Virus record (IMG/VR): IMGVR_UViG_3300002895_000002
Coordinates: 149,117-213,116 of that record
Reading direction: 5' to 3' (one strand)
DNA: 64,000 nt
Origin: a virus
Lineage: Duplodnaviria; Caudoviricetes
Part shown: in pieces, positions 1 through 64,000 of the stretch
Layout: every line of letters begins with the position of its first letter
Position numbering within the stretch: the stretch's first letter is position 1
Translations under genes and position numbers: made by a program
Notes under the pieces: generated by a model
Databases searched by the model: none
The model's input: only the letters and a program-made list of their open reading frames with translations
What the model was told of the DNA's origin: nothing

Positions 1-426
1 TGATTGAAACTAAAAATGGTCGAATAGTAGTTGAAGTAAAACCAACGTTTAAACTAAAAGAATTTCTCGAATCTAAAGGTTATCAATTATTTTCTCAGCT
101 ATCCAATTTCGTTATTATGACCACCGAAGAAATAGACCAAGGAGAAGAAAATGTCAGATCCCAGATTGTTGAATATACAAAAAACGTCAGATCGCATACC
201 AGCGAGCTACAGATCAGAAAAAACGATTGAAGATATAAAAAATGACCTTAATTCACTAAATTGGGATGATGTAACCAACCAACATTTATTTAACCTGCGG
301 GCTGTTATTTTTCCTCAACCGAAAACTGTAACTGGAATTCGTATGGTTGGAAAAAAACAAACCGGGGACCTAGAAATAGATCATCCATCACATTCTTATT
401 ATGCAAATGGTGTACCTACTCATAAT
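1..426 (+). mobile_element. C-terminal part of an intein in class II ribonucleotide reductase, apparently carrying a PD-(D/E)xK-type endonuclease domain
   Basis: ORF 151..1152 has the intein C-terminal block TGDLEIDHPSHSYYANGVPTHN (ends at 426) followed by Thr of the extein TVNLP. Frame 3 (3..230) reads IETKNGRIVVEVKP...FVIMTTEEID, resembling the endonucleases at 2122 and 59613. The region is AT-rich. Confidence 0.85.
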
Positions 427-1152
427 ACAGTGAACCTCCCAGCTGATTATCCATATGACGATTTTGACAAACTCTTCAGGGATGCATGGAAGAGCGGTGT
501 ACGGGGTATCACTACCTACCGTGAAGGCACCATGACAGCGGTCCTCGAGACCAACAAGAAGAAGGACAAAGAGACCAAGAAGGCCAAGGAAGAGCTGAAG
601 GACTTCTACGAGGAATGGGAAGGGCATGAGGACGGCCGTGTTCGCATAGACGATGTCCAACTTCCGTCCGAGTACCCCATGACCGGTTTCAAGATCGTCT
701 CTGAAGGCCGCAAGTGGTACATCTCCGTTGCGTTCAAAGACAAAAAGATGACCAAGCCGTTTGGCATCTTCGTCACGACGAATCACCGTGAAAATGACGT
801 GAAAACGTACTCTGCTCTTTCGGCCATGGAGCAGTTGGCTACTGAAGCAGGCATCCTTGAGCGGATTATCGAGGACAATCGTAAGAAGTATGCTGGCCAG
901 ACCAATATCAATAAGCTGGCTCGGACTATCAGCCTTCTGTTGCGACACAACGTGGACATCGCTCTCATCGTAAAGACCCTCGATGCTCTCGATGACATCC
1001 CGGTGTTCTCATTCATCTACCGCATCAAGAAGTTCCTCACCAAGTACATCACCGAGATGGAGAACGGAATGAGTTGTCCTGAGTGTGGTGAAACGTTGAT
1101 CTACACCGAGGGATGCATCAAATGCTCTCAGTGTGCATACAGTAAATGCTAA
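151..1152 (+). CDS. nrdJ: Class II (B12-dependent) ribonucleotide reductase, C-terminal part, 5'-partial or frameshifted
   Basis: TVNLP...AWKSGVRGITTYREG motif, TSCPD-like domain and terminal zinc ribbon CPECG...EGCIKCSQCAYSKC. Confidence 0.9.
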   Translation: MSDPRLLNIQKTSDRIPASYRSEKTIEDIKNDLNSLNWDDVTNQHLFNLRAVIFPQPKTVTGIRMVGKKQTGDLEIDHPSHSYYANGVPTHNTVNLPADYPYDDFDKLFRDAWKSGVRGITTYREGTMTAVLETNKKKDKETKKAKEELKDFYEEWEGHEDGRVRIDDVQLPSEYPMTGFKIVSEGRKWYISVAFKDKKMTKPFGIFVTTNHRENDVKTYSALSAMEQLATEAGILERIIEDNRKKYAGQTNINKLARTISLLLRHNVDIALIVKTLDALDDIPVFSFIYRIKKFLTKYITEMENGMSCPECGETLIYTEGCIKCSQCAYSKC

Positions 1153-1162
1153 GACGAAAAAG

Positions 1163-1206
1163 AGAAAATGGCGGGTTCTATAAATAAGTAGAATCCGCCA
1201 TTTTCT
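1163..1206 (+). terminator. Intrinsic, likely bidirectional terminator hairpin
   Basis: 18-bp inverted repeat AGAAAATGGCGGGTTCTA / TAGAATCCGCCATTTTCT (one G-U pair) right after the nrdJ stop, followed by a T-rich tail. Confidence 0.85.
1179..1186 (+). promoter_or_regulatory. T4-type late promoter TATAAATA
   Basis: Exact T4 late consensus about 40 nt upstream of the ATG at 1224. Confidence 0.75.
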
Positions 1207-1223
1207 ATTTTTTGGAGAATATA

Positions 1224-1508
1224 ATGAGCAAGTTTGTCGTACTGTTGGAGCAGGTTCTCAATGAATCCCCAACCACCTATGAGCGACTGGTATCAAATGC
1301 CATCGAGAGCAAGAAGAGTAATCCTTCTGCTCCTGACTCTGAGCATATGAAGCATGTTGCTGGTGCAGACAAGGATCACAAAGATCTTGTTGCTGCCCAT
1401 CTCAAAGGTGATAAGGCCGTTGTGAAGGGTAAGATCAACATGATTTCAGGCAAAGGCCGAGTATGGAGCGACCACGCAGAAAAGCTCCGTGGAATTCTGG
1501 GGGTGTAA
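1224..1508 (+). CDS. Hypothetical late protein, possible internal head protein
   Basis: GGAG RBS and late promoter; N-terminus MSKFVVLLEQVLNES resembles capsid-targeting leaders. Confidence 0.6.
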   Translation: MSKFVVLLEQVLNESPTTYERLVSNAIESKKSNPSAPDSEHMKHVAGADKDHKDLVAAHLKGDKAVVKGKINMISGKGRVWSDHAEKLRGILGV

Positions 1509-1509
1509 C

Positions 1510-1926
1510 ATGAATAACTTCACTCGTCTTCTCGAAACCATCAACGAATCATGTCAGGGGCCAAGTCAGCTCCCTCTTAACAGTGAAGGGAAGCTGGAAC
1601 TGTACAACCCGGATTTCTATCGCCGCCATGGTCTTGATCAACATGCTGAACTGATCACTAAAGCCAAGGAATATCAGGGTAAGAAGAAAAACCTGGAACA
1701 GAGGAAGCAGGCCCATAACGAGTTGGTTCTTCTTTATCGGAATGTTGGAAAGGCAGGGGGAGATCATCACGCTCTAGCCAAAGCAGTGCTCCATTACGCT
1801 GGACACACCGACATCCATGACAATCCGTCCACGATGACCAATCAACACCTCGAAGACCTCAAGAAGGATCCAAGCAAGTATGGTATGGATCATCGGGTTG
1901 CTATAACCCACGCGAGGTTCAAATAA
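1510..1926 (+). CDS. Hypothetical late protein, possible internal head protein
   Basis: Coupled to the previous ORF; N-terminus MNNFTRLLETINES. Confidence 0.6.
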   Translation: MNNFTRLLETINESCQGPSQLPLNSEGKLELYNPDFYRRHGLDQHAELITKAKEYQGKKKNLEQRKQAHNELVLLYRNVGKAGGDHHALAKAVLHYAGHTDIHDNPSTMTNQHLEDLKKDPSKYGMDHRVAITHARFK

Positions 1927-1962
1927 TCTCGCAAAAGATTGCGAAGCATATAATAAAGAAAT

Positions 1963-1991
1963 TTGACATTCCGAAGGGTTGTATGTATACT
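1963..1991 (+). promoter_or_regulatory. Sigma70-type early promoter
   Basis: TTGACA-N17-TATACT with extended -10 TG. Confidence 0.85.
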
Positions 1992-2033
1992 GGAAACAGT
2001 AAGTACAACCCTTTCGTGTGAAAAGGAACGAAC

Positions 2034-2069
2034 GTGCCAAACTTTCTACCATTCTTCCAGAAAAAATAA
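2034..2069 (+). pseudogene. Orphaned original 5' end of the helicase gene
   Basis: RBS AAAGGA plus GTG, reading MPNFLPFFQKK*, which matches the helicase start MPNFLDFFEKN at 3012. Confidence 0.75.
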
Positions 2070-2094
2070 TTTCGACTCAAATAGGCCCATCTAT

Positions 2095-2102
2095 TATAAA
2101 TA
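2095..2102 (+). promoter_or_regulatory. T4-type late promoter for the endonuclease gene
   Basis: TATAAATA 20 nt upstream of the ATG at 2122. Confidence 0.7.
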
Positions 2103-2121
2103 AAGTTGGAGGATAATCAAC

Positions 2122-3028
2122 ATGTTTATAATAGAACCAAAAAAGACTAAGTCGAATAAAAAAGTAGCAGATTATACTAGGTGTGAGGTTTCCTGTGACA
2201 AATGTGGTAAAGAATATAATAGTAGCTATAAACAGGTTACTGATGGTAGACTAAAATATCAGGTTGATTTATGTCGAAGTTGTAGACAGATTTATCAATA
2301 TGAAAATGGAATTAGAGATAATCAAAGAGCTTCAATTAGTAAAAATGGAAAGGTAAGACGTATGAAGAAGTATTAGGGATTGAAGGTGCAAAAAAGCGAA
2401 AGAGAAATTGAAATCTTATACTGGCGAAAAATCATCAAATTGGGGTGGAACATGGCATGGCAGTAGAGAGAAAGCGGATCAACGAAATGCTAGTATAAAA
2501 GGTAAGACTATTATAGAGATATACGGTGAAGAGAAAGCAGAAACAATACGAAAAAAATTAGGTGTACCTGGCTCTCGAAATGGACAATTTGGAAAACCGG
2601 CACCTACAGGATCCGGGAATGGGTGGTCTGGATGGTATAAAGGGTTCTTTTTTCGGTCATTATTGGAATTATCTTTTTTGGTATCAATGATGAAACAAGG
2701 AAAACACATCATATCCGCAGAGAGTAAAGAATTTAGAACAGAATATACAGATTGGGAGGGAAAAAGAAGAAATTATTTTCCAGATTATGTAATTGACGGA
2801 ATTGTTTATGAAATCAAACCTAGTGGATTAGTGAATACTAAAACTAATAACCTAAAATTCAATGCTGCTAGAGAAAAATTTGGTACGGAAAGATTTATCA
2901 TTCTCACAGAAAATGATGTTGATAAAATATCCGATTCTACAATAAAATTCTTGTATGATAATAACGAAATAAAGTTTATTCAACGATATGAAGAAAAGTA
3001 TAAGGAGCGTTATGCCGAACTTTCTTGA
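2122..3028 (+). CDS. Free-standing homing endonuclease, PD-(D/E)xK TnsA-like; a single gene broken by two homopolymer indels
   Basis: ORFs 2122..2376 and 2408..3028 join through +A at the A5 run (2341) and the A6 run (2390). N-terminal CxxC pairs; C-terminal FRSLLE...YFPDYVIDGIVYEIKP. Close paralog at 59613. AT-rich. Confidence 0.8.
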
Positions 3029-4652
3029 TTTTTTTGAAAAGAACAAGATAAGTCCTAGAAGTCAGCAGTGTGAAGTATTATCCAAACTTGAATCAAATTG
3101 GGATAGATATGATAATTTCGTTATATCAGCCCCAACCGGTGTAGGGAAAAGCTTCATTGCTCTCGCCATTGCTATGGGCACCACAAACTCATTCCTTCTC
3201 ACCGGAACCAAATCCCTCCAAAGTCAGTACATCGAGACGTCGGATCAGCTCTACAACATCAAAGGACGGGCAAACTATCCCTGTGGTCTTAACCGGACCG
3301 TTCGTGCTGACATGGGGCCATGTTCCATCATGCCTCAGATCAAGCGAAAATGTTATGGGAATGGGTCCTGCATCTACCACAACGCAAAGCTTGGTGCGAA
3401 GAAGGCCAAGACTATGCTGACCAATTATGCTTACTTCCTGACAGCTCTCAATTCCGGGTCTTTTGGTGAGCCATATGAGTGTAAGCGAGCGGTGGTTCTA
3501 TGTGACGAAGCACATGACCTTGAGAAGTGTCTAATCAACTTCGCTGAATGTGTCATTTCACCATCTGATATCAATAAGAAGTTCCATATCCAAGATCCCG
3601 CGTGGAAGTTTGGAAACAGTGAGAAGAAAAATCTCGAGATCCTGTTTGATATCAAGGCTGAGATTGGGAAGGAGATGAACAAGTGTACCTCCCAAATCGA
3701 TCTTATCTACGCCAAGTATGGCATCACTTCGGAAGATACTTCCGGGATGTTCAAGATGAACGGAGCAGACACCGATAAGATTGCTAAGCTAGGCCTTAAG
3801 TTAGCTCAGCTTGATCGAACAATCAAACCCATCGACATCTATGAGGCAAACCAGTCGTTTCGGTGGATTATTGATGCAAACACTGATGACAATACCTTGA
3901 AAATATCTCCCATATCTGCCTCTGGTATTTTCTCTGAATACATGCAGCACTTTGGTGGAAAATTTGTATTCATGTCAGCCACCATTGGAGATCCGAATGT
4001 ATTCTGTCGGGAGCTTGGTCTAGACCCGGAGCGTACTGCCTTCATTCGAACCGGAACTGATTTCCCTGCGGAGAATGCTCCCATTGTTTTTTGTCCTGTT
4101 GGGAAAATGAATTACAAGGATCTTCCTGCTACCATGCCGAAGATTGTGGCAGGTGTGATTGAGATTCTCAAAGGTCATGCTGAAGATAAAGGGATCATAC
4201 ATACCGGGAATTACAAGATCTCTCAAGCCATCATTGACGGACTTCCAAGAGAGCTTAAATCCAGACTGATCCATCGAGACATGAAGTACGGACAGAAGAT
4301 CAGTAACGAGGACCTAGTCCGGATGCACACCCACGATAAAGGTCCGACTGTTCTCATCTCCCCATCGTTGGGAACTGGAACCTCCCTTGATGATGACCTT
4401 TCTCGGTTCCAGATCATTGTCAAGCTGCCATTTCCTTCACTGTTGGACGCAAGGGTAAAGATAAAAGCGGATGAGGATCCCGACTGGTACCTGGACACCA
4501 TGTGGCGTGAAGTTCAACAATCTTCGGGGCGATCCATTCGAAGCATGGAAGATCATGCTGTTACTTACGTTCTGGACAGTTCTACTGATTGGTTCTTCAA
4601 GAAAGCAGAAAAAGTTCTGCCTCCTCATTTCAAGGAAAGGTGGCACTGGTGA
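3012..4652 (+). CDS. SF2 DinG/XPD-like DNA helicase with Fe-S cysteine cluster
   Basis: APTGVGKS Walker A, KGRANYPC plus three further Cys, CDEAH, MSAT, and HELICc2-type motifs (QIIVKLPFP, QSSGRSIR); RBS AAGGAG before the ATG at 3012. Confidence 0.9.
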   Translation: MPNFLDFFEKNKISPRSQQCEVLSKLESNWDRYDNFVISAPTGVGKSFIALAIAMGTTNSFLLTGTKSLQSQYIETSDQLYNIKGRANYPCGLNRTVRADMGPCSIMPQIKRKCYGNGSCIYHNAKLGAKKAKTMLTNYAYFLTALNSGSFGEPYECKRAVVLCDEAHDLEKCLINFAECVISPSDINKKFHIQDPAWKFGNSEKKNLEILFDIKAEIGKEMNKCTSQIDLIYAKYGITSEDTSGMFKMNGADTDKIAKLGLKLAQLDRTIKPIDIYEANQSFRWIIDANTDDNTLKISPISASGIFSEYMQHFGGKFVFMSATIGDPNVFCRELGLDPERTAFIRTGTDFPAENAPIVFCPVGKMNYKDLPATMPKIVAGVIEILKGHAEDKGIIHTGNYKISQAIIDGLPRELKSRLIHRDMKYGQKISNEDLVRMHTHDKGPTVLISPSLGTGTSLDDDLSRFQIIVKLPFPSLLDARVKIKADEDPDWYLDTMWREVQQSSGRSIRSMEDHAVTYVLDSSTDWFFKKAEKVLPPHFKERWHW

Positions 4653-4939
4653 TGAAACAAACATGTGGCGGGTGTTATAAATTTAGTAGGGACTCATTAA
4701 TATTTCATTGGGGATTGTGTTCCGTCAACAAAACCAAAAGACGGGACAACTGGACATGTGACGTCCAAAGAACAGGAGAAAGTGTTATGACAATCAAAGT
4801 GAAACATGTGGAAGGTGTGGTGGTTTGCCCGAAGTGTAGAGGGATCGGTGCAGAGATCCAGCATGATGGCAGTAAGCACTGGTGCAGGATGTGCGGAGGC
4901 GGCGGCCAACTCCTGGAGAATGATAACGTTTCCGAATAA
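4652..4939 (+). CDS. Cys-rich zinc-finger protein(s); possibly two genes, with a second start at 4787
   Basis: CGGC, CPKCRGIG and CRMCGGGG motifs; internal AGGAG RBS before the ATG at 4787. Confidence 0.5.
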   Translation: MKQTCGGCYKFSRDSLIFHWGLCSVNKTKRRDNWTCDVQRTGESVMTIKVKHVEGVVVCPKCRGIGAEIQHDGSKHWCRMCGGGGQLLENDNVSE

Positions 4940-4942
4940 TTC

Positions 4943-4971
4943 TTGACAAATCCTCCCGAATCTGTTATTAT
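4943..4971 (+). promoter_or_regulatory. Sigma70-type early promoter
   Basis: TTGACA-N17-TATTAT with TGn extension. Confidence 0.8.
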
Positions 4972-4998
4972 TGAATAAAATGGATTCGGGAGGATTGT

Positions 4999-5196
4999 GT
5001 GAGCTTCAATAAAGCTATCAAGTCCGGCAAGGAAAAACGAAAACCATATCGAGGAGCAAAGAGTTACGATGTGTCCTGTCGTAATCATGGATCCTGTGAT
5101 TACTGCAAAAGCAACCGGATCCACTTTGATGAAGTAAAACGAAAGGCAGCAGATGCTGACCTTAACGAATTCAAAAAGAAGGACAACAACGAATGA
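4999..5196 (+). CDS. Small basic conserved phage hypothetical protein
   Basis: KAIKSGKEKRKPYRGAKSYDVSCRNHGSCDYC pattern; downstream of a promoter. Confidence 0.6.
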   Translation: MSFNKAIKSGKEKRKPYRGAKSYDVSCRNHGSCDYCKSNRIHFDEVKRKAADADLNEFKKKDNNE

Positions 5197-5759
5197 TTCT
5201 CATCTTCGAAGGTCCTGAGCGTTCTGGCAAAGGAACCCAGTCAATGATTTTCCGTGATATGTTCGCTATCCGGAGAATGCCAGTCCACTATCTCTATTAC
5301 CCAAAATTCAACATCGCCGCGGAAAACTATAGCGGATATGCTTCAAATGAATTTAGGAGCATGTTCCGACTAATGACCATGGCGGTTGAGAACAAAATGA
5401 ACCTCATTTTGGACCGGGCTCACCTTAGTGAATGGGTCTACGGCCAGATCTATCGTAAGTATATTCCTGATTTTATATGGGACCATGAACAGCAGTATCT
5501 CGAGAACGATCTGGCAATGAAGAACACATACCTTGTGACCTTCTACGCGGCACCGGAAACGTTAATCAACCGGGACGACGGCCTTAGCTTTACCACAAGC
5601 CTGGACAAAGAAACTGCTCTCACCAACAAGCAACTCGAGCTGGACCTGTATAGTGATTGCTTTGAGCGAACCAAGTTTCGCAACAAAATCAGATTGAATA
5701 GCGACTGTAATACAATCAGTCTACTCACCGGAAGAATCAAAGAATTCGTAGGAATGTAA
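5193..5759 (+). CDS. Thymidylate/deoxynucleoside monophosphate kinase
   Basis: ILIFEGPERSGKGT P-loop and LILDRAHLSEWVYG motif. Confidence 0.85.
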   Translation: MILIFEGPERSGKGTQSMIFRDMFAIRRMPVHYLYYPKFNIAAENYSGYASNEFRSMFRLMTMAVENKMNLILDRAHLSEWVYGQIYRKYIPDFIWDHEQQYLENDLAMKNTYLVTFYAAPETLINRDDGLSFTTSLDKETALTNKQLELDLYSDCFERTKFRNKIRLNSDCNTISLLTGRIKEFVGM

Positions 5760-5768
5760 GGAGAACAA

Positions 5769-6160
5769 ATGAAGATCAGAGAGTTTTCCAAAACATCTTC
5801 GAAAAGAAACGTGAGCTTCGGAGAACCATTGCTTCCCTTGAGAGCATCATTGATTCCAAGGTAGAGATCATCGATGAGCTCAAGCGGCAGGTCAGTGAAG
5901 CACAGGAAGCCCTTTCCAAGAAGTACGAGGACTGGGCCGATGAAGCAGTGATCGACTTTGAAGGGCTGAAGGTCGTCAGTGTGGAACGGTTCTACCGTGA
6001 AAATGCTGACATGCCGAATACCACCATCGGTTATTGGGGTGTGGACGGTGACGGGAACCCCAAGATGAAGGAGTGGATCCTGTGGATCTCCCCTGAAGAG
6101 CACAAGAAGATCGCCGCTGATTTCAGAGCATATCTGGCTAAGAAAGGAGCAAACGAATGA
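5769..6160 (+). CDS. Hypothetical coiled-coil protein, frameshifted at the T4 run 5784-5787
   Basis: RBS AAGGAG plus ATG at 5769; adding one T gives MKIREFFQNIFEKKRELRR..., continuous with ORF 5948..6160. Confidence 0.6.
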
Positions 6161-6879
6161 AAGACGAAGCACTGTTCAAGGAGAAGGTTGACGAGTTTGC
6201 TGTTCTACGTATCGAGCGAGGTGAGCAATCGTCCCGACTGAGTAAGACCGCCAAGCTGGCAAAGAACCTGATTGGGATGAAGGGGTCCGACTACAAGAAG
6301 ATCACCAACATCATCTATTCCACCACGCCGGCTGCAAAAGAGCGGGCTGACAAGAAGAACACCAGTAAGAAGAAGCCGCTCACCAAGCTGGAAAAAGCGG
6401 CTGAGCAATTTGCTGAGCTCTACTCCCAGCTCACTCTCCTAGGCGAGGGTAACCGACTTGAGCTGCTCATGGCCAACAAAGGTGTGAAGATCGAGGCCGC
6501 ATTCGAAGGTGCTCTCACCGACAAGTATGAGCTCCGCAAACCCAGTGAGAAGACCGAGGAGCTCTGGGAAGAGCTGATGGGTGGTGAAGAGATCCCCGCA
6601 ACAACCCAAGAAAGGGCCAAGTGTCTGATCAACGCCGGCCTGGTGTGTCTCAACGATGTTGCTGAGATCTCTGACAAGATGAACAAGGAGATTCTTGAAG
6701 AAGCGGCTGAGGACTGTGGTGTGATCAAGAAGCACCTTGTCAAAGCAGTTGGTCTCCGGGTCAAAGCAATCAAGAAAGGGGAGGATGTTATCCCTGAAGC
6801 AGTTGACGCAATCTCGTCGGACGCGGAACAACTCTGTGAAACCCTCTCGGCAATGATTCCGGGAGAGAAAGAAGAATAA
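6157..6879 (+). CDS. Hypothetical helical protein, possibly a DsbA-like dsDNA-binding protein
   Basis: Good RBS and phage codon usage; lies upstream of gp33 as dsbA does in T4; weak sequence resemblance only. Confidence 0.4.
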   Translation: MKDEALFKEKVDEFAVLRIERGEQSSRLSKTAKLAKNLIGMKGSDYKKITNIIYSTTPAAKERADKKNTSKKKPLTKLEKAAEQFAELYSQLTLLGEGNRLELLMANKGVKIEAAFEGALTDKYELRKPSEKTEELWEELMGGEEIPATTQERAKCLINAGLVCLNDVAEISDKMNKEILEEAAEDCGVIKKHLVKAVGLRVKAIKKGEDVIPEAVDAISSDAEQLCETLSAMIPGEKEE

Positions 6880-6882
6880 GCC

Positions 6883-7107
6883 ATGAACACCAAGGATGCA
6901 AAGCATCTGGACCTGCCGCAGCTCAAGTCACGTCTCCGCGGTACCGACTATGCACTCATCCGGTCAGTGGAAGACATCGTAGATGCACTCGTGAAAGCAG
7001 GGATCCTCAAAAGATCCCTGCTGCCCGAGGATGTCTGGGATATCATCGAGGAGCGCAAGGAACTCCGCACAAAGATCAGGGAGATTGTTGATGCCAAAAA
7101 TCCATGA
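6883..7107 (+). CDS. Hypothetical protein
   Basis: Coupled ORF with phage-like codon usage. Confidence 0.6.
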   Translation: MNTKDAKHLDLPQLKSRLRGTDYALIRSVEDIVDALVKAGILKRSLLPEDVWDIIEERKELRTKIREIVDAKNP

Positions 7108-7128
7108 ATAAAAAATGACATATTTCTG

Positions 7129-7163
7129 TGTGTATCTCATAAATACCTATGGAGGGATACACA
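7129..7163 (+). promoter_or_regulatory. RBS-sequestering hairpin containing late promoter CATAAATA (7138-7145)
   Basis: TGTGTATC (7129-7136) pairs with GATACACA (7156-7163), and the stem extends over the GGAGG RBS. Confidence 0.7.
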
Positions 7164-7843
7164 TGAAAAATAAAACTCATAAACACCACATCATACCAAA
7201 GCATTCCGGTGGAGGGGATGAACCAGAAAACCTTATTGAACTAACAGTAGAACAACATGCACTGGCACATCTAAAATTATTTGAACAGAATGGTAATCCT
7301 AAAGATTATTGTGCATATAAACTTCTTTCTGGCCAAGGAGACAAATTCTTTGAGACTGCATCGTTGGGTGGAAAAATACAAGGAGCAATAAACCGTGATT
7401 CTGGTCACATGAATAGAATTAGGTTATTGGTTGATGAAGAAAAAAGAATAGCCAATGCGAAAAAGACAATGTTTGAAAGAAGAAATAATTGTTTTCTCGA
7501 TCCAGAAAAAAGAAGAATATGTCAGTCAAAAGGTGGAACAATTGGTGGAAGAAAAAATGCTGCGAGCGGCCACCTAAAAAGAATATCCGTGGAATCAGCA
7601 AAAATAAGATCCGAAAAAATGAAAAATAGAATTCTGATCAACAATGGTAGTGAAACAAAAATGATACCTGAGAGTGATTTCGATCTCTATCCTGGATGGA
7701 ATAAAGGAAGACACACTGAAGGAAATAATAAGAATACAATATGGATCACAGACGGAAACAAAAGAAAAAGAATCAAAAAAGACACTGATATTCCCGAAGG
7801 CTGGTCTGCGTGCAAAGTTGACATTATGCAGGTTTCGTGTTAG
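7163..7843 (+). CDS. Free-standing HNH homing endonuclease
   Basis: HKHHIIPKHSGG..PENLIELTVEQHALAHLKL; C-terminal WITDG...PEGW repeat; AT-rich. Confidence 0.85.
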   Translation: MKNKTHKHHIIPKHSGGGDEPENLIELTVEQHALAHLKLFEQNGNPKDYCAYKLLSGQGDKFFETASLGGKIQGAINRDSGHMNRIRLLVDEEKRIANAKKTMFERRNNCFLDPEKRRICQSKGGTIGGRKNAASGHLKRISVESAKIRSEKMKNRILINNGSETKMIPESDFDLYPGWNKGRHTEGNNKNTIWITDGNKRKRIKKDTDIPEGWSACKVDIMQVSC

Positions 7844-7869
7844 AATGAAGTATTAGAAGGGAGATAGCA

Positions 7870-8088
7870 ATGAATGAATTAAACGATAACCAAATGGTTT
7901 TGTATCTCAAGAAGACTGGAATACCAGTCATTGTCGATCTAGGCGAGATTTCTGAGGACGGTGAGATACCCATCGAGATTCAACTGGAAGACAAACACAA
8001 ACACCTGCTGGATCAAGCCCTTACAGAAGTTCAGGAAGTAATTCAGCTGATGCTCAAAGAAATGGCGGAGGACCTTGAAAATGCTTGA
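7870..8088 (+). CDS. Hypothetical acidic protein
   Basis: GGGAG RBS; overlaps the next gene. Confidence 0.6.
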   Translation: MNELNDNQMVLYLKKTGIPVIVDLGEISEDGEIPIEIQLEDKHKHLLDQALTEVQEVIQLMLKEMAEDLENA

Positions 8089-8326
8089 CGGAATCTCCCT
8101 AAAGATCGAAGAGATGGCAAAAGAAAACGGTGGGAGTTACATGGAGGCAGTTCTGGATTTCCAGGAGCAACATGAGATTCCTGACGTGGAGGACATCACA
8201 GAAAACCTTCATAAGAACATCATCGAGAAGCTCAAGGAAGAGATCATCAGAAAGAACTTCCTGGGCAAAGACAGCAAGTTCTATCAGGAATCGAAAGCAA
8301 TCCCTTCCGAGTTTTTCGAGGACTAA
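8081..8326 (+). CDS. gp33: Late transcription co-activator, T4 gp33-like
   Basis: ISLKIEEMAKENGGSYMEAVLDFQEQHEI...IIEKLKEE pattern; position upstream of gp32. Confidence 0.75.
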   Translation: MLDGISLKIEEMAKENGGSYMEAVLDFQEQHEIPDVEDITENLHKNIIEKLKEEIIRKNFLGKDSKFYQESKAIPSEFFED

Positions 8327-8329
8327 TCC

Positions 8330-8575
8330 ATGCACATCAAACCAAACTCCGAACTGGCTATGAAGTGGGCTCACTTTGGTGGCTCCTTGGGTGGTAAGAT
8401 CATGGAGCTCAGACAAATGAACTACATCCTGTCGGGTGGAGTAGAAATCACTCCAGAAGGTCTTGAGAAACTCAAGAATCGGTTGGACCGGCTCAATCGA
8501 GAGCTCGTTATGCTCTGCAAAACCACCCCAGAAAAACTCAATGATCTAGTTGAACAAACGAAGGAGCACCTGTGA
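8330..8575 (+). CDS. Hypothetical protein
   Basis: Coupled ORF. Confidence 0.55.
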   Translation: MHIKPNSELAMKWAHFGGSLGGKIMELRQMNYILSGGVEITPEGLEKLKNRLDRLNRELVMLCKTTPEKLNDLVEQTKEHL

Positions 8576-9543
8576 TCCATAATCCCCTCATTATCAGTCA
8601 CTACGACCTTGATGGTGTTGTCTCTGCCATCTGTATGAAGAATGCTCTAAGAAAACTGGGACACGACGCTCCAGTGACTTACCAGAGCTACAAGAAAGAC
8701 GACCAGCTCGTTGATAATCTCATCACTGAGTTTACTGGTCAGAAAAAGACCATCTTCTTCCTTGACTATAGGCTTGGTCTTCCTTACATCAAACAGTTAC
8801 TCACTGAGCCTGAGTTCGTTGTGATTGTTGTTGATCATCACGAGTGGGAAGATCATGAGGTCACAGAGTGTCGTGATCTGGAGAAGACCGGCAGATTCCG
8901 TTTCCGGTGGGATAAGAGCAAATGTGGTGCTGAGCTAACTCAAGAAATGACCCGAGCAATGGGCCAGTATGACCCAGATCTTGATTTCCTGGTCTACTGT
9001 ACTCGGGTTTATGATCTGTGGCTGACTGATGAGCCCGAGTTCAAAGACCATTCCTTGGCCCTAAATGAGATGTTCTGGGAGCTCAAACCAGAAGGGTTTA
9101 TTCATCAGTTCGATTGTGGATACTTTGGTCACCTCTCACCAATCTGTGCTGAGATCTGGCGGAAGTTTGATGATACCCGGGAAGAATACATGGCCAAAGC
9201 AATGGAAGGGTCAATGCAGTATACTTTCCCTACCGAGAAGAAGGTTCTCATCATTGGAACCCCTGAACCAAAATTCACCAACCTCTTTACTATCTACCAC
9301 CCAGAGTTTCATTATTTCTTTGTGGTGAAGAGCTACAATAAAGACAACACCGTGTCTGTCTCTATTCGTATTCGTGAAGGAAACATGACTGTCCAAGACA
9401 TTGTTGATCTGGCCAGGAAACACGTTCCGGAGATGATTGGTGGTGGACACAAGAATGCTGGTGGAGTTACTATTCCTGCTTCCATCGAACCGGGGGATTT
9501 CTTTGAGATGATAATCGACGAGATGGAGCAGGATGGAGCGTAG
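8572..9543 (+). CDS. DHH/DHHA1 family phosphoesterase
   Basis: SHYDLDGVVSA, VVDHH and GGGHKNAGG motifs. Confidence 0.9.
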   Translation: MIHNPLIISHYDLDGVVSAICMKNALRKLGHDAPVTYQSYKKDDQLVDNLITEFTGQKKTIFFLDYRLGLPYIKQLLTEPEFVVIVVDHHEWEDHEVTECRDLEKTGRFRFRWDKSKCGAELTQEMTRAMGQYDPDLDFLVYCTRVYDLWLTDEPEFKDHSLALNEMFWELKPEGFIHQFDCGYFGHLSPICAEIWRKFDDTREEYMAKAMEGSMQYTFPTEKKVLIIGTPEPKFTNLFTIYHPEFHYFFVVKSYNKDNTVSVSIRIREGNMTVQDIVDLARKHVPEMIGGGHKNAGGVTIPASIEPGDFFEMIIDEMEQDGA

Positions 9544-9569
9544 TTATCTTGAAGAAAATCTCAAGATTT

Positions 9570-9636
9570 GATAAATAATAGTACAAAATTAAACAGTTTA
9601 ACAAAATTTGACAAAATAATCAAGACATAATAATAT
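9570..9636 (+). promoter_or_regulatory. Tandem late (GATAAATA, 9570) and early (TTGACA 9608-N17-TAATAT) promoters of gp32
   Basis: Both motifs lie in an AT-rich intergenic region. Confidence 0.65.
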
Positions 9637-9712
9637 ACTTTTATCAACCCGAGACAAAACCTCGGTAAACCCCAGAACCCTGCGAAGAGCAGAGGAGAAA
9701 GAGAGCAAAACA

Positions 9713-10741
9713 ATGGCCGCACCACGTAAGTTCGCATTCGACTTCAACGCAGTAAAGGACCGCATCCAGAAGGACGACGCCAAGAAAGGCTACCAAAAGG
9801 ATGAGCGGTTCTGGACACCCACCAAGGACGCTGAAGGTAACGCGTTCGCTGTAATCCGTTTCCTCCCTGACATGAACGGCAACCCCTTCATCAAGTATTA
9901 CGCTCACTCGTTTGACTATCTGAAGAACGGCGAGAAGAAATACTGGATCAAGAACTGCATTAACACCTTCGGGTATGAGGAAGAATGCCCCATCTGCAAA
10001 AAGAACATGACCCTTTGGGACTCCGCCTTTGAATCCGACAAGAAACTCGCCGGCAAGCAGGGCCGCAAGCTCCACTACGTCTCGAACATCCTGATTGTCA
10101 ACGACACCAACAACCCGGAGAACAACGGTAAGGTCATGTTGTTCCGGTACGGTAGGAAGATCTACGAGAAGATCAAGAAGCTCATGTTCCCTACGGAGCA
10201 GGACCTGGCAGATCCGGATTTCGTATCCTACGTTCCTTTCGACTTGTACGAAGGGGCTGACTTCAAGCTCAAAGTCAAGAAGCAGGGTGACTTCCCGAAC
10301 TACGACGACTCCTCTTTCGCTCAGCGTCAGACCCCGGTAGCAAAGGGTGACGACGACGCCATCGCCGCCATCATGGAGAAGACAGTCGTTCTGGACGAGT
10401 TTCTGGATCGCAAGCTGTATCCGGAGAATGATGAGACCATCAAAGTTCTCGGTGAGTATCTGAATATGGTCGTTCCCGAAGTGGCCGACAAGAACGACGA
10501 GCCGGCTGCTGGTGAGGAACCGGCGTTCGGTTTCCAGGACAATGAGCCTGAGCCTGCCAAGCCGGCTGAGAAGAAGAAAGAGCCGCCTGTCAAGGTCAAG
10601 ATCGATCCGGCTGCTGGGGAAGATGACGACGTCCCGTTTGACGGCGGGAAGAAGATTGAACCCGCTGTTGAATCTGCTCCGGCTGCATCCAACGACGACG
10701 ATCTCGACTCCGACGCTGAGTTCTTCAAGACCCTCCGATAA
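9713..10741 (+). CDS. gp32: Single-stranded DNA-binding protein, T4 gp32 family
   Basis: DERFWTPTKDAEGNAFAVIRFLP, CINT...CPIC zinc site, GADFKLKVK, acidic tail. Confidence 0.95.
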   Translation: MAAPRKFAFDFNAVKDRIQKDDAKKGYQKDERFWTPTKDAEGNAFAVIRFLPDMNGNPFIKYYAHSFDYLKNGEKKYWIKNCINTFGYEEECPICKKNMTLWDSAFESDKKLAGKQGRKLHYVSNILIVNDTNNPENNGKVMLFRYGRKIYEKIKKLMFPTEQDLADPDFVSYVPFDLYEGADFKLKVKKQGDFPNYDDSSFAQRQTPVAKGDDDAIAAIMEKTVVLDEFLDRKLYPENDETIKVLGEYLNMVVPEVADKNDEPAAGEEPAFGFQDNEPEPAKPAEKKKEPPVKVKIDPAAGEDDDVPFDGGKKIEPAVESAPAASNDDDLDSDAEFFKTLR

Positions 10742-10760
10742 CATCAGCTCGGAATAAAAC

Positions 10761-10794
10761 AGAAAAGGGAACTGGGAAACCAGTTCCCTTTTCT
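10761..10794 (+). terminator. Bidirectional intrinsic terminator
   Basis: Perfect 15-bp stem AGAAAAGGGAACTGG / CCAGTTCCCTTTTCT with a GAAA loop. Confidence 0.9.
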
Positions 10795-10797
10795 TGT

Positions 10798-10805
10798 GAT
10801 AAATA
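10798..10805 (+). promoter_or_regulatory. Late promoter GATAAATA at the start of the baseplate module
   Basis: The same octamer recurs before late genes at 15581, 23088, 26149 and 27953 (AATAAATA at 37027). Confidence 0.75.
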
Positions 10806-10822
10806 TCGAAGAGGAATTCGAC

Positions 10823-11215
10823 ATGGCTAATAATGATCTATACTTCTTTGATTTGATGAAGACAGGACGTAGCTATTCTGGGTCTAAGGACGTTGCTATC
10901 ATCGCTAATACCAATGCTGTGATTGAATCCATTCATAATATTCTGTTGACAGAGCCAGGCGACCGGCCAATGAACCCAGAGTTTGGCATTGCTCTGTCTC
11001 GGTACCTGTTCGAGCCGATCGTTGATTATGTTGCGAAGTTTATGGCAGATGACATTACCAAAGCTCTAACAAGGTTTGAGCCAAGAATCAAAGACATCAA
11101 CGTAACAGTGGATGCTCTACCCGACTTAAATACGTTCGACATCACCGTTTCGTTCTCAATCGCATACTCAGCAGAAACACTTACTGCTGAGGTCCGCCTC
11201 AATAAAATCAGGTAA
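10823..11215 (+). CDS. gp25: Baseplate wedge subunit, gp25-like
   Basis: SIHNILLTEPGDRPMNPEFG...LFEP...ITKALTRFEPRI. Confidence 0.9.
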   Translation: MANNDLYFFDLMKTGRSYSGSKDVAIIANTNAVIESIHNILLTEPGDRPMNPEFGIALSRYLFEPIVDYVAKFMADDITKALTRFEPRIKDINVTVDALPDLNTFDITVSFSIAYSAETLTAEVRLNKIR

Positions 11216-11227
11216 GATAGGTGAAAC

Positions 11228-14200
11228 ATGATTTTCGCTCTTAACTCTCTCCGCTATGAAGATGTTCGTCAACAGGTTGTAGACTTCCTGAAAGATCGGG
11301 GTGAATACAACGCAGAGTTTGACTATGAAGGGTCGAACTTGGCGTATGTTATTGACACCATGGCCTACGTGACCATGCTGATGTCGTACATGCTGAGCCA
11401 GGATGCAAACAACCGCTTCCTTGATACAACTGAGATCAGAAAGAATGCGGTGTCCATTGCAAAGACCCTTGGATACCGGCCGCTCAGAAAGAAGGTTGCA
11501 CGGTTCATCGGCACCTTTGTGTACCAAGGGAATGGGTTTGATTCCACTTCCCAAGTCACGATCGCACCAAAGAGCATTTTCAAGGCTGGATCAAATCAGT
11601 ACGTCAACCTCGATCCTGTTGTTTGTTCATACTCTTCTGCCACCGAGTTGAAAGGCGACTTCGCTCTGCTCCAAGGTGAGTTCAGAGAGATAAGGGTTTT
11701 TGGTAATGGTGAAGCTCTTCAGTCAATCGTTGTTCCTTCCCTCAACGTTGCTGAAGACTATCTCAAGGTCTACATCAAGAACACAGTTGACGGCGATGAT
11801 ACAAAGGTAGAGTGGACCTACGCCAAGACCTTCTTTGACAGTACCCAGGAAAACATCTTCTTCGTTGAGGAAGACAGGGTCAACGAAGGCATGCCGAAGA
11901 TTGTTTTCGGTAACGGTATCGTTGGCAGGATCCCGTCCCAGACAGAGACCATCATTATCGAGTGGCTCGAAACCAAAGGTGCTTCTGCCAACGGGGACAA
12001 GACCTTCGTACTGCCGATTGAAGACGTCCCTGGGTCCATCTACACCGCAGTCAACGCAGGCATCTTTAGCAAGAATAATTTCCGGACCCCGTATATCCCA
12101 CCGTCTTCCTCTTCATATGGTGGAACGGACCTCGAGACCCTGGAAAGTATCAAATCAAACGCTCCGATGTACTACGCAGCGGCCGGCCGAGGTGTTACAG
12201 CGAACGATTACAGGACCCTTGGCAAGGAATTCACAACCATCGAGCATTTCAACGTTATCGGTGGTGATGAGCTCTTCCCGGGTGATATTACTAAACTCGG
12301 AAATACCTACTTCACTGGCATTCCGAAGTTGACCGATCCGTTCCTGAATAATGATCGGCTTTACTTGACTGAGATGGAGGAGCTTGAGGTTCTGGCTAGA
12401 GCCAAGGACGTTGGTATCATAGCAACCCAGAAATTCTTTACCAAGCCGAGCTATGTTTTCCTTGATGTGACACCGTATGTTGAACTCAAGCAAAACATCT
12501 CTGCGAATGACAGCATTGTGATCAAGTCCAACGTTGTTGACAACCTGAACAGCCATTTTAGCACTCGGTATGCTGCTCCTGGTGTTCCATTCCGTGAGTC
12601 CAAGCTCAATGCAGCCATAGACAATACGGAAGGGGTCATTTCGTCATACAGCACGATCAGCTACTCCATGGTGCTCAATTACGACTCGTTCTACCTGACC
12701 AAGGAGAACAGACTCTACTTCCCGGTTATTGCTGTTCGTGAGCCGTCCGGGCGGATTGTTCCTGGTGAGTTCACAAACTTCGTGAAGATGAACTCCCAGA
12801 TCGTTGAAGAGTCAAATGGCCAGTACACGATCTTTGATCTTCCTCCGGCTCAGTGTTCTGTGTACGGACCGATTGAAGAGATTGATGGTACTCCATATCA
12901 AAAGGTTCGTTATCTCTACAATAACGATGCGGTTGAAACAGAAATCTTCCAGGTTCGGGAGCTGTCAAACAACACGTTGTCTATCGTTCCTAAGCAGTTC
13001 CGGAGCCAGACTGGCGACTATGTTATGCCGATGATGACTCCAGGTGGGTCTGGGTGGAATATATCTTTTGATAATGATCCAAACAACTTTGTTGCAACCA
13101 TCGACTTCACTGTTAATCCGCCACTCATTCAGGAGCTAACCATTGACGGTCATGTTCAGGTTCTGGATGACTTTGGTGTCATCACTGTTGATGGTAACTA
13201 CCTTGCAGTCACTCAGGTTGCGAGTGGTTCTTCATACTACTGGTCCATCCACTTTGTGATCGCCAGTGATATTACCAACATCAAGGTAAGCTCTGAGATA
13301 CCAGCATTTACCTTTACCAATTCGAGCACGGTTACTGGACAATATATCCCAGCTGATAAGGTTGCAAACAACACAGATCCAATCAACGACCAACAAGCAG
13401 CCATCTACATTAACACCGGGTCTGCGTTCATGTGGGATGTTGATGCAACCAATGATAGCACCCTGCCAGATCCAGTTGCTAACGCGAGCAAGATCTGTAG
13501 GGTTGTGGTCCCAGGTAACTTCCCGAACAGCTTGATTGCGGATACCACAATCGACTATCGCAAAGGGGATTGGCTCTACGTTAATGCTGGAAAGTGGACT
13601 AAGGCCAAATTCCAAGGAACCCTCGACGCTTCTGTGGACCCGCTCCCGCTCCATGTTGAGCACGGAGATGTTGCGAACGACAGTGGGTCGTATGTCGTAT
13701 ATGATACCTCTGATCCGTCAAGCCCATGGAAGCCGGTTGTTCTCAATGCAACCCAGCTCTCAGGTCTGTACGATTTCCCGAAACAGAGGGAAGATTGGAC
13801 CTATCAGCTCTGCATCACGGAAGAAGAGGTTGGGCAAACCGCACAGAGCGTTGCTGACATAACTGGTCTGACTCTTACGGTAGGGGATGTGATCTACTTT
13901 GAGCCGGCCCCGACTAGCGCATGGGTCAAAGCAGATGCCAACCCCACATATACCATCGACCCGAACAGTGTTGGTCTGCTTCCTAACCCAGCACTGGTAA
14001 CGGGTAAGGTCTACACCTGCACCGACCGTGGAGCGTTCACCGCATACAACGCAGCATGGTTCAAGGACGGCGTGAGACCGACCGTTGACTTGGACGATAA
14101 GATCATCTCTCTGGATGGTGTTTGGGTCTGGCTGGATCCGGCAGATATGAGCTACAACCTGGATGCACGGTATGCTCAAAACCTACCGATCCCGTATACG

Positions 14201-14848
14201 TTCGGATCGCTGTTTGATGTATCAGAAACCGGCGACTTCAACGGGTATTTCTCTGAGGATATCCAAGACACAGACCAGCTCATCTTCACAGGTGTATGGG
14301 AAGTTTTTGCTGAGACTTTTCCATCAATCCCAACCATTCCGAACGGGCAGATCTACCAGATAGTGAAGACAGGCGATCTTGGAACAGCAACCACCTACTA
14401 TGCTGGGGACCATATCGTATCATACAACGCATCGTGGGTCAAGGTCGAACCGTTCAGCGTTGTTATTACCAACACCGGTTTGGTGGACATTAACAGCGAC
14501 CCGGTTCTTGACTGGTCGATGGCAGCAGACAAGACCTTTACCTATACTGTAAAGATTAAGGATATCTTTGATGGTGCTGTTGTTGGTCAACTCAACTATC
14601 TGACCGGTGAGTGTCTGTTCAACCAAACGATCACGGGTCATACCTCAATGAACACGACAGTGACAACACAAACCAACGATCTGTTCTCTCTGTTCAATAC
14701 AAACACCAGCGACTATAAGATGGCTCTGTTCCGTCTCATCCCAGTTGACAAAAACAACGGAGACCCAGAGACTGATTTTGATACTGGGTACAACCAGGTT
14801 GTGAAGGCAAGAGTGAACCCAACAAGAAACAAGAGTGAGCTACAATGA
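11228..14848 (+). CDS. gp6: Baseplate wedge subunit, gp6-like, with a long C-terminal extension
   Basis: YDYEGS-type N-terminus (FDYEGSNL), AKTLGYRP, FGNGIVGRIP, ETLESIKSNAP, RGVTANDY. Confidence 0.9.
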   Translation: MIFALNSLRYEDVRQQVVDFLKDRGEYNAEFDYEGSNLAYVIDTMAYVTMLMSYMLSQDANNRFLDTTEIRKNAVSIAKTLGYRPLRKKVARFIGTFVYQGNGFDSTSQVTIAPKSIFKAGSNQYVNLDPVVCSYSSATELKGDFALLQGEFREIRVFGNGEALQSIVVPSLNVAEDYLKVYIKNTVDGDDTKVEWTYAKTFFDSTQENIFFVEEDRVNEGMPKIVFGNGIVGRIPSQTETIIIEWLETKGASANGDKTFVLPIEDVPGSIYTAVNAGIFSKNNFRTPYIPPSSSSYGGTDLETLESIKSNAPMYYAAAGRGVTANDYRTLGKEFTTIEHFNVIGGDELFPGDITKLGNTYFTGIPKLTDPFLNNDRLYLTEMEELEVLARAKDVGIIATQKFFTKPSYVFLDVTPYVELKQNISANDSIVIKSNVVDNLNSHFSTRYAAPGVPFRESKLNAAIDNTEGVISSYSTISYSMVLNYDSFYLTKENRLYFPVIAVREPSGRIVPGEFTNFVKMNSQIVEESNGQYTIFDLPPAQCSVYGPIEEIDGTPYQKVRYLYNNDAVETEIFQVRELSNNTLSIVPKQFRSQTGDYVMPMMTPGGSGWNISFDNDPNNFVATIDFTVNPPLIQELTIDGHVQVLDDFGVITVDGNYLAVTQVASGSSYYWSIHFVIASDITNIKVSSEIPAFTFTNSSTVTGQYIPADKVANNTDPINDQQAAIYINTGSAFMWDVDATNDSTLPDPVANASKICRVVVPGNFPNSLIADTTIDYRKGDWLYVNAGKWTKAKFQGTLDASVDPLPLHVEHGDVANDSGSYVVYDTSDPSSPWKPVVLNATQLSGLYDFPKQREDWTYQLCITEEEVGQTAQSVADITGLTLTVGDVIYFEPAPTSAWVKADANPTYTIDPNSVGLLPNPALVTGKVYTCTDRGAFTAYNAAWFKDGVRPTVDLDDKIISLDGVWVWLDPADMSYNLDARYAQNLPIPYTFGSLFDVSETGDFNGYFSEDIQDTDQLIFTGVWEVFAETFPSIPTIPNGQIYQIVKTGDLGTATTYYAGDHIVSYNASWVKVEPFSVVITNTGLVDINSDPVLDWSMAADKTFTYTVKIKDIFDGAVVGQLNYLTGECLFNQTITGHTSMNTTVTTQTNDLFSLFNTNTSDYKMALFRLIPVDKNNGDPETDFDTGYNQVVKARVNPTRNKSELQ

Positions 14849-15579
14849 TCTTTGATGCAATAAAAAATCAAAAATGCCTGGTCACTGTATCTGGAGCCCA
14901 ATCGGATACAGTGGCTTCTCTTATTGATCCATCATGGACCGAACGTCCGGTAGTTGACCTCATTCTTAATGACGGTGGGTGGATCACATTCAACTTCATC
15001 AATCCTGTTGACTTTCAGAATGCGACGATTCAATATACTGGAGCACCCAATCAGATCATTCTGCAAGGGTCTTTTGATGGGTTTGCGTGGTACGAGTTAG
15101 GTATCCGTCAGGGTCAGTGGTACACTTTTGATGATGACAACGGACCTATTCATGATGGAAATACTGCCTATCCTATGTTCCGTCTTTCTGTTGACACCCC
15201 AGCAGCGGTAAGAATCACCGAGCTGACCTTGAATGGGAACCACGAGCTATCTGATGTTGTTGAACGATTCGTTACTCCTTCAACAGCGACGTTGTGGCCC
15301 CAGAAATATTTTGAGACCTACCCATTCTTTCCGTCAACTCTGAAGACCTTCGTTAAGATGCTCGAAGGGGATGTCTCACAACTGACATGGCCTTATGGGA
15401 CACCAAGTATCCAGAGCAATACATTCGTTTGTGATGGACTTACAGGCCCGGGTATATCATACACTTGGGAATCTGCTTCTCAAGTATACTCATCAAACGA
15501 CCCAACTTCCCTGATTCCAGACCCAATCAGATGCGTGGTCCGTGATAAAGCAGGTCGAATCTTCGAGGCTGTTGTCTAG
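14845..15579 (+). CDS. Putative virion structural protein
   Basis: Coupled ORF in the baseplate cluster; beta-rich. Confidence 0.55.
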   Translation: MIFDAIKNQKCLVTVSGAQSDTVASLIDPSWTERPVVDLILNDGGWITFNFINPVDFQNATIQYTGAPNQIILQGSFDGFAWYELGIRQGQWYTFDDDNGPIHDGNTAYPMFRLSVDTPAAVRITELTLNGNHELSDVVERFVTPSTATLWPQKYFETYPFFPSTLKTFVKMLEGDVSQLTWPYGTPSIQSNTFVCDGLTGPGISYTWESASQVYSSNDPTSLIPDPIRCVVRDKAGRIFEAVV

Positions 15580-15593
15580 GGATAAATATCGAC

Positions 15594-18500
15594 ATGAGCG
15601 ACGAAAAGATACCAGCATTCCGTGAATTTTGCAACGATATCTACAGCAAGATTATCGAGTCGTCTGACCTTCTGGATGCGGACGAGATCTTTCTAAATGG
15701 TGATCGATTCAACTATTCGATCCGGCCAACAGATTACGATCCTGCAACAAACACTTATGCAACCAGAACGTATGTCCCACAAGACGATCCGTATGCTGTT
15801 CATCGGTATGTGATTGACTTTGACATATCATCCATTCTTCAGGAAGAATTAATCAAACAATTCCTGCCTGAATATACAGAATATTTCTACGACATTAACC
15901 GGTATAGCACAGTCACCGCAACAGAGCTCAACCAGCTCAAAGACTTGCTTGTCAAGCGTTCATCCTTTACCAATCAGTTCAAAGGGACCAAGACGGCCAT
16001 TGAGTTTGTCCTGTCCATCTTTGCGAACGCGATGGGTAATTATCTCATCTCAGCTGACCCAGATCCTTACCACAACTTCATCTACCGGGTCAGTACAGAT
16101 CTAGATCGTAGCCTTTGGTTGAAGGATGTCAAGCCAGTCATTCATCCAAACGGATGGGGTGACAAGTATATCCTCATCGTCCCTGACCATCCTGATTATG
16201 TTCAGCTTAGAGGTGAGGCAGAGATTGCAGCAGACATTACATCAAAGCCGCCTTGCTATGCATATCTCGATGCTGCTACTGATTGGAAACGTCTCATCCA
16301 GCCTGACGGTCTGGCGAAGGTTGATGACTACCACACCCACTACCGCTTCCCGTTCACGATCGGTTGGTATCATGAGACTCTGAATTACATCGACAGCGTT
16401 CGGGTCGAGCTTATGCGGCCTGGCTCGTTCAACGTTGAGATCGACCGGACAGGTCTTGGAACAACATTCAACCTTGAATACCAGAATGGTGGTGTTGCTC
16501 TCGAGTATATCTGGGACGTCTACAGCCATGGAGTCCTGGTAAAAACTGATCACACCTTTGGCCCAAGCTGGTCGTTCTCTGTTAGTGATGATACACCATA
16601 CTCAGTTGAGCTGACCCTGGTCCGTGGATCATGGAGAATGACAGTCGGTCCGGTGATCCTTGGAGCTCTCGGCAAATCTGGAATGAGCACACCCAGACCA
16701 GCTGCGGATTCCTTTGCAACCCTGCAAGTAGAGGAGACCAGAAACACCCCGTTCGAGATGGTGAGCGTTGATAATGGTGATGATCACCACCGGCTCCCGT
16801 TCAAGGATGCGATGTATGAAGGAACAGTGAGCTCAGATTGGATGAACGAGCTTATGAACGTTTATTACGATCTGGACTTGGCTGAAGAAACTACTTGGAA
16901 AATCAACCGAGTTTATTTTGAAGGGCCGGAGTTGGCTGATCGGTATGAGTGGACTGTGAGTAAAAATAACAGTTTGCTGATGGTAAAAGATACTACCGGA
17001 CCAGAACTCATAATCAATACGCTTGAAAATGAAACTAATCCTGCTTGGACTGGATATACTAGCGGATGGGAAGTTCATCTTACTATCTGGTATGGCAATC
17101 AATCCAAGCATGTTGGATTTGTGACATTCGGAATCCTGCCGGATATTGTTCCCCCGGCGTCCTTCATTTTCAGCGGTAAACCAACAGCCCTCACCAACAG
17201 CACCACCGCAACGTTCACTCCTGGAGAAAACGATGACACCTTCGAGTACAAGTGGAAACTGGATAATGGAGTGTGGTCTGCTCCGATAGAGCGAGTTGGT
17301 GGTGTTTTCCCGGTGCTTACTTTTGCTGGGTTAAGTGAGGGATCACATACACTCTACTATCAGGCATCAGATGAGGCTGGTAACTGGAGCGAAACCTGGT
17401 CATACACTTGGACAATAGACATCACCGCTCCTGTGGTTACACTAGTCACTGACTTTGGTGATTATGCCAACCACACCACCGCAACGATAGATGTGAACGG
17501 TGCAGTGGATGCGGTAGATTATGACTACCGTGTGGATGGTGGAGCATGGTCGGCACGTAGATCGTTCGCTCTTGACATCGTCATCAACAGCATCACGGAA
17601 GGCTCTCATACGGTCGATGTCAGGGGCTACGATGCTGCGGGTAACACCGCTACGGTATCGAAAACATGGACCGTTGACAGAACCGCTCCGGTCGTTGACG
17701 TGACATCTGGATTCCCTGCGGTTTCGCCGACCAACCAACAGGACTACACTTTCACTGTTGGTGGCGGTGGAGCTACTCAGTATCAATACAAGTTCGACTC
17801 TGACCCGTGGTCTGGATGGATTGATGTTGCTACGCCGATCGTTCTTACCAACCTCTACGATGGTACCCATACACTTCTGTTGAAGGGCAAGGATGCTGCA
17901 GGGAACGAACAGGGTACTGCTACTACCAGAACATGGGTGATGGAATCAAGCCGGTTGGAATCGGACAGAGTAATTACTAACACGTCTAACAATTCTGAGA
18001 TGCTAATATCGGGTGACTTTTTCGTTCAAGCACTGCAAAATGGCGCCGGAATAATGTTCACTGATAAAAACGATGTAACCGCTCCAGTCCAATATAAAGG
18101 ACTTACTCCATCTCTTTACTTCAACATGACCAACGGTTATCGTTATGATGCGGATGGTAATCATCTTTATGTTCTTGGATATGGGCAAAACTATTTTGCA
18201 ACGATAAAAGAACTGCATCTGCATAAGTTGGATGGAAGCAACCTGAACACTGTTCTTTCTACTCTTACGTTACCATACCCAGCGACCGGGACGGGCTTAG
18301 CAGTGTCATCATTGAACGCAGTGTTCATAAATGGAAACTTCATTTACGTGTTCGCTACGTCGGATACGGTTTATAAGATAAACAAGACAACGTTCACTAT
18401 AGATTCAACTATTACTTTAGCTTCCCCGATAAATCAAACACATCTCTATGCATGTAATGTTGGAAACATAATGTATACCGTACGTCAAGGAGCTCAACAG

Positions 18501-18890
18501 CAAATAAACCGTTGGGACTTGGATACTGGTGCATTTCTCGGAACTACCGGATCATATGGCCGTAACATAAGTCATATGACATACGATGCTGCAAATGGAA
18601 AAATAGTAACCAACACATCAATCATAGACCCATCAACGATGGTTGGTGTTTACATTGTTCCGAATGTTCGTTATGTCGTTCTTGTTCCTACATATTATTT
18701 TGCGGTTACGTCTGAAGCTTTTACCACGCCGTTGTTTATTGAGAAACGACTTCAGACTGGACCACAAACATTAGTCCAAACCATCACCATAAATACACAA
18801 AATGCTATAAGCTCGGGTGTATATGATCCGAGCACCAATAGGTTCTGGACTATCAACCAAACTCAGCATCTTCTGGTAATCAATTCGTAA
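15594..18890 (+). CDS. gp7-like baseplate wedge protein with Ig-like repeats and a beta-propeller-like C-terminus
   Basis: FKGTKTAIEFVL...VIHPNGW motif; three repeats ending DxAGN...W..D.TAP; late promoter at 15581. Confidence 0.65.
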   Translation: MSDEKIPAFREFCNDIYSKIIESSDLLDADEIFLNGDRFNYSIRPTDYDPATNTYATRTYVPQDDPYAVHRYVIDFDISSILQEELIKQFLPEYTEYFYDINRYSTVTATELNQLKDLLVKRSSFTNQFKGTKTAIEFVLSIFANAMGNYLISADPDPYHNFIYRVSTDLDRSLWLKDVKPVIHPNGWGDKYILIVPDHPDYVQLRGEAEIAADITSKPPCYAYLDAATDWKRLIQPDGLAKVDDYHTHYRFPFTIGWYHETLNYIDSVRVELMRPGSFNVEIDRTGLGTTFNLEYQNGGVALEYIWDVYSHGVLVKTDHTFGPSWSFSVSDDTPYSVELTLVRGSWRMTVGPVILGALGKSGMSTPRPAADSFATLQVEETRNTPFEMVSVDNGDDHHRLPFKDAMYEGTVSSDWMNELMNVYYDLDLAEETTWKINRVYFEGPELADRYEWTVSKNNSLLMVKDTTGPELIINTLENETNPAWTGYTSGWEVHLTIWYGNQSKHVGFVTFGILPDIVPPASFIFSGKPTALTNSTTATFTPGENDDTFEYKWKLDNGVWSAPIERVGGVFPVLTFAGLSEGSHTLYYQASDEAGNWSETWSYTWTIDITAPVVTLVTDFGDYANHTTATIDVNGAVDAVDYDYRVDGGAWSARRSFALDIVINSITEGSHTVDVRGYDAAGNTATVSKTWTVDRTAPVVDVTSGFPAVSPTNQQDYTFTVGGGGATQYQYKFDSDPWSGWIDVATPIVLTNLYDGTHTLLLKGKDAAGNEQGTATTRTWVMESSRLESDRVITNTSNNSEMLISGDFFVQALQNGAGIMFTDKNDVTAPVQYKGLTPSLYFNMTNGYRYDADGNHLYVLGYGQNYFATIKELHLHKLDGSNLNTVLSTLTLPYPATGTGLAVSSLNAVFINGNFIYVFATSDTVYKINKTTFTIDSTITLASPINQTHLYACNVGNIMYTVRQGAQQQINRWDLDTGAFLGTTGSYGRNISHMTYDAANGKIVTNTSIIDPSTMVGVYIVPNVRYVVLVPTYYFAVTSEAFTTPLFIEKRLQTGPQTLVQTITINTQNAISSGVYDPSTNRFWTINQTQHLLVINS

Positions 18891-18902
18891 CGGAGCAATC
18901 AC

Positions 18903-20552
18903 ATGCCTTACACTTTTCTTTCTGGCGCAACTATTGATGCCAACCTGTTCTTTGAGATTATGTCGTCCGGCGACTGTTATCTCGGGTTTGCAAGATCGGC
19001 TCCTGTCTGGGGCAACTCTGCTCTTGTTCGGGTTCAACACAACCCGGCAAAAACATGGCCAACACAGATCATGGGCCAAGCAGACCCAGGTCCGGGTGGA
19101 GCTGCTCTGTTCTTTGATAAGAACGGGTATGCCGGTGTGACTAACGATCAGCGAGCGGTGTTTCTGTATAAAACTCCAGTAGCAAATGCCGACTTTGATT
19201 TGACTGGCGGGTCTTATGTTCAAGACAACCAAGCCGGGGGAATTTATGTTGGTCAGATGGTGATTGACTATATGAGTCGAAATTGGGCTCGAATCCAAGG
19301 AATGCATCCGAGGATCACGGAAAACTTCGACACTGACAATTACAAATATTATCTTGCGTCTGTGACTGTTCCTGGCGTCGGATTGATTGTTGCAAAAATT
19401 CTTCCTCGGTCGGTTGTTGAAGTTGCTTCATATAGCCAGAAGTGCATCCTTACATACCATGATGGTGTGTCATACCAGAACATGGATGATCTGTATCCGT
19501 TCTCTGTCAACGGTCTTACTCTTACCCGAAATGTTTTGGGTGAGCAGGTTGTGACTGGGTTTAACAGCAATGTAGCATTTCCGTCAAACCTACTCACATC
19601 AACGTTCTATATCCGAAACGAGTCAAACACCGCTACGTTGATTGGCCCAATGACGCTAATTCCGGGTCAAACGGAAACTGCTATCGAGAACGGCATTGAG
19701 ACCTATCTCAAGTTTGAATATGAAGAATCTAATGGAGCCCAGGTTTACCTGAAGGTCACTGACGGTGCATCTGATCTTTCCCAGCTGGCTGTCTACCACG
19801 AGTCACATTTCCGGGAAACATCAGTTCCGGTTGCTGATAACAACCCGCCGGCTCTGGATATCACATATCTCAAGAGCCCGTCGATCGACCTCAGCATCAG
19901 CAACGTGGTTGGAATGAACAACATTGTTGCATCTGATGTTTGGTTTGTGAAAGAGATTGAAGAAGCAGATGTACCGACATACCAGGCAATGGTTGATGTG
20001 TCTGTCGAGACCTTCGCATACCTTACTGGTGATGAGAAGGTGGCAGTGCTTCGTGTCGCTGCTCTCGCAACTGATACTGTCCTTCAAGTGGAAGATGGAT
20101 TTACGATCGGTGTGGGTGATGTGATCTGGTTCGACGGTGGTCCAGTCAACGTTCAGAGCGTTGATACTACTCTTGGTGCTGGGACGATCACGCTGGATGC
20201 ACCCACCAACGAGGCACTTTCGATCGATACAGTGATCCGAGCGTCCTCTGCTTCTGGATGGACCCTGAGCTACTACGCTAAGACCCAAGACATCGACAAG
20301 GCTCGGGAAGTGGGGATGAATCTTGTCATGCTTGACAAAAACGTGTCTTGTGCTGTTCCGACATACCAAGGTATATATCGTCAACTCTTTGTGTCGTACA
20401 AGCCTGGTGCTACCTTCACCCCAACTAGCACCACTTGGGATCAAACTAAATACAAGTACGACATCGGAACCCTTCTGTATCTCTCTAACAAACTACCAGT
20501 ATATCGTAGGTATGTTGCAGACGGGGTTGAGAACTTCAAACTCATCATCTAA
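18903..20552 (+). CDS. gp8-like baseplate wedge protein
   Basis: N-terminal YLGFARSAPVW; C-terminal YRQL...GTLLYLSNKLPVYR...ENFKLII. Confidence 0.6.
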   Translation: MPYTFLSGATIDANLFFEIMSSGDCYLGFARSAPVWGNSALVRVQHNPAKTWPTQIMGQADPGPGGAALFFDKNGYAGVTNDQRAVFLYKTPVANADFDLTGGSYVQDNQAGGIYVGQMVIDYMSRNWARIQGMHPRITENFDTDNYKYYLASVTVPGVGLIVAKILPRSVVEVASYSQKCILTYHDGVSYQNMDDLYPFSVNGLTLTRNVLGEQVVTGFNSNVAFPSNLLTSTFYIRNESNTATLIGPMTLIPGQTETAIENGIETYLKFEYEESNGAQVYLKVTDGASDLSQLAVYHESHFRETSVPVADNNPPALDITYLKSPSIDLSISNVVGMNNIVASDVWFVKEIEEADVPTYQAMVDVSVETFAYLTGDEKVAVLRVAALATDTVLQVEDGFTIGVGDVIWFDGGPVNVQSVDTTLGAGTITLDAPTNEALSIDTVIRASSASGWTLSYYAKTQDIDKAREVGMNLVMLDKNVSCAVPTYQGIYRQLFVSYKPGATFTPTSTTWDQTKYKYDIGTLLYLSNKLPVYRRYVADGVENFKLII

Positions 20553-20561
20553 GGGTAGGAC

Positions 20562-22547
20562 ATGGCATACACAAACAATCTCTTCAAGATTCCGGAGAAC
20601 GCCTCGGTCTTCGCTGTAAAGCAGGCTTTCAACCATCTGCTCGGAATGATGGCTCAGGTGGAACCGGCCAATGTCATCATCAACGGCAAGCTTCAGCACG
20701 TGGTTCGTGATGGGTTGCTGACCAAGGCCGATGGGTGGGACGGTGATGCCATTGCTCCGGGTATCATGTCTAACCACTTCTCCCAGTCCATCTCGGCTAG
20801 GCTGAAGCCAGGCACCCGCTACGTCCTCGCTGCATCCTACTTCAGTGATGCCGATTCGACTTTCGGTGTACCCCAGGTTACTGCTGGATTGGTGGATGCT
20901 CTCGCGGTTGTCGGAACACCCGTAGCAACTCCTGCAGGACAGCAAGCTGATGTGGTGGTAGAGTTTGTCACTTCTCTGTCATTTGACCCAAACATCCATG
21001 ACGTGAAGGTGGAGTTCGGCGGCACACTTCCGGCTCAGACAACCATCACTGACATCAACTGCGTGGAAGCCGGGTTGCTCATTGGTAGTATTGACAAAGA
21101 GATGCTCAATGTCGACACACGGTACAACCTGACATCCGGTGAGTGGGAGCTGACGAACGACGGTGGTACCACGTGGTCATCCATCATCAATCGATCAAAT
21201 CTGGCTCAGCACATAGTAGATACAATCATCGACCCTGCCGTCGACTATTCCAACGTTGGTGGGGCATTACAAGCTTCACATAAACCGATCGTCCTTGATA
21301 TGGTCGGCGATGTTCGTGTTCATGGTGGTGGTGATCTCATTCTCCCCATCAATGGAGGCCCAGCGTTTGCAGTTGAATTGGATGTCCGCCGTGTGCATGG
21401 TGATCTCCAGGTAGACGGTAACTTCACTGTCCTCGGAACGAACACCACGATCAACTCCGAGACCATCACAACTACCGACCCGTTCATCAGAGTCAATGCT
21501 GACGATGCCCTTGCTCTTCAGAACTATGCGGGTGTCGAGGTAGCTCCGAGAGCAGGATATGCAACCGCTCCGCAGATCCGCTGGAACTATGGCACCCAGC
21601 AATGGGAAATGTCTGACGAGAATGGTAATAGCGGCGTTGTGCTGATGGGTGGCGGAAGTGTTACTGCATCAGACATCATCGGAGCATTCTCTGGCAAGAA
21701 AGGCATCACCGTCACCAACAATGCCGGTGATATCGACCTGGAGCTGAAGGTAAACTCTAGCGGCACTGTCACCGCAGCATATGATGCCCTGAATAACTGG
21801 TACACCTTCGCGATTGCTAACAGTGGCGTAACTCCTGCTACCTACCAAGGGCTGACGATCGGATTGGACGGCCGGGTTACTGCTGCTACCAACAACCTCA
21901 CCGTATCGTTCCTCATCCCTGACTATGACGAGTTCGGCCCTCTTACTGATAACGGTCTTCAGGTTGTCAACAAGAACTATGTGGATGCAGTTGCTGGTGC
22001 CGGTGTTGCATCTCCATCCGACTTGTTTGATGTGAACAACAACTTCGACATATCCGGTGCCGGTCTTTATTGGGGTGGAACTGGCGATTACGGTAAGATC
22101 AAGTTTGATACTTCCGGTGTTCATGGTAAGATGGTCTTTGAGACCGGTAACCATGCTCTGGAATCATTTGACTTCGTTCAGTACGACTCTGTTACCAGTA
22201 CATACACTACGGTAGCCACTATCGGTTCGACTGGCATCACGTCCATTGGCTTCAACGTAGCATCATCGAGAACACTCAAGACGAACATCGAGAAGATCAG
22301 TGGTGCACTCGAGCTCGTGGATAAACTCGAGGGTGTCCGGTATAACTGGAAGAGCAACCCTGACAGCAAAACCCAGATCGGTATGATCGCTGAGGATGTG
22401 GAAGAGGTTCTCCCAGAGTTGGTAACGGACGGCTCGGTGCTTGCTCCAAAAGCCGTCAACTATGCCCAGATGGTTGCTGTTCTGGTCGAAGCAGTCAAGG
22501 AACTAAAAGCTGAAGTGAAGGAACTGAAGGAGAAACTCAATGCCTGA
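20562..22547 (+). CDS. Tail fibre/spike protein with C-terminal intramolecular chaperone (peptidase S74-like)
   Basis: SSRTLKTNIEKISGALELVDKLEGVRYNWK...IGMIAEDVEEVLPELV...VNYAQMVAVLVEAVKEL. Confidence 0.85.
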   Translation: MAYTNNLFKIPENASVFAVKQAFNHLLGMMAQVEPANVIINGKLQHVVRDGLLTKADGWDGDAIAPGIMSNHFSQSISARLKPGTRYVLAASYFSDADSTFGVPQVTAGLVDALAVVGTPVATPAGQQADVVVEFVTSLSFDPNIHDVKVEFGGTLPAQTTITDINCVEAGLLIGSIDKEMLNVDTRYNLTSGEWELTNDGGTTWSSIINRSNLAQHIVDTIIDPAVDYSNVGGALQASHKPIVLDMVGDVRVHGGGDLILPINGGPAFAVELDVRRVHGDLQVDGNFTVLGTNTTINSETITTTDPFIRVNADDALALQNYAGVEVAPRAGYATAPQIRWNYGTQQWEMSDENGNSGVVLMGGGSVTASDIIGAFSGKKGITVTNNAGDIDLELKVNSSGTVTAAYDALNNWYTFAIANSGVTPATYQGLTIGLDGRVTAATNNLTVSFLIPDYDEFGPLTDNGLQVVNKNYVDAVAGAGVASPSDLFDVNNNFDISGAGLYWGGTGDYGKIKFDTSGVHGKMVFETGNHALESFDFVQYDSVTSTYTTVATIGSTGITSIGFNVASSRTLKTNIEKISGALELVDKLEGVRYNWKSNPDSKTQIGMIAEDVEEVLPELVTDGSVLAPKAVNYAQMVAVLVEAVKELKAEVKELKEKLNA

Positions 22548-23148
22548 GTATGATATCCATGCGGAATACCTGATAGGACCAAACCTTATCGCTGCTGTGC
22601 ATCGGATGGACAGCGAAGGTGTTTATCAGAGCACTGACTTTGTTCGACGCGACGATAACGGTATGCTCTTTGTGAACTACCGGTGCACCACGGTTACTCT
22701 GCCGTTTTTCGATGAAGCCACTGAGCAAGCCAGGTTTGAACACGGCCTGGGCTGGGTGATCGAACCTAAGGGTGTCGAGGTAGCAGAACCACCGGTTACT
22801 CTCAGTGCTGCTAAGAAAAAGAAGCTGGCCGACCTGGCTGCATATCGCTACCAAAGAGAGACTGGTGGTCTTTCAGTCAAGGGAATGTCAATCCTGACTG
22901 ACAGGGAATCCCAGGCACAACTCACCAGTGCCTATGTCAGCCTCAAGTTCGGTCTCAAGTCTTCCATAGACTGGAAGGGAACGAACGGTTGGACTTCCCT
23001 GACACTTGCAGAGATCGAGCCTATCGCCCAGTTAGTTCTGCATCATGTTCAGAACAGTTTCACCATGGAGAAGATACATTCAGAGGCGATAAATAACTTG
23101 ACTACCGTCGAGGAAGTCAATGCTTACGATATCACCGTTGGTTTCTAA
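22540..23148 (+). CDS. Tail fibre assembly protein, DUF4376-like
   Basis: AKKKKLADLAAYRYQRETGG...TDRESQAQL...IDWKGTNGW...V.AYDITVGF. Confidence 0.75.
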   Translation: MPEYDIHAEYLIGPNLIAAVHRMDSEGVYQSTDFVRRDDNGMLFVNYRCTTVTLPFFDEATEQARFEHGLGWVIEPKGVEVAEPPVTLSAAKKKKLADLAAYRYQRETGGLSVKGMSILTDRESQAQLTSAYVSLKFGLKSSIDWKGTNGWTSLTLAEIEPIAQLVLHHVQNSFTMEKIHSEAINNLTTVEEVNAYDITVGF

Positions 23149-23160
23149 TAAGAGGACACG

Positions 23161-25218
23161 ATGAACGAGTATTTCAAGACACAACCTGAGTCTTCTCTCA
23201 ATCACCTCAAAGATCTACACAATGACACTGTTGATGCTGTTGGTGGTGAGACCTTCCGTAACCTCATCGTGAACCCGCGATTCAACATCGAGTTCGATGG
23301 GTCATACGCAGGGTGGGTAGAACTTCCGGGTTCCATGACTCAATATCTACCTGATTGTCTCGAGCCGAATACTACATACACTCTGATAGCAGATGTTGAG
23401 TTTATGAATGACGTTCCAACAGATGACACTATCTCTATCACAGTAGACGGTAGAGTTCTGGTCATTCCGGACAATAACTCCCGGGCTAAAGGTGCTCTGA
23501 TCTTTACCACGAATACCGTCATTGGTGACTACTCGGTAGTACTCAACAAGAACATTAGGAACGGTCGTCATACGATACATCAGCTCACATTAGTCAAGGG
23601 TGAGCTCGAGATCGGCCCTGAGCCGAAAGAAGTAGAGCTCAGTCATCTCCTGTCCCGGATGATCCGCCATGACGGTTCAACCTGGACTATCAGTCACGAC
23701 GGTGTATCGTTCAGCAAGCTGATGAGCCAAGACTCCGTGGAGGGTACCAACGGTATAGTGGTGAGTACGGTCGGTGAGAAGGTGAGAATCTCCCAGCAGA
23801 ATGTGGTGATTACCGGTGATGCATCCGGTACATCCGTGGCTGGGGCGACTGACACCACGATCAACCTCGTCATCAGCACCATTGCCGGTTCTTTGAACAT
23901 TGGACAGAACCTCCGGGTTCAGGGTGATCTCCAGGTTGACGGCACTGTGTACTCCATGAACACCCTTGAGGTTGACAACCCGCTTCTCATCATCAACAAG
24001 GACGGCACTGACCTTACCGGTATCCCTGCAGGCATCTCCGTGAACCGTGGCGGCACTCTTACAAATGCTCTTCTGATATGGGATGAAGCATCCACTACTT
24101 GGAAAGTCAGCGACGATGTTGGTAACCTCCACACCATCCTGACGGACTTCGACATCTGGAATGAACTGGCAGACATGTTCGGTGCAGGAGTTGCCGGTGC
24201 ACATCAGGGCCTGACGGTAACTTACGACTCCACCACGAAAAACATTGCCTTCAGGGTCAACACCTTCACCGTAAATCTGCAGGGTGATGTCAACGGCACA
24301 TCCGGTCTGGTTCAGCTGGAGAACGACGGACAGACCATCACCATTGTCACCACGATGAGCCCAGTAGCCAACGTGGACAAAGTGGACGGCCGTGATGTTG
24401 ATCCGACAGGAACGGTCGAAACCACCAACGTGCTCTGGCCTGCTGATGTTATCAAGGCGAAGATCGAAGCTGCTCTTGCCACCGTTCTCAATCCGATATC
24501 CAACTATTCTCGGATGTATGAGGAGAAAGTGGTTACTGGCATCTCTGTTCCTACAGCAGGGTTGACCTTTACTCTCACTAACCCAAATGTTTACACTGTT
24601 GGTACCAACACACTCGAAGTTTATCGAAACGGTCAGAGACTTCCAAATGCTGACTATATTGAGGTAAACACTACACAGATCCAGATCCTTGTGCCGCTCA
24701 ATCCGGGTGAAACTCTGATCTTCACTGAGGGTAGGACAAACGGTTCCGCTTTGTGGGACTCAATCATCGGCAAGCCAACGTTCGCTATGGATGTGCCAAC
24801 TGGTACGGTGGTTCCGTATGCCGGGTCTGTTGCTCCGGGTGGTTGGTCAGAATGTGATGGCGGGGAACTCGATAGAACATTAGATGCCAATTTGTTTGGT
24901 GTTATCGGTACAACTTTCGGTATAGGAAACGGAACCACCACATATAACAAACCGGATCTTCGCGGTGAATTCATTCGTGGGTGGGACCATGGACGGGGTG
25001 TTGACCTAAGCCGTCTTCAAAACAGTTGGCAAACAGATATGATTAAGGCACATAGTCACACATTTCACAGAACTATGCATAGAGCATCTATACATGATGT
25101 AATTACATATGATGTCGGCGGCGGTGAAGGTGTTATAAATGATGGAATTACTGATGTGTTTGGTGGTGTTGAGACCCGTCCACGCAACATTGCTATGATG
25201 TACATCATCAAACTCTAA
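23161..25218 (+). CDS. Tail fibre protein with tail collar domain
   Basis: PTGTVVPYAG...WSECDG...LFGVIGTTFG.GNGTTTYNKPDLRGEFIRGWD; ends ETRPRNIAMMYIIK. Confidence 0.85.
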   Translation: MNEYFKTQPESSLNHLKDLHNDTVDAVGGETFRNLIVNPRFNIEFDGSYAGWVELPGSMTQYLPDCLEPNTTYTLIADVEFMNDVPTDDTISITVDGRVLVIPDNNSRAKGALIFTTNTVIGDYSVVLNKNIRNGRHTIHQLTLVKGELEIGPEPKEVELSHLLSRMIRHDGSTWTISHDGVSFSKLMSQDSVEGTNGIVVSTVGEKVRISQQNVVITGDASGTSVAGATDTTINLVISTIAGSLNIGQNLRVQGDLQVDGTVYSMNTLEVDNPLLIINKDGTDLTGIPAGISVNRGGTLTNALLIWDEASTTWKVSDDVGNLHTILTDFDIWNELADMFGAGVAGAHQGLTVTYDSTTKNIAFRVNTFTVNLQGDVNGTSGLVQLENDGQTITIVTTMSPVANVDKVDGRDVDPTGTVETTNVLWPADVIKAKIEAALATVLNPISNYSRMYEEKVVTGISVPTAGLTFTLTNPNVYTVGTNTLEVYRNGQRLPNADYIEVNTTQIQILVPLNPGETLIFTEGRTNGSALWDSIIGKPTFAMDVPTGTVVPYAGSVAPGGWSECDGGELDRTLDANLFGVIGTTFGIGNGTTTYNKPDLRGEFIRGWDHGRGVDLSRLQNSWQTDMIKAHSHTFHRTMHRASIHDVITYDVGGGEGVINDGITDVFGGVETRPRNIAMMYIIKL

Positions 25219-25239
25219 CAATGACATACGGAGAATCAC

Positions 25240-26127
25240 ATGTCTAATCCGGCAAGCCCAATAAGACCAGATCAGTTGCTTCTTGATTCTGAACATCGGT
25301 TGGTTACTGATGCACAAATAACACAATGGAATGCTGGCGGTGGCGGCACTATTTTGGAACCTATTTTGCCAATTTCACTTTATTCTGGTGGCAATTTTGG
25401 TGGTAGTGATCCATATACTACTACACCGTTTACACTTTCATACCCGCCGATAATCCCATCATATGCAACAAGTGTGATTTTGGGCGTTGGACTTAAGACT
25501 AGTTCAAGTTCATCTGCTAACATGTATATTTCCAAAGCACCATCATTACCATCTAGGCTTGCTACAGTTTCATACAGTCCAAACAACTCTGATGATGCAT
25601 GTGGAAATTACAATGAAATAGAAATACCATATCATAGTGACAGAAATTTTTTAATCTCGCTTAGCCATTCTGGAAACGCTCCGTCGGGGTGGATAATTCA
25701 AGTTCTTGGTTATCGTCGTTCAACTGTTATCGATGCTCTTGCTCTTTCAAACACCAATCCGTTGGCCGATGGAACTGCATCGCCGGGCTCTTCTCTGTAT
25801 GTTTCACGAGCCGATCACGTACACCCAGACAAATCATCTTCAAATGAACACGTTCGTTTGGGTGGTAACTTGATAATGCAGTGGGGTTCATTGACGAACA
25901 TTCTTCTTGAACAATCTACCTGGTATTCTGTCACATTCCCATACCCATTGGATGCTGCACCATATAACATCGATACACAGCTGGTTTTTAATAGTTTAAT
26001 GAACGGAACTATTTCTCTCAAAGTTCGTAATATTACCAATCTTGGTTTTGAGATAGGCGGTGAAAATTCCGAATATTCGTATTATGGTGACATTATGTGG
26101 AAGGCTATCGGACCGAAAGCCGTGTAA
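25240..26127 (+). CDS. Tail fibre/receptor-binding protein with gp53-like (lectin-type) C-terminus
   Basis: ADGTASPGSSLYVSRADHVHP, GGNLIMQWG, VTFPYP...WKAIG. Confidence 0.7.
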   Translation: MSNPASPIRPDQLLLDSEHRLVTDAQITQWNAGGGGTILEPILPISLYSGGNFGGSDPYTTTPFTLSYPPIIPSYATSVILGVGLKTSSSSSANMYISKAPSLPSRLATVSYSPNNSDDACGNYNEIEIPYHSDRNFLISLSHSGNAPSGWIIQVLGYRRSTVIDALALSNTNPLADGTASPGSSLYVSRADHVHPDKSSSNEHVRLGGNLIMQWGSLTNILLEQSTWYSVTFPYPLDAAPYNIDTQLVFNSLMNGTISLKVRNITNLGFEIGGENSEYSYYGDIMWKAIGPKAV

Positions 26128-26156
26128 ATCCTGACCACCAGATTGGATGATAAATA

Positions 26157-26182
26157 ACCCTAGAGGACTCTTCCTCTGGGGT
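26157..26182 (+). promoter_or_regulatory. Leader hairpin directly after late promoter GATAAATA (26149-26156)
   Basis: ACCCTAGAGGA-CTCT-TCCTCTGGGGT, 11-bp stem followed by TTCTTATT and then the ATG. Confidence 0.6.
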
Positions 26183-26190
26183 TTCTTATT

Positions 26191-26757
26191 ATGGCATTTG
26201 GAATTAGCATATCAGATTTTAGAACACAGATCAAGGACCTTGCTCGACCGAACAGGTTCAAGATTGAAATTAATCCCCCATCCGGAATCCCGACAGGTAT
26301 GTTTGAGGATTTTCAGGACATAGCATTCTTTGCTAGGAATGCTTCCATACCCGAGAGAACAGTCAACGAACACACCATCAAAAAGTATGGTATGATGTAT
26401 CATGTCGCTGCTGACATGGACTTCAGTGACCTTACCATTACCTTCCTAAATGACTACGAGTGGAAGTGTCGGACATTCTTTGAGGTCTGGATTGACAAGA
26501 TTGCTAGGGCGAAGGATAACAAACGTCTTGAGCCTTCAGAATATCTGTACCAAAGCAGACTCAGAGTGTTTCAACTCGGCCGAACCCAAAATGATATCCT
26601 CGCAAAATATGAATTCCATGATATCTACCCAAAGACGGTTGGGCGGATTGAACTCAGCATGGACAACCGAAGTGAGGTGGAAACTTTTGATGTAACCTTC
26701 GTCTATACCTACTGGGTTCGAATAGATGATCAATGGAAAAAGTTTGGTGGTGAATAA
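26191..26757 (+). CDS. gp19: Tail tube protein, gp19 family
   Basis: LARPNRFKI, ASIPER, DLTITFLND, YP..VG.IELS.D...ETFDVTFVYTYW. Confidence 0.85.
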   Translation: MAFGISISDFRTQIKDLARPNRFKIEINPPSGIPTGMFEDFQDIAFFARNASIPERTVNEHTIKKYGMMYHVAADMDFSDLTITFLNDYEWKCRTFFEVWIDKIARAKDNKRLEPSEYLYQSRLRVFQLGRTQNDILAKYEFHDIYPKTVGRIELSMDNRSEVETFDVTFVYTYWVRIDDQWKKFGGE

Positions 26758-27398
26758 TGAGCTTTCTTCAACACGTTGACAACCTAAAGATTCGGTTCTT
26801 GGACATTGCTCGTCCAAACATGTTTGAGATTCTGATTGATACTTCCCGCCTTGGGTTGACTCAGCCAGGTAATGAGATGATCCGTGCAGCTGTCAAAACT
26901 ACTTCCTTTCCCTCTGTGACTGTTGGTGACCTTGGGTTGACTCGGATGGGCGTTAAATACCCATTACCGGGTGATGTGTCATGGGGTGAATCATCTGTTA
27001 CATTCTTCAACGATGCTAACTTCAAGATATTTGACTTCTTCCAGGAATGGAGACGGATGTATCTTCGCCAAGGCATCAATAACCAAGGTGGTGTGCCAAA
27101 GAACGCTCTGGCTGCTGATGTCAAGATAGTTCAACTGTACGGTAACCACGAACAGGCCAAGATTTGTACCCTCAAACATGCCTGGCCATCTGTGATTGGA
27201 GATATCCAACTCGACCACGAATCTGAGAACGCTTCTGAATCGTTCCAGGTTACTTTCTCGTATGTCTATGCTAATTGGAGTAGAACACTCACAGAGAACT
27301 CTTCTGGTATTTCTGAGGACTCCCAAGGTTCATCTGATTCAGAATTGAGTGACATCCAGGAAGTTCCTGTTTGGGTAGAAGATCGAATTACTTTTTAA
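26757..27398 (+). CDS. Tail tube-like paralog (gp19/gp54 family)
   Basis: IARPNMFEI, PLPGDVSWG, HAWPSVIGDIQLD, FQVTFSY. Confidence 0.75.
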   Translation: MSFLQHVDNLKIRFLDIARPNMFEILIDTSRLGLTQPGNEMIRAAVKTTSFPSVTVGDLGLTRMGVKYPLPGDVSWGESSVTFFNDANFKIFDFFQEWRRMYLRQGINNQGGVPKNALAADVKIVQLYGNHEQAKICTLKHAWPSVIGDIQLDHESENASESFQVTFSYVYANWSRTLTENSSGISEDSQGSSDSELSDIQEVPVWVEDRITF

Positions 27399-27408
27399 AG
27401 GTAATCTC

Positions 27409-27951
27409 ATGGCAAAAAATCCGTACCGTGCACAATCACATATGAACACCGAGGACTTCATCTCTAACAGTTTCCTGAATAGGAATGCTGGTCTGTTGAG
27501 GAAGAACCGGTTTATCATCACTACGTCACTGAACGATGACCGTCTGCAATGGAATGCTGTTCAGGTCAACTGCCCGGGAGTTGAGATCGGGATGCAAGAC
27601 GGTGAGTTCAACGGAGTTCCGAGATGGGCACCCAGGACCCGACAAGATAATGAGATGTCTATCACTTTTCTTGAGACTCCCATGCTTGAGATTAGAAGAC
27701 TCTTTTCAAACCTCATTAGCGGTGGTGTTCAAGTTCACAATGAGTGGGCGGTAACTCGGAACTATCTCAAAAATCTGTACATGACTATCAAGGTCATGCC
27801 ACTCACCCCAAAAGGCAACGCATACAACGGTGATATATTCGAGCACTGCTTTCCTTACTCGGTTGGGGCGATGGATTATAACACCGCCGAAGAGAATAGC
27901 ATTGGCCTGACTGAGGTCAAATTCAAGTACGTCCTGCATCGTGTTTTTTAG
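27409..27951 (+). CDS. Tail tube-like paralog (gp54/gp3-like)
   Basis: GLLRKNRFII, VNCPG, FPYSVGAMDYNTAEEN...VKFKY. Confidence 0.65.
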   Translation: MAKNPYRAQSHMNTEDFISNSFLNRNAGLLRKNRFIITTSLNDDRLQWNAVQVNCPGVEIGMQDGEFNGVPRWAPRTRQDNEMSITFLETPMLEIRRLFSNLISGGVQVHNEWAVTRNYLKNLYMTIKVMPLTPKGNAYNGDIFEHCFPYSVGAMDYNTAEENSIGLTEVKFKYVLHRVF

Positions 27952-28018
27952 CGATAAATAATAAAGAACATCCATCAGAAAACAACCATATGTCAATGAA
28001 CAAAGGAGAACAAACAAC

Positions 28019-28738
28019 ATGGCATTACCCAAACTGAACGAAACCGTAAACTTCGCAAAAATTACCCTTCTTTCCGGAAAAAAGATCGGTATCCGTCAGT
28101 GGCGGATCAAGGACGAAAAAGACCTGCTCTTCGTGACTGAAGGGGTTGATGATGAGGATGTGGTGACTGAGGCGATGGTCAACTTCCTTCGGAATTGTGT
28201 TGACGATCAGGAGCTGTTTGATACCTTGTCCGAAACCGACATCCTGGAAGTAGCTTCTCAGATGAGACAACTGTCCAAAGGTGGAACGGTCGAATTTACT
28301 TTCCGGTGCAGTAACCCTGAATGTAAGATTCCCAATGAAGGGGAAGTAAAGATTGATGAGATTGTTCGGAAGAAAGAATTCGACGGTAAGCCATACGAAG
28401 TCATCCCAGGTGTGTTCGTCACATTCAAAGAGATCTCTCACAAACGTCGAGTTGAACTGGAAAAGGCGTCAGAGAAGCTGACGGAATACAACTTCAAATA
28501 TCTGTGCAACTCCATCGAGACTGTCACAGTCAACGGAGTTACTTACACTGAGTTTACTCCAGAAGAAGTGGAACTGTTCCTGGGTGAGATCGACGACCTT
28601 ACTGCCGGCGAGAAGCTTTACGAAGAGATGGACAAGAGAGTTGCAACATTTGACCTTGATATAAAAGGGGTCTGCTCCGCCTGTAAGACGGAAACGGAGG
28701 TTGTGTTCACAAACCCTTTAGCATTTTTCGTTTTCTAG
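28019..28738 (+). CDS. gp26: Baseplate hub subunit, gp26-like
   Basis: MALPKL...RQWRIKDEKDLL, RQLSKG..VEFTFRC..C, CSAC...FF ending. Confidence 0.8.
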   Translation: MALPKLNETVNFAKITLLSGKKIGIRQWRIKDEKDLLFVTEGVDDEDVVTEAMVNFLRNCVDDQELFDTLSETDILEVASQMRQLSKGGTVEFTFRCSNPECKIPNEGEVKIDEIVRKKEFDGKPYEVIPGVFVTFKEISHKRRVELEKASEKLTEYNFKYLCNSIETVTVNGVTYTEFTPEEVELFLGEIDDLTAGEKLYEEMDKRVATFDLDIKGVCSACKTETEVVFTNPLAFFVF

Positions 28739-28911
28739 TCACTGATAACAGTCTAGGAAACATCTTTACAATCATTTTCTGGATGAAGAAGAACTATAAC
28801 TTCGGTATTCAGGAAATGGAGGACCTAAGTCCAGCAGAGTTTGAAATTTATTATTACATGGCCTTGGCTGATTGGAAACAAGAACAAGAAGCAAAGGCGA
28901 ACGCCCGATAA
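28735..28911 (+). CDS. Short ORF in the -1 frame after gp26 (gp51-like / chaperone extension); no start codon before 28783
   Basis: LVTDNSLGNIFTIIFWMKKNYNFGIQEMEDLSPAEFEIYYYMALADWKQEQEAKANAR resembles the small ORF that typically follows gp26 in T4-like phages. Confidence 0.6.
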   Translation, partial: LVTDNSLGNIFTIIFWMKKNYNFGIQEMEDLSPAEFEIYYYMALADWKQEQEAKANAR

Positions 28912-28923
28912 AGCGAGTGTGAG

Positions 28924-31900
28924 ATGGCTAAAAATACCCTAAGAGCATCTGATCTTGATACTAGCAAGATGAACCAGACTGTTGCTCAACAACTCCTCAA
29001 AGCAATGCAGGATGTCGCAGCCGAAACCAAAGAGGTAAAGACTGCGATGCAGGACCAAGTGAAGATTGTTAATAAAAGCAACCAGGCTCTTGTAGCTTTG
29101 GGTGGAGCTTCCTCTGACGCAAAGGCTCACATCAGTGCTTTTGGTAAAAAATTCAAAGGAATGTTGGATAGGGGTGAAGAATCCTTCGGTGAAGCTCTGA
29201 ACAGGATAAAGGATGATGCTACTCTTTCCAGTAAAGCAAAGAAAAAGCTACTGGATGAGGAACTGACATTTCAAAAGCAGTACATCAAGTCCAGAGATAA
29301 AGTATTCAAGATTGAACTTGATCAATTCAAACAGAAACAAAAATACCATGAGTGGGAAAAAGCATGGAATAAGAAAGAGCTAAAAAGAAGGAAAGTTGAA
29401 CGATTAATCGAAGAGAAAGAATGGAAGAGAAAGAAAAATCGTTGGCTGGAAGAAACAAGAAGACATAACCGTGACGAGGAGTATTACCAGCAATACCAAA
29501 AAAGAGAAAATCAAAAAAAGAGAGATGAACTTGAAGGAAAGCAACACCTCTTTGGTAAATGGGGTAAGGCCCTTCTTCAAGGCCATGGCCCTGATAAAAA
29601 GAAGGGCTTTGGTGGTATTGTATCTCAAGCAACCCAGGATTACGGTTCATATGGCAAATTGAAGCTTGCTTCCGTTCTTGGCATGCACACCATGGCTCTG
29701 GTCTTTAAGACCCCTCTGTTTACTATGATGGCAACTGGGTGGGATCGCCACCTAAAAGAAAGAGAAGTTGCTGCCCGGGAACTTGATCAATATAATGAAC
29801 AGTTGATGCGGGAAGAGTTTGATCGTAATGAGAGAAACCAAATTCGTGAAGATGAAATACAGAAGAGAGAACTTGAGAAAGGAGAATATGAACTAAAGGC
29901 TGCCAGAAAAAGAATTGACGAAGAAAATGAGTCTCTTGCATTCAAGAAAAAGATCCTAGAGCACGAATGGGAAAATGTCCTAGAGGAAAAGAAACTTACT
30001 CAATATAAGAAGATAAAAAGAAACCAAACATCCAGAACAGCAGAAAAAGAAGTTGAAAAGGTTGTATTGGAACTTCCAGCCCACGCAGCTGGCGGAACGA
30101 TGGCTGGTGGTCCTGCTATTGTTGGTGAGAAGGGTCCAGAGCTCGTAGAAGGTAAGAAGGGTGCCTTCGTCATGACGACAACTAACCTTGTCCGGAACCT
30201 GACCAAACTCAACAATGGTTTCGGTGGGATCATGTCCACGGTTGGTAGGAAGCAGGAGCCAGGTAAGATCTTTGGGTCCCTTGCTGGTAGATTACTCGCC
30301 AAGCCGATGAGCCTTCTCAACACGCTGCCGGCTATCAAGAAGACTGAAGACCAGCAGCTGATCGTTCTCAAGGCCATCCAGAAAGGGATCGCTGATCTCA
30401 AACCGAAGGCTGCTGGTCCTGCTGCATGGGTTGACACTGATAAGAAGGCTGGTGGTGGAGCTATCAGTCTCATCAAGGATCTGATCACCAACCCAGAGAA
30501 GGTCGCTGCTGGTATGTGGGCAGGGAGCAAGATCCTTGGGACCATCGGAGCAACTAAGCTCGGTGGAAAGGTACTGGGTAAGATTGGCCTTGGTGGTTTT
30601 GGGGCAGGTGCTGGTGCGGCTGGTGGTGCAGCAGCGGGAGCAGCTACGGGGGTTGCTGGTAAGCTCGGTCTGAAGGCTGGTGCCCGGTTGATCCCTGGTG
30701 TTGGTATCATCGCATCAGGCCTGCTCTCTGGTGGTGCTGCCCTCAGCAAAGGTGAGGGATGGGGAGCTGCTCTCGGTAAGGGTGCTCTGTCTGCTGTGGG
30801 TACTGGTATTGGTCAACTCCTTACTGGTGGTATTGGTGGTGGGGTTGCTGGCGGTCTTGTCGGTGACTATCTCGGAGATATGATCTTTGGTAAGAGTGCT
30901 GAAGCATCAGTAGAGCCAACCAAAGGTAATGAGCTACTTGACCAGAAGAAGAAAGGTAACCTCCAGGAAGAAGCGTACAAGGCAATGATTGACCTTCGAG
31001 ACATGGGATTGCCTGCATTGATGTCGATGGGTCAAAATGCAGATATTCAACAAAAAGAAGCACTGACTGTTGCAACGGGAATGAAGGGCTCCGGACCTAC
31101 ACCAACGGAACTTCATGCACCACCAGAAGAGAACATTGTTAGTCCTATTGTTGAAGATGAAAAGCTGTCAGTTTGGAAGAGGATTGGAAGTTGGTTTGGT
31201 GGGGGTCAAGCAGCTTCTACTCAATTAACTCCAACTGTTGGTGGTACTGCTGGTGGGTCTAGATTTGTTGAAATTGGAGGCGAACGCCGCATTGGCGGAA
31301 CCAAGAACCTTCGTAACAACAACCCAGGTAACATCAGGATGTCTGACCATGCTAGGAAATATGGTGCAACAACTAAAGATGCTGATGGATTTGCTATCTT
31401 CCCAACAATGAAGGCTGGTGAAGATGCCCAGAGGGATCTTTTGTTCAAGAGCAACCTTGGGACATCCTCACCGTATGGCAAGGGTAAAGCATACAAGGAC
31501 AAGACCATCGAGGAAGCAATTTACACTTACGCACCACCTACAGAAAACAGATCCCGTCAATATGCGGATGCCATGATCCGTAAGATGGGTGGCAATCGTA
31601 AGCTGTCTGATCTGTCTCCACAAGAGCAAGAGTATCTGCGTCAATCCATTGCTGACTATGAAGGCAAGGTAATGCCGAGGATTGAGAAAGCAACAGCAGC
31701 TGCTCCTCCTGGCAACAATACAGGAATGAACCTAACTACCAAAGCAGTCACAAAGAAAAAGATGATGGACGCTTCGAGAGTCAAGGAGCAAGCAAAAGCA
31801 GCATACAATAATGCAGACACAACGATCATGGCTGCGGTTGCTGCACAAAAGAAAGCCGCGGAAAAGAAACAACCAATCAACGTAGCAGTTCCTCCGCCTC

Positions 31901-32007
31901 AGGTTGTGGTTCAGGGTGGGTCCAGCAAGGACACCGGGCCTATAGTAATCAGCAGTGGGGATAATGAAACCAGTGTATCATCATTATATCGATATATGCG
32001 TGGATAA
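28924..32007 (+). CDS. Tape-measure-like protein with glycine-rich hydrophobic segment and an RNNNPGN domain
   Basis: Coiled-coil N-terminal half, AAGG...AIVGEKGPELV motif, Gly/Ala zipper, LRNNNPGNIR. Confidence 0.7.
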   Translation: MAKNTLRASDLDTSKMNQTVAQQLLKAMQDVAAETKEVKTAMQDQVKIVNKSNQALVALGGASSDAKAHISAFGKKFKGMLDRGEESFGEALNRIKDDATLSSKAKKKLLDEELTFQKQYIKSRDKVFKIELDQFKQKQKYHEWEKAWNKKELKRRKVERLIEEKEWKRKKNRWLEETRRHNRDEEYYQQYQKRENQKKRDELEGKQHLFGKWGKALLQGHGPDKKKGFGGIVSQATQDYGSYGKLKLASVLGMHTMALVFKTPLFTMMATGWDRHLKEREVAARELDQYNEQLMREEFDRNERNQIREDEIQKRELEKGEYELKAARKRIDEENESLAFKKKILEHEWENVLEEKKLTQYKKIKRNQTSRTAEKEVEKVVLELPAHAAGGTMAGGPAIVGEKGPELVEGKKGAFVMTTTNLVRNLTKLNNGFGGIMSTVGRKQEPGKIFGSLAGRLLAKPMSLLNTLPAIKKTEDQQLIVLKAIQKGIADLKPKAAGPAAWVDTDKKAGGGAISLIKDLITNPEKVAAGMWAGSKILGTIGATKLGGKVLGKIGLGGFGAGAGAAGGAAAGAATGVAGKLGLKAGARLIPGVGIIASGLLSGGAALSKGEGWGAALGKGALSAVGTGIGQLLTGGIGGGVAGGLVGDYLGDMIFGKSAEASVEPTKGNELLDQKKKGNLQEEAYKAMIDLRDMGLPALMSMGQNADIQQKEALTVATGMKGSGPTPTELHAPPEENIVSPIVEDEKLSVWKRIGSWFGGGQAASTQLTPTVGGTAGGSRFVEIGGERRIGGTKNLRNNNPGNIRMSDHARKYGATTKDADGFAIFPTMKAGEDAQRDLLFKSNLGTSSPYGKGKAYKDKTIEEAIYTYAPPTENRSRQYADAMIRKMGGNRKLSDLSPQEQEYLRQSIADYEGKVMPRIEKATAAAPPGNNTGMNLTTKAVTKKKMMDASRVKEQAKAAYNNADTTIMAAVAAQKKAAEKKQPINVAVPPPQVVVQGGSSKDTGPIVISSGDNETSVSSLYRYMRG

Positions 32008-32751
32008 TCTTCGTTTATGTGCTTCACTCATTTTACGGCGAGTTTCATCAGAAATTGGCTTTCGGTTTCTAGCTGATTCATTTAGTTTTTGTTGATGCTC
32101 AACAGAACGAGGTTTGATTGGTTTTCCTTTTTTTGATTCACTTAGTTTTCTTCTATGTTCATCTGTTCTGGGTTCAAGTTTTCTACCTTTATTTGATTTT
32201 GATATTTTTCTTTTGGTTTCTTCAGAATGGGAAAATCCTTCTTTGGATTTTTTCATTCTTTCTAATGTTTCTTCAGACATTTTCTTACCTCTTCTAGCAT
32301 TTCCTATCTTTGCTTTAGTTTCTTCTGTATGTTTATTGATTTTTCCTTCTTCTTTCCTTTTTACCCAAGCATCTTTTAGTTTTTGTTTATGGTTTTCTGA
32401 TAATGGGCGTTTCATTTTATTTTTACTATCTTCTGTGTGATTATAATTCAGTCTCAACCAAGAGTAATCTTTAGAATTATATCTACCATTTGATGACATC
32501 ATTTTGAGTGCCATTGCTGTTTTATACCCCTTTTGTCCATTGTTTCTGTGTATTCTGGCTAAAAGCAGATGAGCAAGGAAGTGCTCACGTAAAGGAAGGT
32601 TGACTCTGTTCCATGAGCCATGTATATCTTCTATTCCATCAATTCTTGCGAACGACTTAGGAATAATATGATGATCTTCAGTTTGCTTCTTGATTTTGGG
32701 AGTGTTACGATTGCGTTCGATGATACGGTCGTAGATTGCTTGGTAGTCCAT
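31984..32751 (-). CDS. HNH homing endonuclease with NUMOD3-like repeats (family member 1)
   Basis: EDHHIIPK..WNRVNLPLREHFLAHLLLARI; repeated H(S/T)EETKxKI; AT-rich. Confidence 0.9.
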   Translation of the reverse strand: MDYQAIYDRIIERNRNTPKIKKQTEDHHIIPKSFARIDGIEDIHGSWNRVNLPLREHFLAHLLLARIHRNNGQKGYKTAMALKMMSSNGRYNSKDYSWLRLNYNHTEDSKNKMKRPLSENHKQKLKDAWVKRKEEGKINKHTEETKAKIGNARRGKKMSEETLERMKKSKEGFSHSEETKRKISKSNKGRKLEPRTDEHRRKLSESKKGKPIKPRSVEHQQKLNESARNRKPISDETRRKMSEAHKRRLSTHISI

Positions 32752-32768
32752 GACGGTTTCTCCTTACC

Positions 32769-32854
32769 GATAAATAGATGTGAACGGGGACAGCAGTTTC
32801 TCCACTGTTGATCGTCTACGCCAATAGCGATCTAACCCGTCTCATATATTTATC
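32769..32854 (+). ncRNA. Putative HEG-associated three-way-junction RNA, copy 1, including flanking convergent late promoters
   Basis: Covarying stems shared with the copies at 44127 and 57277. Confidence 0.7.
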
Positions 32855-32878
32855 TAATCCAAGGTTTTTGGACAGAAT

Positions 32879-33001
32879 ATGGAAAATATAGATCCATTAG
32901 AAAATGTCAAGACAGAAATCAAACCGGACACTCCAGTCAAACCTAAAGAAAAGAAATCTTCTGGGTTGACTAGATTTAAGAAGTTTATCAAAAGAGGTTG
33001 A
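32879..33001 (+). CDS. Small hypothetical protein (40 aa)
   Basis: MENIDPLENVKTEIKPDTPVKPKEKKSSGLTRFKKFIKRG, ending 2 nt before the next ATG. Confidence 0.4.
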   Translation: MENIDPLENVKTEIKPDTPVKPKEKKSSGLTRFKKFIKRG

Positions 33002-33003
33002 TA

Positions 33004-33849
33004 ATGGCAACAAAGAAAGGCACATTTGATTCTGCTGTTTTGGGAACTAGCACCCTCACAGCTACCCCAACCACAGATGCGTATGTTGCTGGTGCTCTAA
33101 AAGATGCAAATAAATCAAAGATAGCCGCTTACCCTGCTGCCTCTGCTGGGGTTCCGATGGTGAATTTCCGAAAGAAGGGGTACAAGATGCCAACTCCTTT
33201 TGTGAAAGAAGCCAGAACAGAAGAATCGGCACCATCATCGGCTGGTCCGTCAAGTATCAGTCTATATATCCCGGGTGGCATGAAGGAATCCATTGGAGCT
33301 GAATGGGGTCCGGAAGATGTTCTCCGGACATTCTATACCAGCAAAGGTTGGATGTCTGGTGCAGGAGCTGATGTTATTGGTGCTGTGGTTGACAATGCAA
33401 AGCAGGGAGCATCAACTCCTGTTGCAACTGCTGGAGCAAAGACTGGGTCTGCACAATCACCAAACAGTCTATTCATCTTTCAGAAAGCAAAGGGATTTGC
33501 TCTTCAGTTTAACTATGAAATCATGATTATCGATCCAGCAGAAGGTAAGTATCTTCTGGAAGTAGCAAACTCGTTCAAAGCGTCTACTTTGCCTTCGATA
33601 GGAACTCTTCTTGAAGTTGCTTGTCTAAAATATCCAGACATCTGGGATATCTCATTTTCCGGCCTGAACGGAATTGGAAACCCAGTTATTGGTTCTGGTG
33701 GTAAATACAGAAACATGGCTCTTGTTCAATGTGATGTTGGGTATGGAGAAGGTGTTTCTGTTATGACCTATAAAGACGGGAACCCAATCAAACTATCCAT
33801 TGGATTAACATTTCAAAGTATAGAACTTGCTTTCCAGCCTGGTAAATAA
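33004..33849 (+). CDS. gp48: Baseplate tail tube cap, gp48-like
   Basis: ISLYIP...AEWG, PN...F..A..F..QFNY, LKYPDIWDI, YKDGNP...LTFQSIE. Confidence 0.75.
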   Translation: MATKKGTFDSAVLGTSTLTATPTTDAYVAGALKDANKSKIAAYPAASAGVPMVNFRKKGYKMPTPFVKEARTEESAPSSAGPSSISLYIPGGMKESIGAEWGPEDVLRTFYTSKGWMSGAGADVIGAVVDNAKQGASTPVATAGAKTGSAQSPNSLFIFQKAKGFALQFNYEIMIIDPAEGKYLLEVANSFKASTLPSIGTLLEVACLKYPDIWDISFSGLNGIGNPVIGSGGKYRNMALVQCDVGYGEGVSVMTYKDGNPIKLSIGLTFQSIELAFQPGK

Positions 33850-33858
33850 GGAATTCAA

Positions 33859-34386
33859 ATGGCTACACAATCATATCAGAACTATAGCTTTTTTGATCAG
33901 TTCCCTGAGACGGAGATTGACCTCACTCAGTTTATCAAACGATTCTCAACTGAGACGCCATATGATTTCTCAAACATCCAGCCGGTTAAGACCACCCTCA
34001 AGAATCTGTTTGAACTGACTGAGGTTGTTGACAGTTTCAGGCGGAACGTTGCTACATTTGAACGGTATAACATTGTCGACGGTGAGCGGATTGAGAATGT
34101 GTCCTTCAAAAAGTACGGAACAGTCGACTGGTGGTGGATCATTGCTCTCTTCAATGAGATTAAGAATCCGTTTACCCAGTGGCCAATGAATGAGAACCAG
34201 ATCGTTGAGCTTGTCGATCGCTTGGTGGAAAGTGAGAATAAATATTCCAGAGATGCTTACTACCAAATGGTCTTTGAACGAAACGAGGAGAGACGGAGCA
34301 TAACAATCCCATTGCAGCAGTATATTCCTGAAATCGTGTGGCTATACAGCACGAAGTCTGCTGCAAACATTGTAACTCCTTTATAA
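33859..34386 (+). CDS. gp53: Baseplate wedge subunit, gp53-like
   Basis: YNIVDGERIENVSFKKYGTVDWWWIIALFNEIKNPFTQWPM. Confidence 0.85.
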   Translation: MATQSYQNYSFFDQFPETEIDLTQFIKRFSTETPYDFSNIQPVKTTLKNLFELTEVVDSFRRNVATFERYNIVDGERIENVSFKKYGTVDWWWIIALFNEIKNPFTQWPMNENQIVELVDRLVESENKYSRDAYYQMVFERNEERRSITIPLQQYIPEIVWLYSTKSAANIVTPL

Positions 34387-34389
34387 TAC

Positions 34390-35604
34390 ATGTCATCTGA
34401 ACTTACCACATTATCCCTTCGGCTGAATAAGCTAGCGATAGCTGACATTCCGTTGGATTGCTCGTACGTCAACAAAATCTCAATCTATGAGAGCCTTACT
34501 CAGCCAGGAATAACCGGCAGTATCGAGTTCAGAGACTGGCAAGGTTTAATGGAACTGGGCCAGCCGATTCTTGGTGATACTATCGATATCTCTTTTGGCT
34601 CTGAAGACAGAACTATTCATCCACTAAAGTTTACCCTTCTGTCTATTGATGGCATCCAAGAGTTTGAAGACACAACATTCAACGTCTACAAACTGACATT
34701 CTGTTCACCTTGGCTTGTTCCTGCCATGTCTAAACAGGTAAGTAAAGCGTTCAAAAACAAATATATCCACGAAATAATCCAAGAGTTACTTGTTGATATC
34801 AACGCTCCGGTTGGATTTATTGAGCCAACCAAACAGAAACTTGAACATTATTGTTCTCCGCTCTGGACTCCACTCAGATCAATAACTCAACTCCTGTCTT
34901 ATGCTGTCAACGAACAGAGGGTAGGTGGTTATGTTCTGTGGACCGACTTCGAGACTGGAAAGATCAACTGTGCAACGATAGATTGGATCCTGAAGAACAT
35001 GGGGGAGACTGATCGCCCTATGTTTATGAAGGCAGGAAACTGGAAATATGAAGGCAGGGTTCATGCTGTTAGTGTTGAGCAAGACTTTGACCTCATCAAG
35101 TTTCTAAACATGGGAATGGGTAAGACTCTTGTTGCTGCTCTAGATTATGACCGAGATGATTTCTATGTAACCAAAGAAAACATCAAGGAATATAAACACA
35201 AGCACCTCGCAAAGAAGTATCCTCTTCCAGCAAAATATCTGACAGATGAGTATCTAACTAGATCAAGCACAGAGCTTTACCCGTCAACTGAAAATATGGT
35301 TGAGGAGCAGGATTTCCACGACCAAGTAGATGGAAGTCTATTCACCAATTATACCATGTATTTCTCAGACATCAATAAAGTCAATATCCTTGTCAACCCA
35401 AACTCAGACAGGCGGGTCGGTATGCTTCAACGTTTGGACTACCCATCTGTGAACGAAGCTAAGAAGGACTTTTCAAAACAGATGCAAGGAATGTATCTTA
35501 TCCGTTCCATCCATCATATTATCAGCAAGAGTGACTATACCCAAGCAATCACCCTCGCATCTGATGGCTATCACAACCATGATAAATCATTAGTGGAGTG
35601 GTGA
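34390..35604 (+). CDS. Baseplate hub protein, gp27-like
   Basis: ISIYESL..PGITGSI, G.YLI..IHHII...YTQ.ITL; position between gp53 and gp5. Confidence 0.6.
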   Translation: MSSELTTLSLRLNKLAIADIPLDCSYVNKISIYESLTQPGITGSIEFRDWQGLMELGQPILGDTIDISFGSEDRTIHPLKFTLLSIDGIQEFEDTTFNVYKLTFCSPWLVPAMSKQVSKAFKNKYIHEIIQELLVDINAPVGFIEPTKQKLEHYCSPLWTPLRSITQLLSYAVNEQRVGGYVLWTDFETGKINCATIDWILKNMGETDRPMFMKAGNWKYEGRVHAVSVEQDFDLIKFLNMGMGKTLVAALDYDRDDFYVTKENIKEYKHKHLAKKYPLPAKYLTDEYLTRSSTELYPSTENMVEEQDFHDQVDGSLFTNYTMYFSDINKVNILVNPNSDRRVGMLQRLDYPSVNEAKKDFSKQMQGMYLIRSIHHIISKSDYTQAITLASDGYHNHDKSLVEW

Positions 35605-35605
35605 T

Positions 35606-35905
35606 ATGTTTGGTAAGGAATTTACAGCACGTGGGTCTGATGTTGAGCTCACTGGGTTCTTTGTTGCGAAGGTCCTGAAGAACGCTGACCCAAAAGCTCA
35701 GGAGCGGGTGTTTGTCCGAATCCTTGGTGTCCACGATATGGAAGTTGAGGATGAAGAGTACGGCTGTTGGGCTCAACATTGTGCTCCAAGCAAAAACTCC
35801 GGAGGAGATATCCCGGACGTAGATGATTGGATCTACGTTTTCTTTATGAATTCTAACGATCCGATGTCATGTGTTTGGCTCGGTTGGGTCCGGACAACGA
35901 AATAA
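35606..35905 (+). CDS. gp5 N-terminal OB-fold domain as a stand-alone ORF
   Basis: FFVAKVLKNADPKAQERVFVRILGVHD...P.VDDWIYVFF...P. Confidence 0.75.
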   Translation: MFGKEFTARGSDVELTGFFVAKVLKNADPKAQERVFVRILGVHDMEVEDEEYGCWAQHCAPSKNSGGDIPDVDDWIYVFFMNSNDPMSCVWLGWVRTTK

Positions 35906-35913
35906 GGTAAGAT

Positions 35914-37020
35914 ATGGAATTTAACAGCAAGAAAAATAGCGGATTTACTCTCATTGATAAGGGAATGTCCCAGATGCCGCCAGCGGCACAGGTTAACATC
36001 CCAACTCCGGATGGATCCCCGAAGCTTGTATACAACAAGGAGCTAACTGTTGAGGGATCTGTCGTCGAACCTGCTCTCACCTCTGCTGTTGCTACGGTAA
36101 AAGAGCTCCCGAAAGCAACAGAGTCCGGGATTCGGGCAGGATCACAGTGGCTAAAGGAACAGGTTGCTGTCGTTACTGAATCCCAGATCGTCAAAGATGC
36201 AAAGACCCTAGGGGAAGATGGGCTCAAGAAGGCTCAGGAAGCAAAGCAGGAATCATTGAGCTGGTATGCTGCAAAGAAGAAAGCTCTTGGAACCTGGGTT
36301 CAAAAGATCAACTGTTCGTTCCTGTCTAAGAATGATGCTAAGCCGGAAGCTCAACCACCAGCAAAACCTGAGACCAAGGGTGGTGCTAGAAAGATTGAAG
36401 AACCGGCTCCGACTATTACTCAGAATGTTTACGGAGAGACACGAGTCCTTGCTCTTGACAAGGCAGGTAACTCCATCACAACCACCTCGTCTGAAGGTAA
36501 CAAAACGATATTATTTCAACATGGATCCGGCACCTATCTCAAGATGGAGGACGGTGGTGGAACCCTTGATAAAACCCGGGACAGAAAACTTACGATTATC
36601 GATAAAAACTGGGAGATTTCCATAGGCGAAGATGAGATTAAATTAGTCTCTGGTGATCAGGTCGTAAACATCAAAAAAACTGTTCTGACCAATATAGAAG
36701 AAGATGAGAACCATAACGTTGATGGTGAGCGGTCGATTAAGGTCGGTCAGAATCAACTTCACGATATAGGAAAGAATGATACTACAACTGTTGGTGCTGA
36801 CAGAACTCTGTCTGTTGCAGGTAAAGAAGAGATTAAGGTTGGAGGGGATTCAACAACGACAATCATGGGTGGTGAAACAAGGACGATCAATACCCAATTG
36901 ACTATCACTGTCAATGGTCCGATCTCTGTAAATTGCATGAGTGCAGACATTACTGCTCTCTCCATGGCTAAAGTCAAATCACCAATCATTCGGTTACTTG
37001 GCCGCATAATGATGAACTGA
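35914..37020 (+). CDS. gp5: gp5-like central spike C-terminal (beta-helix) protein
   Basis: QHGSGTYLKMEDGG followed by octapeptide repeats V.G....I.. Confidence 0.75.
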   Translation: MEFNSKKNSGFTLIDKGMSQMPPAAQVNIPTPDGSPKLVYNKELTVEGSVVEPALTSAVATVKELPKATESGIRAGSQWLKEQVAVVTESQIVKDAKTLGEDGLKKAQEAKQESLSWYAAKKKALGTWVQKINCSFLSKNDAKPEAQPPAKPETKGGARKIEEPAPTITQNVYGETRVLALDKAGNSITTTSSEGNKTILFQHGSGTYLKMEDGGGTLDKTRDRKLTIIDKNWEISIGEDEIKLVSGDQVVNIKKTVLTNIEEDENHNVDGERSIKVGQNQLHDIGKNDTTTVGADRTLSVAGKEEIKVGGDSTTTIMGGETRTINTQLTITVNGPISVNCMSADITALSMAKVKSPIIRLLGRIMMN

Positions 37021-37039
37021 TCCGAGAATAAATACTAAC

Positions 37040-37900
37040 ATGCCAATTGATCCAAAATATATACCTGAGATACCGTCCAGCTTCCAAATCGGTAATAACG
37101 GAAACCAACTCAACAAAGAGTTGAAAGCTGATCTCCGCAAAGTTACCCAGTCCGGCCCTCAAGCTGTTATCTGTAATGCTATTCTTGCTGAATATAACAT
37201 GGCTGTTAAGACTTTGGATACACTGACACTCAGCTACCGAGTCCTGCAGGAAGAATTGAAAGGTGCTCTTTCCGTCTATGACCCATCTTGGTATGATGCA
37301 GCAAATAAGGGAATCAACCAAGTAGGTAATGGCGTTGAAAATATGAATCCCCAGACCACAATGACTGGGGCTCAGGCAGAACTGGCGAACGTGATGACCC
37401 AAGCATGCCCGGATATTGCAAACGTGATTCCGGATTCATTAAATAAAACAATCGCGGAATTCAAAGAGCTGGGTGGTATGGTAGGATCAGCCGCAGCAAC
37501 ATGTGCTAAACAGCTCGGAAAAGATGTTCTGACCTCTTTAAAGAATATGACTTCAGGAATGAAGATGGGGAAGATGGATGATTTACTTGGAGCGGCAAAA
37601 GCAATCATAATTACTCCCATCAAAGCTATTGAAACTTTTCTCGAGGTTACTGGTGCTCTCGGATTCTTGAAGATTCTGAAAATGGCCGAGGCATGTTTGA
37701 CGAAACAAGGCCTTTGTGGTTTTGACCGAAGAGTATTCGTTCGTCCGGGAACAAACCAGACTCAGTACGAATATTTTTCAAGACTGCTTTGCGTGAACGA
37801 GAACGGGGAATTTGATCTGAAACTGCTCACTGACGTGGATCGCCAGAAGGCTGATCAAATCTCAACCCTCTACAAAAAATACAAAAAAGTTTCTGGATAA
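37040..37900 (+). CDS. Hypothetical late helical protein
   Basis: AATAAATA promoter at 37027-37034; last gene of the structural module. Confidence 0.6.
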   Translation: MPIDPKYIPEIPSSFQIGNNGNQLNKELKADLRKVTQSGPQAVICNAILAEYNMAVKTLDTLTLSYRVLQEELKGALSVYDPSWYDAANKGINQVGNGVENMNPQTTMTGAQAELANVMTQACPDIANVIPDSLNKTIAEFKELGGMVGSAAATCAKQLGKDVLTSLKNMTSGMKMGKMDDLLGAAKAIIITPIKAIETFLEVTGALGFLKILKMAEACLTKQGLCGFDRRVFVRPGTNQTQYEYFSRLLCVNENGEFDLKLLTDVDRQKADQISTLYKKYKKVSG

Positions 37901-38055
37901 TCTCAAGAGGAATCTAAACGACTAAACGACTATTGAACCCCCGCCCCAACCTACGGTTTAAGGATAACATGAGATCGAGCGACCTGTCAAATTCGCTCTG
38001 TATCCTCTTGAAATCACTTTCACACCCCATATAATCACTTCCCAACAAATATTTC

Positions 38056-38084
38056 TTGACATCCCTCCCTCATTCTGTTATCAT
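38056..38084 (+). promoter_or_regulatory. Sigma70-type early promoter
   Basis: TTGACA-N17-TATCAT with TGn extension. Confidence 0.85.
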
Positions 38085-38090
38085 CAAAAC

Positions 38091-38498
38091 ATGATAATAA
38101 CGGAACAGGTAAATGTAGGTATTGTAGGTTCCCGTCGAAGAGATTCAGATGAAGATCTGGTCCTGACGAGAGTGTCCCTCCAAAAGCTCATTGAGCAATA
38201 CGGACAGGGAAACATTACTCTAGTCTCCGGGGGCTGTCCAAAGGGAGGTGATCGTTTTGCGGAAATTCTAGCTAAAGAGTTTAACCTACCAATCATAATT
38301 CATTATCCAGACAAATCGAAGATGCCGGAAACCCCAAAGCGGTGGGATTACGCAGTTATAGCGTATGCAAGAAACACCTTAATCGCTCGGGACAGTGATA
38401 TCCTCCTTGCCGTCGTATCGTCCGACAGGAAAGGCGGCACGGAGGATACTATCAAGAAGTACCTGAAGATGGGCAAGAAAAATCTCATATTAGTCTAG
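38091..38498 (+). CDS. SLOG-superfamily (YspA/DprA-like) protein
   Basis: VGIVGSR, LVSGGCPKGGDRFAE, ARNTLIARDSD, GGTEDTIK. Confidence 0.8.
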   Translation: MIITEQVNVGIVGSRRRDSDEDLVLTRVSLQKLIEQYGQGNITLVSGGCPKGGDRFAEILAKEFNLPIIIHYPDKSKMPETPKRWDYAVIAYARNTLIARDSDILLAVVSSDRKGGTEDTIKKYLKMGKKNLILV

Positions 38499-38507
38499 GA
38501 GGATACA

Positions 38508-39230
38508 ATGAATGTCCGCAAGCGACAAAGCTATAACACCAAGGGAATGACTGACAAAGCGGACTGTCAGAAGTGGCACTTCCTGAAGAGAATTCGTGAG
38601 CGGTATGGAATTTACTTTGGTGAAGAGCGGTATGTCCAGATTGTAAATTCTATTCGTTCCGAACGATGTGCTGAAGAAAAGGGAATTGAAGTTCGCTTTG
38701 TTAAAAAGCAATCCTGGCGAGTTGACGAGTATGAAGTGATTCTTCCTGAGGTAAAGGAGCTCATCAATTTCTACAAAACACTGGCTCTTTTGAGCTTGTC
38801 ACAGTGTGATATTTTGACCCTTTGCGTTGACTTGATTGAATCCCTTATCAAGAACGATGTTCAATCTGTGATATCCCAAGTTCCCGAACTTGAGCTACTC
38901 ATGGAAATTGAAGAACTTCCCATTTCATTCACTGCATGTTACGATCACCAGAGAAGGCAAATTATCACTGCTTTGTTTCCTTTGGATGAAGGATTGTTTA
39001 CTGTTCATCAGTTTATTGATTACTTCGGAAATACTGTCAGTACCCGGACAGAGTATGGAAAATACTTTGAAATCAATATAAATACAAAGACTTTACAAAT
39101 ACCATCCACAGATACCGAGTTGGTTTCAGCTAACGAAGAAATAATCCAATGGAAATCGGAGGACAAGAAACTATGGACCTGGAACCGACAAATGGAGCAG
39201 CTCTCGATGGAGCTGAATGTGGAATGGTAG
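38508..39230 (+). CDS. Hypothetical protein
   Basis: AGGAGG RBS; HFLKRIRERYGI motif. Confidence 0.6.
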   Translation: MNVRKRQSYNTKGMTDKADCQKWHFLKRIRERYGIYFGEERYVQIVNSIRSERCAEEKGIEVRFVKKQSWRVDEYEVILPEVKELINFYKTLALLSLSQCDILTLCVDLIESLIKNDVQSVISQVPELELLMEIEELPISFTACYDHQRRQIITALFPLDEGLFTVHQFIDYFGNTVSTRTEYGKYFEININTKTLQIPSTDTELVSANEEIIQWKSEDKKLWTWNRQMEQLSMELNVEW

Positions 39231-39913
39231 AGGAATCTTCACCATTCATTCAGGGTACTCCTGACATTCCCTGCGAGTTCAACCTCATCTGCAAGACCTT
39301 TGAGGTGGAGTTCGATAATGAGCTCTTGAAGGATGAGGTCACCTACACGGTTGACTATCATGATGACAGGATCATCATCGTCCCGCGGTCCGAATACTTC
39401 AACCGCTCCAAGGAAGACGAGTATATCTCCTTCATCGCCTCCATCGTCTGCTCGTTCTTCATGTTCTGTAAGGCAGACGATGTTCTCGAAGATGACAAGA
39501 TGATCCGCCTCTTCGCCCAGACATTCCATCAGATCGTCTCCACCTCTGTCTATGATGAGAAACCCGAGAAGCCTATGGTGGGTATCCCATCGTCCTTCCA
39601 ACTCTTCGGCAAGACGATCAACATTCGCCCAGACTTCTCCATGTACAAAGCCAACGGTGCCATGGGTCTCGCCAAGCCGCATGAGTGTGAGATCCTCCTG
39701 CTTCCGGATAACGACCTCATCCCTCGGTCCTCAGCAGATCTCTTCGGCACATACCTGCATGAGGTAGTGCACTTGGTGTTCCATGCAATCGGTGAGGACG
39801 GCTTGTCCGCGAATGAAACGACAGTCAACCTCTTGGGATGCGCATTAGCCCAAGTCTATATGTCGGCTGAGTATTATGATCCAGAAATTGATGTTGAAGA
39901 GGAGGGAGAATAA
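39224..39913 (+). CDS. Zincin-like metallopeptidase with an internally duplicated domain
   Basis: TYLHEVVHLVF...NETTVNLLG in the second repeat. Confidence 0.65.
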   Translation: MVEESSPFIQGTPDIPCEFNLICKTFEVEFDNELLKDEVTYTVDYHDDRIIIVPRSEYFNRSKEDEYISFIASIVCSFFMFCKADDVLEDDKMIRLFAQTFHQIVSTSVYDEKPEKPMVGIPSSFQLFGKTINIRPDFSMYKANGAMGLAKPHECEILLLPDNDLIPRSSADLFGTYLHEVVHLVFHAIGEDGLSANETTVNLLGCALAQVYMSAEYYDPEIDVEEEGE

Positions 39914-40647
39914 TGGCTGGTAAACTTTTTGTGACTGGAGATCTCCACGGTGAAATTGATGGAAGAATAATCAGTTCTAATAAATGGCCGGAAGGAAAAA
40001 CATTAGATAGGGAAGATGTTCTGCTAGTGACCGGCGACTTTGGATTCTGGTGGAATGAATCCAGAAATGATTATTACTGGCGGGATCGGCTCGAATCTAA
40101 ACCATTTACCATCGCCTTTTGTGAAGGAAATCACGACAATCAACCGCTGATGGAACGGAACCCTACAGTAGAAAAGTGGGGTGCTGATGTGAAGCAACTC
40201 CGGGACAATGTCTTCTGGCTCAGACGTGGCCGGGTGTACGACATCAACGGCGTGTCAGTGTTTGCTTTCGGTGGTGCCACATCATCCGACAAGGAAAGCC
40301 GTAATGCTTATGTGACTTGGTGGCCTGAGGAGGTTCCTACCTACGGCGAGTGGATGATCGGTGAGACTAATTTGGATGTTCGTAACTGGCAGGTGGACAT
40401 CGTTATCAGCCATACTCTTCCGACGTGCATGAAGGATGAAGCATTCAAGCTCATCCAGGAAAAACGTGGGTTTATGCAGCCCATTGAGGATCCGACCGAA
40501 GCCATGCTCCAATCCTACTATGAGAAGACCCACTTCCTCGCATGGTTCGCTGGACATTTCCACACCAACACCCTACTTTCAGACGGGAAGACCCGTGTCA
40601 TATACCAAAGAGTGCTCGATGTGAAGCAGTTGCTCATGCGAGACTAG
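39913..40647 (+). CDS. Calcineurin-like metallophosphoesterase
   Basis: GDLHG, GDFG, EGNHDN, SHT and GHFH motifs. Confidence 0.9.
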   Translation: MAGKLFVTGDLHGEIDGRIISSNKWPEGKTLDREDVLLVTGDFGFWWNESRNDYYWRDRLESKPFTIAFCEGNHDNQPLMERNPTVEKWGADVKQLRDNVFWLRRGRVYDINGVSVFAFGGATSSDKESRNAYVTWWPEEVPTYGEWMIGETNLDVRNWQVDIVISHTLPTCMKDEAFKLIQEKRGFMQPIEDPTEAMLQSYYEKTHFLAWFAGHFHTNTLLSDGKTRVIYQRVLDVKQLLMRD

Positions 40648-40656
40648 GAGAAACGA

Positions 40657-41097
40657 ATGGAACTGATGATTTTGATAGCCATTATGGCTGGGTTGGCTTT
40701 CTTTATGTTCATCGTAGATCGGCTGATTCGAACATACAAGAGAAGGAAAGTTGCGGTTGAACAAGCTATGGTCCTTCCAGAGCCGTTCAAAGACCACCCT
40801 GCGTTTCATGAGACAGATCTTCAGGAGTTCAGATATTTCTGGAGTATGTATGTCTTTTGTCAAAAATATCCAGGAATTCGATTGACTCTTCATTTTAACC
40901 ATTACCCAACGCTTGACGATGTGTTCCGTCTAATCAACAAAAAATTCGGTGAGGGTGACGAGCGTTTGGATCATTTCCGAAAGGTGATCTGGAATCTTCC
41001 CTTCCCTGAGAAGCCTCAGCAAGCTGGAGGGAAGTCCGAAATATCCCTCTTCGGAAATTCAATCACCATCAGTCACGATATAATGACCGAGAACTAA
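40657..41097 (+). CDS. Hypothetical protein with N-terminal membrane anchor
   Basis: AGGAG RBS; hydrophobic first 22 aa. Confidence 0.6.
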   Translation: MELMILIAIMAGLAFFMFIVDRLIRTYKRRKVAVEQAMVLPEPFKDHPAFHETDLQEFRYFWSMYVFCQKYPGIRLTLHFNHYPTLDDVFRLINKKFGEGDERLDHFRKVIWNLPFPEKPQQAGGKSEISLFGNSITISHDIMTEN

Positions 41098-41105
41098 AAA
41101 ATCTG

Positions 41106-41134
41106 TTGACATCAAACCTCCCTCATGTTATTAT
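41106..41134 (+). promoter_or_regulatory. Sigma70-type early promoter
   Basis: TTGACA-N17-TATTAT. Confidence 0.8.
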
Positions 41135-41160
41135 TGATTTACGACATGAGGGAGGTCACA

Positions 41161-41460
41161 ATGAAAATCACCAATAAGATCCGTAAACCACTTTCCAAAA
41201 TTACCCACTCCGTTTCCACTGTCAGACATAATTCCCTCACTGACGCACTAAACATCATCGAGAAAGAAGGCCTCGAACCTCTGGGCCTGGAACTTCAGAA
41301 CGAAGACGGCACCCCGTTTGGTGCGATCTTTTGTGGTGAAGAAGGTACTGCTTATATCAGGTTCGGAAACGCTGAAGAGATGGTTGATAACTCCCTCCTA
41401 GTATATTACTGGCACAAGCTGTCAAACAACCGTTGGGAAATCAACGCTTACTTTTCATAA
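41161..41460 (+). CDS. Hypothetical protein
   Basis: GGAGG RBS plus ATG at 41161. Confidence 0.6.
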   Translation: MKITNKIRKPLSKITHSVSTVRHNSLTDALNIIEKEGLEPLGLELQNEDGTPFGAIFCGEEGTAYIRFGNAEEMVDNSLLVYYWHKLSNNRWEINAYFS

Positions 41461-41471
41461 AGGAGACCGCC

Positions 41472-41654
41472 ATGCCGTTTGTCACTTCTGAAGTATACGC
41501 TGGAATGCCCGAAGAAGACCTCAACCTTATCATGTATGGCATTGTTGCTGAGCATGAGGAAGACCTCCTCATGCAGTATGATTTGGGTCTGGAACCCAAT
41601 GAAACCATTGAGTATATGGCCGATGTTTACGAGATCGCCTACGGAGAAAAGTAA
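41472..41654 (+). CDS. Small acidic hypothetical protein
   Basis: AAGGAG RBS. Confidence 0.55.
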   Translation: MPFVTSEVYAGMPEEDLNLIMYGIVAEHEEDLLMQYDLGLEPNETIEYMADVYEIAYGEK

Positions 41655-41947
41655 TGAAAATCGAATGTAACGACGTAATGACTCTTATCCGCGGTTCTCT
41701 TATGGAGAACTTCTATCGCGAGAAGGACCGCATCATCAAGGAACACCTCATCAAGATTCTCGGTGAAGACTTCCGACTTGAACTTCCAAAACATAAGCTG
41801 TCGGTCAACATCTATCCGGATGGTTCAGAGCTTTACATGATCGACGGTGAAGGTATCGTGAAGTTCCTTTCGCTAAAGTCAGGTGTCGACATGCAGAATG
41901 GGAAGGGCAATCTGAGTCTTACCCAAAATTATTACTCCTTCGTATAA
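41654..41947 (+). CDS. Hypothetical protein
   Basis: Coupled ORF. Confidence 0.55.
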   Translation: MKIECNDVMTLIRGSLMENFYREKDRIIKEHLIKILGEDFRLELPKHKLSVNIYPDGSELYMIDGEGIVKFLSLKSGVDMQNGKGNLSLTQNYYSFV

Positions 41948-41953
41948 AAACTG

Positions 41954-41982
41954 TTGACACTAGGTTTCCGTTCTGTTACTAT
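41954..41982 (+). promoter_or_regulatory. Sigma70-type early promoter
   Basis: TTGACA-N17-TACTAT. Confidence 0.8.
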
Positions 41983-42004
41983 AATATAGTAATGGAAAGG
42001 GTAA

Positions 42005-43276
42005 ATGAAGATGAATTTTACACGAGATTATTTGAAGAATATCTTTTCGACTTCGATACCTGATGCATTACTTGAACATGTTGATTCTTCTAAATGTTTC
42101 GTGGTTGGTGGTGCGGTACGTGATATCCTCTTAAATATTCCTTACAATGACATAGATATAACCGTTTCAATCAATGAACAGGAGTTTAATGAACTTCCTT
42201 TTGAAAAAGTTGGAAAAAAATTCCCGGTTTATATCGTCGATGATAAAGAAGTTGCGCTAACAAGAACTGAGCGTTCAATAGGTAATGGTCATAATGCATT
42301 TGAAATTGTATCAACGGGTGTTTCCATCGAGTCTGACTTAGCCAGACGCGATTTCACGATTGGATCTTTAGCGATTGATTGTAAAGGTAACCTCATCGAC
42401 CCATTCGGCGGTGTGGAAGACCTGAACAGCCGCAAGCTCCGCGCTGTGTTTCCGGCAGCATTCCAGGAAGACCCCATCAGGATCCTCCGTGGTTGCCGCC
42501 TTGCCGCAAAGCTTGACTTCACTTTCGAGAGCAGAACCGCCGAGTTGATGTACGAAGCTGCTCCGCTGCTTGAAGGTGAGCGGAAAGAGATGATCGTAGT
42601 TGAACTCGAGAAGATGTACAAGCAGTGTGAAAAGCCGTCCGAGTACTTCTACCATCTCGCGAAGGTAGGTGCACTCGAGTACGTCTGTAGACCGCTCTTT
42701 GCTCTTCTCGGTGTTATCGCCGGTCCTGTCCAGTTCCATCACGACGAGCATGGGAACGAGATTACCGCTTTCGACCACACGATGTACGTGATCGACCGCT
42801 GCAAGGCCAATGGGTACAGCTTCGAGGTGTTCATGGCTTGTGTTGCTCATGACTTCGGCAAGGCAACCACCCCGACAGAGATCCTCCCTCATCACTATGG
42901 GCACGAGCTGCGGTCTGCTGGGATTGCCAACGAGTTCTTCGAGAATCACCGGTTCTCTGCTCGGACCAAGAAGCTGGCCATCAAGGCAGCCAAGCACCAC
43001 ATGAGCTTTCACTTCCTGACCCAGATGAAGCCACTGAAGATCGTGCGGTTTCTCCGATCGCTTCCGAGAGACCTCTTCTTCGAACTCATCGAGGTGGCTA
43101 ACTGCGACCATCCGCTGACTGAAGAGCAACGTGTCATTATCTTCAGGTTCCTGGATGCGGTCAGACAAACTCCCATCGAGGTTCCTGAGCGAATCAAGAA
43201 AGATGGGAAGAAAATAGCAGAGTTCATCGATAATGAAATCACTAAAACGTTCAAGCAACTAACGAAAGGAGTGTAA
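42005..43276 (+). CDS. cca: tRNA nucleotidyltransferase (CCA-adding enzyme) with HD domain
   Basis: VVGGAVRDILL..DIDI, DLARRDFTI, EDPIRILRGCRLAA, AHDFGK. Confidence 0.9.
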   Translation: MKMNFTRDYLKNIFSTSIPDALLEHVDSSKCFVVGGAVRDILLNIPYNDIDITVSINEQEFNELPFEKVGKKFPVYIVDDKEVALTRTERSIGNGHNAFEIVSTGVSIESDLARRDFTIGSLAIDCKGNLIDPFGGVEDLNSRKLRAVFPAAFQEDPIRILRGCRLAAKLDFTFESRTAELMYEAAPLLEGERKEMIVVELEKMYKQCEKPSEYFYHLAKVGALEYVCRPLFALLGVIAGPVQFHHDEHGNEITAFDHTMYVIDRCKANGYSFEVFMACVAHDFGKATTPTEILPHHYGHELRSAGIANEFFENHRFSARTKKLAIKAAKHHMSFHFLTQMKPLKIVRFLRSLPRDLFFELIEVANCDHPLTEEQRVIIFRFLDAVRQTPIEVPERIKKDGKKIAEFIDNEITKTFKQLTKGV

Positions 43277-43280
43277 TCAA

Positions 43281-43439
43281 ATGGATCTTCAAATCGCATG
43301 CCCGAAATGTGGTGCACAACTCACAAGCCCCGAGGACCGTCCGAAGATGGTGGTTGTAACAGGAGAACAGGTCGAAATGAACTGTGAAGTATGTTCAGGA
43401 ACGTTCAAAGTCCATATTAGTATAGCAGAGAGGACCTAG
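43281..43439 (+). CDS. Small zinc-ribbon protein (52 aa)
   Basis: CPKC...CEVC; AAAGGAG RBS. Confidence 0.6.
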   Translation: MDLQIACPKCGAQLTSPEDRPKMVVVTGEQVEMNCEVCSGTFKVHISIAERT

Positions 43440-43496
43440 ATATAACCCTTCTGTTAAAGTCTTGTCAAATGTCTGATTTTGTTGTTTAATTTGTAT

Positions 43497-44114
43497 CATT
43501 TGTGCTTGCATTTTTCACCGTGCCATCTTCCAAATGATCCGGGTTCACATGCTTTGCCACAGTATTTGCATATTCGTTTTGGTACTCTTTGTTTTCCTGA
43601 GATAATGTTATCTATATGTGATTTTGGTAATTTTTGTTCTTCATACGAATACTAGCTGCTGTTTTGAATTCATCAGACATTGATTTGCCTTTATTCCAAG
43701 AAGGTCTTCCTTTTCTAGTAATAGACATTTTTTGTTTGGTTTCTTCTGAGGCTTTTCTATTTTTCGCTTTTTTGATATCCGCTGTTTGGTTTCTTCTGAG
43801 TGAGAATAGTTTAGTTTGAGCCAAGTATATTTTCTAGAATTATATCTACCATTTGTAGACATCATTTTGAATGCTTTTGCCATTCTTGGGCCCTTAGCTA
43901 TATGACCTCGCCATATACGGGCAAGAAGCAGATGGGCGATGAAATGTTCACGCAAAGGAAGGTTGACTCGATTCCAGGAACCGTTAATATCTTGAATTCC
44001 ATCAAGCTTTGCGAATGAACGAGGGATGATGTGATGGTCTTCCGTTTGTTTCTTGATCCTGGGAGTGTTTCTGTTTCGTTTGATGATGCGGTCGTAGATT
44101 GCTTGGTAATCCAT
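43497..44114 (-). CDS. HNH homing endonuclease (family member 2), broken by two homopolymer indels
   Basis: N-terminus nearly identical to the 32751 gene. Adding one A at the runs 43768-43773 and 43631-43635 restores NUMOD3 repeats and a C-terminal CKYC...WHGEKC finger. Confidence 0.8.
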
Positions 44115-44126
44115 GACATTCTCCCT

Positions 44127-44219
44127 GATAAATAGATGTGACCGGGACAGCGGAGATATTCTCCCCTCCGTTGGCTGTCGACCCCCATCGCAGCCTTACC
44201 GGTTCCATTCTTATTTATA
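44127..44219 (+). ncRNA. Putative HEG-associated three-way-junction RNA, copy 2
   Basis: Covarying stems, conserved GACAG/TT/TTA junction segments, flanking convergent late promoters. Confidence 0.75.
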
Positions 44220-44225
44220 AATCTA

Positions 44226-44254
44226 TTGACATTATCAAGAAAAGAACATATAAT
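44226..44254 (+). promoter_or_regulatory. Consensus sigma70 promoter
   Basis: TTGACA-N17-TATAAT. Confidence 0.9.
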
Positions 44255-44276
44255 CAAATAAAAAAGGAGAATGAAA

Positions 44277-44534
44277 ATGGCAATGAAACCTGTTCGGACT
44301 GGCGTGAAACCTGCAACAGCGTTGAAGGCAATAAAGGAATTCTGCATCGAATGCATGGGCGGCGACAAGAAAGAAGTCGAACATTGCACCGCCCCTAAGT
44401 GTCCGCTCTTCGACTTCCGCTTCGGAAAGAAGCCGGGCAAGGGTGAAAAGAGTGACAAGCCCAAGCGGGTTCTGAGCGAAGAAACCAAGGCTAAGATGGC
44501 CAAGGCCAGGGAAGCCAAGAAAAAGAAGGTGTAG
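44277..44534 (+). CDS. Small basic Cys-containing hypothetical protein
   Basis: AIKEFCIECMGG...CTAPKCPLFDFRFG; Lys-rich tail. Confidence 0.65.
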   Translation: MAMKPVRTGVKPATALKAIKEFCIECMGGDKKEVEHCTAPKCPLFDFRFGKKPGKGEKSDKPKRVLSEETKAKMAKAREAKKKKV

Positions 44535-44535
44535 T

Positions 44536-44668
44536 ATGGAAGAGAAACCCTACATTTATCGAACTGCTCATTACCATCGCCATCATCGGCATTCTCGCCG
44601 CCATCATCATCCCTGCTCTTGCACCGGTCGGTAAGGTGATCACTACCGGTATCAGTGCGGCATTCTAA
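44536..44668 (+). CDS. Type IV pilin-like membrane peptide; needs a 1-nt correction in the first 5 codons
   Basis: TFIELLITIAIIGILAAIIIPALAPVGKVITTGISAAF* in the +1 frame relative to the ATG at 44536. Confidence 0.6.
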
Positions 44669-44795
44669 GGAGACACCATGCTAACTCTCGAATTATTGGC
44701 TGCTTTAGCCAAGACAGTTTCAATAATGGGCGGGGTTGGTATCATTCTTGCTGCTGTCAAAACTGCATTCTAAGGAGACACCATGCTAACTCTCG
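44660..44795 (+). repeat. 31-bp perfect direct repeat (44660-44690 and 44765-44795)
   Basis: GCATTCTAAGGAGACACCATGCTAACTCTCG occurs twice, 105 bp apart. Confidence 0.95.
44678..44773 (+). CDS. 31-aa hydrophobic peptide
   Basis: AAGGAG RBS; MLTLELLAALAKTVSIMGGVGIILAAVKTAF. Confidence 0.55.
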   Translation: MLTLELLAALAKTVSIMGGVGIILAAVKTAF

Positions 44796-45238
44796 GAACA
44801 CTGTTTGCACTCATCCTCATCGGTCATCTCATCGGCGACTACTTTGTTCAAACCGAGTACCAGGCCACAACCAAGAAGTTTCCCTGTACTGAAGGGCATC
44901 TCGCTTGTGCCATCCACTGCCTCACCTACTCGTGCACTGTGGTAGCTACCATCATGATCCTCGGGAAGTGGCTCTGTGACATCGACATCAGCTTCTACCA
45001 GCAGCTTGCCACGTTCGGTCTGGTCTATCTCAGCCATTACCCATTCGACCGAACCAACATCATCGGCAAGCTCATGGCACTAAAAGGTCTCGTCAAGCCG
45101 CCGGTGCTCGACATGAAGAACAGCACGAGCCCGAAGGACATCCTGGATGTCACCAAGTACTTCGTGGTGTACGTCGTGGCAGACAACACGGCTCATCTCT
45201 TCTTCATGACACTCTTCCTCGGCTTCCTGCTTCTGTAA
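44783..45238 (+). CDS. DUF3307-like membrane protein
   Basis: GHLIGDYFVQT, HC..Y, SHYPFDR, DNTAH. Confidence 0.75.
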   Translation: MLTLGTLFALILIGHLIGDYFVQTEYQATTKKFPCTEGHLACAIHCLTYSCTVVATIMILGKWLCDIDISFYQQLATFGLVYLSHYPFDRTNIIGKLMALKGLVKPPVLDMKNSTSPKDILDVTKYFVVYVVADNTAHLFFMTLFLGFLLL

Positions 45239-45251
45239 GAAAGGAATAATA

Positions 45252-45824
45252 ATGGGATCACTCAGTTTTTTCGACCTCTCAAGGTATAAAGGTGATGTTC
45301 TGGTGGAAACCGGAACTGGAATGGGGTATGGTGTTGACTATGCTCTGAACAGTGGTATTCCTAAGGTTCACTCCTGTGAGGTCTACGATGAGGTCTTTCA
45401 ACATGTGACGAAGAGATATGAGAACGACCCTCGGGTAGAGATCTATCAGCAATCCAGCATCTATTTTCTGGACAATCTCCTGCCCCAGATACCCAAGGAC
45501 TCCCGTATCGTCTTCTGGCTCGATGCTCACTTCCCTGGTGCTGACTTCATCACTCATCAGTACAAGAGTGACGACAATGAAATCAACCTGCCGCTCGTGC
45601 ATGAGGTCGATATCATCAAGAAGCATCGAGCCGGCTGTTCGGACGTGATTCTCATAGATGACATGCGGATTCTCGACCCGTATGACAGAGCAACCCTGGA
45701 AAGTCTCGGTCTCTTCCTGAACTACCCAGGGCTCAGTTTCCTCGACGACTTCAAACCTACCCATCACATCGCCAAATATTTCGTTCATCAGGGATATATT
45801 GAGCTGGTGCCGGTGGACCTATAA
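45252..45824 (+). CDS. Class I SAM-dependent methyltransferase-like protein
   Basis: LVETGTGMG, FWLDAHF, ILIDDMR. Confidence 0.7.
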   Translation: MGSLSFFDLSRYKGDVLVETGTGMGYGVDYALNSGIPKVHSCEVYDEVFQHVTKRYENDPRVEIYQQSSIYFLDNLLPQIPKDSRIVFWLDAHFPGADFITHQYKSDDNEINLPLVHEVDIIKKHRAGCSDVILIDDMRILDPYDRATLESLGLFLNYPGLSFLDDFKPTHHIAKYFVHQGYIELVPVDL

Positions 45825-45831
45825 AAAGTTC

Positions 45832-45860
45832 TTGACATCCCAGACCTCCTCTGTTATTAT
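45832..45860 (+). promoter_or_regulatory. Sigma70-type early promoter
   Basis: TTGACA-N17-TATTAT. Confidence 0.8.
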
Positions 45861-45886
45861 GGAAACACAATACAGAGGAGGCTTCC

Positions 45887-46126
45887 ATGAGTACAGAGTT
45901 TGTTTGGCCAGATTTCGGAGTAGGCATCAGGGACATCGTGGTGAAAGAAATGCCCTACTCTGAGATGCGGGCAGCTTTCAACGAGATGGCAGGCATCACC
46001 AAGTTCCTCACAGCGGACATCGGTTGGTCGGACATGATCCTTCGGTTCGACGATGACCGTAAGTTCGACGAAGCCGCAAAACTCCTGACTGCTGCTAACA
46101 TGCCATGGGAAGAGAGGGAAGCATGA
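45887..46126 (+). CDS. Hypothetical protein
   Basis: GGAGG RBS. Confidence 0.6.
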   Translation: MSTEFVWPDFGVGIRDIVVKEMPYSEMRAAFNEMAGITKFLTADIGWSDMILRFDDDRKFDEAAKLLTAANMPWEEREA

Positions 46127-46401
46127 AAGTTTCAGGCCACAAGAAGATGGTTGCGGAGTTGTTCGTGACCGTGGATGGATACACCGTCAGGTTCAACGAT
46201 CTCTTCGAAATCGTTGAGGAACTGATGGATTGCGACGGTTTTACTGAAGCGGTGGTCATCTATAGCGATGAAGTGGCTCTGCTCTTGGGTGCGGGTGGAT
46301 ATGCTCGTAAGAACTCCCGCGGTTCCTGGTACCGGACGGATAAGACCGAGGCACTTTATGATGAACTCGGTCGGCTTGATGATTTTCCGATGAAAGGCTG
46401 A
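46123..46401 (+). CDS. Hypothetical protein
   Basis: ATGA coupling to the previous gene. Confidence 0.55.
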   Translation: MKVSGHKKMVAELFVTVDGYTVRFNDLFEIVEELMDCDGFTEAVVIYSDEVALLLGAGGYARKNSRGSWYRTDKTEALYDELGRLDDFPMKG

Positions 46402-46402
46402 T

Positions 46403-46609
46403 ATGTACTGCACGAACTGTATGGGTAGGGTTCACGAAGTAGGTCATAACATTTCCACTGACCACGAAGAGACCCAGTTCTCCGAGTGTTATTGTGGAAG
46501 AATCTCGTCCATAGTCTATCCTTATGACGGAGATGAACGCATCCTTTTCGTTGGCCTTGCTCTCACCCCGTCGGAGAAGGCACTCTACGGAAACATTGAG
46601 GTTGATTAA
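46403..46609 (+). CDS. Small zinc-finger protein
   Basis: CTNC...CYC. Confidence 0.55.
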   Translation: MYCTNCMGRVHEVGHNISTDHEETQFSECYCGRISSIVYPYDGDERILFVGLALTPSEKALYGNIEVD

Positions 46610-46611
46610 TT

Positions 46612-46773
46612 ATGAAAAAGAGCAAATCTGAAAATTTGAATAAATCCGTATATGACCGGATTCGTAAACCAACCACTCCTCCGACCAAGGTGATTCAGAG
46701 CCAAAAGGAGAAGCTTCGCGAGCGCGAGGACCGCAAAGCAATGGAAGAAGCCGAATGGGAGGTTAATTCATGA
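46612..46773 (+). CDS. Small basic hypothetical protein
   Basis: MKKSKSE...RIRKPTTPPTK...; GAGG RBS. Confidence 0.5.
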   Translation: MKKSKSENLNKSVYDRIRKPTTPPTKVIQSQKEKLREREDRKAMEEAEWEVNS

Positions 46774-47006
46774 CCGATTTTAGCGTCTCGCCCGGCTATT
46801 GGGCTGTTTATCCTAATTTTCTTCAACCAGGAAAATTCACCGTCGAACAACGCGATGCTGCTATTCTGTGGTGTCGAGAGAATTGTGTAGATAAATTCAT
46901 ATCTTCGGATCTTCATCCATGGGCTTTTCTTAATGAACAGGACGCACTGAATTTCCAAAAACAGTTTGGTGATATTGTACAATATAAACCAGAGGAGAGA
47001 ATCTAA
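46770..47006 (+). CDS. Hypothetical protein
   Basis: GGAGG RBS, coupled. Confidence 0.55.
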   Translation: MTDFSVSPGYWAVYPNFLQPGKFTVEQRDAAILWCRENCVDKFISSDLHPWAFLNEQDALNFQKQFGDIVQYKPEERI

Positions 47007-47216
47007 TGAACACTCCGTCCAAAGTTCGTTTTATAAAGAAGGCGTCCATCGATCAGATCCGCTGGGGGGAGCAACGATGACCCGAATGACCTCCTTGAGG
47101 TTGGTAAAGTGTACGATGTTGAGGACTGGGAAGTACACTCCTGGCATACCAAGGTGCATCTGAAGGACTTCCCGGGTAAGCGGTTCAACTCGGTGAACTT
47201 CGAGGTGGTCGAGTGA
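47006..47216 (+). CDS. Conserved phage hypothetical protein, frameshifted at the G6 run 47064-47069
   Basis: Removing one G gives IRWGSNDDPNDLLEVGKVYDVEDWEVHSWHTKVHLKDFPGKRFNSVNF. Confidence 0.55.
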
Positions 47217-47803
47217 GAACAATCATCTTCCTGGATTATGATTCAGTCCTGAACGATCTGGGCCTGGCATGGCTCCGCTGGTTGAATCCAAAATTCGGTG
47301 TGAACATCACTCAGTCCGACATTCTTCACTTCAACTGGCTTGAAGAGAACTTCCCGGGTGCCAACGAGTTCTGGGCAACTCCTGGCATCTACCATAATCA
47401 CGTGAAACCACTGCCTGGCTCACATGATTTTGTTGCTAGGTGTATTCATCTGGTAGGTAGAGAAAATGTCTTTGTTCTGACCAGTTCACTGTCAAACATG
47501 GAACATGAAAAAGACGAGCATATCATGTATCATTACGGTCTTGATCTGAGTCAAATCATCCATGCCCATGATAAGGCCATCTATACCAAAGAGGGCATTC
47601 TGGTTGACGATCACCCAAAGAACTGCATAAACCACATCAACACCCACTGCACCCATGCTATTCTTTTCGACAAGGACAGCGAGTACGGTTGGTCCAAACC
47701 AGAACGGTATGATTTCTACGAGCCATCGTACCATGACCGTTTCATCCATCGGTGCACTGATTATACCCAAGTCCTTCGTTGTATCAGGAGACACCTATGT
47801 TGA
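47213..47803 (+). CDS. 5'(3')-deoxyribonucleotidase, HAD family
   Basis: FLDYDSVL, PLPG, LTS, ILVDD motifs. Confidence 0.8.
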   Translation: MRTIIFLDYDSVLNDLGLAWLRWLNPKFGVNITQSDILHFNWLEENFPGANEFWATPGIYHNHVKPLPGSHDFVARCIHLVGRENVFVLTSSLSNMEHEKDEHIMYHYGLDLSQIIHAHDKAIYTKEGILVDDHPKNCINHINTHCTHAILFDKDSEYGWSKPERYDFYEPSYHDRFIHRCTDYTQVLRCIRRHLC

Positions 47804-48387
47804 TTGAAATCCTAACCTACATTGCGATGGTGGCTGCGATTGGTGGCGGTCTGATTATGGCCGGCAAAAATCATACCTTAGCAGTCAAGTGGTTTGAGTT
47901 TGGCAATGCAGTCACTCTTGCTGTAGGTCTGGGAACCGGCAACATAGCATTGATTCTGACCGTTCTGGGGTTCATGGCGATTAACACCAAAATATACCAT
48001 GACCCAGAATACAGACTCTTCCTTGTTCTGATCTTCTGTTACCTCCTTTCATTGCTCGGTGTTAGTATGGAAGTCTTTATGCGAATGGATTGGATAGGTC
48101 TCATTGCTACTGCATCTGCTCTTCGTGGGGCATGGTGTGTTGTTCTTGGTCGATTTAGGGAGATGAGCTATCAATGGATCTTTGCTGACAGTCTATTCAC
48201 GTATGTTGGCATCAGAGATGGACTTCCGGGATTTACGATCCAATCAATCATCTTTGTCATTTGTGGTATTTTCCGGCTATACGGTATAGATCCGTTCGAA
48301 GTGGTCCGTCGGTGGTGGGGTAATCTTCTCATTTTGATAAATAAAACAAGAGAAATTCCAACCACCGAAGAGAATAACCGTGAATAA
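47797..48387 (+). CDS. Integral membrane protein with two repeats (PnuC/transporter-like)
   Basis: Two similar three-helix hydrophobic units. Confidence 0.5.
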   Translation: MLIEILTYIAMVAAIGGGLIMAGKNHTLAVKWFEFGNAVTLAVGLGTGNIALILTVLGFMAINTKIYHDPEYRLFLVLIFCYLLSLLGVSMEVFMRMDWIGLIATASALRGAWCVVLGRFREMSYQWIFADSLFTYVGIRDGLPGFTIQSIIFVICGIFRLYGIDPFEVVRRWWGNLLILINKTREIPTTEENNRE

Positions 48388-48652
48388 TGCAGAAGTAATC
48401 AAAGGACTGGCTTCCCGGCTGAACCTGACCCATGCTGAGTCCAAAGCAACCATCCAAGCCTTGATTGATGTTGTGACGGAAGGATTGACTGAGCAAGGCA
48501 AGGTAACCATCAATGGTCTCGGCACCCTTGAGGTCGTTGAGCGGAAGGCACGGGTCGGCCGGAACCCAAAGACTGGCGGTACGGTCGACGTCCCAGCTAA
48601 AAACGTGGTGAGGGTCAAAGGGAAGGAAAATCTTTTGCAGGCGATTCAATAA
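48380..48652 (+). CDS. hup: HU/IHF-like DNA-binding protein
   Basis: KVTINGLGTLEVVERKARVGRNPKTGGTVDVPAK. Confidence 0.95.
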   Translation: MNNAEVIKGLASRLNLTHAESKATIQALIDVVTEGLTEQGKVTINGLGTLEVVERKARVGRNPKTGGTVDVPAKNVVRVKGKENLLQAIQ

Positions 48653-48685
48653 ATAGTTGACAATTTCTTTTAACCGTGTTAGAGT
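48648..48685 (+). promoter_or_regulatory. Overlapping late (AATAAATA, 48648) and early (TTGACA 48657-N17-TAGAGT) promoters
   Basis: Motifs and spacing seen directly. Confidence 0.65.
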
Positions 48686-48717
48686 ATGACACATAATCAC
48701 AGACTAGGAGAATAAAG

Positions 48718-49173
48718 ATGGCAAACAATTTTGAGAGGATGATGGAACTGTTGGAGAATGATATGTCCAACAGTGGATGGTATGGGAAATTTCATGATGA
48801 AGCCTTCCGTGGTAAGGGAGATCCAGACCCAAAGGCTATTCATCGTGAATTGAGAAAACATGCAGAATACCAAGGTTTTGACGAGAAACCTGTGGTGAGC
48901 TACATCAAGAAAAACGGCGAAAACCATGGCAAAGAAATCTTCATGGTAGTAAAACACGAAGGCGCATCCATGTCCAAAGATTTATTGAAACATGTCAATA
49001 CTTCAATGAAAAACCATTTTCTGGGAAGACACGTTGCGACTGAGGTGGACCCAGCAAGAAAAAATGGAGAACTTCGTCCTGGTTTTAGCGAAATAAGGGT
49101 ATATGCCAAAGTTCCTGCTGGTCACCCAGACAAGGAAAGGAAAGGAAAACAAGTAAGTTCGGAGCTGATATAA
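48718..49173 (+). CDS. Hypothetical protein, possible internal head protein
   Basis: N-terminus MANNFERMMELLEND resembles those at 1224 and 1510. Confidence 0.55.
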   Translation: MANNFERMMELLENDMSNSGWYGKFHDEAFRGKGDPDPKAIHRELRKHAEYQGFDEKPVVSYIKKNGENHGKEIFMVVKHEGASMSKDLLKHVNTSMKNHFLGRHVATEVDPARKNGELRPGFSEIRVYAKVPAGHPDKERKGKQVSSELI

Positions 49174-49223
49174 ATAGTCTGGCCCCGCAGAATATGAAAA
49201 AATTCGATTAACCGAAAAACCTC

Positions 49224-49252
49224 TTGACAATCCAAATCCCATCTGCTATTCT
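49224..49252 (+). promoter_or_regulatory. Sigma70-type early promoter
   Basis: TTGACA-N17-TATTCT. Confidence 0.8.
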
Positions 49253-49299
49253 GTTTATAACGATAGCAGATGGGATTTTTCATTTTCAGGAGGTATATC

Positions 49300-49742
49300 A
49301 TGTCGCTTGTTCCTGTCGTCAGAGTCAAACTGGTCAAAGAAGGTAACGTTCGCACCACTGATAAGCGGTTCACCTCTCCTGAGCAAGTAGCCGAAATGGC
49401 CCGGGCCTTTTCGACGACACCGACCGTGAAATATTCGCCGCGTTCTATCTGAACGGTAAAAACCAGATTTCGGGTGTAAACGAGGTCAGTGTCGGTTCCC
49501 TCAACCAATCAATCGTTCATCCCCGTGAAGTATTCAAAGGTGCTCTCCTCGCTAACGCGGCGGCGGTCATTCTCGTTCACAATCACCCTACCGGTGACCC
49601 CTCTCCCAGTCAAGAAGATAAAGAAATCACCCGCAGACTCAAAGCTGTAGGTGACGATCTTGGCATTCGGGTTCTGGATCACGTGATTGTCGGTGATGGT
49701 ACCGAAAATTATATGAGCTTCTGTGATAGTGGGTTGATTTAG
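49300..49742 (+). CDS. radC: RadC-like JAB/MPN domain protein, frameshifted at the T4 run 49408-49411
   Basis: Adding one T restores VGSLNQSIVHPREVFKGALLANAAAVILVHNHPTGDPSPSQEDK...VLDHVIVG. Confidence 0.85.
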
Positions 49743-49762
49743 AAATTCAGGTAAATAATCTG

Positions 49763-49791
49763 TTGACATATCCTTTCTTTTCCTGTAATAT
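49763..49791 (+). promoter_or_regulatory. Sigma70-type early promoter
   Basis: TTGACA-N17-TAATAT. Confidence 0.7.
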
Positions 49792-49820
49792 AAAATTACA
49801 ATTTGAGAGGGAGGTAGACA

Positions 49821-50138
49821 ATGAAAAACATCAAATTCAGCAAAGACAACTGGTCCGGTGGAAGTTCGGTAGTAAAGATCAACGAGAAGACCGGTGAGTT
49901 TACTCTCAGTCATATGACTGAGAAATTCAAGCTGAAATTGACCGCCACTGAAGACTTTGAAAATATCTTCGAGATTTTGTTGGTCGAGAAAAAATCCTTA
50001 CTGAAACTTGGTACTGTATATCATAACTATGTCAACGACTGTTCGGATGCCGTCGGCAACGGTGGTGTAGATCGCCAACATACCGGAAAATACTCGCACT
50101 ATGTGGCAGCAGCAAAACTTATTTGTAACGTTCTCTAA
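49821..50138 (+). CDS. Hypothetical protein
   Basis: GGAGGT RBS. Confidence 0.6.
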   Translation: MKNIKFSKDNWSGGSSVVKINEKTGEFTLSHMTEKFKLKLTATEDFENIFEILLVEKKSLLKLGTVYHNYVNDCSDAVGNGGVDRQHTGKYSHYVAAAKLICNVL

Positions 50139-50149
50139 AGGAGGATAAC

Positions 50150-50602
50150 ATGCCATCAGCATTCGTTGGTCTTCGTTCAGCAACCACTGAGTTCTATGTT
50201 GAATACACCGCCAAAAAGCAAACACCCGAGGGTGTCGTTATAAGTACCGAAGAAAGAAAAGAATTCCCGGGTACGGTTGAAGGTGCAATTAAACTCCGTG
50301 AATTTATTGATGGACTTTGTGATAAAGGTTATCTCGTAAACGGTTCAAGTGACCTCTATCACCCGAGGGAGTTTCCCGGGTTTGAACTAGGTGCAATCGA
50401 CATCGCGTCCGGGGAAGTAGATGTCAGGCCTGTTCAAAAACGTGTCGTACTCCCAAACGACGATCACACCGCTCTTCTAAACAGAATTGCAAAACTTGAG
50501 CAAGGACTGAAAGAAGCCGCCGCTCATATTGTGAAACTTCAGAAGCACATCAATGCTCTTGAGCACGGTAATGTCGGACACGCGGGGGTAACCAAAAAAT
50601 GA
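50150..50602 (+). CDS. Hypothetical protein with C-terminal coiled coil
   Basis: AGGAGG RBS. Confidence 0.6.
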   Translation: MPSAFVGLRSATTEFYVEYTAKKQTPEGVVISTEERKEFPGTVEGAIKLREFIDGLCDKGYLVNGSSDLYHPREFPGFELGAIDIASGEVDVRPVQKRVVLPNDDHTALLNRIAKLEQGLKEAAAHIVKLQKHINALEHGNVGHAGVTKK

Positions 50603-50952
50603 TCATTCCATGCTTCGTTTGTGGTTCTGATAAAATTGTCATTGCCCCGGCTGAATGCAGTAATCGTTTCATAATAACGTGTCAATGCGGCGATACCCCT
50701 CATCAACCAGGTTCTGACACCGAGCCGATGTGCTTTGTTTCTATCGATGCGGCCATAGCTCAATGGAATCTTCGGGTTCACGGCAAGATGATGAGACTCA
50801 TCAATCGTCAAAAGAACAGAATAGATAGTCTTGAAAAATTTATTCTCAATGTCCCTCATTCCAAGTCATGTTTGGATAGTTTGGCTTATGGTGGAAATGT
50901 TGCTGTGGTAAAAATCTCATTCTCGGAGCAGGACAATGAAAGAAGCCAGTAA
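50599..50952 (+). CDS. Lar-like zinc-finger hypothetical protein
   Basis: PCFVCGS...CQC...AAIAQWN. Confidence 0.5.
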   Translation: MIIPCFVCGSDKIVIAPAECSNRFIITCQCGDTPHQPGSDTEPMCFVSIDAAIAQWNLRVHGKMMRLINRQKNRIDSLEKFILNVPHSKSCLDSLAYGGNVAVVKISFSEQDNERSQ

Positions 50953-52474
50953 GGCAATGCGCCGCCGTGCTCAGACCAATGAGTACGATCAGTACTTCAA
51001 GGGTCACGGCGTCGACATTGGATGTGGCGATGACAACATAGTGCAGTTCGCAGATCGCTTCGGGATGACATCATGTCGTGGGTATGACCTGCAGGACGGC
51101 AATGCACAACACTGTCTGAACCTCGAGGACCAATCTTTCGACTTTCTGCATTCCTCCCATTGCCTTGAGCACATGGAAAACCCATTCCAGGCCATGCATA
51201 ACTGGATAAGGGTGGTGAAGACTGGTGGATACCTGGTCATCACCGTGCCCGATGAGGTGATGTATGAGAAACGGAAGTGGCCTCCTGTCTTCAATAAAGA
51301 CCACAAGTGGTCCTTCCGGCTCAACGATAGCCCATGCAGCGACCGCTCTCTGGACGCGATGGACTTTTTCAGATCGTTCGGTCATGTTCGTATCGTCTCG
51401 GTGAAGTATCTGAATGATGGATACTACGAGGACGGAACAGACCTCACAGCGATAGCCGGGGCAAGCCATGAATGTGCCATAGAGGTCGTACTTCAGAAAA
51501 TCTCGCATCCGTATAAGTCCGTTCGGAACTGGGCTCTGAACGGCTTTGCATTCGTCCTGAATAGCCTGGCCATGGGTGATGTGATCGCAGCAGTGCCGGT
51601 CATAAAGTACAACATCGAGCGGTTCTATGCCGACGGCCAGATGCCTTACCGGGTTGTGGCCAAGAAGATGTTCAGGCCGCTCTTCCCGTTCGTGGATGAT
51701 GCTCATTGGCATGACTTTGAAGATGCCGCGAATGACTGGGGCATCCCGAAGAACTGGGCTGTGGGTGTGCTGAACCAGAAGAACAGCGGCACCAACATCA
51801 TCCGGTCAACCCCGAAGACAATGCTGCTTGGACAGTATGCCGCACTGAAACTGACTGACCGCATGCTCCCGGTGGAGGTTCTCAACTACGTCCCGTTGGA
51901 AAAGGTGGACATCTCCAAGTTCAACACTGACTTCAGTAAGGCAGTGATCTTCGTAAGCACCTACAGAGATTACACCCGAAGCTGGCGTGCTGACCACATG
52001 CTTGAGGTGGCTAAGTTCGTAAAAAGCATCGGCCTGTTACCGGTGTTCATCGGCAAGACCGACATGAACCTCGACACCAAGATCGCTCCGAAGACATCCT
52101 TGCCCGACGATGTCTCTGAGTACGGCCTGGACCTTCGCAATGCCACCACTATCCCGGAGCTTTACACCATCATGTCAGAGGCCAAGATTGTGCTCGGCAT
52201 GGACTCTGGACCCATCCATCTGGCAGGGTGCAGCAGTGTTCCCATAGTTTGCGGCTATACCAGTGTAGATGCATCAGTCCGCATCCCGGTCAGAAAAGAC
52301 GGACCGACTGTCACCATAAAGCCGCGTATGGATTGTGCTTCATGTGAAACAAACTGGGCAAGCCACTTCCATAACTTCGAGGAGTGCTTCTTCGGACATG
52401 CCAAGTGTGTCGATGATATGTTGCCAGAGCGGTTCATCCATGCTATCGGCCTCATACTTTCAAAGGAGAAATAA
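50936..52474 (+). CDS. SAM methyltransferase fused to a GT9 (heptosyltransferase-like) glycosyltransferase
   Basis: GVDIGCG, FDFLHSSHCLEHM, RVVKTGG; then LAMGDVIAAVP, AKIVLGMDSGPIHLAG. Confidence 0.85.
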   Translation: MKEASKAMRRRAQTNEYDQYFKGHGVDIGCGDDNIVQFADRFGMTSCRGYDLQDGNAQHCLNLEDQSFDFLHSSHCLEHMENPFQAMHNWIRVVKTGGYLVITVPDEVMYEKRKWPPVFNKDHKWSFRLNDSPCSDRSLDAMDFFRSFGHVRIVSVKYLNDGYYEDGTDLTAIAGASHECAIEVVLQKISHPYKSVRNWALNGFAFVLNSLAMGDVIAAVPVIKYNIERFYADGQMPYRVVAKKMFRPLFPFVDDAHWHDFEDAANDWGIPKNWAVGVLNQKNSGTNIIRSTPKTMLLGQYAALKLTDRMLPVEVLNYVPLEKVDISKFNTDFSKAVIFVSTYRDYTRSWRADHMLEVAKFVKSIGLLPVFIGKTDMNLDTKIAPKTSLPDDVSEYGLDLRNATTIPELYTIMSEAKIVLGMDSGPIHLAGCSSVPIVCGYTSVDASVRIPVRKDGPTVTIKPRMDCASCETNWASHFHNFEECFFGHAKCVDDMLPERFIHAIGLILSKEK

Positions 52475-52477
52475 CGA

Positions 52478-52747
52478 ATGGAACGAATGAACATCGAAAA
52501 TACCAATTCAAAGATCCGAAGCACCTATAAGTTTGATTTTGATAATGGGGTCTGGCATCAATGTCCAAACGGAGTGAAGGACATAGAGAAGGGTGACCTT
52601 TTCTACATAGCCGAGCCCGAAGGCGGACGAGTAAAGGACAGAGACGGTTATGAGATCTTTGTCGCCATTGCCAATCCCACCCTCCATGAAGAATCAGGAC
52701 GAATGCAGGTTGAGTGCCTTCCAGTTCCAACATTCAAGGAGAACTAA
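52478..52747 (+). CDS. Hypothetical protein
   Basis: AAGGAG RBS. Confidence 0.55.
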   Translation: MERMNIENTNSKIRSTYKFDFDNGVWHQCPNGVKDIEKGDLFYIAEPEGGRVKDRDGYEIFVAIANPTLHEESGRMQVECLPVPTFKEN

Positions 52748-52750
52748 CCA

Positions 52751-53120
52751 ATGAAAATCAACGAAGCTCTTGAAGTAACCGGAAAAATACGTCGGGTAGG
52801 ATGGGATTTTGACATCTTTGCCAGGCTCGAAAGTGCTCTTTCGTTCAAACTCTTCAAGTCATTCGGTGATGACTAGGAGCAACTTTACGGCGGTGGACTG
52901 GGAACCGGTTTACGACCGATCCAAAACACTGAACATTATCCAGGCCATGAACGAACTCACTGACGGTGCCAAGATCATCAAGCGAATTGATACCGGCAGA
53001 ACATACAGAATGGTCAACGAACGACTTTATCCGACGCATGGTGGAGATGGGTGTTCTGGTCCGGCTGCAGTGGTTCTCTCCATGGAGTTTATTAATGCAC
53101 GATATGTGGTCGTGTCATAG
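52751..53120 (+). CDS. Hypothetical two-repeat protein, distantly DUF2829-like, frameshifted near 52803
   Basis: INEALEVTGKIRRVGW...AVDWEPV, then NIIQAMNELTDGAKIIKR. Confidence 0.35.
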
Positions 53121-53137
53121 AAAGGTGGTGATTCCAA

Positions 53138-53287
53138 GTGGGTCTAGAAAAAGAACGCTGCTTGAAGTGTTCTGGATCGAAGCTTGTACCGCATTCATTC
53201 CTGACGTTTCAGTGCCGGGATTGTGGTGAAGTACACATCGTCAATGAAGAGGGTGAACTTGACGGTGAACTTTTGTGTTGTGCCTAA
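53138..53287 (+). CDS. Small zinc-ribbon protein
   Basis: GTG start; CLKC...CRDC. Confidence 0.5.
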   Translation: MGLEKERCLKCSGSKLVPHSFLTFQCRDCGEVHIVNEEGELDGELLCCA

Positions 53288-53293
53288 AAACTG

Positions 53294-53322
53294 TTGACAA
53301 TCTCTAGGATGTTTGTTATTAT
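53294..53322 (+). promoter_or_regulatory. Sigma70-type early promoter
   Basis: TTGACA-N17-TATTAT. Confidence 0.8.
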
Positions 53323-53435
53323 AGACTTACGATAACAAACAACTTGGAGGTTATCATGAAACTCATTCCCGCTATTATAAGTAATGCCAAGTCGAACAGA
53401 GTACCTCAAAGTTACCTGTTCTATTTATAATTTTG

Positions 53436-53464
53436 TTGACATTTCCTTTAGAAAATAATATAAT
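53436..53464 (+). promoter_or_regulatory. Consensus sigma70 promoter
   Basis: TTGACA-N17-TATAAT. Confidence 0.85.
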
Positions 53465-53501
53465 AGAAACATAATAGAAACATAATTGAGAGGAGAATGA
53501 C

Positions 53502-53678
53502 ATGAAAAATGTAAGACGCTTTAATGTTGACGGATTTGCTGACGAAAACTCTGAAGGTAATTATGTTCTCTACACCGACTACGAGAAACTCGAGCAGCGT
53601 TATCGCTCACTCCTGGAGATGGTTAAGGATACCGGACTTCACATCGCCAAAGACCTCAAGGAGGTTTGCCAACCATAA
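53502..53678 (+). CDS. Small hypothetical protein (58 aa)
   Basis: AGGAG RBS; MKNVRRFNVDGFADENSEGNYVLYTDYEKLE. Confidence 0.55.
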   Translation: MKNVRRFNVDGFADENSEGNYVLYTDYEKLEQRYRSLLEMVKDTGLHIAKDLKEVCQP

Positions 53679-53824
53679 GCTGCCAGCACGCTGGGAAGGA
53701 ATGATGGGGTAGTCGAAAGGCCGCCACATTTTTATTTTGCGTCTCTCATTTTTTGTTTACATCACTTAATTCTTGTGATATAATGTATTTAGAAGGATGA
53801 TATTAAGTAAGGGAGGTACACACT

Positions 53825-54508
53825 ATGTCGCGCTATTGGGAAGTTCCGGAATACAACATGAGCGACTGGGACGCTCAGCAGTTCGCCATGAAGAACAGCT
53901 ACGGCCGCGCCTACATGAACGAGATCAGGGAGCGGTTCGGTCTCTCGCCCAACTTCGTAGCCGAGGTCACAGGGGTTAGGGCCGACGGTTCGCCGGCAAC
54001 ATGCACAGTCTTTGTCGTGACTGATGGATTCAGCTTCCGCACTGATGCTGTTCATCACAAGGGTCGGTACATCCTCAACGGTTTTAAGTCTTCCACTGCT
54101 CAGCGCGCCGTCACCTGCACTTACCAGGAACTCTCTGAGCAGATCAATGCAAACGAGATCTATCAGGACATCCAGGACGCGGCCAAGATCATCGCCCACG
54201 AGAAGCACATCGAAGTGATGGCACGCCTCTACCGCGGAATGAGCCCGGCGGCCCTCGAAGCAGCAACCGACCGCATCTGGGAATTGGCCGCATCCGACAA
54301 GTACGAGGAACTTTATGCATGGTTCATGGATCACGGGTTCAAGAACATCCCTCCAATTGAAGTGCTCCGCAGCAACCTGAAGCCCTCGATGAAGGACTGG
54401 GTCACCAAGTCCGGCCCCGACGGTTGGGGACATCAGTGTGGTTTGGCAATGAAGATCAATTGGAAAGCCCGCAACTTCGAATCTTACGGATGGTCGTCCG
54501 ACGACTAA
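53825..54508 (+). CDS. Hypothetical protein
   Basis: GGGAGG RBS; GC-rich phage codon usage. Confidence 0.7.
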   Translation: MSRYWEVPEYNMSDWDAQQFAMKNSYGRAYMNEIRERFGLSPNFVAEVTGVRADGSPATCTVFVVTDGFSFRTDAVHHKGRYILNGFKSSTAQRAVTCTYQELSEQINANEIYQDIQDAAKIIAHEKHIEVMARLYRGMSPAALEAATDRIWELAASDKYEELYAWFMDHGFKNIPPIEVLRSNLKPSMKDWVTKSGPDGWGHQCGLAMKINWKARNFESYGWSSDD

Positions 54509-54517
54509 GGAGGGAAC

Positions 54518-54610
54518 GTGAAGTTCTGGAAATTCGTGGCCGACTGCATCAAAACGGCAATAGATCTGCAACTCGCAGTGAAGAAGAAAGCAGAAAAAGT
54601 CAAGAAATAG
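54518..54610 (+). CDS. 30-aa basic peptide
   Basis: AAGGAGG RBS plus GTG. Confidence 0.4.
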   Translation: MKFWKFVADCIKTAIDLQLAVKKKAEKVKK

Positions 54611-54817
54611 ATCTCGAATGGCCTTTGAGCTTTGCTTTTATAATGAATCTAGGAGGGATGTATGTAGCAGTCCAGAAATGTAGTGCCGCATTCCTTCCTG
54701 ACAGTCAAATGTCTTAACTGCCATGCTGTGCACGTGATAAACGAAGAAGGTGAACTCTGTGGAGATTTTCTTTGTTGTGCATAAAAATTGTTGACAAATC
54801 CAGCCAGGAGGTTGCCA

Positions 54818-54991
54818 ATGAAACCATTCTCTGCTATCATCTGTACCCTTTCCATTGTTGCCTGCATTATCGCCGCTGTTGAACTTCCGATAACTCCAGG
54901 TCTTCTCCTTTCCCTTTTTCCTCTCGCAGCATTCATCTTCCTCGGTGCCATCGGCAAGTTCGACCGTAAACCCTCTAAAGGAGGCAAGTAA
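54818..54991 (+). CDS. Small membrane protein
   Basis: AGGAGG RBS; two hydrophobic helices. Confidence 0.55.
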   Translation: MKPFSAIICTLSIVACIIAAVELPITPGLLLSLFPLAAFIFLGAIGKFDRKPSKGGK

Positions 54992-55500
54992 TGAAAGTTG
55001 AAGCCGAAGTCAAAGAGATGTTCACATTATCCCTTCAGAACCGCTGTCATTATGGCGGCGAATATGATTCTTCAAAAGACTTCACCATTTCCCATACACA
55101 TGAGGATCGCGACCGCGTCATCAAGGTGATGGTCTACAAGCTGGCCAAAGCCATAGTTCAGCGTAGATTCCAAGCAGAGAATGTCGAAGGATATTACTGC
55201 ATGTATCTCATTTATGACGGTAAGTTCTTTCCTCTTCAGGACATCGGCAACATGGAGTACGAGCCGATGCGTCTCGAAGGTAATCGCGGTTACTCCGATG
55301 TGGTTTTCTCACCTGACCTGAAGATATGGGTCGAACGTTTCGAGAAGAAAGCTAAACGTGATGCCGAACGTCGTCACCGGGAACAGCTAAAGCTCAACGA
55401 GGAGAACCAGAAGAAATGTGAAGAGGCATTCGAGATGTCGGAGAGGAAACTCCTCAATGATCTCCTCAAGAAATATGGGATACCCAAAGAAATCCGTTGA
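54991..55500 (+). CDS. Hypothetical protein
   Basis: GGAGG RBS, coupled. Confidence 0.6.
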   Translation: MKVEAEVKEMFTLSLQNRCHYGGEYDSSKDFTISHTHEDRDRVIKVMVYKLAKAIVQRRFQAENVEGYYCMYLIYDGKFFPLQDIGNMEYEPMRLEGNRGYSDVVFSPDLKIWVERFEKKAKRDAERRHREQLKLNEENQKKCEEAFEMSERKLLNDLLKKYGIPKEIR

Positions 55501-55525
55501 CATTCAGCTCTCCATGATATACAAT
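55497..55525 (+). promoter_or_regulatory. Sigma70-type early promoter
   Basis: TTGACA-N17-TACAAT. Confidence 0.8.
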
Positions 55526-55553
55526 GAATCAACAACGATGAAAGGAGAGCTAT

Positions 55554-56657
55554 ATGCTCAACGTAGTGGAATACCTCAAGTCCGGCAAGACCTTCGCTGA
55601 TCTCGAAGCAGAGTTCGGCATCAAGTCCAAGCCGCATCCCTCCGAGCCGCTCGTCATTCTCAACTACGACCAGATCGAATCTCCCAAGACTCACCCGATC
55701 GTTCGGGAGTGCCGCGGTCTCGTCCTGCACTCCGAGACATTCGACGTTGTTGCCAAAGGTTTCGACCGCTTCTTCAACGAGGGTGAGGCTTACGAGCTGA
55801 CCAAGGACTTCGACTGGACCCGCCCGGTGGATGTCCGCACCAAGGAAGACGGTTCCTACATCAACCTCTTCAGGTTCGACGAGAAGGTCTTCATCACCAC
55901 CCGTGGTTCCTGGGCTGACGGTGAATGTGGCTTCTCCGGGAAGACCTGGGCCGAGATCGTGCTGGAACTCTTCCCATCTCAGCTCAACCCAGCTGACATC
56001 CCGCCCGGCGTGAACATGATCTTCGAGCTTTGCACCGTGCACAACAAGGTAGTCCGCTCCTACCCTGAGCCGAAACTGGTACTCCTCGGCATCACCATTC
56101 ATGGTGTGGAGATGGATCCGATGGAGGTGGATGCTTTTGCGTTTACTTGGGATATTTCCCGCCCTGAAAAATTCCTGTGTGGATCCATTGAAGCAGTCCA
56201 GGAACTAATCGGCGAGAAATCTGCCAATGATCCTACCTGGGAAGGTCTGGTTCTCCGTGATGCCAACGGGATGCGCCTGAAGGTCAAGTCTGCTACCTAC
56301 GTGGCTCTGCATCACATGAGAGGCGAAGGTGATAACTTGTTCAATCCCAAGTACATCATCCCCTTCATCCTCAAGGGCGAATGTGAAGAGGTTCTCACCT
56401 ACTTCCCGGAGATCGAGGAGAAGCTGAATGAGGTCGGTGAAGCCGTCGGTGCTCTTTGGCTTGAACTCAGCCAATACTTCTCCAAGGTCGGCTCCCAGGG
56501 CATCACCGACCAGAAGGAGTTCGCTCTGGCCGTGAAGGACTGCCGCTTGTCCTCCATCCTCTTCCGTCTGAAAAAGGAGAACCGCCTGACTTTCAAAGAG
56601 CTCGATGCAGAGTTCCGCTCCGACCCGGTGAGGATCCACAAGATTCTCTACCGGTAA
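55554..56657 (+). CDS. rnlA: RNA ligase 1 (T4 RnlA family)
   Basis: LNYDQI, KGFDRFFN, KEDGS, FELC, EGLVL, KVKS..Y. Confidence 0.9.
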   Translation: MLNVVEYLKSGKTFADLEAEFGIKSKPHPSEPLVILNYDQIESPKTHPIVRECRGLVLHSETFDVVAKGFDRFFNEGEAYELTKDFDWTRPVDVRTKEDGSYINLFRFDEKVFITTRGSWADGECGFSGKTWAEIVLELFPSQLNPADIPPGVNMIFELCTVHNKVVRSYPEPKLVLLGITIHGVEMDPMEVDAFAFTWDISRPEKFLCGSIEAVQELIGEKSANDPTWEGLVLRDANGMRLKVKSATYVALHHMRGEGDNLFNPKYIIPFILKGECEEVLTYFPEIEEKLNEVGEAVGALWLELSQYFSKVGSQGITDQKEFALAVKDCRLSSILFRLKKENRLTFKELDAEFRSDPVRIHKILYR

Positions 56658-57264
56658 AAAGTAGTTGACACCAAGGCATCACCGTGTTTTTTTCTTTACA
56701 ATTTTCATAATGATATCGTTTCATATTACCGCAACCGCCAATTTTGCCACAATAAGGGCATTTTATTTTATCGAATGTTTTTCCTTTTGAACTTTCACTG
56801 ATTTTTCGTTTTGTTTCCTCGGATCTAGGTATACCCCTCGGAGTTTTATCTGAAATTATTTTTGCTTTACTAATTTTTCGTTTTGTTTCTTCGGATCTTG
56901 GACCTTTACCACGTCTTATCAGACTCATTTTATTTTTGGTTTCATCTGATAACTTGTAAGATAACTTTATCCAAGCATAGTTTTTAGAAGTATACCAACC
57001 ACAGTTAGCCATTTGACGAAAGGCCCGAGCCATTTTAGGACCTTTGACTTTATGCCCTCTCCATATACGAGCGAGAAGCAAATGAGCAATGAAGTGTTCA
57101 CGATGTGGCAGATGAACAATGTTCCAAGATCCGTTGATGTCTTCTATCCCATCGAGCTTCGCAAATGACTTTGGGATGATATGATGCCCGTTGGTTTGAA
57201 ACTTGACTTTGGAATGATCTTTGTACTTTGAAATGAGCTGATTGTAGATAGACTGGTAATTCAT
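56593..57264 (-). CDS. HNH homing endonuclease (family member 3) with NUMOD3 repeats and a C-terminal Cys/His finger
   Basis: HHIIPK..WNIVHLPHREHFIAHLLLARIW, RSEETKRKIS x2, CPYCGK...YHYENC. Confidence 0.9.
   Translation of the reverse strand: MNYQSIYNQLISKYKDHSKVKFQTNGHHIIPKSFAKLDGIEDINGSWNIVHLPHREHFIAHLLLARIWRGHKVKGPKMARAFRQMANCGWYTSKNYAWIKLSYKLSDETKNKMSLIRRGKGPRSEETKRKISKAKIISDKTPRGIPRSEETKRKISESSKGKTFDKIKCPYCGKIGGCGNMKRYHYENCKEKNTVMPWCQLLFTGRESCGSSPGRSGTLHRAL
56665..56687 (+). promoter_or_regulatory. Orphaned -35 box and spacer, with the -10 box replaced by the HEG 3' end
   Basis: AAAAAGTAG-TTGACA-N17 ending ...TGT like the other promoters, then a T run instead of a -10 box. Confidence 0.55.
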
Positions 57265-57276
57265 GACAGTTCCCTT

Positions 57277-57369
57277 GATAAATAGATGTGACGAGGACAG
57301 CAGGGTTGTTCCCTTCTCTGTTGGTCGTGTGTTCCCGCACCGACCTTACTCGTTCCATTCTTATTTATA
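57277..57369 (+). ncRNA. Putative HEG-associated three-way-junction RNA, copy 3
   Basis: Covarying stems; a G-U pair on the + strand. Confidence 0.75.
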
Positions 57370-57375
57370 ATTTCC

Positions 57376-57404
57376 TTGACATTTTCCATACTTTTTGTTA
57401 CTAT
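57376..57404 (+). promoter_or_regulatory. Sigma70-type early promoter, AT-rich replacement carried at the HEG end
   Basis: TTGACA-N17-TACTAT. Confidence 0.8.
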
Positions 57405-57454
57405 AAAAATAGGAAAGAAGCAGCCGTGAACTGCACGTACCCATTGGAAAAGAA

Positions 57455-57550
57455 ATGAGAACCCTCTTCAACATTATCATTAACTGCTTCCTGGACATCT
57501 TTGAAGATTTCGGGAAGGGCATAATTATCGCGGTCAGCATTTTTCTTTAG
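57455..57550 (+). CDS. 31-aa hydrophobic peptide
   Basis: MRTLFNIIINCFLDIFEDFGKGIIIAVSIFL. Confidence 0.35.
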   Translation: MRTLFNIIINCFLDIFEDFGKGIIIAVSIFL

Positions 57551-57559
57551 GAGGATTCC

Positions 57560-57784
57560 ATGAAGCTCGGTAAACATGCAGTGATTGAACCCATAACCAG
57601 CATTTCCCCGCCAGATGGACCAAACATCCGCTTCACTGATCTTCATGGCGCATCCATAGTGATGACAGTGGCTTCCGTTGCCAGACTCTACAGTGTTATC
57701 GCCATTGAAGCCGAGCGTCGTGGCGAAAATCTCGAGGAGTACCTGGACCGGATGGTTGCTGTCGAAGAAGCCAATTTTCTCTGA
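57560..57784 (+). CDS. Hypothetical protein
   Basis: AGGAGG RBS. Confidence 0.55.
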   Translation: MKLGKHAVIEPITSISPPDGPNIRFTDLHGASIVMTVASVARLYSVIAIEAERRGENLEEYLDRMVAVEEANFL

Positions 57785-57794
57785 GGAGAAACTA

Positions 57795-57935
57795 ATGAAC
57801 ATCACTCTCATCCTGTTGCTCATCTGCCCGTTCCTCATCCCATGTTCGATGGACCGAGCAATGAAGATAGCAGAAGATACCCTCGACAAATTTATTGTGA
57901 TTGATGATCGAACTGGCGGGAAATATGGCAACTGA
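57795..57935 (+). CDS. Small hypothetical protein with hydrophobic N-terminus
   Basis: GAGGAG RBS. Confidence 0.45.
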   Translation: MNITLILLLICPFLIPCSMDRAMKIAEDTLDKFIVIDDRTGGKYGN

Positions 57936-57943
57936 AGGGAACT

Positions 57944-58216
57944 ATGTCAAGCGAGAATGGCTCAACGGGGATATGTCATATTCCACCAGTTCGGTGGTTT
58001 CATACCACGGCAAAAGCAAACGACCCATATATGGACTTTGATGATGAGCCAACCGAGCAGTATGTGATGTGGCTTGAGATTGCCGACTGTAAAGACAAGG
58101 TCAAGCTTCACCGGGCATACAAAGACACACCTGAAGAGTTCATCGAGAAGATGAAGAAGCTTCGGATGCATATTGATGATTTCATAACATTCCTGGAGGA
58201 AGAACATGGCTACTAA
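57944..58216 (+). CDS. Hypothetical protein
   Basis: WLEIADCKDKVKLH motif; coupled. Confidence 0.55.
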   Translation: MSSENGSTGICHIPPVRWFHTTAKANDPYMDFDDEPTEQYVMWLEIADCKDKVKLHRAYKDTPEEFIEKMKKLRMHIDDFITFLEEEHGY

Positions 58217-59473
58217 GAAAGAGAACTTCAGCATCAAGATCCCAAGGATATGTGGAGAGTGGTCAAACCGTCAATGCGTGACGTGAATGAAGGTTATCCC
58301 CTGGCGTTCCTTACTCCCGACGGTACCGACAAGGCTGCTGAGAAAAGGAAAGAGACCGGTATTCACTGGGCTCTGGAACACAGCGAAAGTTATGACAAGG
58401 ACATCTCTGAAAGAACCGAATCATTCCCCAACCTACCGCGGGACGGCTTCCGGATAGCCAAGGCTGTCAAGCGGACCGGATGGAACGGCGGGAATGTCGT
58501 CTGGCGGATAGAGGACCCATACGGTTTCACGGTGGAAATCCAGTCAGGGAACCTCCAGAACATCCTGGAGAGCTGCACTGTAGATAAGGGTCTCATCTTC
58601 GGCAAGTGTGTATGGGCTCGTGACGGAGCTTCCAACATTCTGCTTCCGATGGACACCGAGGAATATCGGCAGGCCATACGGAACACCGAAAACCTCAAGG
58701 TGTCATTCAATCCGGATGATGTTCCGCTTGGCAGCACAGTGAAGCTCCGCAATGGCAAGAACATGATATGGCTCGGCCAGTTCTTCATCCATCAGCTGAG
58801 ACTCGACGAGATGATTCTTGACCCTGAGAATAATCACCAGGTGAGATATCTTGACCCGTTTGTCAAGTGCTCAGACAAGGCCAAGTTCTGCTTCTATGAT
58901 CCGAATGAAAAGTTTGAGTGGAGAGGAAAGACCCAGAACATCTATGCCTACTCCAAGTTCGACATCATCGAAGTGGTAGACACGTCATGCCTGATGACAG
59001 TGAACACCGTGATCGCCAACAAGATGCTCACCGACTGTCGTGTGTATACAGGGAAGGACCTTCTGTGGAACACCGTGGCACTTACCCGGTACAAGACCGA
59101 CCTGGAGTGGAGGTTCGAGACCGAGGAAGTTCCCAAAGACAAGTGGCCCGTGGTTGATCATGTTGCCAAAATCACCTCCAGAAAGATGATCGCCAAGTAT
59201 CAGTGGGTGTTCTATGAATATTCGTCTTTCACCTCCAGGTGGAGTCATATGGCATCCACCGTCAACTTCAACGAGCTCGAGGAGTTCTCTGATAAAAAGT
59301 TCAAAATCAAGAGAGTTCCCGTACAACAACGTGGCATCTATGCAAGAGAGCCGTACTTGCAGAAAGTGACATATAACCATTCCATGATTCCTGGTAATGA
59401 GTTCACCGGTCAGTTCTACTACCTAAACATCTTCTTTCCGCAGCTCAACATCACTGCACAGATATCCGAATAA
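58206..59473 (+). CDS. Conserved phage hypothetical protein, frameshifted at the C3 run 58241-58243
   Basis: GGAGG RBS plus ATG at 58206; WRIEDPYGFTVEI..GNL..IL...TV.KG.I.G.CVWAR. Confidence 0.7.
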
Positions 59474-59478
59474 AAATA

Positions 59479-59507
59479 TTGACACCAGCCAACCATGATG
59501 TTATAAT
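59479..59507 (+). promoter_or_regulatory. Consensus sigma70 promoter
   Basis: TTGACA-N17-TATAAT. Confidence 0.9.
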
Positions 59508-59517
59508 AGAAACATCA

Positions 59518-59580
59518 ATGGAGGAACGAATAAAGAAAGTGTACATGGGCATAGGCATTCCGGGAAGCGAATTTTTATGA
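59518..59580 (+). pseudogene. Orphaned original 5' end of the kinase gene
   Basis: Reads ...IKKVYMGIGIPGS then EFL*, matching MNKKIFISIGVPGSGKS at 60575. Confidence 0.75.
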
Positions 59581-59612
59581 AAAAATATAAATAGCTATGG
59601 AGGAATAAATCC

Positions 59613-60578
59613 ATGGCATGTATAAAGTGTAGAAGTGAAGAGAAATCAGGCAAACAAGGTGACCGGCGTTGTCCAAATTGTGGTTATCGCCCATCACCAT
59701 ATGAATGTAATATTGAAAAATATGGCAAAGAAGAAGCAGATAGATTATTAGAAATAACAAAAGAAAAAATGAGAAACAGAAAACCAACAATGAAAGGAAA
59801 AACAGTTTACCAATGTTGGTTAGAAAAATATGGCAAAGAAGAAGCAGATAGATTATTATCACAAATGAAAAACAAACAATCAGAAAGAAGACAAGGAGAA
59901 AATAACCCATTCTTTGGAAAAAAACAAGATAAAGAAAAATTAAAAAAAGCACAAGCAAATAGAAAAAAAGAATCATATCAAACCGAAGATTTCAAAAATA
60001 AATGCAAAAGACTCGGTTCATCAAATGGGATGTTTGGAAAAACAGTTTTAGAATGTATGGAAGCAAAATATGGTATAGAGGAAGCAAAAAAAAGATGGAC
60101 AGAACAAAATAAGAAAAAAGCAAGATATGGTTCAGATAACGGACAATTCGGAAAACCAGCGCCTATGGGATCCGGAAACGGTTGGTCTGGATGGTTTTCT
60201 GGTTTTTACTTTCGTTCATTGCTTGAATTGTCCTTTATTGTTCAAAGTATCAAAAATGGTATAGAAATAAAATCAGCTGAATCAAACGATTATCGAATCG
60301 AATATTATGATAAAAATGGTAAAAAAAGAAATTATTTTCCGGACTATGTAATAAATGACGTAATATACGAAATCAAACCATATTCATTATTGAATACGGG
60401 TGATAATAAACCAAAATTTGATGCGGCTAAAGAAAAATTTGGACCAGAAAAATTTATCATTCTTACTGAAAAAGAAATTGACAAACTACCCGATGATGTA
60501 ATAAAATTGATGTATATAAACGGCGAAATAAAATTTACCGAACGGTATAATAAAAAATTCAAAGAAAGATACTTGTGA
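59613..60578 (+). CDS. Free-standing homing endonuclease, PD-(D/E)xK TnsA-like
   Basis: YFRSLLE...NYFPDYVINDVIYEIKP; repeated LEKYGKEEA modules; late promoter TATAAATA at 59586-59593. Confidence 0.85.
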   Translation: MACIKCRSEEKSGKQGDRRCPNCGYRPSPYECNIEKYGKEEADRLLEITKEKMRNRKPTMKGKTVYQCWLEKYGKEEADRLLSQMKNKQSERRQGENNPFFGKKQDKEKLKKAQANRKKESYQTEDFKNKCKRLGSSNGMFGKTVLECMEAKYGIEEAKKRWTEQNKKKARYGSDNGQFGKPAPMGSGNGWSGWFSGFYFRSLLELSFIVQSIKNGIEIKSAESNDYRIEYYDKNGKKRNYFPDYVINDVIYEIKPYSLLNTGDNKPKFDAAKEKFGPEKFIILTEKEIDKLPDDVIKLMYINGEIKFTERYNKKFKERYL

Positions 60579-61039
60579 ATAAGAAAATTTTTATTTCTAT
60601 TGGTGTTCCGGGTTCAGGCAAGTCCACCGCTCTCGCTGAGATCTGTCGGAACCGCACATACCGCTACGTGTCTGCTGATGAGGTTCGCCTTCTCGTCAAC
60701 GGTTCAGTGGAGTCTCAGGCCAACCCCAGTAAGGTATGGGGTATCGTCTTCGAGCTCTTCACCAAGGCCCTCGAGGACCCGACCTGTGACACCATCGTGG
60801 TCGATAACACTAACATTACCTTCGACAACCGAAAGAAGTTCTATGACGTTGCCAAACTATATGCCAAGCAAGTAGAGTTCGTCCTGGTTTGGGTTGATGT
60901 TCCAGTTGAGGTTGCAATACGTCGGAATGCCGGCCGTAGCCGCAAGGTACCTGAGCACGTCATCCGTGGCATGGCAGAACGGCTCCAACCGCCTACCGTG
61001 GATGAGAGAAATGCTTTCGAGGTCATTGTGGTGAGATGA
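60575..61039 (+). CDS. P-loop polynucleotide kinase (AAA_33, PseT kinase-domain-like)
   Basis: IGVPGSGKST, VSADEVR, VVDNTN...RKKF, RRNAGR.RKVPE.VI. Confidence 0.85.
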   Translation: MNKKIFISIGVPGSGKSTALAEICRNRTYRYVSADEVRLLVNGSVESQANPSKVWGIVFELFTKALEDPTCDTIVVDNTNITFDNRKKFYDVAKLYAKQVEFVLVWVDVPVEVAIRRNAGRSRKVPEHVIRGMAERLQPPTVDERNAFEVIVVR

Positions 61040-61377
61040 GAGCAATCATCCCGAAGAAGAACTTCAGAGCACTATTCATAGAGGCAATCGAATACTGTGA
61101 CAGGTGCTGGATTGATATGTTGGACTGCAAGACGTCATGGCGGAGATTGCCGTCCGATAAGTCCATTGATGATGTACTGGAGATGTGCGAGAATGGCAAG
61201 CCGATTCTTACATGTATCTATCGAGTCGGACGGCTTGAAGGTGCGGAGGATTTCTATGAGTTCTGCGCATCCACCATGCGCGCTAACGAACCAGATTACT
61301 ACCTCTGGGTATTGGTAAAACCAGAATATGCCCGGAAGCTCAGCCTGAAGTATGGCTTGAAAATGAAGGAATACTGA
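61036..61377 (+). CDS. Hypothetical protein
   Basis: ATGA coupling to the previous gene. Confidence 0.6.
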   Translation: MRAIIPKKNFRALFIEAIEYCDRCWIDMLDCKTSWRRLPSDKSIDDVLEMCENGKPILTCIYRVGRLEGAEDFYEFCASTMRANEPDYYLWVLVKPEYARKLSLKYGLKMKEY

Positions 61378-61391
61378 TATATACGGAGACA

Positions 61392-61643
61392 ATGAAGATC
61401 ACCGAGGAAAAAGAGACCATCGTCCGTTATGTCACCGCTTACAAGTGCTCGGTCTGTAAGAAAGAGTACACTGACATCATGGAGCTCCAGGAGTTCTCCA
61501 CAATAGAGTTCGAGGGCGGGTATGCCTCGGTGTTCGGAGATGGTGCTGTCGGCCGCCTGGACATCTGCCAGCACTGCTTGAAGGAACGGTTGGGTGAGTT
61601 CGTGGAGTGGCAAGAGTACGACGAGAATGGAGATCCGGTATGA
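61392..61643 (+). CDS. Small zinc-finger protein
   Basis: CSVC...DICQHC. Confidence 0.6.
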   Translation: MKITEEKETIVRYVTAYKCSVCKKEYTDIMELQEFSTIEFEGGYASVFGDGAVGRLDICQHCLKERLGEFVEWQEYDENGDPV

Positions 61644-61921
61644 GCAAGATACTGACGATCACCGCCAGTGAAAAACGGTTCTATGAGCTGAAAGATGCTT
61701 TCAGGGGAATGGAGTGAATACTTTTCCAAGCCAAAGACCAAATTCCAACCATCGTGCAGAATGACAAGGAGGTGTCGACTGATGATCTGGTGGAGTTCAT
61801 CAATAATTACCAACAGACCCGGAATAAACTCAGGGATGAGTTTGAAGCCATGATGGCTGCACTCGACACATCGTACAAGCGGATCATCCTAGAGATCAAG
61901 AAGGAGAATGATATGCTATGA
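61640..61921 (+). pseudogene. Hypothetical gene interrupted by an in-frame TGA at 61715
   Basis: The same frame continues with phage codon usage to the stop at 61921. Confidence 0.4.
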
Positions 61922-62235
61922 TAATGTATGCAGTCACCACTATTGACATCAGGAATGGGAAGGCACCTACATCAGCATGTTGTTGCGTCGGGATTTTCAA
62001 GGATCTGGAAGATGCCGAAGACGTGGTCCTGAATAACAGGGCAGACATTGCTGAAGGCGAAACCAATGAGTTCGTCGTGATCGAGGAAGTGGAAGTCGGT
62101 ATGGTATACCCGCTCTGCATGACCCGCTATTGGTACAAGTATGATCCTGATCCGTCTAACGAAGACGAAGGTCTGTACTGGCGGACAGAAGAACCGGAGT
62201 GGGCAAGCGGGATCGTGAACTGGGGAATAGGGTAA
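61918..62235 (+). CDS. Hypothetical protein
   Basis: AAGGAG RBS; DIAEGETNEFVVIEEVEVG motif. Confidence 0.6.
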   Translation: MIMYAVTTIDIRNGKAPTSACCCVGIFKDLEDAEDVVLNNRADIAEGETNEFVVIEEVEVGMVYPLCMTRYWYKYDPDPSNEDEGLYWRTEEPEWASGIVNWGIG

Positions 62236-62245
62236 AGGAGACATC

Positions 62246-62492
62246 ATGGCAACCAAGCGTTTTTTGTGACTGCTGTGGAAGAGAAGTAGGGTTTCGGCAG
62301 TTCACTGAGTTCTCCATCAAGAAACACATCGATCAGATCGGTGTCAAGGAGATATTCGGTGGTTTTGTCGATAGTGCCGGCAACCCGGTGTCTGATGCAT
62401 CTGTTTCATATGACCTCTGTAATGCCTGCTATAATAGCGTAGCAATGGCTGCCATGGAAATATTCAAGGATCACATGCATGAGAATCACTGA
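62246..62492 (+). CDS. Small zinc-finger protein, frameshifted at the T6 run 62260-62265
   Basis: AAGGAG plus ATG at 62246; FCDCCG...DLCNAC. Confidence 0.5.
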
Positions 62493-62655
62493 GGAAACTC
62501 ACGAGATAATGGAGAAATATGGATGGACTATAATCCGTGGGTCTCCATTGGAAATCGAGCACCCCGATGGTTCTTTCGCGACGATGATGGTAGCAGAGGT
62601 GTTCATCAATGCAACAGTTGCCGCCGAGCTCAGAAAGAGGAAAAAGAAAAAATGA
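62479..62655 (+). CDS. Small hypothetical protein (58 aa)
   Basis: MRITEETHEIMEKYGW..SPLEIEHPDGSFAT; stop overlaps the ATG at 62652. Confidence 0.55.
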   Translation: MRITEETHEIMEKYGWTIIRGSPLEIEHPDGSFATMMVAEVFINATVAAELRKRKKKK

Positions 62656-62783
62656 GAAAATTAGCGAGTGTAAAAATAATCAAGGAACTCCTCCCCATCG
62701 AGGGAGCCGACCGAATCGAGGTAGCCAAACTCGAAGGCATCATGTGGCAGTGCGTGGGATTGAGGTGGTGTGTGAACATATGA
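62652..62783 (+). pseudogene. Orphaned original 5' end of the RNA ligase gene
   Basis: MRKLASVKIIKELLPIEGADRIEVAKLEGIMWQCV then an unrelated tail and stop; ATGA-coupled to the upstream gene. Confidence 0.85.
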
Positions 62784-62791
62784 CAAACTAT

Positions 62792-62829
62792 AGTTCTTTT
62801 ATAAATATAAAATAAATTATAAAGGAACT
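62792..62829 (+). promoter_or_regulatory. RBS-sequestering hairpin containing late promoter TATAAATA (62800-62807)
   Basis: AGTTCTTTTATAA / TTATAAAGGAACT, 13-bp stem covering AAAGGA. Confidence 0.75.
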
Positions 62830-62832
62830 GTC

Positions 62833-63612
62833 ATGAACTACCAGTCTATCTATGATCGGCTTATTGCCAAGTTCAAAGATCATCCAAAAGTCAAGTGTCA
62901 AACCAACGATCATCATATCATCCCAAAATGTTTCAAAAAGATTGATGACATCGAAGACATTGATGGACAATGGAACAGAGTGCATTTACCTCATCGTGAA
63001 CACTTCATTGCTCATTTGCTTCTTGCCCGTATATGGCGGGGACATAGAGCCAAAGGACCGATGATGGCGAAAGCATTCAACCGTATGTCTAACTGCGGAT
63101 GGTATACATCCAAAGATTATGAATGGATAAAGTCTTCATTAAATTATTCCCATTCTGAAGAAACCAAACAAAAACTTTCTGAAATCAACATTGGAAAGAA
63201 AATGTCAAAAGAATCATGTCAAAAAATGTCAGATTCAAGAAAAGGAAAACCAATACCCAAATTGGTAGGCAGAAAAAGTTCAGTTGAAAAGATACAAAAA
63301 CAAAAAGATTGGTATGCTTCATTATCAGATGATGAAAAACAAATAATGAATCAAAAAAAGAAAGATTGGTATAATTCATTATCTCAAGAAGAAAAACAGG
63401 TAATAAGTGAAAAGATAAGCAAGAGGAATAAACGTCCAAAAACAGAAAAGGAAAAACAGGCAACAAGAGAAGCAATAACAAAATATTGGGCCGAAAATAA
63501 ACACAAAGATCCTCGTGTTGGCAAACCTAGAAGCAAAGAAACTATTGAAAAAATAAAAGAAACAAAAAGGAGAAAACGACTTGAGAAAATTAGCGACAGT
63601 AAGAATAATTAA
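62833..63612 (+). CDS. HNH homing endonuclease (family member 4)
   Basis: DHHIIPK..WNRVHLPHREHFIAHLLLARIW, HSEETKQKLS. Confidence 0.9.
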   Translation: MNYQSIYDRLIAKFKDHPKVKCQTNDHHIIPKCFKKIDDIEDIDGQWNRVHLPHREHFIAHLLLARIWRGHRAKGPMMAKAFNRMSNCGWYTSKDYEWIKSSLNYSHSEETKQKLSEINIGKKMSKESCQKMSDSRKGKPIPKLVGRKSSVEKIQKQKDWYASLSDDEKQIMNQKKKDWYNSLSQEEKQVISEKISKRNKRPKTEKEKQATREAITKYWAENKHKDPRVGKPRSKETIEKIKETKRRKRLEKISDSKNN

Positions 63613-64000
63613 ATCAATAATTCCGATAGAAAATGCTGATAAAATAGAATTGATAGAATTGGAAGATATATTATGGAAAGTAGTATGTCAAAAAAATATC
63701 CATAAGGTCGGTGATAAGGTCATCTACTGCGAGATTGACAGCATTCTCCCAGCGGAACACTTCCCTGACCTGGAAAAGTGTAACTACCGCATCAAGACGA
63801 TGAGACTCAGAGGCTGCCTGAGCCAAGGCTTCATCATACCGCTGAATGTGGCTTTGGAGATCGCTCGGCAGAACCAGGCTGCCGTGTGTCTCGATACTGG
63901 TTCTGATTGGACTCATGCTCTCGGTATCACCAAGTACGAGCCACCTGTCAAGTTCACCATGGGAGATATGGCTGGACCGTTCCCGTCTCATCTCATCCCA
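63581..64000 (+). CDS. RNA ligase, DRB0094/Rnl2-like family, 3'-partial, with an AT-rich recoded N-terminus
   Basis: AGGAG plus TTG at 63581: MRKLATVRIIKSIIPIENADKIE...GDKVIYCEIDSILP...RIKTMRLRGCLSQG...LGITKYEPP. Confidence 0.85.
   Translation, partial: MRKLATVRIIKSIIPIENADKIELIELEDILWKVVCQKNIHKVGDKVIYCEIDSILPAEHFPDLEKCNYRIKTMRLRGCLSQGFIIPLNVALEIARQNQAAVCLDTGSDWTHALGITKYEPPVKFTMGDMAGPFPSHLIP

Follow-up and report, generated by a model that had tools for sequence, protein, structure and literature searches.

How can an endonuclease gene lie inside a protein-coding gene and still leave an intact reading frame for the protein? We analyzed a 64,000-nt stretch of DNA (the window) from a T4-like phage of 213 kb, near the end of which an endonuclease gene interrupts the RNA ligase gene 35 codons in. 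The interruption is an AT-rich cassette that contains a late-promoter-like box, the 259-aa endonuclease gene, and a substitute ligase start with its own ribosome-binding site (RBS) and TTG codon (Table 1). GC content is 0.21-0.37 over ~62750 to 63700 and ~0.5 on either side. The layout proposed in a first-pass annotation of this DNA largely stands: the native start at 62652 is ATGA-coupled, its ATG overlapping the TGA of a 58-aa ORF, and is cut off by a stop at 62781-62783, and a new RBS (AGGAG, 63568-63572) and TTG (63581) overlap the 3' end of the endonuclease gene, the TTG lying 32 nt inside that ORF. An AT-rich equivalent of the ligase start is likewise present and fused near 63700 as proposed, but it ends exactly at 63698 and spans 39 codons plus one base, not 35.

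Table 1. Features of the interrupted RNA ligase locus, in window positions.
Feature	Positions	Strand	Remarks
Upstream 58-aa ORF	62479..62655	+	TGA overlaps native ligase ATG (ATGA coupling)
Stub	62652..62783	+	Native ligase codons 1-35 (62652-62756), 8 unrelated codons, stop 62781-62783
Cassette	62758..63698	.	941 nt, AT-rich, in place of native 12 nt (TCGGCAAGGGTC)
Gene X fragment, 19 nt	62759..62777	+	ATTGAGGTGGTGTGTGAA; matches gene X interior in relatives
Late-promoter-like box TATAAATA (T4-type motif)	62800..62807	+	26 nt 5' of endonuclease ATG
Endonuclease ORF, 259 aa	62833..63612	+	Probably HNH-type; N-terminal nuclease domain, NUMOD3 repeats
Putative RBS AGGAG (63568-63572), 8-nt spacer, TTG (63581-63583)	63568..63583	+	Within last endonuclease codons
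Substitute ligase 5' end	63581..63698	+	Codons 1-39 plus one base; GC 0.24, GC3 0.15
Native ligase remainder	63699..64000	+	Leaves window/record end, resumes at genome positions 8-598

A predicted RNA ligase gene with two starts

The native start reads MRKLASVKIIKELLPIEGADRIEVAKLEGIMWQCV and is followed by 8 unrelated codons, giving a stub of 43 codons that holds the native first 35. The stub is identical at 103 of 106 nt to the start of the intact ligase gene in an endonuclease-free relative (L099), where a 58-aa ORF (2272-2448) is likewise coupled to the ligase gene (2445-3452), and its residues 4-35 match the Pfam family PF21189 (E = 4e-4). Residues 4-88 of the rebuilt ligase match this same family, an N-terminal OB domain, at 3e-19. 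The C-terminal part, whose continuation is seen in L097, carries QKDDG, a KxDG motif, and retrieves proteins with the nucleotidyltransferase domain PF09414, while the intact ligase of a relative (P0150) matches TIGR02306 (4.5e-51) and 5COT (7.7e-38). By homology, the interrupted gene is an Rnl5-type RNA ligase gene (Naegleria/Deinococcus type, TIGR02306). The JGI gene calls missed it entirely.

The second start, at TTG 63581, reads MRKLATVRIIKSIIPIENADKIELIELEDILWKVV. This TTG is the first ATG, GTG or TTG past the preceding in-frame stop, and the next in-frame ATG does not occur before ~codon 74. In alignments it falls at the position of the ATG in all native ligases, and the RBS-TTG site is identical in two relatives, L150 and L098. 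TTG 63581 is the predicted start of the rebuilt ligase and would be used as such. The substitute start joins native codon 40 onward in frame, and a full-length chimeric ligase ORF is therefore rebuilt, of 336 aa if the two record ends overlap by 7 nt. An in-frame join of this kind agrees with L098, L150 and L152. The JGI copy of the genome (L101) has 5 extra nt that put the ligase out of frame precisely where the other record ends; this surplus is probably an end-joining artefact. All ligase reading frames are open, with dN/dS of 0.07-0.29, and the 336-aa chimera is predicted to be functional. In L150 and L098 a GIY-YIG endonuclease additionally splits the ligase gene, so the ligase may be dispensable to the phage.

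Where does the second start come from? The first-pass annotation called it recoded. The two copies of the ligase start match at E = 6e-12 (tblastx between the endonuclease flanks), with 60% identity at the nucleotide and amino acid levels alike and saturated dS, and GC3 is 0.15 in the substitute start, 0.63 in the stub and 0.74 in the gene body. "Recoded" is too strong a word, because 14 of the 35 residues differ from the native start: the two copies are homologues that have diverged, and synonymous recoding does not describe the difference. By divergence and composition, the substitute start is an old homologue of foreign origin. It keeps 12 of 13 family-invariant residues and a clade-specific 2-residue insertion; Gly29, found in 111 of 113 homologues, is replaced by Asp. 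The same sequence recurs without mismatch in L098 and with 2 mismatches in L150. In L098 and one contig from run X3, the AT-rich start sits at the normal gene-start position, without endonuclease and without stub. No donor with an N-terminus of this type was found among the 113 ligase homologues, and the nearest sequences were the clade's own native starts.

The cassette endonuclease

The endonuclease matches PHROG 655, "homing endonuclease" (E = 4.5e-30), and Pfam NUMOD3 (8e-9), whose repeats are present in 8 of 8 aligned paralogues. Its catalytic domain falls below the Pfam threshold, with PF01844 (HNH) reached by one paralogue only, at E = 0.075; the paralogue alignment contains an invariant HH...N...H...H pattern. 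An AlphaFold model was poor (pLDDT 61, insufficient for a fold search), and a sequence and profile search of the PDB gave no match. Neighbours in the Atlas are viral clusters in which 13-38% of members carry PF01844 (feature 0.92-0.93, structure TM 0.72-0.77). On profile evidence, the protein is a member of a homing endonuclease family, probably of the HNH type. The genome encodes 11 paralogues (10 besides the cassette copy), and a near-identical copy (P0148) is found in L150/L151, outside which the C-terminal DNA-binding part was not found in a large protein collection. Short contigs from RNA libraries (runs X2 and X7) map to the endonuclease gene, one of them spanning 63445-63595; because they may represent DNA carry-over, we do not count them as expression. 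Runs X3-X7 are small-share runs and are uninformative on habitat.

We found no Rfam family over threshold in the window, and the endonuclease ORF is separate, has its own start, and is out of frame with both ligase pieces. A group I intron or an intein was rejected on these grounds, and the earlier proposal of an insertion that uses neither holds. The box upstream of the endonuclease, TATAAATA, occurs 9 times in the window against 1.1 expected. Three other copies lie at most ~100 nt 5' of endonuclease-type ORF starts (44212 (-), 57362 (-) and 59586 (+)), and the box is a putative late promoter. A duplicated piece of flanking gene is found at 1 of the 11 paralogues, the cassette copy, and the same test was negative at the other 10; the layout is thus not systematic in this genome.

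Relatives carry an empty site

Three endonuclease-free syntenic relatives (L099, L152 and L100) have a single intact ligase gene with a stub-type start. In a blastn comparison with L099, positions 60606-62757 correspond to 415-2550 and 63699-64557 to 2563-3418. A contig from run X3 joins 62757 to 63699 with the same 12 letters (TCGGCAAGGGTC) between them and provides an independent empty site. The cassette's 941 nt replace exactly 12 nt, at ligase codons 36-40 (gene nt 107-118). The locus is polymorphic, with the endonuclease present in this genome and in L150/L151 and absent from L099, L152, L100 and the X3 contig. No endonuclease-free relative has both starts, as the first-pass reading would predict: the substitute start stands alone in L098, and the native one in the others.

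Searches beyond this group returned little. Positions 62400-64000 had no blastn match in the GenBank phage collection, and searches of IMG/VR and the JGI metagenomes with the ligase N-terminus, the endonuclease and a paralogue profile yielded only distant relatives at no more than 48% identity, except for short partial segments at up to 56%. None of 80 endonuclease loci in IMG/VR and the JGI metagenomes adjoins an RNA ligase gene, and no donor in which the endonuclease precedes a ligase gene free of duplication was found in IMG/VR, JGI or the protein collections.

Comparison of the endonuclease-free alleles also points to a target. Across the first 330 nt of the gene, L099 and L152 agree at 73% of positions, and only one stretch of 12 nt or more is identical between them: 80 nt long (gene nt 76-155), it has the replaced nt 107-118 at its centre. 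Taken with the junctions, this identity island suggests a cut site at or near codons 36-40. The carrier allele would have lost that site, as had been supposed from the sequence at first.

The cassette is shared with a second lineage

Between this phage and L150, the cassette (62770-63698) is identical at 921 of 929 positions (99.1%), whereas its flanks are far less alike between this phage and L150/L151: 77% identity in the stub, 78.8% in the right flank and 78.6% in the upstream kilobase. Each lineage's flanks match its own endonuclease-free allele at 88.5-99%. The right junction (63698/63699) is the same in both lineages, and the left junction is lineage-specific, at codon 35 in this phage and codon 25 in L150. 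Since the cassette is nearly identical between flanks that are only ~78% alike, the substitute start travels with the rest of the cassette as one unit, and by these alignments that unit has spread horizontally.

The ligase gene is itself a mosaic. The native remainder to the right of the cassette matches L099 at 112 of 113 positions, is L099-type to ~63930, and is L152-type thereafter. Both mosaic boundaries fall at endonuclease sites, one at 63698/63699 and the other, ~63930, at the position of the GIY-YIG gene in relatives, which links endonucleases to fine-scale shuffling of gene segments.

Origin of the layout

The left edge of the cassette retains 19 nt of gene X, a 49/53-aa ORF (compared with L098 61-81, L150 4110 and L152 4637); we estimate the chance expectation of this match at ~1e-5. 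Because this scrap of an upstream gene lies at the cassette edge, we infer an illegitimate one-sided repair event, and the layout is most likely a by-product of such repair, not a designed feature.

A donor may have carried the endonuclease directly upstream of its ligase gene, the usual arrangement of free-standing phage endonucleases. The endonuclease would cut intact ligase genes at or beside codons 36-40. At the first transfer, the left break end would have been joined illegitimately, leaving behind the stub and the 19-nt upstream-gene scrap, with native codons 1-35 surviving as a redundant remnant. The break would be mended from a cassette-bearing genome, in which the stub and the gene body provide the left and right homology arms, and the cassette would be copied in its entirety; with a substitute 5' end and a split site, the carrier allele would be uncuttable. 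For T4 endonucleases, distal cleavage and co-conversion are well documented, as are microhomology junctions where repair is one-sided (PMC2988022). We consider it very probable that a free-standing HNH-type cassette lies in the 5' end of the ligase gene, that its foreign start rebuilds the ORF, and that it arose by one-sided repair and spread by homing.

An alternative is ordinary co-conversion of a flanking marker by an intergenic free-standing endonuclease, in which the donor's start was dragged along, the stub is debris, and the ligase may be non-functional or dispensable. This differs from our preferred explanation mainly in the importance of the rebuilt gene to the phage. It would fit the AT-rich start in its normal place in L098 and the X3 contig, the upstream-gene scrap and differing left junctions, the further splitting of the ligase by the GIY-YIG gene in L150 and L098, the restriction of the layout to one paralogue, and the Gly29-to-Asp change; one-sided illegitimate repair is, moreover, documented for T4 (PMC2988022). 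However, the stub-bearing cassette reached the second ligase lineage as a unit, the ligase frames are all open with low dN/dS, and the spare start has kept its invariant residues and a good RBS. We therefore regard simple co-conversion as unlikely.

The two direct protein-level repeats that flank the endonuclease could also suggest a local tandem duplication of the ligase 5' end, with divergence in place and later insertion of the endonuclease between the copies. Such copies would not be expected to differ so strongly in GC3 within one genome or to be saturated at synonymous sites. The AT-rich tract also has sharp edges and, together with the endonuclease, is near-identical in a genome with only 78% identity in the flanks, and endonuclease-free relatives have a single start; the data already contradict this explanation, which has very little chance of being correct. 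An assembly chimera, a metagenomic mis-join of two related phages, one of them AT-rich, is highly improbable even though the record is a metagenome assembly whose ends cut the ligase gene, because three independent assemblies show the layout: the stub-cassette-ligase order also occurs in other samples, in L150 (ENA ERZ27284713) and L151 (Logan SRR14639182), is repeated in L101, the other record of the genome, and has even contig depth over the junctions (run X1).

Comparison with known systems

The nearest published parallel to a homing free-standing endonuclease with a replacement gene end comes from fungal mitochondria, as the first-pass annotation had noted. There, mobile ORFs (mORFs) create gene hybrids in Allomyces macrogynus atp6 and Glomus atp6, atp9, cox2 and nad3 (PMC3630166), and C-terminal duplications of atp6 and cob lie beside endonuclease ORFs in Endoconidiophora (PMC6279837). 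As in these mORFs, neither an intron nor an intein accompanies the endonuclease ORF that interrupts the protein gene. The gene end that was displaced persists as an unused duplicate, and a diverged copy of foreign origin, in phase with the core of the native gene, stands in for it; this foreign piece clusters apart from host sequence. The fungal elements reside in mitochondria, replace the 3' end, encode LAGLIDADG or GIY-YIG enzymes and are fused in frame to the host gene; the cassette resides in a phage, replaces the 5' end with its own RBS and start codon, and carries an HNH/NUMOD3 endonuclease as a separate, overlapping ORF. What we find is a fungal-type mORF hybrid in mirror image, with the hybrid gene predicted from DNA sequence. 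Neither the T4 mobile-DNA review nor full-text literature searches yielded a 5'-end version in phages, consistent with the first-pass remark that no systematic version of this kind is known to have been described there.

In T4-type phages, SegB, SegF, SegG and MobE show intronless homing, accompanied by marker exclusion and by co-conversion of the genes alongside (PMC2988022, PMC2790892). The cassette resembles them in several ways: its gene, in a T4-like phage, is free-standing, probably of the HNH type, and preceded by a late-promoter-like box of its own; its likely target lies within a conserved neighbouring gene; donor sequence from the flanks is inherited along with it; and carrier and target alleles differ at the site. 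One-sided repair is also known to give microhomology junctions. The marks of intronless homing found here are a family match, presence and absence with an empty site, and a cassette more alike than its flanks. The T4 endonucleases, however, sit between genes and have no duplicated gene piece, whereas here the endonuclease gene interrupts an ORF, with a dead stub on one side and a replacement start on the other, and, unlike in the T4 examples, the stub-bearing form itself has spread to a second lineage.

Free-standing endonucleases also lie in conserved T4-like enzyme genes, without intron or intein, in the "genes in pieces" of mobE in nrdA (Aeromonas phage Aeh1), mobA between T4 60 and 39, and seg in 43 (phage 25) (PMC2988022). 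In those cases the enzyme is split into two polypeptides that must reassemble, whereas here there is one polypeptide and the upstream piece is redundant. We rejected this type for our locus because the stub repeats residues 1-35, which the rebuilt ligase also encodes; the split type is present at a second site of the same ligase gene, as the GIY-YIG insertion in L150 and L098. In ICP1-like phages, nuclease genes lie at boundaries of genetic exchange (PMC10448857), as do the endonuclease sites at both ligase mosaic boundaries. In a term search of that paper, "duplication" concerned only endonuclease coding sequences and their DNA-binding domains, and not host gene ends (PMC10448857).

Implications

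The locus adds a third way for a homing endonuclease to reside inside a phage protein gene: it neither shelters in an intron or intein nor splits the enzyme, but supplies a new end for the gene. The case is backed by an empty site and by a second carrier lineage. For annotation, such loci would appear as a short orphan ORF and a gene with a non-ATG start hidden in an endonuclease ORF. The conserved 80-nt patch, as the likely target, offers a testable pair of endonuclease and site. A further-reaching possibility, which we hold only tentatively, is that endonuclease and spare start form a stable mobile repair-and-immunity module, the spare start co-evolving with the endonuclease and not with host genomes, that colonizes phage ORFs without an intron or intein. 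If true, phages and prokaryotes would harbour a class of endonuclease cassettes, so far undescribed, that replace the 5' ends of genes.

Two starts of one ligase gene flank an endonuclease gene

The RNA ligase gene of this T4-like phage begins twice, once on either side of a 259-aa endonuclease ORF (see table). Across about 62750-63700, GC content falls to 0.21-0.37 against about 0.5 on both sides, and a tblastx comparison of the flanks pairs the two ligase starts at E = 6e-12. The first-pass annotation had described a truncated native start with an ATGA coupling, a second start with its own ribosome-binding site overlapping the 3' end of the endonuclease gene, and an AT-rich replacement followed by a GC-richer remainder. 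The starts, ORFs, GC profile and tblastx match in the window bear out this description.

The same annotation proposed that the endonuclease gene was inserted into the ligase gene, and alignment with endonuclease-free relatives agrees. L099, a syntenic Logan contig with about 91% upstream identity to the window, encodes a single intact ligase (335 aa) ATGA-coupled to the 58-aa ORF; the stub, the native ligase start left 5' of the insert, differs from the first 35 residues of this protein at one position. By blastn, 60606-62757 pairs with L099 positions 415-2550 and 63699-64557 with 2563-3418; therefore, a 941-nt cassette (62758-63698) stands in for 12 nt, TCGGCAAGGGTC, at codons 36-40 of the L099 ligase. 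A contig from an activated-sludge run (X3) has this empty site as well, down to the 12 letters, and the relatives L152 and L100, also endonuclease-free, have one native start each.

Features of the ligase locus, its record ends and related sites (window coordinates unless a record is named)
Feature	Position	Strand	Details
58-aa ORF	TGA overlaps ligase ATG at 62652		Upstream of stub
Stub frame	ATG 62652, stop 62781-62783		First 35 codons encode a typical N-terminus of an Rnl5 RNA ligase; the last 8 codons are unrelated
TATAAATA box	62800-62807		Precedes 259-aa ORF
259-aa endonuclease ORF	62833-63612		
AGGAG	63568-63572		Within 3' end of 259-aa ORF
TTG start	63581		Within last 32 nt of 259-aa ORF; opens second ligase frame, which leaves the window
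321-aa ORF in second insertion	59613-60578		NUMOD3 motif and weak match to a TnsA-like nuclease; TATAAATA lies upstream, at 59586
Leader copies	57265-57380, 44115-44230, 32752-32870	minus	Plus six further genome sites
Record-end difference	63994-64000 / genome 1-7; L101:6160-6175		5 nt, at the ends of the IMG/VR record
GIY-YIG-split ligase locus	L150:5749-7535; L098:435-2221		

Two diverged lineages share the cassette

A different lineage of the same phage group, represented by L150 (ENA) and L151 (Logan, run X1), contains a stub, the endonuclease gene and the AT-rich start. Its endonuclease differs from ours by two residues, and the cassettes of our genome and L150 are identical at 921 of 929 positions (99.1%). 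Outside the cassette, identity between these two genomes is 77% in the stub, 78.8% in the right flank and 78.6% in the upstream kilobase. Our stub and right flank are 97.2% and 99.1% identical to those of L099, and those of L150 are 97.3% and 88.5% identical to those of L152. The last base of the AT-rich tract is common to both carrier lineages; beyond it, each ligase gene resembles its own lineage. Such a pattern marks a mobile unit that was copied into the two diverged ligase genes at one shared site.

Origin and use of the spare start

The AT-rich spare start had been called recoded, a term that does not hold: it matches the stub at 60% of nucleotide and protein positions alike, with synonymous sites saturated, and is not a synonymous recoding. 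GC3 is 0.15 in the spare start, 0.63 in the stub, 0.29 in the endonuclease gene and 0.74 in the rest of the ligase. Of 13 positions with almost no variation among 113 homologues, the spare start retains 12 (Gly29 is replaced by Asp), and it has a two-residue insertion found otherwise in about 4 of the 113, ligases of its own phage group among them. By its divergence, GC3, conserved positions and insertion, the spare start therefore descends from a clade member's ligase and has since gone through a long, separate, AT-biased history, whether within the cassette or in some unsampled AT-rich relative. Homologue searches of IMG/VR and JGI metagenomes, a large protein collection and the 113 ligase homologues found no donor.

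A third allele, in the relative L098 and a second X3 contig, has the AT-rich start together with its ribosome-binding site and TTG; at its ligase start, L098 has neither endonuclease nor stub. Identity of this allele to the window starts at the base equivalent to 63568, and it would reflect either endonuclease loss or conversion of the site without endonuclease gain. That the spare start is the sole gene start in these natural alleles gives the best, albeit indirect, support for its function. Directly 5' of it, L098 has an 85-aa CxxC-rich ORF (L098:166-423), whose stop codon overlaps the shared ribosome-binding site and which is missing from our genome, L099, L150 and L152. The content of small genes upstream of the ligase varies among all relatives examined.

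A possible route of insertion

The first 19 nt of the cassette (62759-62777) match the interior of gene X, a small gene upstream of the ligase in relatives, with matching copies in L098, L150 and L152. The match points to a donor whose gene order was X, endonuclease, ligase, in which the endonuclease would have the usual intergenic position. In L150, the stub ends at codon 25 and meets the cassette inside the gene-X scrap; at this junction the native ligase sequence, ATCGAGGTGGC, is similar to ATTGAGGTGGT of the scrap. In the first transfer into our phage's lineage, the left break end (codon 35/36) was probably joined to the donor through 1-2 bases of microhomology, not by homologous pairing; one-sided, microhomology-mediated repair is documented in T4 (PMC2988022). 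The L150 form probably arose later, by short-repeat deletion or alternative pairing. Once present, the stub would supply a left homology arm, so that the whole unit could home conventionally.

The ligase alleles of L099 and L152 are 73% identical over their first 330 nt; a single run of 80 nt is perfectly identical (gene nt 76-155; L099:2520-2599, L152:5076-5155), and no other identical run in this region reaches 12 nt. The replaced nucleotides (107-118) form the centre of the run. Because L100 is not conserved over this stretch, protein constraint does not explain it, and we infer that the run may mark a short stretch converted around a site of repeated breakage.

The endonuclease and its paralogues

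The assignment of the 259-aa endonuclease to PHROG 655 (4.5e-30), with NUMOD3 repeats, is solid. The HNH label rests on a His-His...Asn...His pattern invariant across eight paralogues, one weak PF01844 match, and the presence of PF01844 in 13-38% of Atlas neighbours. A leader of about 110 nt, with no match in Rfam, is conserved at 9 of 11 paralogous endonuclease genes; its outer stem (ATAAATAGA/TCTATTTAT) overlaps the TATAAATA box, and neither the ligase cassette nor one further copy has its core. The window has a second insertion relative to L099 (59565-60605); it separates two genes that are neighbours in L099.

Comparison with known systems

Among published systems, the fungal mitochondrial mORF, which brings a foreign gene C-terminus (PMC3630166; PMC6279837), comes closest; as an analogy, the ligase cassette is its mirror image, in a phage and with the translation start included. 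T4-type intronless homing accounts for the mechanics but, unlike the ligase cassette, leaves no duplicated gene piece, and in genes-in-pieces cases the enzyme is split, whereas here the ligase is rebuilt. The word stem 'duplicat' is absent from a review of T4 mobile DNA (PMC2988022), and full-text searches of literature outside the subscription journals found no phage case of 5'-end replacement. On comparative sequence evidence, the ligase cassette is well documented.

The ligase gene is a mosaic

The window forms the final 64 kb of a 213,116-bp IMG/VR virus record, whose first 7 nt equal its last 7 nt; overlapping them carries the ligase frame on into genome positions 8-598 and, under this assumption, gives a 336-aa ORF with a KxDG motif. 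PF21189 matches its N-terminal part (3e-19), and an intact homologue, P0150, matches TIGR02306 (4.5e-51) and, at full length, the Naegleria gruberi RNA ligase 5COT (7.7e-38). L101, a JGI record of the same genome in another permutation (213,114 bp), has 5 extra nt exactly at the join, which frameshift the ligase; JGI gene calls there are minus-strand ORFs in place of the ligase. The in-frame join is matched by L098, L150 and L152, and the coincidence of the 5-nt difference with the record end suggests an end-joining artefact. Between lineages, dN/dS of the ligase is 0.07-0.29, the two-carrier comparison included, and all frames are open.

The same ligase gene is interrupted in L150 and L098 by a GIY-YIG endonuclease (246 aa; TIGR01453, 2e-26), leaving one ORF of 119 aa for the OB domain and another of 250 aa for the nucleotidyltransferase; this split counts against the ligase still being needed. 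AT-rich ligase-like coding sequence borders the GIY-YIG gene on both sides and travels with it. L150 has both endonucleases within one ligase gene. In other samples, contigs several kb long encode many free-standing proteins (P0153, P0155, P0156, P0160, P0170) of about 110 aa that have the ligase OB domain (PF21189) and nothing else; Rnl5 ligases may have had their OB and catalytic domains separated more than once.

Our ligase gene is a three-part mosaic: a foreign segment (nt 1-118) is followed by one of L099 type (nt 119 to about 350, about 99% identity), and the rest, from about nt 360 on, is L152/L150-type (about 93%); the two later segments correspond to 63699-64000 plus genome 8-598 of our record, L097. 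The second switch, at about 63930, lies where the GIY-YIG gene is inserted in the relatives; endonuclease sites thus mark exchange boundaries in the ligase, as a study of ICP1 phages likewise reports (PMC10448857).
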